Shown here: positions 1 through 6,611 of the stretch, piece by piece
How positions within the stretch are numbered: position 1 is the first letter of the stretch
How the letters are laid out: the number at the start of each line of letters is the position of its first letter
UHGV virus genome: UHGV-0371891
From: a virus
Reading direction: 5' to 3' (one strand)
DNA: 6,611 nucleotides
Position numbers and translations under genes: made by a program
The notes under the pieces: model-generated
The model's input: only the letters and a program-made list of their open reading frames with translations
Told to the model about the DNA's origin: nothing
The model's database searches: none

Positions 1-299
1 TAATTCATGCTTGGAATACCCACACATGTACTTGCACTCGGAAGCCCGGCGAACTTCCTGTGCGTGGTGACCTTGCATATACTCCCGCCCAAATGTATGA
101 AGCTGCTAAAGCTGGTGTACCTATTTCTGCTCAGAACATTTCTCAACTCCCCTCGGATGATTTTACTGACGAGGAGTCTTGGATTGTCCCCGTTGAATAT
201 CGTAGAGGCCAGGATATTGCTGATATTTGGAATGCTCAACGTGATGCTCGCGCTAAGATTGTAGCCGCCTACAATGAAAAGCGTAAACAGCTAGAATAA
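1..299 (+). CDS. 3' part of a roughly 104-aa hypothetical protein that wraps around the window end. It continues in frame from the ATG at 6599. An in-window alternative start is the GTG at 60.
   Basis: The frame is open from position 3 with no stop. The residue g at 6611 plus ta at 1-2 forms the codon gta, which continues MKQV into VIHAWN... The stop TAA at 297-299 overlaps the VP2 ATG (TAATG). The gene sits between VP1 and VP2 and has the same T-rich wobble bias as the core genes. Confidence 0.5.
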   Translation, partial: IHAWNTHTCTCTRKPGELPVRGDLAYTPAQMYEAAKAGVPISAQNISQLPSDDFTDEESWIVPVEYRRGQDIADIWNAQRDARAKIVAAYNEKRKQLE

Positions 300-1420
300 T
301 GGGAAAATTTTTTACAGGTGCTGGTAGTGCTCTGATTGGCGGAGCACTTTCCGGCATCTCTAATTTATTTGGTGCACATTCTCAGAATCAATCTGTTGAA
401 AAACAGCTCGCGGCGGCACGTGAAGAAGCTGAGAAAACCCGTAAATGGCAGACCTCTGAACGTGAGGCTCAAAATGATTGGAATTTTAAACTTTGGCAGG
501 CTAATAATGATTACAACACTCCTGCTGCTGTTCAGGCTCGTTTAAAAGCTGCTGGCATCAATCCCGATTTGTATGCTACTAACGGTGCCTTACAAGGTTC
601 ATCTATTCAGGCACAAGGTGGTCATACTCCATCTGGCCCTGTTGCTGATACTTCTGCTTGGAACCGTTACAGACCTATTGGAAGTATTGCCTCGCAGGCT
701 CTTGCTGATACTGCCTTGTCTGCTCAAGCAGCTAAAACCTCTGCTGAAACAGAAGGTCAAAAACACACGAATGACATTCTCTCTTCTGATGCTTCATTTC
801 GTGATGCTTTCAATCAGGGACAACTCGACACTATGGAAAGTACTATCCTTGTTAACGGTAGTAAGATCAAACTTAATGATGCGCAGGCCTCGCAAGCTCG
901 TAGTATGGTTGAACAGATCAATGCCTCTATTAAGAAGATGTCTTCTGAAATCGATCTTTTGATTTCTCAGGCAGCTGATGTTGATGACCGTATTTGGGAA
1001 CGTCATGTTCGTGTTGCTTTAGATTCGTTTATTGAGCATGGCAAGCTTAAGATATCTCAAGGACAGCTTGAAATTTCTCAGGAGCAGCTTAAGGCAGCTC
1101 TTCGTGAACTCGGAGTTAAACTACCTCTTATGACATCTGAAAAGAAACGGAATGAAGCCTTATCCTCATTCTACCAGGATTTAGGTTTCAAGGTGAATGC
1201 AGAAGAAGATCGTCTTCGTTTTGACTTAATGCAAGACATGAATTGGGATGATTTTGAGCGTACTATGCAGCAAATTCATGTTATTCTTAATGATGCTGCG
1301 GCATTCGTTCCTTTCGCAAATCCTCGTCGTCCTAGTAATTCAGGTAAGCCACGTGAAAGACATGAGACCAAAAGTGCTGATGGACAATCTAAACATGTTT
1401 ATTATGATTATTATGATTAA
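299..1420 (+). CDS. VP2: Minor capsid / DNA pilot protein (VP2-like)
   Basis: A 373-aa ORF directly downstream of the capsid gene. Its N-terminus is Gly-rich (GAGSALIGGALSGISNLFGA), followed by long Ala/Gln/Glu-rich helical or coiled-coil segments. It has strong T-ending codon bias like VP1/VP4 and a TAATG start-stop overlap with the upstream gene. The assignment rests on synteny and composition, not on a recognisable catalytic motif. Confidence 0.65.
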   Translation: MGKFFTGAGSALIGGALSGISNLFGAHSQNQSVEKQLAAAREEAEKTRKWQTSEREAQNDWNFKLWQANNDYNTPAAVQARLKAAGINPDLYATNGALQGSSIQAQGGHTPSGPVADTSAWNRYRPIGSIASQALADTALSAQAAKTSAETEGQKHTNDILSSDASFRDAFNQGQLDTMESTILVNGSKIKLNDAQASQARSMVEQINASIKKMSSEIDLLISQAADVDDRIWERHVRVALDSFIEHGKLKISQGQLEISQEQLKAALRELGVKLPLMTSEKKRNEALSSFYQDLGFKVNAEEDRLRFDLMQDMNWDDFERTMQQIHVILNDAAAFVPFANPRRPSNSGKPRERHETKSADGQSKHVYYDYYD

Positions 1421-1511
1421 TTAACCCAAAACATCTGGTAAAGTTCTAAAGAATGTCTATCTTTGTAGTGTTATAAGAAACAAAATTATCAACCTTTAAA
1501 ACATTACGATT

Positions 1512-1793
1512 ATGGACATTCTTTTACAGTATTTAAACATTAGGAAACAAAAACAAGAGTATGTGAAGGTAGTAGATCTACCCTGTAGTACAGTTTACCA
1601 AGCCTTGGAATTGGAGATGGCTGATAGAGCTATATCTTTTGTGGATTATATGCAACAAACATATCGATCTACATATCTTTTTGCAGGCATCATTGACGCG
1701 GAGTACTGTAATCGCACTGCTCGTGCGGTATTCTCTTACACTGACTTTTGTCAGTTAACTTGTGGACTGGGTGAAACATCCAGCATTGACTAA
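1512..1793 (+). CDS. Hypothetical 93-aa protein. Its coding status is uncertain.
   Basis: An ORF with an A/T-rich start context similar to the other genes. Its codon usage differs from the core genes: it uses aga/agg/cga/cta/gta where VP1/VP2/VP4 prefer cgt/ctt/gtt. It ends in the TAA that forms part of the ori-like motif. Confidence 0.3.
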   Translation: MDILLQYLNIRKQKQEYVKVVDLPCSTVYQALELEMADRAISFVDYMQQTYRSTYLFAGIIDAEYCNRTARAVFSYTDFCQLTCGLGETSSID

Positions 1794-1810
1794 CTTGATA
1801 TATGTAGCAC
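1792..1810 (+). promoter_or_regulatory. phiX174 origin-like sequence AACTTGATATATGTAGCAC (compare phiX ori cAACTTG|ATATTAATAACAC). Candidate Rep nick site between G1797 and A1798.
   Basis: Nine consecutive identities (ACTTGATAT) and about 15/19 overall to the phiX174 (+) origin core as I recall it. Flanked upstream by a second TAACTTG copy (1756-1762) and by the hairpin 1740-1755 (aCTGAC tttt GTCAGt). Confidence 0.45.
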
Positions 1811-1850
1811 AACTGACACATTGTTCAGCTTGTGTGAAAGATTTGAATGA

Positions 1851-1867
1851 GGAGCGCCTTGCGCTCC
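1851..1867. repeat. Hairpin GGAGCGC-ctt-GCGCTCC (7-bp stem, 3-nt loop)
   Basis: Perfect reverse-complement arms. It shares the GAGCGC core with the repeats at 2155-2170 and 2240-2247. Confidence 0.7.
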
Positions 1868-2034
1868 CTCGCTCAATCAGGCTACAGCCTTACGAACTTC
1901 CCAAGTTCGGTTTGCGTTCTTATCCATTCTGTCCCTTCCTCTATCGCAAACATCAAAACATATTTTTCCTTTTTTCTTTCGAGACGTGCAATAAAACAAT
2001 GCGTAGGGAAAAATAGCGTTTGGCGTTCTGTAGT

Positions 2035-2074
2035 AAACTATGTTAAACCAAGCGTAGCGACTTTAACATAGTTT
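2035..2074. repeat. Perfect 13-bp inverted repeat AAACTATGTTAAA / TTTAACATAGTTT separated by a 14-nt spacer (stem-loop or cruciform)
   Basis: Read directly: 2035-2047 is the reverse complement of 2062-2074. It lies in a non-coding region between VP2 and VP4. Confidence 0.8.
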
Positions 2075-2110
2075 GGTACAGGTTGATAAACGATATTTTT
2101 AACTACACTT

Positions 2111-2118
2111 TATCTTTG
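2111..2118 (+). promoter_or_regulatory. TATCTTTG box matching the Bacteroides -7 promoter consensus TAnnTTTG. A second identical box sits at 1458-1465.
   Basis: An exact 8-mer occurs twice, both times in intergenic DNA upstream of + strand genes. The -33 TTTG partner is poor (GTTG at 2082-2085), so the call is weak. Confidence 0.3.
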
Positions 2119-2150
2119 CACATCTTGAGAGATAAAAGGAAATTATGAAA

Positions 2151-2300
2151 TCGTGAGCGCGGGAGCGCGAACACCTCTCTGTCATCTTGGATGACGCCTC
2201 TGTATACACAGCGTAACGAAGTGAAGCGCGTCAGGGATAGGAGCGAGTATCGGCGAAGCCGATTTGTTTGAGCGGATAGCCCGCCCGGACGCCCAAATTA
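2151..2300. other. GC-rich structured island. About 57% GC by my count, against roughly 32-42% in sampled coding stretches. It contains the tandem GAGCGCG-gg-GAGCGCG (2155-2170), GGAGCGAG (2240-2247), and the hairpins GTCATC-ttg-GATGAC (2181-2195) and ATCGGC-gaa-GCCGAT (2249-2263).
   Basis: Counted by hand over 2151-2300. Repeats and stems read directly. It lies immediately upstream of the VP4 start. Confidence 0.6.
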
Positions 2301-2313
2301 AAAATAAAAAACT

Positions 2314-3711
2314 ATGGCAAATATTCTTTGTGAAAAACCAAAATATATTTTGAATCCTGCTTTTAAGGATGCACTTTTGCAAACTGGAAAATATGTTTAC
2401 AACGGAGATGCAACTTTTGTACCAGAAATGCGACTTGCTGCATGGCGTTGGAACTTTCCGTATGCCCTGTTTACGCCGAAAAATATTGACTTTCAAAACA
2501 CTATCTCTTGGGAAGATAGTTTTTATGCCATTGACCGCGATGGTGATGTTGTACCTATGTTTTTGGCAATTCCGTGTCGCAAATGTGCTCTTTGTCGAAA
2601 GAGAAATGCTCGTGAATGGATGTTTCGCGCAGTCGCTGAATCGCAATCATCCCGTTCTGTTCCCTATTTTATCACTCTTACTTACAATCCCATACACCGT
2701 CCTACAGATGGTGTAGACAAAAAACATGTACAAGATTTTCTTAAACGTTTGCGTCAAATTCTTGTTAGAGACCATGGTTATGATGAGAAAATTCGGTATT
2801 TTGCCGCTGCTGAGTATGGCAGTCATACGAAGTTGCCTCATTATCATCTTATTTTGTGGAATATGCCTATTCACATGTCTTCTATGGATGTGTATCAGGT
2901 TGTTCATCAGGCTTGGTCTGTTCGAGAACGAGTTTATAACAAACTTACTCATCGCTTTGATTGGAATTATATAGGTGAATTTGGATTTGTCTATTGCAAA
3001 CCTTGCACCCAAGGTGGTATCCAGTATTGTATGAAATACATGCGTAAAGAGAGTGATATTCCTAAAGGTTGTAAACCAACTTTTTACCTGTCATCCCGCC
3101 GTGGCGGCGGTCTTGGTTATAAATGGTGTCTCGACCACATTATGTGGTTCTATCAGAATCCTGACGTTTTGACTATTGAAATTGTTGACAAATTTACAGG
3201 TGAGCGTTTTACGTCGTATATCCCTGCATATTTTCGTCGGAAACTTTATCCAACCCCATCTCTACTTGTTCGCAAAGAAATACGTGATACTATTCAGTTG
3301 GTAGACTATTTTTTATCACTACGTGCGTGTCTTTGGCAGATACATCTTCACATGCCTGATAAAGAAGTTAATGTTACTCGTAAACATCTTCATGAGAAGT
3401 TCCCTTTTTACGATTTTGATACTTGTGTGCAACGTTTCCCCCGCTTTATTTTTAGTAATGCGAAGCATTTTTATGCTACTTATGAGGAAGATTCTCTCAT
3501 TGTTATGGAACATATCCTCGAGCCTCTTCTGGCTATGCTTGAAACTTACGAATTCGATCTTAAGTATTACAAAATGATGACTGCGGCCAAGCGTGAACAT
3601 CACGAGTTTGTGAGTGAACACATGTTAACGCAACCTGAGGTTGATATAACGTATGTTAAATATAAGACAGATAACGAGAATATTCTTGCTATTTACAAAG
3701 AAACTTTATAA
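2314..3711 (+). CDS. VP4: Rolling-circle replication initiator protein (Microviridae VP4 / gene A-like, HUH endonuclease superfamily)
   Basis: Zinc-finger-like CRKCALCRK (nt 2575-2601). RCR motif 1 FITLTY (2668-2685). Motif 2 HYHLILW (2839-2859). Motif 3 with paired tyrosines YCMKYMRK (about 3025-3048), comparable to YVAKYVNK of phiX174 A protein. 465 aa. Confidence 0.9.
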   Translation: MANILCEKPKYILNPAFKDALLQTGKYVYNGDATFVPEMRLAAWRWNFPYALFTPKNIDFQNTISWEDSFYAIDRDGDVVPMFLAIPCRKCALCRKRNAREWMFRAVAESQSSRSVPYFITLTYNPIHRPTDGVDKKHVQDFLKRLRQILVRDHGYDEKIRYFAAAEYGSHTKLPHYHLILWNMPIHMSSMDVYQVVHQAWSVRERVYNKLTHRFDWNYIGEFGFVYCKPCTQGGIQYCMKYMRKESDIPKGCKPTFYLSSRRGGGLGYKWCLDHIMWFYQNPDVLTIEIVDKFTGERFTSYIPAYFRRKLYPTPSLLVRKEIRDTIQLVDYFLSLRACLWQIHLHMPDKEVNVTRKHLHEKFPFYDFDTCVQRFPRFIFSNAKHFYATYEEDSLIVMEHILEPLLAMLETYEFDLKYYKMMTAAKREHHEFVSEHMLTQPEVDITYVKYKTDNENILAIYKETL

Positions 3712-3713
3712 CT

Positions 3714-3893
3714 ATGCCGTACATTTATGCTAAGATATATCCAAAGGTGATGCTCGCTTATGAAAAGGATAAGATTTCTTATCGTACCTTTGAGACTCTT
3801 GATGAGTATATTTTGTTTGTAAACTTTGAATTACCTGGACTTATGCGGGATGACTTCCTCATAGTCCTATCTAATAATTTTTGTTTCACTTAA
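3714..3893 (+). CDS. Hypothetical 59-aa protein (MPYIYAKIYPKVMLAYEKDKISYRTFETLDEYILFVNFELPGLMRDDFLIVLSNNFCFT). It is not in the supplied ORF track because it is under the length cut-off.
   Basis: The ATG lies 2 nt after the VP4 stop. Translated by hand, the ORF fills the gap between VP4 and the next ORF almost exactly, with its stop TAA at 3891-3893. Tight packing is typical of microvirus small genes. Confidence 0.35.
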   Translation: MPYIYAKIYPKVMLAYEKDKISYRTFETLDEYILFVNFELPGLMRDDFLIVLSNNFCFT

Positions 3894-3905
3894 AATTTTT
3901 ACATT

Positions 3906-4130
3906 ATGGTAAAATTAAACGTAGATTGCTGTTCAGTTGCAGCACAAGACAATGAACCTCGTGTTACCTTTGCAACCCGCAAATTCCTGTCTACTCAGGA
4001 AGAGATACCAGTTGTTGTTATAGTTCGTGAACACATTCCTCTATCTGCTGCTATGCAGTTGATTGTTACAGACCGTCAGTTACCTGATGGCATGTATGAA
4101 CAATATTTAATTGAACCGGAAAATGACTAA
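3906..4130 (+). CDS. Hypothetical small acidic protein (74 aa)
   Basis: The start context ttATGGtAAAAtt resembles the VP1/VP4 starts. The protein has a net negative charge, with about 12 D/E against about 6 K/R. Its end overlaps the next ORF. Confidence 0.4.
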   Translation: MVKLNVDCCSVAAQDNEPRVTFATRKFLSTQEEIPVVVIVREHIPLSAAMQLIVTDRQLPDGMYEQYLIEPEND

Positions 4131-4323
4131 ACAGCAGATTTATAAAATTATAGAGCACGCGACTACTTTCATTCTCGGAGTAGCCGCGGCTATTCTTTTG
4201 GATAGTTGCACTGCATCTATGTCCCTGTTTTGGAAAAACCAAAATTCCTCTCAAGGCACGCAACAGTCTACTACTACGCGTGTGGATAGTTTAAAAACTC
4301 CTGATATTAATGTAAATCTTTAA
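4111..4323 (+). CDS. Small membrane-anchored or lipoprotein-like protein (66-70 aa). It is a candidate lysis or envelope-targeting protein.
   Basis: Basic n-region (MNRKMTKQQIYK), hydrophobic stretch FILGVAAAILL, then DSC and a polar Ser/Thr/Gln-rich tail. The alternative start ATG at 4123 overlaps the stop of the upstream ORF (aATGacTAA). The ORF ends 3 nt before the VP1 ATG. Confidence 0.45.
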   Translation: MNRKMTKQQIYKIIEHATTFILGVAAAILLDSCTASMSLFWKNQNSSQGTQQSTTTRVDSLKTPDINVNL

Positions 4324-4325
4324 TT

Positions 4326-6596
4326 ATGGCAAATATATTTCGTAAAAAAGACGCTTACATCGATCGTGTTAATCGTTCGACGTTTGATTTGTCGTTTGTA
4401 AACAACCTTACGATGAAATTTGGTGCTATCACTCCCGTGTGTTTACTTCCGGCGTCATTTGGCGATTCTTTTCAGATAAACGCTCGTTTTAACCTGCAGC
4501 TGCTTCCGACCGTGTTTCCGATACAGACTCAACTGTATGTGCGATTACACTTTGTTTATGTTCGTACTCGTACCCTTTGGGAAGACTGGATGGAATTCTT
4601 TGGTGGTGATGAAACTGTTACACCTCCCTGGCTAGATGTTCTTGCTGATGGTTCTACTCCTGAGCGTAAAAAACAGTTTAATATCCCTGATGATTTGCAA
4701 ACAGGTTCTCTTGCTGATTATCTTGGTGTGCCTACAACTATTACCGGAACTTATGGTGGTTCTGTTATTGCTGCACGTTCTGTTGATTTGTTCACTTTTA
4801 AGGATAATGTGCCTGCTTTGAAAGCTCCTTTGGTTGGTTCTCCGGTTGTAGCCGGTGTTTCTTTTACTACTTTGGATACCATTTTTGAGTCTTCTGCTAA
4901 GTTTAATGAAGTTTTTGTATCAAATTTTGCAAATAAAGGCTCTTATGGTTATGCTGCACCTCGTTGTATAGGCATTCCTTTTAATGTTCATTATGATACG
5001 CCTACACAAAATGTTACTTTACAAGTCCCGTTAACTCGGTTTAGTCTTCTACGTCAAATGATTTCTGACTTTGATGATAATCCGATTGTTGGTTTTATTG
5101 TTTATGAAAACGATAATTCTCCTAAGCTTTGGTATTCTCAATTTAATATTTCTAATATAGAAGATGATACTCTCACCTTTAATATAGATTTTGGTAAACC
5201 TCTCTCTTCTTTTAAGTTGTGCATGCTTTTTGAGTTTCGTAATGAACTCTATCAGAAGGATTACATGTACTCTTTGTATGAGGCTGGTTCTGCAACAACT
5301 ATTCGTGCAGGTCTTACACAAGAGTTCGTTTCTCAACTTTATAGTTCTCCTATTTCTGTTGTTTATGCGTCTTCTGAGTGGACAAAACCCGTTGCAGCCA
5401 ATTGTCCTTTTTATGTTGCTGCAGCTAATCAGCTTCCTCCTATTCCTTTATCTGCCTTGCCGTTTCGTGCGTATGAGGCATATTACAATGCTTTTGGTCG
5501 TGACATTCGTAATAACCCGTTTATTGTGAATGGTAAACCGGAATATAATAAGTATGTGCCATCTACAAAAGGCGGTTCTGATTCTTATAAGTATCAGTTG
5601 CGTTATGCTAACTGGGAACCTGATGCTTACACCACTGCCTTACAATCTCCACAGGCTGGTGTCGCTCCTCTTGTTGGTATTACTTCTCTTGGTGAAGCTA
5701 CCTTCCGTGATGCTACTGGAACTGAATATCATGCACAGCTTGAGACTGCTGAAGATGGTGATACTGTTACAGGTTTTCAAGTGAAATCTTCTAATGCTCC
5801 TGCTGATGTTGTCCGGAACCTTATTGGCATGGCTACTTCTGGTATTTCTATTTCTGATTTTCGGAATGTTAACTCACTTCAACGGTTCCTTGAAATTCGA
5901 ATTCGTCAATCTCCGCGTTATAAGAACCTTGTAAAGGGTCTCTTTGATGTTAATTTGGATTATGACGAGCTTATGATGCCGGAATTTCTCGGTGGTATTT
6001 CCGATACTATTCCTGTGTATAAGGTAACTCAGACTACACCTACCGAAGGTAATCCTCTTGGTAGTTTTGCTGGTCAAGGCTCCTTGCAATCCGGTATGCG
6101 CCACGTTATCCGTAAGTATTGCCCGGAAGATGGTTATATTCTCGGTGTTATGTCTGTTGTACCTGCTGCTAATTATTCGCAGTTGTTGGCGCCTCATTTT
6201 ACACGTATGAACCTTTTGGATTGGCATTTTCCGCAGTTTAACAATATAAGCTATCAGCCTATGTTGTACAAACATTTATGCCCTTATCAGGCTTATGCTG
6301 CGAATCCTCAGAATATTAACAATGTATTTGGTTATCAACGTGCATATTGGGATTTAATTTCTTCATTTGATGAAGTACACGGTGAATTTCGCGGTTCTAT
6401 GAGAAACTTTCTTATTAATCGTGTGTTCGATAAGGCTCCTGAACTCTCTAAAGATTTCCTGCTTGTTAATCCAGACCATGTTAATGATGTGTTTGCTATG
6501 ACTGCCGAAAATGGTGATAAGATTTTAGGTAGTATTGCTTTTGACATCACTAAGAAAACTACTATACCTCGTAACTCAATACCTCATATTGAATGA
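4326..6596 (+). CDS. VP1: Major capsid protein (Microviridae F / VP1 family)
   Basis: The N-terminus STFDLSFVNNLTMKFGAITPVCLLPASFGDSFQINARFNLQLLP...LYVRLHFVYVRTRTLWEDWMEFFGGD runs parallel to phiX174 F (HDLSH..G.L..I....VIAGDSFEMD..LRLSPL...FTFYVPHRHVYGEQWIKFMKDG). 756 aa, consistent with the enlarged VP1 of Bacteroidetes-associated microviruses. Confidence 0.92.
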   Translation: MANIFRKKDAYIDRVNRSTFDLSFVNNLTMKFGAITPVCLLPASFGDSFQINARFNLQLLPTVFPIQTQLYVRLHFVYVRTRTLWEDWMEFFGGDETVTPPWLDVLADGSTPERKKQFNIPDDLQTGSLADYLGVPTTITGTYGGSVIAARSVDLFTFKDNVPALKAPLVGSPVVAGVSFTTLDTIFESSAKFNEVFVSNFANKGSYGYAAPRCIGIPFNVHYDTPTQNVTLQVPLTRFSLLRQMISDFDDNPIVGFIVYENDNSPKLWYSQFNISNIEDDTLTFNIDFGKPLSSFKLCMLFEFRNELYQKDYMYSLYEAGSATTIRAGLTQEFVSQLYSSPISVVYASSEWTKPVAANCPFYVAAANQLPPIPLSALPFRAYEAYYNAFGRDIRNNPFIVNGKPEYNKYVPSTKGGSDSYKYQLRYANWEPDAYTTALQSPQAGVAPLVGITSLGEATFRDATGTEYHAQLETAEDGDTVTGFQVKSSNAPADVVRNLIGMATSGISISDFRNVNSLQRFLEIRIRQSPRYKNLVKGLFDVNLDYDELMMPEFLGGISDTIPVYKVTQTTPTEGNPLGSFAGQGSLQSGMRHVIRKYCPEDGYILGVMSVVPAANYSQLLAPHFTRMNLLDWHFPQFNNISYQPMLYKHLCPYQAYAANPQNINNVFGYQRAYWDLISSFDEVHGEFRGSMRNFLINRVFDKAPELSKDFLLVNPDHVNDVFAMTAENGDKILGSIAFDITKKTTIPRNSIPHIE

Positions 6597-6598
6597 TT

Positions 6599-6611
6599 AT
6601 GAAACAAGTTG
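6599..6611 (+). CDS. 5' start (MKQV...) of the wrap-around gene that continues at position 1
   Basis: The ATG lies 2 nt after the VP1 TGA. The reading frame joins without a stop to the frame open at the window start, if the molecule is circular. Confidence 0.4.

Follow-up and report, generated by a model that had tools for sequence, protein, structure and literature searches.

Described relatives and taxonomic placement

The Alpavirinae were first defined on the BMV1-7 proviruses of Bacteroides and Prevotella (PMC3091885; PMC3394797). The traits described for them are an origin in the human gut, genomes of more than 6 kb in which VP1, VP2 and VP4 alone are recognisable, and a gene order of VP1, small ORF, VP2 and VP4, the ORF 3' of VP1 being conserved. 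For the ORF at this position after VP1, a VP3-like protein has been proposed (Krupovic & Forterre 2011, PMC3091885; Roux 2012, PMC3394797). All of these traits recur in the stretch of DNA analysed here (the window, 6,611 nt). Its closest records are SH-CHD12 (KX513875, human gut microviridae), Dulem virus 258 (PP511798) and OP971957 (VP1 only), the three VP1 identities being 83%, 76% and 63%. Furthermore, public data contain more than 100 VP1 clusters at 73% identity or above, mostly on contigs of 6.3-6.8 kb, so that, as judged by VP1, the window genome is of a kind already known. The best explanation, held with near certainty, is that the window is exactly one turn of a circular human-gut microvirus genome of the class Microviricetes, from a well-sampled clade.

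SH-CHD12 and Dulem 258 share with the window the gene order, the small ORF after VP1 and three small ORFs before it. They differ in a Rep only about 50% identical to that of the window, in genomes shorter by 220-250 nt, and in being without ORF93, the long promoter hairpin module and the structured element B. The same gene order was found in a provirus, L189, whose VP1 is 47% identical and which lies in a 170-kb contig of a Bacteroidales MAG between 21-nt direct repeats 6394 nt apart.

A preliminary description had called the genome Alpavirinae-like and not phiX-like. The latter was borne out, as protein F of G4 matches VP1 with just 27 bits and no homologues of G, D or J were found in the window. 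The former stands for gene order, size, the Bacteroidales provirus and promoter boxes of Bacteroidetes type, but not for the two ICTV Alpavirales exemplars, which are very distant from the window and no closer than a gokushovirus. In fact, the VP1 of the window scored 140 summed BLASTP bits against Chp2 (Gokushovirinae), 113 against Tortoise microvirus 40 (Litenviridae) and 48 against Tortoise microvirus 7 (Lilleviridae), and its Rep scored 82 against Chp2 and 44 against Tortoise microvirus 7, the Alpavirales being represented by exemplars of two of their five families. Chp2 thus scored highest among the exemplars compared, and the best solved structure for VP1, 8DES_A, comes from what we take to be a gokushovirus; both would suit a separate Bacteroidales-associated lineage within Kirchberger's Suborder III that stands closer to gokushovirus-like families and outside the Alpavirinae and Alpavirales. 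Such a placement may be entertained, but only tentatively: BLAST finds almost no relation between the two Alpavirales exemplars (30 bits), so that membership of that order cannot be read from pairwise scores, and the original traits of the Alpavirinae, Bacteroidales proviruses included, are present. The label Alpavirinae-like is supported only in part, and the host is presumably among the Bacteroidales.

Gene content

The genes, counted as nine, all lie on one strand in the order VP1, VP3-like, VP2 pilot, ORF93, Rep and three small ORFs (Table 1). The translations of VP1, VP2 and VP4 matched Microviridae families strongly in profile searches, as had been anticipated. VP1 has solved relatives in 8DES_A (E 1.5e-25), deposited as a major capsid protein, and 9CGM_A (E 1e-15). 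Both PHROGs matched by VP2 are annotated as 'pilot protein for DNA ejection', and VP2 is 60% identical to the annotated pilot protein of Dulem 258. Rep carries the rolling-circle motifs FITLTY (motif 1, residues 119-124), HYHLIL (HUH, 176-181) and YCMKY (two-tyrosine, 238-242).

Table 1. Features of the window, with coordinates on its 6,611 nt
Feature	Position	Strand	Details
Junction gene, 5' end	6593..6611	+	start ATG 6599 or ATG 6593
Junction gene, remainder	1..299	+	TAA 297-299 overlaps VP2 ATG at 299
VP2 DNA pilot protein	299..1420	+	373 aa; PHROG 8689 E 3.2e-11, PHROG 31272 E 3.3e-10
Small hairpin	1448..1524	+	arms 1448-1476 and 1496-1524; inverted repeat I2
ORF93	1512..1793	+	accessory protein-coding gene
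Candidate plus-strand origin	1767..1836	+	hairpin 1767-1783, TAACTTG^ATATATGTAG, hairpin 1808-1836
Imperfect hairpin, ~190 nt	1959..2147	+	3' arm contains Rep promoter boxes
Putative Bacteroidetes-type Rep promoter	2081..2118	+	GTTGAT (-33-like, from 2083), TATCTTTG (-7 box TAnnTTTG, 2111-2118)
Element B, structured	2228..2294	+	67 nt; 19 nt 5' of Rep ATG
VP4 rolling-circle Rep	2314..3711	+	465 aa; PF23343 E 2.4e-18; PHROG 942 E 1.8e-58
Small conserved ORF	3714..3893	+	59 aa; called in L001 and L002
Small conserved ORF	3906..4130	+	74 aa; 57-89% identity in relatives
Small conserved ORF	4123..4323	+	66 aa; found in relatives
VP1 major capsid protein	4326..6596	+	756 aa; Pfam PF02305 Phage_F E 1.7e-48; PHROG 514 major head protein E 2.7e-103

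The ninth gene, ORF93, had been overlooked in the earlier gene reading. Its frame stays open in 16 relatives, the most distant at 43% identity; at low divergence, its codons show roughly as many synonymous as non-synonymous changes, and no Pfam or PHROGs family matched. The small hairpin upstream carries a second TATCTTTG box at 1458-1465 and is possibly a promoter or translational hairpin of ORF93. Among the small ORFs before VP1, the 59-aa ORF has homologues in the related genomes L188 (88%) and L003 and L004 (40-42%), and the 66-aa product begins with a hydrophobic stretch that ends in LLDSC and may be a lipoprotein signal, the lipobox being read by eye.

Candidate plus-strand origin

The 30-nt origin of phiX174 and G4 (4299-4328) is cleaved at G4305/A4306, and its core, AACTTGATAT, recurs on the viral-sense strand of the window, identical over 10 nt around the cleavage site. 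The match lies in a non-coding region of 520 nt that also holds the ~190-nt hairpin and element B. The predicted cleavage sequence is carried by TAACTTGATAT, and Rep would most likely nick between G1797 and A1798 (TAACTTG^ATAT). All examined genomes of the window's clade carry the motif unchanged on the gene strand, and the origin-like element is still 88-91% identical in nucleotides to those of SH-CHD12 and Dulem 258, despite a VP1 just 63-76% identical. Furthermore, the first hairpin shows one compensatory change in L188, from CTGG/CCAG to CCGG/CCGG. The likeness to phiX174 extends to Rep, with its HUH and YxxKY motifs. However, the phiX174 origin lies within gene A, whereas the candidate in the window is intergenic, overlapping just the 3' end of ORF93; two hairpins flank it, and the 3' two-thirds of the 30-mer are not kept.

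Folded elements upstream of Rep

Frpo of the F plasmid and ori(-) of the Ff phages are long imperfect hairpins that rebuild a duplex promoter on an entering single strand. The hairpin at 1959-2147 resembles them in this design, in unpaired bases around the box equivalent to -10, and in boxes that point to the hairpin base and to Rep; transcription would be aimed at the base, and therefore RNA would be made on a single-stranded template. The boxes differ in being of Bacteroidetes type (-33/-7) and not of sigma-70 type, the Bacteroides promoter consensus being -33 TTTG / -7 TAnnTTTG, and in that they would double as an ordinary Rep promoter in the duplex form. In sequence, the window hairpin resembles neither Frpo nor the G4 complementary-strand origin. 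Folded as single-stranded DNA, it reaches -41.2 kcal/mol (z = -8.5), and none of 200 shuffles was as stable. A consensus structure from 18 genomes has 53 pairs, with 96.5% of cells paired and compensatory changes in 31 pairs; none of 500 shuffles did as well, and slid controls stayed at or below 54%. Since 117 of 934 cells are G-T/U wobbles, two of them invariant, the fold is specific to the + strand. Within the 3' arm, no columns of alignment A6 are more conserved than the boxes of the putative promoter, and the module is common to clades whose VP1 is just 21-42% identical.

Element B is laid out as GCGUC-A-GGG-AU, an irregular hairpin with a GCGAAGC mini-hairpin, and AG-CCC-GCCCG-GACGC-CC. 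It is shared with many microviruses and tailed phages, and the covariance model R1 found 96 copies; the 10 pairs of the core are 99.1% paired, with compensatory changes in 6 of them. No Rfam family reached its threshold. The Flavo-1 RNA motif (RF01705) has in common with element B an internal-loop core, GGGAU-NGNAGC...GCGGA-NAGCCC, and is likewise reported in both orientations relative to transcripts, but at 14.6 bits element B falls short of its gathering threshold, 42. Further differences of element B are an additional outer helix (GCGUN/N'ACGC), a 3' hairpin that is optional, and another host range, which extends to phages of GC-rich hosts.

Both structures lie on the strand that is the mRNA sense here, the hairpin has 12.5% G-U-type wobbles, typical of RNA helices, and element B stands close 5' of Rep and before an ORF in most microviruses. 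This would be compatible with a role as RNA in + sense transcripts, for instance to end transcription, to offer an RNase site, to stabilise the mRNA or to control Rep as a leader. Such a role is possible yet somewhat doubtful, because the hairpin's 5' arm precedes the predicted Rep promoter, and the 193-nt leader as RNA is no more stable than its shuffles (z = -0.35). Element B, moreover, runs antisense to every gene in several microvirus clades and is unbiased in orientation to neighbouring genes in GC-rich contigs (12 same versus 15 opposite). In its loops, C(GNA)G triloops predominate (35 of 184) and GNRA tetraloops are scarce (4), and the C(GNA)G-type pattern is known for unusually stable DNA mini-hairpins. 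Folded single-stranded DNA would be the alternative working form.

Circularity and the gene across the junction

No terminal repeat occurs in the window itself. An identical VP1 is encoded by two independent ENA human-gut contigs, L001 (6757 nt, sample ERZ920108) and L002 (6686 nt, sample ERZ28660249), both linearised inside Rep, in which the 60-mer spanning 6611/1 is internal and without mismatch. Against the doubled window, L001 aligned over 6674 nt at 100% identity and L002 over 6669 nt at 99.985%. Since both contigs span 6611/1 and run past a full turn by 63 and 58 nt, the genome is circular on the evidence of assemblies rather than of read mapping, and together with the family matches this upheld the earlier view of a complete circular microvirus. 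A linear excerpt of an integrated provirus or larger element, with ATG 6599 in phase by coincidence, is hardly credible: relatives such as L189 do integrate and both contigs end in short unrelated tails (83 and 17 nt), but two assemblies pass the junction and repeat their own beginnings, the junction gene is unbroken in all relatives, contigs with close VP1 cluster around the size of the window, and a search of the window found no dif-like attachment site. The last point is a difference from the Alpavirinae, and it leaves lysogeny of the window virus unsupported.

The circular genome restores one frame across the junction, ATG(6599) AAA CAA GTT G/TA ATT..., which ends at TAA 297-299 and encodes MKQVVIHAWN...KRKQLE (103 aa), as had been proposed. 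The start chosen earlier, ATG 6599, aligns with that of Dulem 258; since the nearest upstream in-frame stop is TGA 6590-6592, translation could instead begin at ATG 6593, in an overlap with the VP1 stop, and would then give the 105 aa of the gene called immediately 3' of VP1 in L001 and L002. The product is 74% identical to a hypothetical protein of Dulem 258 between VP1 and the pilot gene, and 32% to the equivalent ORF of bajarodmic virus 65; further homologues lie directly 3' of VP1 in L003, L004, L188 and L189. Because it follows VP1 in every relative examined, the gene is real and conserved, and its protein is probably a VP3-like internal scaffold. As the protein has no Pfam or PHROG match, this role is drawn from its position and the published proposals.

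Implications for replication and packaging

By analogy with phiX174, the packaged + strand of this presumably single-stranded-DNA phage would first be converted to a double-stranded replicative form. Rep would then nick the + strand at the candidate origin and drive rolling-circle synthesis, and the new + strands would enter VP1 capsids, whose assembly would involve the small scaffold-like protein and the VP2 pilot. In conclusion, the genome itself is an ordinary one, and its non-coding region is the more interesting part, with conserved folded elements that are uncatalogued, element B being absent from Rfam.

Circularity, gene content and the gene at the linearisation point

The window has no terminal repeat, and evidence for circularity was therefore taken from other assemblies. 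A lookup of exact VP1 matches recovered two contigs, L001 (6757 nt; ERZ920108) and L002 (6686 nt; ERZ28660249), which come from different human-gut assemblies and are each linearised within Rep. Against the doubled window, L001 aligned over 6674 nt with 100% identity and L002 over 6669 nt with 99.985% identity, so that they run 63 nt and 58 nt, respectively, past one full turn, and the 6611/1 junction is internal to both. The preliminary description of a complete circular genome is thus confirmed by a wrap-round in two independent assemblies, each crossing 6611/1. Unrelated tails of 83 nt in L001 (6675-6757) and 17 nt in L002 (6670-6686) are probably assembly noise, from a chimeric read or an assembly join; we take the translation of the 83-nt tail to resemble the transcription terminator Rho.

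When base 6611 is joined to base 1, the frame of the junction gene is continuous (Table). A start at ATG 6593, overlapping the VP1 stop and giving 105 aa, is a possible alternative, and the closest in-frame stop upstream is at 6590-6592; a 105-aa gene immediately 3' of VP1 was also called in the L001 and L002 assemblies. The junction protein shares 74% identity with a hypothetical protein of Dulem virus 258 (PP511798) encoded between VP1 and the pilot gene, and 32% with its counterpart in bajarodmic virus 65, a far more distant virus. Homologues lie directly 3' of VP1 in SH-CHD12 (KX513875), in a contig of a Chitinophaga assembly (L188) and in a Bacteroidales provirus (L189), and with homologues in the same place in relatives the gene proposed to span the linearisation point is real. 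No Pfam or PHROG match was found for its product. For Bacteroidetes microviruses, the conserved ORF that follows VP1 was proposed to encode a VP3-like internal scaffolding protein (Krupovic & Forterre PMC3091885; Roux et al. PMC3394797), and such a scaffold is the best available reading of the junction protein, which by this analogy would serve the same role.

Coordinates of the genes and regulatory features in the window
Feature	Coordinates	Strand	Remarks
Junction gene	ATG 6599 to TAA 297-299, across 6611/1	+	103 aa
VP2	299-1420	+	373 aa; PHROG 'pilot protein for DNA ejection' families, E 3.2e-11 and 3.3e-10
ORF93	1512-1793	+	93 aa
Candidate plus-strand origin	1762-1849	+	
Long hairpin	1959-2147	+	putative Rep promoter boxes
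Element B	2228-2294		19 nt upstream of Rep ATG
Rep (VP4)	2314-3711	+	465 aa; PF23343 E 2.4e-18, PHROG 942 E 1.8e-58
Small ORF	3714-3893	+	
Small ORF	3906-4130	+	
Small ORF	4123-4323	+	66 aa
VP1	4326-6596	+	756 aa; Pfam Phage_F PF02305 E 1.7e-48, PHROG 514 E 2.7e-103

Assignment of VP1, Rep and VP2 to Microviridae families was unambiguous in the profile searches. VP1 scored 166 bits against PF02305 (cut-off 25) and matched PDB 8DES_A with E 1.5e-25, and Rep carries three rolling-circle motifs, FITLTY, HYHLIL and YCMKY. The F/VP1-family major capsid protein, the HUH rolling-circle initiator VP4/A and the pilot protein VP2/H of Microviridae sensu lato (class Microviricetes) are all present on a small circle of 6611 nt, with nine of nine genes on the + strand; no tRNA or tmRNA was found in the window. 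At the N-terminus of the 66-aa ORF product is a hydrophobic segment, ending LLDSC, that resembles a lipoprotein signal peptide; a small lipoprotein, if that is what the ORF encodes, could act in lysis or in superinfection exclusion. The starts of Rep and VP1 (2310-2337 and 4322-4349) share a 28-mer at 82% identity (AAyTATGGCAAATATwyTTyGTrAAAAA), because of which both proteins begin MANI, and which may be a common translation-initiation context.

One gene, ORF93, had been overlooked in the preliminary description. Its frame is open in 16 relatives with identity down to 43%, close relatives show roughly as many synonymous as non-synonymous codon differences, and a 12-nt in-frame indel distinguishes one relative; together these indicate that ORF93 is protein-coding. 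Dulem virus 258 lacks the gene, and the ORF93 product matched no family. Since ORF93 is coding, the true non-coding region is reduced to 1794-2313, about 520 nt. A hairpin with 29-nt arms (1448-1524) lies immediately 5' of ORF93 and extends over the start codon; it contains a second TATCTTTG box at 1458-1465 and is also the source of a spurious Rfam miRNA match.

Relatives and classification

In the annotated phage collection, the only close relatives by VP1 are a VP1-only record (83% amino acid identity), SH-CHD12 (76%) and Dulem virus 258 (63%), followed by a tier at 34-40%; the nearest named relatives are all 'unclassified Microviridae' in NCBI taxonomy and give no help with placement. A large protein collection held more than 100 VP1 clusters at an identity of at least 73%, mostly on contigs of 6.3-6.8 kb, so that the clade is common and the genome size typical. 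Scanning of bacterial genomes returned three loci with a related VP1. L188 (NZ_QTJV01000041.1, contig41 of the Chitinophaga silvisoli assembly) is a stand-alone, complete relative of 6689 nt with 85% VP1 identity, and is the window's closest hit in a genome assembly; it comes from the isolate assembly of a soil Chitinophaga, though related to a gut microvirus, and is either contamination or a real episome. The second, with 37% VP1 identity, is a contig of 5.4 kb from the bin of a Bacteroides MAG. The third, L189, is a 6.4-kb provirus in a 170-kb contig of an uncultured Bacteroidales, with 47% VP1 identity and the gene order of the window, flanked by 21-nt direct repeats (7129-7149 and 13523-13543) 6394 nt apart. 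By eye, the repeat, TAATAGTGATTATG(A/G)GCAAAA, is dif-like (TAA-N6-TTATG). A 14099-nt ENA scaffold, L192, was rejected as a source of information on host or lysogeny, as it joins a near-complete microvirus relative to unrelated tailed-phage genes (holin, peptidase and structural genes on the other strand) and is most likely a scaffolding chimera.

The label 'Alpavirinae-like' given to the virus in the preliminary description is plausible but unproven. By the gene-order and size criteria of PMC3394797 and PMC3091885, the window has the traits of Alpavirinae in the original sense: the order VP1, VP3-like ORF, VP2, VP4, a genome above 6 kb, and VP1, VP2 and VP4 as the only recognisable genes. The loci from the bacterial-genome scan match the original Alpavirinae concept (PMC3394797, PMC3091885) and Kirchberger's description of Family 5. 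Bacteroidetes-type promoter boxes occur in the window, and a possible link to Bacteroidales otherwise comes through the L189 provirus. A dif-like attachment site for XerC/D was not found in the window, in which the L189 repeat was unmatched at up to 3 mismatches and CATAA-N6-TTATG was no more frequent than by chance; Krupovic & Forterre (PMC3091885) likewise found none in BMV2 and BMV7, so that the site is not a feature of every Alpavirinae member. An order Alpavirales exists in current taxonomy. Gene order, size and the provirus relative speak for the label, whereas VP1 scored 48 bits against Tortoise microvirus 7 (Lilleviridae) and 113 against Tortoise microvirus 40 (Litenviridae) but 140 against Chp2 (Gokushovirinae). 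These two exemplars, from two of the five Alpavirales families, reach only 30 bits with each other, and such pairwise scores therefore cannot place the virus. That it is not phiX-like, as also proposed, is clear: among ten ORFs tested none had a Pfam or PHROG match to Bullavirinae D, spike G or J, G4 F scored 27 bits against VP1, and Bullavirinae F has about 427 aa, in contrast to the 756 aa here.

A candidate plus-strand origin

To our knowledge, no microvirus origin has been mapped outside the phiX174 group. The candidate region, which begins within the end of ORF93, has 88-91% nucleotide identity to unannotated DNA of SH-CHD12 and Dulem virus 258, and is more conserved in them than the capsid proteins. 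All genomes examined from the window's clade carry the central sequence of this region, TAACTTGATATATGTAGCACAACTG, unchanged on the gene strand. The 10-mer AACTTGATAT is the core of the 30-nt phiX174/G4 origin, which was located at phiX174 4299-4328 and is identical in 544 records. Within 1767-1836, TAACTTGATAT, the same as the phiX174 origin core around the nick, is flanked by two small hairpins, one of which shows a compensatory change in a relative. Protein A cleaves the phiX174 origin between G4305 and A4306 (bioRxiv 10.64898/2026.07.25.740675), and by this likeness Rep is predicted to nick between G1797 and A1798. The DNA after the origin (1846-1935) is GC-rich and contains a hairpin, GGAGCGCCTTGCGCTCC, with compensatory changes in the relative from the Chitinophaga assembly (GCAGCCC...GGGCTGC).

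A long hairpin with the putative Rep promoter

As single-stranded DNA, the long hairpin is a single imperfect fold of -41.2 kcal/mol (z = -8.5). Homologous segments from 18 genomes, in clades whose VP1 identity to the window is as low as 21-42%, gave a consensus of 53 pairs, in which 96.5% of cells are paired and compensatory changes occur in 31 pairs; such values were reached by none of 500 shuffles, and slid controls were at most 54% paired. G-T/U wobbles make up 12.5% of cells and two of them are invariant, which assigns the fold to the + strand. This strand specificity is based on wobble counts, since the DNA folding energies of the two strands differ little (-41.2 versus -38.2 kcal/mol).

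Conservation along the 3' arm is highest in GTTGAT and TATCTTTG. Bacteroides promoters have the consensus -33 TTTG / -7 TAnnTTTG, which these two boxes fit, directed toward the hairpin base and the Rep gene. In the F-plasmid Frpo and the Ff minus-strand origin, a promoter is rebuilt by a hairpin, and RNA polymerase makes a primer on the single strand (PMC9849209). The long hairpin shares their structural features, namely a stable hairpin on the entering strand, rebuilt boxes and an orientation onto the single-stranded template, and the boxes on the 3' arm facing the base suggest the geometry of a single-stranded DNA promoter. A mechanism can be proposed in which folding of the long hairpin in the incoming single-stranded genome would restore a Bacteroidetes -33/-7 promoter, host RNA polymerase would continue past the hairpin base with the + strand as template, and the transcript would prime the complementary strand; once the genome is in its duplex replicative form, Rep would be expressed from these boxes. 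The main rival to this hypothesis of complementary-strand priming is that the long hairpin acts at the RNA level. If the single-stranded promoter reading is true, the long hairpin would be a minus-strand origin like Frpo and Ff ori(-), of a kind not described for microviruses.

Element B, a widespread folded element

Element B, on the + strand of the window, matches unannotated DNA of distant microviruses. IMG/VR was scanned with two patterns, and together with a covariance model these scans gave 96 copies in the loci fetched; the copies are 60-100 nt long, highly conserved at their ends and covarying in the core. Their plan is GCGUN-A-GGG-AU, a variable domain, AG-CCC-G, an optional hairpin and N'ACGC. 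The ten core pairs are 99.1% paired, with compensatory changes in six of the ten; covariation at position 5 was partly imposed by the sequence selection, that at positions 4, 7, 8 and 12 was not. The element is present in several microvirus clades at differing genome positions, and in some it is antisense to all genes. In another clade (L007, L021, L046, L054, L093 and others) every gene is on the other strand from element B, which in L007, L046 and L054 is located immediately after the Rep stop codon. The ACTTGATATA motif is also on the strand opposite the genes in L007, L054 and L093, intergenic in the first two, and if it is the Rep nick site there, these phages would package the antisense strand. 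The copy in L188 no longer has the 3' strand of its outer helix, and element B is therefore dispensable in that genome.

Furthermore, element B occurs in contigs of 10-80 kb that encode terminase, capsid and integrase, some of which have 3-5 copies distributed over both strands. In L110, L155, L157, L186 and L187, which are GC-rich (about 60%) and prophage-like, 3-5 copies lie within a few kb, often as intergenic divergent or convergent pairs. Scored against neighbouring GC3-supported ORFs, the orientation in tailed-phage contigs is random (12 same versus 15 opposite), and a 5'-leader element was rejected there. Among the loops, C(GNA)G triloops predominate (35 of 184) and GNRA tetraloops number 4; such a pattern is characteristic of DNA mini-hairpins of very high stability. 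Loop types and independence of orientation suggest folded DNA over RNA, and a REP-like folded-DNA element is given about an even chance of being correct. A cis-acting RNA is a possible but less favoured reading; literature searches found nothing relevant on structured RNA in Microviridae.

Known families did not account for element B, which is not in Rfam 15. Rfam searches of the window, 12 other element-bearing loci and short excerpts gave matches below the gathering score only, CRISPR-DR36 reaching 19 bits against a threshold of 38, and the miRNA matches being generic ones to AT-rich hairpins. The nearest, Flavo-1 (RF01705), was rejected at 14.6 bits against a gathering threshold of 42; like element B it is reported in both orientations, and is itself without known function. 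A relationship to the G4 complementary-strand origin was also rejected, as no similarity to the G4 F-G spacer was seen by reading. BLAST with element B variants found none in plasmids, and 3 unannotated matches in the annotated phage collection. The joint proposal, that the long hairpin has a dual use as single-stranded DNA promoter (minus-strand origin) and Rep promoter, and that element B represents a large uncatalogued family of folded elements common to microviruses and tailed phages, is rather doubtful as a whole.

Significance

The window is the complete genome of a common gut microvirus clade and as such an ordinary object. Little is added by the genome as such: public gut assemblies already contain the same sequence or nearly the same, and sampling of the clade is dense. 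It is useful as a complete and clean reference for a clade of microviruses, probably associated with Bacteroidales, whose regulatory region is well delimited. This region gives three elements, the predicted Rep nick site, the long hairpin and element B, each testable with oligonucleotides or synthetic genomes. Element B is a widespread structured element that Rfam lacks, and the long hairpin, supported by covariation, could explain how complementary-strand synthesis is primed in these phages.

Follow-up and report, generated by a model that had tools for sequence, protein, structure and literature searches.

A phiX174-type Nick Motif in the Intergenic DNA of an Alpavirinae-like Microvirus as a Probable Viral-Strand Origin

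Genes and Features of the Window

The window, the whole 6611-base stretch of DNA that was analysed, is an apparently complete microvirus genome with all large open reading frames (ORFs) encoded by the + strand (Table 1). Several small ORFs are present besides those for the capsid protein, Rep and the VP2-like protein. The genome size, the long capsid protein and the occurrence of relatives integrated in Bacteroides fit membership in an Alpavirinae-like group. About 3,200 microvirus genomes in GenBank match the Rep; among GenBank phages the closest Rep is that of Dulem virus 258 (51% identical), and IMG/VR contains 28 loci with a Rep 79-97% identical to that of the window.

A stretch resembling the origin of phiX174, tAACTTGATATatgTAgCAC, is found between the VP2-like ORF and the Rep gene. 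The initial annotation had placed such a motif outside the Rep gene and about 500 nt upstream of it; both points hold, since it occupies 1791-1810 of the + strand and the measured distance to the Rep ATG at 2314 is 522 nt. The motif occurs as a single copy in the window, across and beyond the last codons of a 93-aa accessory ORF. The heptamer CTTGATA within it (1794-1800) lies upstream of Rep, which matches the placement of the pC194-type nick core.

Table 1. Features of the window and the basis on which each was assigned
Feature	Position	Strand	Basis or remark
373-aa ORF	299-1420	+	Protein matches region annotated as pilot protein VP2 in related GenBank records
Accessory ORF, 93 aa	1512-1793	+	TAA stop 1791-1793 embedded in cTAACTTG
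Hairpin 1, ACTGAC-TTTT-GTCAGT	1740-1755	+	6 bp; covariation
Second TAACTTG copy	1756-1762	+	Followed by TGG
Conserved non-coding block, putative origin	1762-1850	+	Blast matches; mean pairwise identity 0.91-0.97
Hairpin A, CTGGGTG-AAA-CATCCAG	1767-1783	+	ssDNA fold; ends 8 nt before the nick motif
phiX174-type motif tAACTTGATATatgTAgCAC	1791-1810	+	Read in sequence
10-mer AACTTGATAT	1792-1801	+	Read in sequence
Nick-site recognition sequence AACTTGATA	1792-1800	+	Predicted cut G1797/A1798, inferred from phiX174 and pC194 (CTTG↓ATA)
Spacer TATGTAGCACA, 11 nt, A+T-rich	1801-1811	+	Length fixed, sequence variable
Hairpin B	1807-1835	+	ssDNA fold; 5' arm includes ACTGACAC
Downstream element ACTGACAC, candidate Rep-binding ("key") sequence	1812-1819	+	Conserved, within invariant run 1805-1823
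Rep (VP4), 465 aa, HUH endonuclease	2314-3711	+	Pfam PF23343, 2.4e-18; presumed to cut the motif
Capsid protein, 756 aa	4326-6596	+	Pfam Phage_F match, 1.7e-48

Similarity to the phiX174 Origin

In NC_001422 the phiX174 origin reads CAACTTG↓ATATTAATAACACTATAGACCAC, with the rep_origin annotated at 4306. When 1791-1820 is set against it without gaps, 19 of 30 positions are shared by manual count. The similarity is concentrated at the nick: tAACTTGATA (1791-1800) matches nine of the first ten bases of the phiX174 origin, CAACTTGATA. The exact 10-mer noted initially, AACTTGATAT, is present once in the window. The chance of such an identity had been put at 6600/4^10, a value that is about ten-fold too optimistic for AT-rich sequence and ignores the freedom to choose any nick-spanning 10-mer. 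For example, 11 of 200 dinucleotide-preserving shuffles contain the exact 10-mer (mean 0.06, both strands), and 129 of the 200 have a match when one mismatch is allowed. By itself, then, the 10-mer identity is only suggestive as evidence for an origin, and it is conservation that sets the motif beyond chance.

Conservation also redraws the limits of the motif. The tenth base of the 10-mer, T1801, is G in the clade of Dulem virus 258, so that the conserved core is a 9-mer. The extended 'TA.CAC' similarity to phiX174 reported in the initial annotation is confined to the clade of the window; the corresponding bases are ATGCAC in the Dulem clade and GAGCAA or GTAGTA in deeper clades. On this comparison the 'TA.CAC' resemblance is coincidental.

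Parts of the Conserved Block

Downstream of the nick core, every variant of the module has exactly 11 nt between GATA and A[C/T]TGACAC, and the sequence of these 11 nt differs from variant to variant; in the window 7 of the 11 are A or T. At the place of ACTGACAC, every Alpavirinae-like clade has A[C/T]TGACAC, and most small microviruses have [A/G/T]TGACAC. As judged from these alignments, the real conserved downstream partner of the nick motif is ACTGACAC, not 'TA.CAC'.

Folding of the region as single-stranded DNA predicts hairpin 1, hairpin A, an unpaired stretch (1784-1806) that holds the nick motif, and hairpin B. The 6-bp hairpin 1, part of the initial annotation, is real: among 25 relatives, compensatory changes on both sides are seen in four of its six pairs, and 98% of the alignment cells are paired. 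Its place is taken in the Dulem clade by another hairpin, the G+C-rich GGGGGC-TCTT-GCCCCC. Possible roles for hairpin 1 are those of a terminator or an accessory of the origin. In hairpin A one of seven pairs shows a compensatory change (C-G in 11 and T-A in 14 of the 25 relatives). Other clades have upstream hairpins of their own 7-11 nt before the motif, e.g., CGATTT..AAATCG, GGAC..GTCC, GGCAT..ATGCC and GGGGAG..CTCCCC. A hairpin of unrelated sequence at a like distance upstream in every Alpavirinae-like clade points to a conserved structural accessory. All 12 pairs of hairpin B are invariant in the clade, which leaves no covariation signal, and the variable base 1824 is on a bulge. This hairpin may be clade-specific, its 3' arm not being conserved in other clades. 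A scan of the whole window against Rfam (E <= 1) gave nothing at the block and three sub-threshold matches to eukaryotic miRNA/snoRNA families.

Around the motif of the window no stable hairpin forms (-1.6 kcal/mol). For this clade a stem enclosing the nick was considered and rejected, since pairing is limited to 2-3 bp (CTA/TAG or GC/GC) at that same energy. In the Dulem clade GCATT/AATGC can pair around the nick (-5.4 kcal/mol).

The second TAACTTG copy is present upstream as initially annotated. It is conserved in only 16 of 25 relatives, with TAACTAG, GAGCTTG, AAGCTCG or TAGCTTG in the rest. As a second nick or termination site it was rejected: its sequence varies, the Dulem clade lacks it, and the next bases are TGG instead of ATA. 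The copy is probably not functional and not a second nick site.

Conservation among Close Relatives

The 9-mer AACTTGATA is invariant in 25 of 25 distinct close relatives, and together with about 90 nt of surrounding sequence it is near-invariant in the 24 IMG/VR relatives (out of 28) in which this region is present. When 21 genomes were aligned over 3.5 kb, conservation was highest in the bin 1792-1821, with a mean pairwise identity of 0.972 against 0.775 overall. The DNA immediately upstream (1342-1731) is the least conserved in that alignment at 0.38-0.48, compared with 0.91-0.97 for the block itself. Alignment of the intergenic regions of relatives had been proposed in the initial annotation as a check on the motif. 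In these alignments the motif is conserved, contrary to the lack of conservation in relatives that the annotation had named as grounds for refuting it.

Among 18 complete circular genomes (mean identity 0.77), the whole-genome alignment has a 19-nt invariant run at 1805-1823, and 1794-1823 scores 0.993, rank 2 of all 30-nt bins. The sole bin with a higher score, 1968-1997, is part of a separate long hairpin. Since that hairpin (1964-2007 with 2103-2127) is as conserved as the motif or slightly more so, conservation alone fails to single out the motif.

Part of the block overlaps the accessory ORF, whose counterparts in the relatives are 88-104 aa long and have the same TAA end in 15 of 22 cases. 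In other relatives, indels of 1 nt or more in the loop of hairpin A displace the ORF stop. Coding constraint as the source of the conservation is ruled out by these frame-shifting indels; the conservation of 1762-1793 is thus not due to coding.

The position of the block raises the question of phage integration. Krupovic and Forterre found that dif-like att sites flank Bacteroidetes microvirus proviruses in the order attL-Rep-MCP-VP2-attR (PMC3091885). That order puts attP in the VP2-Rep intergenic region, so the motif shares its intergenic location with the dif-like attP of Alpavirinae proviruses and of CTXphi (PMC3091885), and the block could be such a XerC/D attachment site. We regard this as very improbable. 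Unlike a dif-like attP, the module is single and intact between VP2 (upstream) and Rep (downstream) in three integrated relatives, L221 in a 3.7-Mb Bacteroides contig and L222 and L224 on 18-21-kb MAG contigs; being intact there, it is not the crossover site in them. The motif also has no dif-like palindromic arms, and a better dif-like candidate is available where the long hairpin has its tip (2037-2074), in the form of inverted copies of AAACTATGTTAAA. Finally, the module is carried by Chp2 and SpV4 (see below), both of them strictly lytic.

Conservation in Distant Relatives

When the whole genome was compared by megablast with 50,697 phage records, the sole non-coding match was 1759-1849, which is 90-91% identical to a stretch without annotation that separates the pilot-protein gene from the Rep gene in Dulem virus 258; with blastn, Human gut microviridae SH-CHD12 (88%) also matches the non-coding block. 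The Rep of Dulem virus 258 is 51% identical to that of the window, yet the block of about 90 nt is 90% identical in DNA, and AACTTGATA is invariant in the Dulem clade too. More distant relatives were sampled by Rep homology. Alpavirinae-like genomes with a Rep 31-44% identical carry AACT[T/C]GATA-N11-A[C/T]TGACAC about 100 nt upstream of Rep, with a hairpin of unrelated sequence 7-11 nt before AACT[T/C]GATA. The suggestion in the initial annotation that the nick sequence is conserved across very distant microvirus Reps is thereby supported, at the level of sequence comparison, at both 51% and 31-44% Rep identity.

A scan of IMG/VR for AACTYGATA-N11-AYTGACAC matched at least 120 stretches. By our own estimate, for an assumed collection size of about 6x10^10 bases, a few tens would be expected by chance, and the matches in long contigs that lack a Rep look like chance matches. 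Among the matches listed, the motif is on the Rep strand in 75 of 75 Rep-bearing loci, and in 55 of 59 Alpavirinae-like loci the distance from the motif to the Rep ORF downstream of it is 18-554 nt. The Rep-coding strand is the packaged strand in the microvirus family. The distance is just 18-136 nt in most Alpavirinae-like clades and 1.3-2.8 kb from the Rep start in small microviruses, again among the matches listed.

These distances bear on whether the block is a transcription signal, either a terminator for VP2 and ORF93 or a promoter/operator for Rep, in which case the likeness to phiX174 would be incidental. A module so close to the Rep ORF in most of the listed Alpavirinae-like clades is compatible with a promoter or operator, and the hairpins that precede the module, of which the first one in the Dulem clade is G+C-rich and terminator-like, are compatible with a terminator. 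We judge a transcription signal quite unlikely. In the window, other conserved elements lie in the 522 nt between module and Rep, and the kilobase distances in small microviruses are likewise at odds with a promoter. A 9-mer plus an 8-mer are also unlikely to be kept across hosts with different sigma factors. A scan that does not model Bacteroidetes promoters, and so counts weakly, detected neither a sigma-70-like promoter at the motif nor any terminator-like site in 1740-1850.

A sample independent of the motif was formed from 60 dereplicated loci picked by Rep homology only, with minus-strand and shuffle controls. A 28-nt position matrix placed the + strand module above every minus-strand and shuffled maximum in 37 of these 60 loci, and several of the loci below that line visibly carry hairpin-CTTGAT-TGACAC. 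Counts of 8-mers over whole loci did not bring out the motif (ACTTGATA has rank 1400), coding and composition bias being dominant.

Some relatives have a second ACTTGATAA inside the capsid gene. This copy has no downstream element and looks accidental, and an 8- or 9-mer alone is therefore not diagnostic. It is one of the observations that favour a chance resemblance without function for the motif as a whole, the other being the frequency of the 10-mer in shuffled sequence, above all with one mismatch. The relatives argue otherwise: the motif is invariant in 25 distinct genomes with a mean identity of 77%, it is retained in genomes with Reps 51% and 31-44% identical, and its strand bias is complete among the matches listed. 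The conservation data effectively refute chance, to which we give next to no probability.

Hairpin Form in Small Microviruses

Small gokusho-like genomes, on contigs of 4.1-4.7 kb with distant Reps, carry CTTGAT in a hairpin loop, with the 11-nt spacer as 3' arm. Such a placement of the nick site is classic for HUH origins. By inspection, the sequences of the stem vary by genome and include GCACTAAT/ATTAGTGC, GGACA/TGTCC, GGCATTA/TAATGCC, GCACCAC/GTGGTGC and GGGCACAT/ATGTGCCC, among others. When each sequence was folded singly, energies of -5 to -14 kcal/mol were obtained for 24 of 25 of these hairpins. From 23 small-microvirus modules aligned by MAFFT, RNAalifold predicted no structure; the variable loop lengths had misaligned the 5' arms.

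This arrangement recurs in two classical gokushoviruses. In Chp2, tctACTTGAT is enclosed by a perfect stem of 12 bp, AGCGTATAACAG/CTGTTATACGCT, which lies in the VP3-ORF8 gap. In SpV4, GGGGCATAT/ATATGCCCC surround ACTTGTTA, and ATTGACGAC follows. No clear module was seen in phiMH2K or Chp1 when they were examined for one.

The occurrence of the module in such different phages is important for deciding between a replication origin read by Rep and a complementary-strand (minus) origin or packaging signal, which would be read by host priming enzymes or the capsid. Single-stranded DNA phages require an element of the latter type somewhere in their non-coding DNA, as established for phiX174 and G4 (PMC5714925). 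The hairpins that flank the block, with clear covariation in that at 1740-1755, would suit such an element, as would the fold of the whole intergenic region, which is far better than that of shuffles (z -7.1). Even so, this identity for the block is unlikely. A minus origin is expected to be host-specific, yet CTTGAT...TGACAC is common to phages of Bacteroides, Chlamydia (Chp2), Spiroplasma (SpV4) and many unknown hosts. Conservation resides in a primary sequence, one that matches a known cleavage site of Rep, and not in a structure. A better candidate for the minus origin, and also for attP, is the long hairpin at 1959-2147 (-41 kcal/mol, z -8.5). In phiX174 packaging is coupled to the + origin, so that a packaging role is no independent alternative.

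The Rep Protein

Residues H176-Y177-H178, Y238 and K241-Y242 of the Rep are invariant in 20 homologues of 32-73% identity. Its two-tyrosine motif, Y-x-x-K-Y, matches that of phiX174 protein A ('AKYVNK'). Alignment of the two proteins is confined to 32 residues around HUH, with 28% identity and an E value of 0.03. PF23343 is matched by both the Rep and protein A, and Phage_GPA (PF05840) by protein A only. In a Pfam search of the Rep of the window at E <= 1, PF23343 alone was found; Rep_1 (PF01446) was not matched. By these comparisons, the nick-site core is kept across Reps that can barely be aligned.

Proposed Function of the Block

The block at 1762-1850 is in all probability the viral-strand (+) origin, at which VP4 would cut between G1797 and A1798. 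Directly observed are the motif itself, its extreme and deep conservation, its strand and place with respect to the Rep gene, the constant arrangement of its three parts, and the catalytic motifs in the Rep, and the proposal in the initial annotation of a phiX174-type origin in intergenic DNA is supported by every comparative test that was run. From these we infer cleavage itself, the exact position of the cut and the part that Rep binds.

The Rep would act as an HUH endonuclease with two catalytic tyrosines, Y238 and Y242. It is proposed to bind the double-stranded replicative form at ACTGACAC, possibly with help from the upstream hairpin, and the A+T-rich spacer of 11 nt would then melt. The + strand would be cut at AACTTG↓ATA between G1797 and A1798, with the Rep becoming joined to the 5' phosphate of A1798 and the 3'-OH of G1797 being extended by a host polymerase. 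After one round, the Rep would cut the regenerated site in the displaced single strand, where the motif is predicted to be unpaired (1784-1806) between hairpins A and B, and reseal the circle for packaging.

How far this can be extended to other microviruses is a separate matter. We lean, by a small degree, towards a joint reading in which most or all Microviridae outside the Bullavirinae have [hairpin or not]-CTTGAT[A/G]-~12 nt-TGACAC as their viral-strand origin. This would cover the Alpavirinae-like phages, the Gokushovirinae (Chp2 and SpV4 among them) and many small microviruses that are unclassified, with Reps that have diverged to 25-30% identity. As part of the same reading, the ancestral nick site would have been in a hairpin loop, with the stem lost separately in the Alpavirinae-like phages and in phiX174; stem-less forms would rely on the flanking binding element, and the location in gene A of phiX174 would be a derived relocation.

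Microviruses are among the most abundant human gut phages. If the wider reading is true, the origins of metagenomic microvirus genomes, thousands in number, could be annotated by a one-line rule, and vectors for Bacteroides and other hosts could be built on a minimal cis element. A defined cis element would in itself allow origins to be annotated in metagenomic genomes by the thousand, set a natural start coordinate for genomes and make nicking by VP4 directly testable with short oligonucleotides; it would also be the minimal part needed in Bacteroides or Prevotella for vectors or phagemids that produce ssDNA. The searchable full-text literature yielded no description of an origin for Alpavirinae, Gokushovirinae or other microviruses outside the phiX174 group; older papers may have noted the hairpin of Chp2 or SpV4. 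Specialists would be little surprised by the motif, since the similarity of the phiX174 and pC194 nick sites has long been known.

Comparison with Known Origins

The phiX174 origin reportedly has three domains, with a decamer cleaved as single strand, according to work by Baas/Jansz and van Mansfeld. The window shares with it the nick core AACTTG↓ATA on the viral strand, nick surroundings that lack a stable hairpin, and a Rep with HUH and the two tyrosines of Y-x-x-K-Y. In outline, its order of recognition sequence, 11-nt A+T-rich stretch and second, candidate binding element also fits phiX174, with GAC in register. There are also clear differences. In the window the motif is intergenic and upstream of the gene, whereas the phiX174 origin is inside the Rep gene (gene A). 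The first base is T instead of C, the downstream element is ACTGACAC instead of ATAGACCAC, with only GAC shared, and the flanking hairpins of the window are absent in phiX174. The 28-nt position matrix, trained only on non-Bullavirinae modules, was then run on phiX174. It ranks the experimentally mapped origin first over both strands (14.3, with the next site at 2.9); for comparison, the 95th percentile of shuffle maxima is 8.3, and the best of 500 shuffles, at 19.1, is above 14.3.

Plasmids of the pC194 type have CTTGATA as the core of their nick site (PMC10378824), and the origin sequence of pC194 is TTCTTATCTTGATAATAAGG (PMC7072734). As in the double-strand origins of the pC194/pUB110 family, the CTTGATA core of the window is in non-coding DNA upstream of rep. 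Unlike the plasmids, the window has a Rep from a Pfam family other than Rep_1, its flanks are unrelated to theirs, and it has ACTGACAC at +11, which they lack. Plasmid Rep_1 proteins use one tyrosine and a glutamate. The core CTTGAT[A/G], kept despite the divergence of the Reps, links phiX174, the other microviruses and the pC194-type plasmids.

In having the nick motif in a hairpin loop with a stem that varies in sequence by genome, the small microvirus relatives follow the general plan of the hairpin-loop origins of other HUH replicons (circoviruses, geminiviruses and pT181). The motif of the window differs from these in not being in a stable hairpin, and the loop of the small relatives has CTTGAT[A/G] rather than the nonanucleotide of CRESS viruses. 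The Reps differ as well, those of the microviruses having two tyrosines and belonging to a different branch of the superfamily.

Structured DNA between the origin and Rep

Within the clade, conservation peaks in the DNA of a long imperfect hairpin, where the runs 1964-2007 and 2103-2127 are invariant. At its tip are inverted copies of AAACTATGTTAAA: 2037-2049 carries the sequence itself and 2062-2074 its reverse complement. Both copies are similar to the XerD arm of bacterial dif (TTATGTTAAAT). The hairpin is a candidate either for an attP in folded single-stranded form or for a complementary-strand origin. The former would be the same kind of site as in CTXphi, whose own attP is a folded single strand. 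No counterpart of the long hairpin was detected in the Dulem 258 clade (relatives of Dulem virus 258).

A shorter hairpin is shared with other genomes. In Dulem 258 it reads CAAACTT-CCC-AAGTTTG and in human gut microviridae SH-CHD12 CGAGTTT-CCC-AAACTCG. Across the three genomes the stem substitutions compensate for each other, and all have the CCC loop. The promoter/terminator scan gave this element a terminator-like score.

Features of the window in and around the VP2-Rep interval
Feature	Coordinates	Description
Variable region	1342-1731	VP2 end, gap, most of ORF 1512-1793
Short hairpin	1893-1909	CGAACTT-CCC-AAGTTCG; ~100 nt downstream of nick motif
Long imperfect hairpin	1959-2147	~190 nt; ssDNA fold -41.2 kcal/mol, z -8.5
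Block upstream of Rep	2228-2310	Matches bajarodmic virus 65, a Rattus microvirus, a dog-faeces microvirus
Rep Cys cluster	2575-2595	Cys-x-x-Cys-x-x-Cys (PCRKCALCR), C88, C91, C94; upstream of HUH core

Relatives in bacterial assemblies

An Alpavirinae-like relative is integrated in the chromosome of Bacteroides sp. f07 (NZ_BAABXI010000001.1, locus L221, 2583-13021). Its gene order is VP1-VP2-origin-Rep, and the junction is therefore predicted to fall between Rep and VP1. For the BMV1-7 proviruses, by contrast, the junction has been described as lying between VP2 and Rep (PMC3091885).

A complete relative of 6689 bp (NZ_QTJV01000041.1), with a Rep 79% identical and the same origin block as the window, forms a contig of its own within the genome assembled for the isolate Chitinophaga silvisoli K20C18050901; IMG/VR contains the identical sequence as well. 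Its presence in that assembly is either a clue to the host (Chitinophagaceae, Bacteroidota) or contamination.

Motif copies in the capsid gene

Several Alpavirinae-like relatives (L040, at 5158, and L042-L047) carry an extra ACTTGATAA, in frame, within the capsid gene. These copies lack the downstream ACTGACAC and are probably accidental, a by-product of a conserved peptide. The 8- or 9-mer by itself is thus insufficient to call an origin.

Variable and conserved segments flanking the origin

Nowhere in the genome is conservation among close relatives lower than in the variable region, with a pairwise identity of 0.38-0.48 versus a mean of 0.77. Despite this, they retain an ORF of 88-104 aa, the counterpart of ORF 1512-1793. 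The ORF has no Pfam match and no counterpart in the Dulem 258 clade, where about 70 nt separate the VP2 end from the origin motif. It is a fast-evolving, putative accessory gene.

The ~80-nt block that abuts the Rep ATG shows 77-84% identity with un-annotated DNA of three other microviruses. In bajarodmic virus 65 the counterpart is found 3' of the capsid gene, immediately before a different (hypothetical) gene. The block resembles a mobile cassette that would act as a leader or promoter.

Within Rep, the Cys cluster is unchanged in 20 homologues with identity as low as 32%, and could serve to bind metal or to recognise DNA.

Follow-up and report, generated by a model that had tools for sequence, protein, structure and literature searches.

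To our knowledge, replication of any single-stranded DNA phage begins with priming on the packaged strand, and in the Microviridae that strand is the + (sense) strand. Complementary-strand synthesis starts in phiX174 at the primosome assembly site, a PriA/n' hairpin within the F-G spacer, and in G4 at a primase origin. At the minus-strand origin of M13/f1, a hairpin in the single-stranded DNA (ssDNA) rebuilds a promoter from which the host RNA polymerase makes a primer RNA. The Frpo element of the F plasmid is a hairpin promoter on ssDNA that also primes DNA synthesis (PMC11541004). The ssoA origins of rolling-circle plasmids are ~160-nt hairpins primed by RNA polymerase (PMC5703833), and their conserved loop hexamer, CS-6, reads TAGCGA (PMC6395029). 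In other microvirus clades, conserved hairpins with invariant loops and compensatory stems lie upstream of rep and were proposed to be minus-strand origins by analogy with the primosome hairpin of phiX174 (PMC9865509). Our own literature search on Alpavirinae non-coding structure gave nothing relevant.

Here we describe a large hairpin upstream of rep in UHGV-0371891, an Alpavirinae-like microvirus of the human gut. The window, as we call the whole stretch analysed, is its complete circular genome of 6,611 nt (a 6,730-nt source contig minus a 119-nt k-mer overlap). The hairpin is new; conserved hairpins acting as complementary-strand origins are an already known kind. Its closest counterparts include the hairpins of the reekeekee- and roodoodoo-microviruses (PMC9865509), which come from the same virus family, occupy the same position relative to rep, also combine an invariant loop with stems that vary with compensation, and have a proposed priming role. 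Those hairpins measure 13-64 nt, against ~180 nt here; moreover, the present one has a promoter box of host type in one of its arms, and its clade is a gut Alpavirinae-like one.

Like the priming hairpins of phiX174 and G4, the new hairpin lies on the virion strand, in the largest spacer and apart from the Rep nick site, but those are much shorter and share no sequence similarity with it, and the E. coli accessory proteins of these systems may not exist in the host of this phage. In M13/f1 and Frpo, an imperfect ssDNA hairpin rebuilds a duplex promoter with sigma-70 -35 and -10 boxes; in the present hairpin the stem contains a -7 box with a predicted bulge of 3 nt, and this Bacteroidetes box is the only one recognisable, with no -33. 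The ssoA elements are orientation-specific imperfect palindromes of ~160 nt with CS-6 (TAGCGA/T) in the terminal loop, and the loop here contains TAGCGA. However, ssoA, a host-restricted element, is known from Gram-positive plasmids, and chance may explain the hexamer match. The ssoA RSB element (TTTATGCCGAGAAAA-like) is not matched in the hairpin even with three mismatches allowed; the window has just two such matches, both inside rep. The hairpin is therefore not an ssoA member.

A large hairpin upstream of rep

The phage genes are on the + strand throughout (Table 1). The largest non-coding region is the 520-nt spacer 1794-2313, and it holds, between the nick site and rep, a palindrome that a first-pass annotation of the bare sequence had described as a perfect 13-bp inverted repeat in non-coding DNA. 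Both parts of that description are borne out. The repeat is exact and is the longest perfect one in the window at spacers of up to 30 nt; in 100 first-order Markov shuffles the longest repeat was 12 bp, seen once. As for coding, gene callers predict no gene at this place, and relatives have the overlapping ORF (1847-2071) in shortened or altered form or lack it. Since this ORF is not conserved, the region is non-coding and a protein-coding explanation is out.

The palindrome is the apex of a longer inverted repeat with 55 nt per arm, and the imperfect hairpin as a whole spans ~180 nt. Folded as ssDNA it has a minimum free energy (MFE) of -39.5 kcal/mol (z = -7.75), a stability equalled in 0 of 200 shuffles, and folded as RNA -73.9 kcal/mol (z = -10.9); it is retained in both the MFE and the centroid structure of the full spacer. 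A known RNA family or tRNA was set aside because Rfam gave only sub-threshold, microRNA-precursor-like noise, which reflects the length of the hairpin. An invertible promoter is likewise out, the inverted loop occurring in 0 of 106 copies.

Table 1. Features of the window and, in the last two rows, of the prophage contig L137
Feature	Position	Strand	Remarks
Pilot-like ORF	299-1420	+	373 aa
Probable viral-strand origin (Rep nick site), TAACTTG/ATATATGTAGCACAACTGACAC	1791-1820	+	neighbour of the large hairpin, outside it
Spacer hairpin	1807-1835		adjoins nick site
Spacer hairpin	1851-1867		
Small conserved hairpin CGAACTTCCCAAGTTCG, then T-rich run	1893-1909	+	terminator-like; upstream of the large hairpin
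Whole imperfect hairpin, ~180 nt	1965-2142	+	~68 pairs, 5 G·T wobbles, several 1-3-nt bulges or mismatches
Second TAGCGT motif, within TAGCGTTTG	2014-2019	+	5' arm; near -7 box, one extra base; nearly invariant in alignment A4
5' arm of perfect 13-bp apical stem, AAACTATGTTAAA	2035-2047	+	
14-nt terminal loop, CCAAGCGTAGCGAC	2048-2061	+	contains TAGCGA
3' arm of perfect 13-bp apical stem, TTTAACATAGTTT	2062-2074	+	
TATCTTTG, match to Bacteroidetes sigma-ABfr -7 box TAnnTTTG	2111-2118	+	3' arm; pattern match, probable promoter
Spacer hairpin	2157-2168		
Spacer hairpin	2180-2196		
Hairpin ATCGGCGAAGCCGAT, GCGAAGC core	2249-2263	+	rep leader, downstream of the large hairpin
Rep	2314-3711	+	PF23343
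Capsid F/VP1	4326-6596	+	Pfam Phage_F
Canonical 28-bp dif-like site (L137)	5357-5384		
Canonical 28-bp dif-like site (L137)	11735-11762		

Conservation and covariation

Relatives were taken from IMG/VR (24, with Rep 79-97% identical) and from 47 further metagenome contigs, nearly all of human-gut origin. Alignment A1 contains 25 sequences recovered through Rep. Alignment A4 contains 51 distinct sequences, and those added to A1 were retrieved with the 25-mer of columns 154-178, a block that is invariant in the 25 Rep-recovered sequences. Across these relatives the hairpin region is 92-99.5% identical, and it forms the most conserved 200 nt of the genome, with a sliding-window identity of 0.95-0.98 vs ~0.70-0.90 in genes.

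Pairing is conserved as well as sequence. In the 51 distinct sequences 98.7% of the hairpin pair cells are paired, against 39-48% when the partners are slid by 1-3 columns, although these relatives are closely related and cell counts are not counts of independent events. Seven pairs show compensatory double changes, and the observed covariation score was reached in 0 of 500 shuffles; conservation of the stem with compensation, which the first-pass annotation had suggested as a check, is thus found. The hairpin is a real feature and is strongly selected.

Its parts behave differently. The 13-bp apical stem (5' arm in A4 columns 86-98) has no unpaired cell in any of the 51 sequences, with compensatory double changes at three pairs and G·T-only changes at six. 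Here CT...AG alternates with TG...CA: CT became TG in 14 of the 51 sequences, and each time the partner AG became CA. At columns 91/120, one sequence has G·T in place of the A-T pair and two have G-C, so that a mutational pathway from A-T through G·T to G-C is seen. The loop core AAGCGTAGCG is invariant in 106 of 106 copies, only loop positions 1, 2 and 13 being variable. The lower half of the stem (~100 nt) is almost totally invariant too, and because it never varies its pairing is read from complementarity alone. The hairpin is absent from clades whose Rep is at most 52% identical; if it is the priming site, those clades must prime differently or elsewhere.

One relative is recorded from outside the gut. 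It is a free 6,689-nt genome (L040, the same as L036), a separate contig in the assembly of a soil isolate, Chitinophaga silvisoli K20C18050901 contig41; its Rep is 79% identical and the hairpin is present. This contig is either a host lead or contamination.

The strand that folds

One-sided changes in A4 produce a + strand G·T at 15 pairs, and an A·C at two pairs at most. Counted as polymorphisms, A>G to T>C is 16:2 in the hairpin vs 588:1058 elsewhere on the genome (Fisher p = 5e-6), so the background mutation bias runs opposite to the hairpin pattern. Selection purges changes that break pairing on the + strand. Because G·T is tolerated and A·C is purged, the pairing is selected on the + strand and not in duplex DNA, and the same asymmetry rules out the minus strand. 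Virion ssDNA and mRNA are both of + sense and both fit the asymmetry; we infer that the folding molecule is the ssDNA rather than the mRNA.

A promoter box in the 3' arm

The 3' arm contains a match to the consensus -7 box of Bacteroidetes promoters, TAnnTTTG (PMC7366714). In the folded strand, TCT of this box (2113-2115) is predicted to be bulged, and a C·A mismatch (1985/2122) falls at the expected start. A -33 TTTG at the canonical spacing of 19-21 nt from TATCTTTG is absent, the nearest TTTG being 35 nt away. A clade whose Rep is 40% identical has the CTATCTTTGCA box too, at the head of a homologous leader of ~75 nt and in front of a different gene, and by virtue of this sharing TATCTTTG at 2111-2118 is probably a real promoter.

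The leader itself (GCGTCAGGGAT..GAGTATCG..GTTTGAGC..AGCCCGC..GGACGCCCAAAT) lies behind the CTATCTTTGCA box at 2222-2296 in the window and at ~1075-1165 in two other sequences, L079 and L068. It is ~80% identical between the window, where it is upstream of rep, and the clade with 40% Rep identity, where it is upstream of a different small gene; Rfam has no match for it. A second TATCTTTG box of the -7 type is found at 1458-1465, in the spacer before ORF 1512-1793, an ORF not called by gene callers. It sits within a weak inverted repeat, 1448-1524, that we considered and dropped since it is not significantly stable (z = -1.6).

The hairpin also carries both copies of TAGCGW present in the window, each on the + strand. 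One is the TAGCGA of the loop (2055-2060), whose TAGCG is invariant in 106 copies. In this clade the + strand TAGCG is concentrated in the non-coding region, which holds both copies of the window and all five of another member (L001, 1671-1876). Moreover, GCGTAGCGA recurs in a hairpin loop of the homologous leader of the distant clade (L079, 1100-1110).

Other hairpins of the spacer

Conserved hairpins with compensatory changes follow one another along the whole spacer, and Alifold finds 17 pairs with double-sided changes in it. The terminator-like hairpin upstream of the large one has a compensatory change at columns 144/152 of alignment A5 and is also present in Dulem virus 258. The hairpin in the rep leader has compensatory changes at A5 columns 499/509 and 500/508. 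Its GCGAAGC core is a motif known to form an unusually stable DNA mini-hairpin, and the window has one copy (2253-2259), in a neighbour of the large hairpin. The only copy in phiX174 (2358-2364) lies in the F-G spacer, the one that holds the complementary-strand priming site. Dulem virus 258 has one GCGAAGC upstream of rep.

A candidate complementary-strand origin

We propose, as the best-supported reading, that the hairpin is a complementary-strand (minus-strand) origin, with a probability of about 0.5, because its size, its position, its strand specificity, the behaviour of loop and stem and the promoter box fit that kind of element. An ssDNA stem-loop for priming was among the suggestions of the first-pass annotation; a conserved + strand hairpin is what we observe, and priming is the function that we infer for it. 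The palindrome would be the nucleating tip of the ~180-nt hairpin in the single-stranded viral (+) DNA. The hairpin would then form a double-stranded island in ssDNA coated by SSB, where host enzymes could lay the first primer, and from this primer the incoming genome would be converted to the replicative form.

How the primer would be made is suggested by the comparison with the M13 minus origin, Frpo and ssoA: most likely, the host RNA polymerase would recognise a promoter reconstituted by the hairpin. This could work in two geometries. Either TATCTTTG in the 3' arm would direct RNA synthesis on the 5'-arm template, out of the base of the hairpin and into the pyrimidine-rich stretch 1920-1985, or synthesis would proceed from the 5' arm towards the loop and stop at TAGCGA, as in ssoA. 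The apical stem would need pairing only and would therefore covary, and the loop core and the lower stem would be read as sequence and would therefore be invariant.

A bolder version, which we hold to be distinctly unlikely, is that one promoter serves two templates, as a hairpin duplex promoter on ssDNA and as the rep promoter on dsDNA. On the incoming ssDNA, the -7 box with its pre-melted TCT bulge would be presented as a duplex, and RNA polymerase with sigma-ABfr would transcribe the 5' arm and the pyrimidine-rich tract, giving a purine-rich RNA that primes the minus strand. After conversion to dsDNA, the same promoter would make rep mRNA. If true, it would be the first description of an ssDNA promoter for a Bacteroidetes RNA polymerase and for a microvirus.

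Several observations argue against a complementary-strand origin. The -33 TTTG and the RSB element of ssoA are missing, the hairpin itself is missing from clades with Rep identity of at most 52%, and other small conserved hairpins of the spacer, for example that with GCGAAGC, could do the priming instead. Also, mRNA has the sense of the virion strand, so a role in RNA fits the same covariation and the same tolerance of G·U. The main rival is an RNA-level element in a read-through polycistronic mRNA that controls rep (an RNase III site, a stabiliser or an attenuator). All genes being on the + strand, a read-through RNA would include the hairpin; the RNA fold is very stable, tolerance of G·U with exclusion of A·C is a classic RNA signature, and covarying hairpins fill the spacer as a chain, some of their loops being GNRA-like. 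However, the terminator-like hairpin precedes the large one, and the predicted start of the rep transcript (~2122) is inside the 3' arm, so that the main rep transcript cannot form the hairpin; together, the two suggest that most transcripts would lack the full structure. Furthermore, no Rfam family rises above noise, and the near-total invariance of ~100 nt of lower stem exceeds what a stability element needs. We therefore regard an RNA element as unlikely.

A site in duplex DNA, either an operator for a dimeric regulator or a cruciform, could also control the rep promoter ~40 nt downstream. The palindrome is perfect and just upstream of the -7 box, and symmetric changes in half-sites would preserve it as well. 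Duplex recognition does not predict one-sided changes that are asymmetric between strands (p = 5e-6), though, and the complementarity spans 180 nt, well past the size of an operator. In addition, no DNA-binding domain was found in any ORF of the phage, and a 14-nt spacer disfavours cruciform extrusion. All this makes a duplex site very improbable.

If the hairpin is indeed the complementary-strand origin, it would provide, in a widespread gut clade, a precise and mutable candidate signal for the first replication step of non-enterobacterial microviruses, which are among the most abundant phages of the human gut. Together with the nick motif described below, it would give the first map of both origins in an Alpavirinae-like genome, useful for the construction of Bacteroidales replicons or phagemids.

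The probable viral-strand origin

Stem-loops with an invariant loop upstream of rep are the usual layout of CRESS-virus origins and of many plasmid origins, and the hairpin has this layout, just upstream of rep. Thus, it could be the viral-strand origin, with the Rep nick site in the loop (one sense of the term ori hairpin in the first-pass annotation), or a packaging signal, which that annotation also named. The nick motif is found elsewhere, 240 nt upstream. The segment 1791-1820 reads TAACTTG/ATAT...AACTGACAC, and ten bases of it, AACTTGATAT, are identical to the phiX174 origin core; the nick core AACTTG/ATAT is at 1792-1801, and the annotated rep_origin of phiX174 (4306) aligns with A1798. 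This motif occurs once in every relative and is kept in the clades with 35-52% Rep identity that lack the hairpin, and it is the probable viral-strand origin. The hairpin, by contrast, does not contain this motif, and its loop is unlike it. Packaging in microviruses is, as far as we know from phiX174, coupled to Rep-driven synthesis, and we know of no pac hairpin. A nick site in the loop is out, and we consider a viral-strand origin or packaging role of the hairpin extremely unlikely.

The nick segment overlaps the stop codon of ORF 1512-1793. An exact 18-mer probe from the conserved origin block retrieved only two contigs, because one base of it varies.

The dif resemblance and the search for integrated copies

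The first-pass annotation had also named the palindrome a candidate attP of the dif/Xer type. In this reading, host XerC/D would recombine there, on the duplex or the folded strand, to integrate the phage; we give it almost no credence. The idea has precedents: dif-like att sites of the BMV prophages lie in the spacer upstream of rep, as the palindrome does, and an attP in folded ssDNA is known from the CTX phage (PMC3091885 and as cited therein). Krupovic and Forterre have put forward the Xer model for such prophages (PMC3091885). What the palindrome shares with the attP sites of Xer-exploiting elements (CTX phage, BMV and the prophage contig L137 described below) is one XerD-arm-like stretch of 9 bp. 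The stretch, TATGTTAAA, indeed agrees in 9 of 11 bases with the XerD arm TTATGTTAAAT, which many predicted Bacteroidetes dif sites share, so the resemblance that the annotation noted exists. It is not significant alone, with a chance expectation of 0.12 per window for the 9-mer, gut Bacteroides have a different XerD arm in their predicted dif sites, and the orientation is reversed: both XerD-like arms turn their outer ends (TTAAA) to the loop and their inner ends (TATG) away from it, back to back compared with dif. Of the 11-6-11 architecture, the XerC arm and the junction evidence that mark sites used by Xer, the palindrome has none. At the palindrome we found neither a XerC arm nor a central region of 6-8 bp, in agreement with the remark of the annotation that the 14-nt spacer is too long for one.

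We also scored the window with a weight matrix (PWM) built from 14 of the predicted Bacteroidetes dif sites in the supplement of Kono et al. 2011. No 28-bp dif-like site was found in the window: the maximum is 6.0, within the range of the shuffle maxima (7.3 +/- 2.6 on average), while real dif sites reach 20-38, and the top hits do not include the palindrome. Moreover, the inner arm bases that are critical in dif change (CT to TG) with compensation in the opposite arm. We reject dif/attP for four reasons: the architecture of the palindrome, the PWM score, the covariation, and the lack of prophages in the collections searched. This result is a caution against calling Xer/dif sites from a half-site match.

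The best PWM hit, 5586-5613, falls in the VP1 coding sequence, where some relatives reach 12-13 at this position (TATAAGTATCAATTACATTATGCTAATT); being within the shuffle range, it is probably due to chance. A third TATGTTAAA occurs in rep at 3652-3660, where it encodes the conserved peptide TYVKYK and has no dif-like context. The 10-mer ATAAAACAAT, common to the hairpin and the att core of L137, was discarded as not significant after allowing for ten possible 10-mers.

Integrated copies were sought as well, with attention to junctions at the palindrome. None of this clade was found in 185,579 species genomes, a scan in which only the free 6,689-nt contig was returned and in which, with one genome per species, absence is not proof. 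None was present among the 47 metagenome contigs, exact-protein look-ups returned only ~6.7-kb contigs plus one fragment of 1.6 kb, and Rep homologues of at least 73% identity occurred only on contigs of up to 8.8 kb. Contigs of 8-12 kb were rejected as prophages, for they are concatemers or strain chimeras of the circle.

Four contigs join the phage to foreign DNA, all inside rep (window positions 2321, 2652, 2811 and 2587/3415) and none at the palindrome, although the way in which they were found biases junctions towards rep. The hairpin is intact in these chimeric contigs wherever it is present. On the contigs themselves, the junctions are at ~4005 (L027), ~3053 (L097), ~1038 (L136) and 10514-11342 (L135), and the foreign DNA includes holin genes like those of Firmicutes phages, an ORF for a DGR-type reverse transcriptase, AraC/MFS genes and an rnf operon. 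All four are probably assembly chimeras or dead fragments.

A genuine prophage of this type served as positive control. It is Alpavirinae-like, with Rep 33% identical, and lies in a 42-kb bacterial contig (L137). Its flanks are the two dif-like sites of Table 1, TTGTTTTATAA-TCGGTA-TTATGTTTAAT and TTGTTTTATAA-TCGGTA-GTCTGTTTAAT, which have the XerC arm and the central region in common, with a 19-bp direct repeat. The PWM ranks the first of these top, with a score of 17.4. These junctions support the Xer model of Krupovic and Forterre for such prophages and illustrate the kind of site that the window lacks. The att site of L137 is downstream of rep, not upstream.

Elsewhere in the window, the capsid gene is hypervariable at ~4750-5400, where only 4-5 of 24 relatives align at the DNA level, a block consistent with the variable surface insertion of VP1.

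Follow-up and report, generated by a model that had tools for sequence, protein, structure and literature searches.

How microviruses other than the phiX174 group lyse their hosts has been open since they were found. These viruses are among the commonest phages of the human and animal gut. The only proposal is an M15 peptidase, carried by a minority of genomes, which was put forward as the microvirus endolysin (PMC3394797); this protein is annotated as an endolysin in Bacteroides tailed phages. Phages too small for a holin–endolysin cassette can instead rely on a single small membrane-targeted protein (phiX174 E, LysM, Sgl-PP7 and MS2 L) that sabotages the host envelope without being an enzyme (PMC10614894; PMC7693330). 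The known single-gene lysis proteins act through transmembrane helices on MraY or MurJ, or are soluble (A2 on MurA), and none of those found in our literature searches is a lipoprotein. E itself inhibits MraY through its N-terminal transmembrane helix. Small lipoproteins are nevertheless used at the envelope in other systems. The colicin lysis (bacteriocin release) proteins are tiny lipoproteins, with a precursor of about 45–52 residues and a mature part of about 28–33 residues rich in Ser, Thr and Gln, whose expression alone permeabilizes and quasi-lyses the Gram-negative envelope. The T5 Llp and phi80 Cor lipoproteins mediate superinfection exclusion, and the lambda Rz1 o-spanin is a small lipoprotein that requires both an Rz partner with a transmembrane helix and an endolysin.

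We examined a small gene located just upstream of the capsid gene in the gut microvirus genome UHGV-0371891, of which a stretch of 6611 nucleotides (hereafter the window) was analysed. An earlier note, made from the sequence alone, had described at positions 4111–4323 an ORF encoding a positively charged n-region, an 11-residue hydrophobic core, a D-S-C motif and a Ser/Thr/Gln-rich tail, start–stop coupled to the upstream ORF and abutting VP1. All of this is indeed present in the sequence, and the observation holds apart from the start codon and the exact form of the junction. The ORF at 4111–4323 (+) encodes ...MTKQQIYKIIEHATTFILGVAAAILLDSCTASMSLFWKNQNSSQGTQQSTTTRVDSLKTPDINVNL, with lysines in the n-region, the hydrophobic core FILGVAAAILL followed by D-S-C, and a tail rich in Ser, Thr, Gln and Asn. 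Its stop codon (4321–4323) lies 2 nt before the ATG (4326) of the VP1 major capsid gene (4326–6596, +; Pfam Phage_F, E = 1.7e-48; PHROG 514). However, the real start is almost certainly ATG 4123 rather than TTG 4111, which gives a gene at 4123–4323 (+, stop codon included) encoding 66 residues: 99 of the first 120 homologues are called at 66 aa, and the ATG is invariant in 27 related genomes, whereas the TTG is TCG in four of them. With this start, the gene overlaps the upstream ORF (3906–4130, +) by 8 nt (4123–4130; ATGACTAA) rather than forming a strict start–stop junction. This junction, ...GGAA(A/G)ATGACT, is conserved in the 27 relatives and suggests translational coupling. The upstream ORF encodes a 74-residue protein to which we could give no function; it has no hydrophobic segment, and its cluster is present in only 24 of 71 near-complete genomes, the closest relatives.

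The ORF is far more than chance would give. It is kept intact and in the same place in all 27 related IMG/VR genomes that cover the region. In these relatives 50 of the 66 third codon positions vary against 11 second positions, with a mean dN of 0.041 and a mean dS of 0.49, a ratio of about 0.08, indicating strong purifying selection. In contrast, an antisense ORF at 4066–4263 is broken by stop codons in most of these relatives and was rejected as a gene. Homology searches returned 154 close homologues and, further out, a very large unnamed family of gut microvirus proteins (at least 3500 clusters at 90% identity). The gene is present in 64 of 71 near-complete genomes, which makes it the fourth most widespread gene of the group after VP1, Rep and VP2, and it is more conserved than any of these three: the mean identity in close relatives is 92.7%, compared with 72% for VP1, 83% for Rep and 82% for VP2. 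It is the second most conserved protein among the close relatives and is still recognizable where VP1 identity is only about 20%. Its position varies to some extent, since it lies between VP2 and Rep in seven genomes and after VP1 in one. From our reading of the translations, it is also the only hydrophobic product among the ORFs of the window that lie outside the large genes. An apparent hydrophobic N-terminus in the upstream neighbour of another clade (cluster 8) probably reflects an over-long ORF call, as the members of this cluster range from 54 to 92 aa, which suggests that only the C-terminal part is shared.

Family comparison sharpens the reading of the protein as a signal-anchor or lipoprotein with an imperfect lipobox, as proposed in the earlier note, to that of a lipoprotein. 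The predicted signal peptide (residues 1–28; 4123–4206, +) comprises an n-region, MTKQQIYK(IIEH), with Lys3 and Lys8, and an h-region, ATTFILGVAAAILL, with a nine-residue Kyte–Doolittle maximum of 2.87. It thus has the charged residue within the first seven positions and the h-region of about 7–22 residues expected of signal peptidase II substrates (PROSITE PS51257). The lipobox-like L-D-S-C (residues 26–29; 4198–4209) has Leu at −3 and Ser at −1, and Cys29 (4207–4209), which lies within the 15–35 range, is the predicted lipidated first residue of the mature protein. The Cys is invariant (73 of 73 full-length 50%-identity representatives) and position −1 is S, A or G in nearly all of them (S in 58 and A in 7). 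On the other hand, the Asp at −2 in the window's own clade (LLDSC) is excluded by the PROSITE pattern, which the window protein therefore fails, and we did not find such an Asp documented for Bacteroidota. Family variants include VQSC, VQAC, LEGC, VGAC and VASC, and 107 of 239 sampled members (those with Q, G, A or S at −2) fit the full pattern. In addition, distant members carry short textbook signals that cannot be lengthened, because stop codons lie just upstream: MSRGEKLWIVLAVFAMVVGA followed by Cys in L085, a member lying in a prophage, and MNKFAIILSTLLVAS followed by Cys in L188, with the canonical VGAC and VASC lipoboxes found among these distant members. The signal of the window protein is unusually long, but its n and h regions together (28 residues) remain within the 16–34 residues of working lipoprotein signals in Bacteroides thetaiotaomicron (PMC11554821).

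The predicted mature lipopeptide is 38 residues long (CTASMSLFWKNQNSSQGTQQSTTTRVDSLKTPDINVNL; 4207–4320, +). The family motif is C-T-x-S-[LM]-S-[VI]-x-K-N-N-x-N-S-x-Q-x-T-E-Q ... V-D-S, and conservation is at least as strong after the Cys as before it. The signal for export to the surface in Bacteroidota (LES) requires acidic residues at +2 to +6, of the K-(D/E)2 or S-D-D-D-D kind (PMC5080379). These positions are T-A-S-M-S in the window protein and T-x-S-[LM]-S in the family consensus, with no acidic residue, so that the mature lipopeptide should face the periplasm. An AlphaFold2 model built from a 26-sequence alignment gave a single N-terminal helix (residues 3–41, with a pLDDT of 79–89 for the first 20 residues) and a disordered C-terminal half, with an overall pLDDT of 64 and a pTM of 0.30, too poor for a fold search. 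Sequence searches of Pfam, PHROGs, NCBIfam, PADLOC and the PDB with the window protein or the family profile gave nothing significant, and literature searches for microvirus lipoproteins, lipoboxes or lysis genes found nothing on this protein.

The distribution of the gene bears on its function. Among about 85 near-complete genomes examined, 68 carry the small gene and no M15 peptidase, 15 carry M15 and not the small gene, none has both and two (L073 and L090) have neither (Fisher p = 1.6e-6 on the first 71 genomes, uncorrected for phylogeny). The M15 genomes form at least 3–4 VP1 lineages nested among carriers of the small gene, which are their nearest neighbours. Moreover, in one of these genomes (L061) and in Bacteroides phage phiHBP1, M15 sits in the same Rep-to-VP1 slot. 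It should be noted that this mutual exclusion is correlative, counts related genomes and could reflect host range. As for the host, probably Bacteroidales, only the distant prophage L085 could be tied to one: it lies beside aspS of Paraprevotella xylaniphila. For the window's clade, a scan of a genome collection returned only two free microvirus contigs in a Chitinophaga silvisoli assembly, probably contamination or an episome, and the longer contigs carrying family members are concatemers or chimeras. The one cultured Bacteroides microvirus, phiHBP1, has no family member, so its published biology cannot be transferred.

We therefore propose, with a probability of about 0.45, that the gene encodes a small prolipoprotein acting as a single-gene lysis effector. 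In this view, the protein, made from the same strand as the structural genes, would be exported by Sec, lipidated on Cys29 and cleaved by signal peptidase II, leaving a 38-residue lipopeptide anchored in a membrane leaflet facing the periplasm. It would disable a conserved, periplasm-exposed step of envelope maintenance, so that the cell autolyses and releases virions. What our analysis establishes is that the gene is real, strongly constrained and a core gene of its microvirus group, that it carries a lipoprotein-type N-terminus with an invariant Cys, and that it is never found together with M15 in the genomes examined; the lipidation and cleavage, the periplasmic orientation, the lysis function and the existence of a target are inferred from sequence and distribution alone. 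Processing as a lipoprotein seems likely to us, whereas a role in lysis is about as likely as not. The interpretation of the earlier note, whose functional part offered either a lysis effector or superinfection exclusion, is partly supported: two observations that it had named as able to refute it, the absence of a signal segment and a disrupted ORF in relatives, were not made, since the hydrophobic segment is present and the ORF is intact in all close relatives and recognizable in distant ones, and comparative genomics favours lysis, through the strict mutual exclusion with M15, the slot that M15 can share, the core-gene status and a conservation much stronger than that of the receptor-binding capsid protein. 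The specific analogy that it drew with inhibition of MraY by E is, however, unlikely as stated, since the mature part of a lipoprotein lies in the periplasm.

Other explanations remain possible, although each appears unlikely to us. The main rival is receptor masking or superinfection exclusion of the Llp/Cor type, in which a small outer-membrane lipoprotein binds the phage receptor from the periplasmic side, blocks reinfection and stops progeny from wasting themselves on envelope debris. The general design is the same, a small phage-encoded lipoprotein without a surface-export signal; microviruses eject their DNA irreversibly on receptor contact, so protecting progeny would pay, and a member does occur in a prophage. 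Yet this reading gives no reason for the strict anticorrelation with a peptidoglycan peptidase or for its replacement by M15 in the same slot. Exclusion genes are usually accessory and patchy, whereas this one is widespread; it is far more conserved than the receptor-binding VP1, whose surface varies, so it does not co-diversify with receptor recognition; and in the prophage it sits inside the structural gene block and not at an end. Somewhat less likely still is an uncleaved bitopic membrane protein whose N-terminal helix would stay in the inner membrane as the active part, as in E, LysM or a small holin, with a nonlipidated Cys. The long predicted helix, the conservation of the signal region itself (T15, F16 and G19 are nearly invariant), a 19-residue hydropathy maximum of 1.74, which is borderline for a transmembrane helix, weak sub-threshold Pfam hits to transmembrane regions and the Asp at −2 would all fit. 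However, a plain anchor does not explain an invariant Cys immediately after the hydrophobic stretch and preceded by a small residue, which is the signal peptidase II signature, and L085 and L188 keep the mature motif with h-regions of about 10–12 residues, too short to span a bilayer.

The protein could also have another essential role, such as organizing assembly or DNA packaging at the membrane, helping nonlytic release or assisting genome entry. Its core-gene status, strong conservation and position next to VP1 resemble structural or assembly genes more than known lysis genes, but 15 related genomes do without it, all of which have gained M15, its position is not fixed, and a periplasmic lipopeptide would be on the wrong side of the membrane for cytoplasmic assembly. 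A spanin was rejected, as there is no endolysin and no partner with a transmembrane helix in the window, no C-terminal hydrophobic segment in the protein and no co-occurrence with M15. A two-component system with the upstream 74-residue ORF was also rejected, given its lack of a hydrophobic segment and its restriction to the 24 closest genomes.

If this lipoprotein is the lysis effector, a role that to our knowledge has not been described for such a protein, it names the lysis gene for thousands of genomes, adds a lipid-anchored periplasmic effector as a new mechanistic class of single-gene lysis and points to a conserved, druggable weak spot in the Bacteroidota envelope. A bolder and more doubtful possibility is that the family would be the first lipoprotein-type single-gene lysis system, in which a lipopeptide of roughly 37 residues, the fourth core gene product of the abundant gut Alpavirinae-like microviruses, kills Bacteroidales from the periplasmic side by binding one conserved envelope-biogenesis protein. 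The near-invariant C-T-x-S-[LM]-S-[VI]-x-K-N-N...V-D-S motif would then be a natural 'protein antibiotic' pharmacophore for Bacteroidota. The alternating polar and hydrophobic pattern after the Cys and the frequent C-terminal aromatic residue (176 of 331 members) even allow a strand mimic that jams a β-barrel or lipoprotein-handling machine, but only 30 of 91 representatives have such an aromatic residue, so that β-signal mimicry is kept only as a remote possibility. Even if the function turns out to be different, a fourth core gene more conserved than the capsid and replication proteins deserves a name and an experiment.

Compared with described families, the only Pfam entry that touches this one is DUF6486 (PF20096), a 31-position family of unknown function. 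Members of a sub-branch score well above its gathering threshold (22.7 bits) over their N-terminal 29 residues (P0281, 55.7 bits; P0262, 53.7; P0307, 46.0; P0284, 40.9) and are homologous to the window protein by profile search. However, the window protein and 25 other members give no DUF6486 hit at E ≤ 1, the model covers only the signal-peptide part, and no paper in the literature searched mentions it. The proposed protein would share with the single-gene lysis proteins of small phages the principle of one small membrane-targeted product, but those evolve rapidly and are often embedded in other genes, whereas this gene has its own slot with only an 8-nt overlap, has no PHROG or Pfam hit linking it to E and has a conserved motif extending well beyond the helix. 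Llp, Cor and Rz1 are likewise small phage lipoproteins acting from the periplasmic side of the envelope, without sequence similarity to this one in the PHROG, NCBIfam and PADLOC searches; Llp and Cor are accessory genes. The M15 peptidase of other gut microviruses is an unrelated enzyme of 134–147 residues acquired from bacteria or tailed phages (PMC3394797), accompanied in several genomes by tiny hydrophobic ORFs that may be holins; being strictly alternative to the small gene across the genomes examined, and able to occupy the same slot, it is the likely functional counterpart. The best functional analogy is with the colicin lysis proteins (Pfam Lysis_col, PF02402). No sequence relationship was found (the best Pfam E-value, 0.12, is below threshold and concerns one of 26 members, with no hit for the window protein), these proteins are encoded in plasmid colicin operons of enterobacteria and not in a phage, and their mechanism, through activation of the outer-membrane phospholipase A and a stable signal peptide, cannot be assumed here. 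Yet the size and design are the same, with a 66-residue precursor and a predicted polar mature lipopeptide of 38 residues.

The window is a complete circular microvirus genome of 6,611 bases with all genes on the + strand. It encodes the VP1 capsid protein at 4326-6596 (Pfam Phage_F, E=1.7e-48), a 105-aa ORF that wraps the ends (6593-6611 joined to 1-299), the VP2 pilot protein at 299-1420 (PHROG 'pilot protein for DNA ejection'), Rep/VP4 at 2314-3711 (PF23343) and three small ORFs, of 59, 74 and 66 codons, leading into VP1. The wrap-around ORF, which shows that the window is a complete circle, starts at an ATG overlapping the VP1 stop and may be the VP3-like scaffold suggested to lie downstream of VP1 (PMC3394797). 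Between VP2 and Rep there is a poorly coding spacer of about 0.9 kb (1420-2314). Bases 1759-1849 of this spacer are 90% identical to Dulem virus 258 (3705-3797), although the proteins of that virus are only 50-68% identical, and bases 1740-1870 fold as ssDNA into four hairpins with z=-4.1, making this region a candidate replication origin or regulatory element. The nearest GenBank records are unclassified gut microviruses from human and lemur faeces. No endolysin, holin or phiX174 E homologue is present in the window.

The earlier note had described, immediately upstream of the capsid gene, a small ORF with a positive n-region, a hydrophobic core, a D-S-C motif and a polar tail; this ORF and every feature listed for it are indeed present, so that the observation holds, but the start should be moved from TTG 4111 to ATG 4123. 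Gene callers give 66 aa for 99 of the first 120 homologues, and the ATG is invariant in 27 related genomes, whereas the TTG is TCG in four of them. The ATG overlaps the stop of the upstream 74-aa ORF by 8 nt (ATGACTAA) and the stop of the gene itself lies 2 nt before the VP1 ATG, both junctions being conserved. The ORF is a real gene: it is intact in all 27 IMG/VR relatives that cover the region, its variation is concentrated at third codon positions (50 of 66 variable, against 11 second positions), and the mean dN of 0.041 and mean dS of 0.49 give a ratio of about 0.08. The overlapping antisense ORF is broken by stop codons in most of these relatives.

The protein belongs to a large, unnamed family. 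A single-sequence search found 154 clusters at 76-95% identity, all from metagenomes and all without a Pfam domain or functional name (three carry only the JGI label 'hypothetical protein'). Using tblastn against GenBank phages, we found more distant copies in microviruses from lemurs, rodents, tortoises and humans, annotated 'hypothetical protein' or not at all. A profile of ten such sequences recovered 3,522 clusters at 90% identity, mostly on contigs of 6.0-6.7 kb, and an exhaustive HMM search of 1.84 billion 50%-identity representatives found 92. All share one plan of about 65 residues: M-K-..., a hydrophobic stretch, [VLAI]-x-[SAG]-C, then T-x-S-[LM]-S-[VI]-x-K-N-N-x-N-S-x-Q-x-T-E-Q ... 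V-D-S ... I-N. The only curated family that touches it is Pfam DUF6486, a 31-position model of unknown function that matches the N-terminus of one sub-branch but not the window protein. In the literature searched, no paper mentions DUF6486, or any lipoprotein or lipobox in a microvirus.

To place the gene in its genomic context, we clustered the + strand ORFs of 71 near-complete genomes (5.5-7.3 kb), sampled through a VP1 profile, GenBank hits and a scan for peptidase M15. VP1 and Rep occur in 71 genomes, VP2 in 70, the small-gene family in 64 and the wrap-around ORF in 52. The 59- and 74-aa neighbours between Rep and the small gene (3714-3893 and 3906-4130) are conserved (87% and 85%) but restricted to the 24 closest genomes, and match no family. 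The usual gene order is VP1, ORF cluster c4, VP2, Rep, small gene (49 genomes), while in seven genomes the gene lies between VP2 and Rep, and in one it lies after VP1. Among the close relatives its mean identity to the window protein is 92.7%, second only to the wrap-around ORF (94.3%) and well above Rep (83%), VP2 (82%) and VP1 (72%). The family stays recognizable at E<1e-27 in genomes whose VP1 is only about 20% identical to that of the window. The gene is thus core and unusually conserved.

Taken alone, the window protein is ambiguous between a lipoprotein and a plain membrane anchor. A Lys in the n-region, a 14-residue h-region, Cys29 within the 15-35 range, Ser at -1 and Leu at -3 favour a lipoprotein, whereas Asp at -2 violates PROSITE PS51257. 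The family settles most of this. The Cys is present in 73 of 73 full-length 50%-identity representatives, the few 'members' without it being frameshifted or truncated fragments, and position -1 is S (58) or A (7). One close homologue (P0117, on an 802-nt ENA contig) has a 5-residue deletion that removes S-C-T-A-S, including the conserved Cys, and is either a defective variant or an assembly error. Position -2 is Q in the largest clade, which fits PROSITE, and in all 107 of 239 sampled members pass the full pattern; within the clade of the window itself, sporadic LLGSC, LLGGC, LLAGC and LLSSC variants occur. Distant members keep the mature motif but have short, textbook lipoprotein signals bounded by upstream stop codons, namely MSRGEKLWIVLAVFAMVVGA followed by CTVTVQIQKDN... 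in the prophage L085 and (MIKIIYFV)MNKFAIILSTLLVAS followed by CTMSMSIFKNNN... in the distant member L188. Their h-regions of 10-12 residues are too short for a transmembrane anchor. The n+h length of 28 residues in the window protein lies within the 16-34 residues of functional Bacteroides thetaiotaomicron lipoprotein signals (PMC11554821), and residues +2 to +6 (T-A-S-M-S, T-x-S-[LM]-S in the family) lack the acidic export signal that sends Bacteroidota lipoproteins to the cell surface (PMC5080379). We therefore predict, from sequence alone, a periplasm-facing lipopeptide of 38 residues. AlphaFold2 added nothing beyond an N-terminal helix and a disordered tail.

Only the distant prophage L085 could be tied to a host. 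L085 (IMGVR_UViG_3300045988_155143, 5152-10373) is an integrated microvirus prophage (Rep, VP1, a 56-aa family member and a VP2-like gene) lying next to a pseudouridine synthase gene and aspS, and its AspRS sequence is identical to WP_415957887.1 of Paraprevotella xylaniphila. Two different microvirus contigs, one of full genome length (6,689 nt) and one of 3,476 nt, sit in the whole-genome assembly of the soil bacterium Chitinophaga silvisoli (L040 and L041; NZ_QTJV01000041.1 and NZ_QTJV01000043.1). One of them has the same length, gene coordinates and scores as the IMG/VR UViG L001, and contamination or an episome seems more likely than a true host link. Contigs longer than one genome that carry family members, a 12,353-nt ENA scaffold (L184, with two Rep and two VP1 genes) and an 8,535-nt contig (L183, GCA_002120435.1), are concatemers or chimeras of microvirus genomes and not prophages.

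The most informative result on function came from Bacteroides phage phiHBP1, the one cultured Bacteroidota microvirus (PMC13064476). This phage has no member of the family, and in the same slot (Rep, small ORF, X, VP1) it encodes a 134-aa peptidase M15, the enzyme that Roux et al. proposed as a horizontally acquired microvirus endolysin (PMC3394797) and that is annotated as endolysin in Bacteroides tailed phages. Across the 71 genomes, 64 carry the small gene only, five carry M15 only, none carries both and two carry neither (Fisher p=1.6e-6, not corrected for relatedness). Ten further near-complete M15-bearing microviruses from GenBank and IMG/VR, plus two partial contigs, all lack the small gene, and four further carriers of the small gene lack M15. 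The M15 genomes are not one clade: phiHBP1 together with the genomes L095 and L096, the genome L092, the genome L061 and the rabbit microvirus L180 each have carriers of the small gene as nearest VP1 neighbours. In L061, M15 alone fills the Rep-to-VP1 interval, the 59- and 74-aa ORFs having been lost together with the small gene when M15 was gained. Microviruses that carry M15 also carry tiny, very hydrophobic ORFs of 35-70 aa (L177 3245-3367, L179 3018-3125, L182 5815-6027 and L175 5615-5725), for example MVYILVLVLVVIKLIIILCFRKKK..., which could be holins and would give those phages a two-component lysis system. The two apparently near-complete genomes with neither gene are L073 (5,901 nt), which has only about 170 nt between Rep and VP1, and L090 (5,537 nt); they may use an embedded or otherwise different lysis gene.

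Repeated replacement of one gene by a peptidoglycan hydrolase, partly in the same slot, is what one would expect if the two do the same job. The earlier note had proposed either a lysis effector or a superinfection-exclusion protein, and three more points favour the former: the gene is core rather than accessory, it does not co-vary with the fast-evolving capsid, and in the Paraprevotella prophage it sits inside the structural gene block and not at a prophage end. From our reading of the translations, it is also the only hydrophobic product among the ORFs of the window that lie outside the large genes. However, the exclusion pattern could also reflect host range. What the comparisons show is a real, conserved gene with an invariant Cys that is not found together with M15 in the genomes examined, whereas lipidation and orientation are predicted and everything about function is correlative. 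The alternating polar and hydrophobic pattern after the Cys, and the frequent but not universal C-terminal aromatic residue, are only hints as to a possible target. The interpretation given in the note is supported in part. The protein is very probably a lipoprotein and plausibly, on about even odds, the lysis effector, which gives a probability of about 0.45 for the whole statement.

If this reading is correct, the protein would join the single-gene lysis proteins or the small lytic lipoproteins. The family to which it belongs is widespread, conserved and essentially undescribed. Its extreme conservation is unlike that of known single-gene lysis proteins, which evolve quickly (PMC7693330), and no lipoprotein lysis effector is known from a small phage. 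The closest analogy that we know of is with the colicin lysis (bacteriocin release) lipoproteins, to which there is no sequence relationship (best Pfam E-value of 0.12 in 1 of 26 members), but which have the same size and design.
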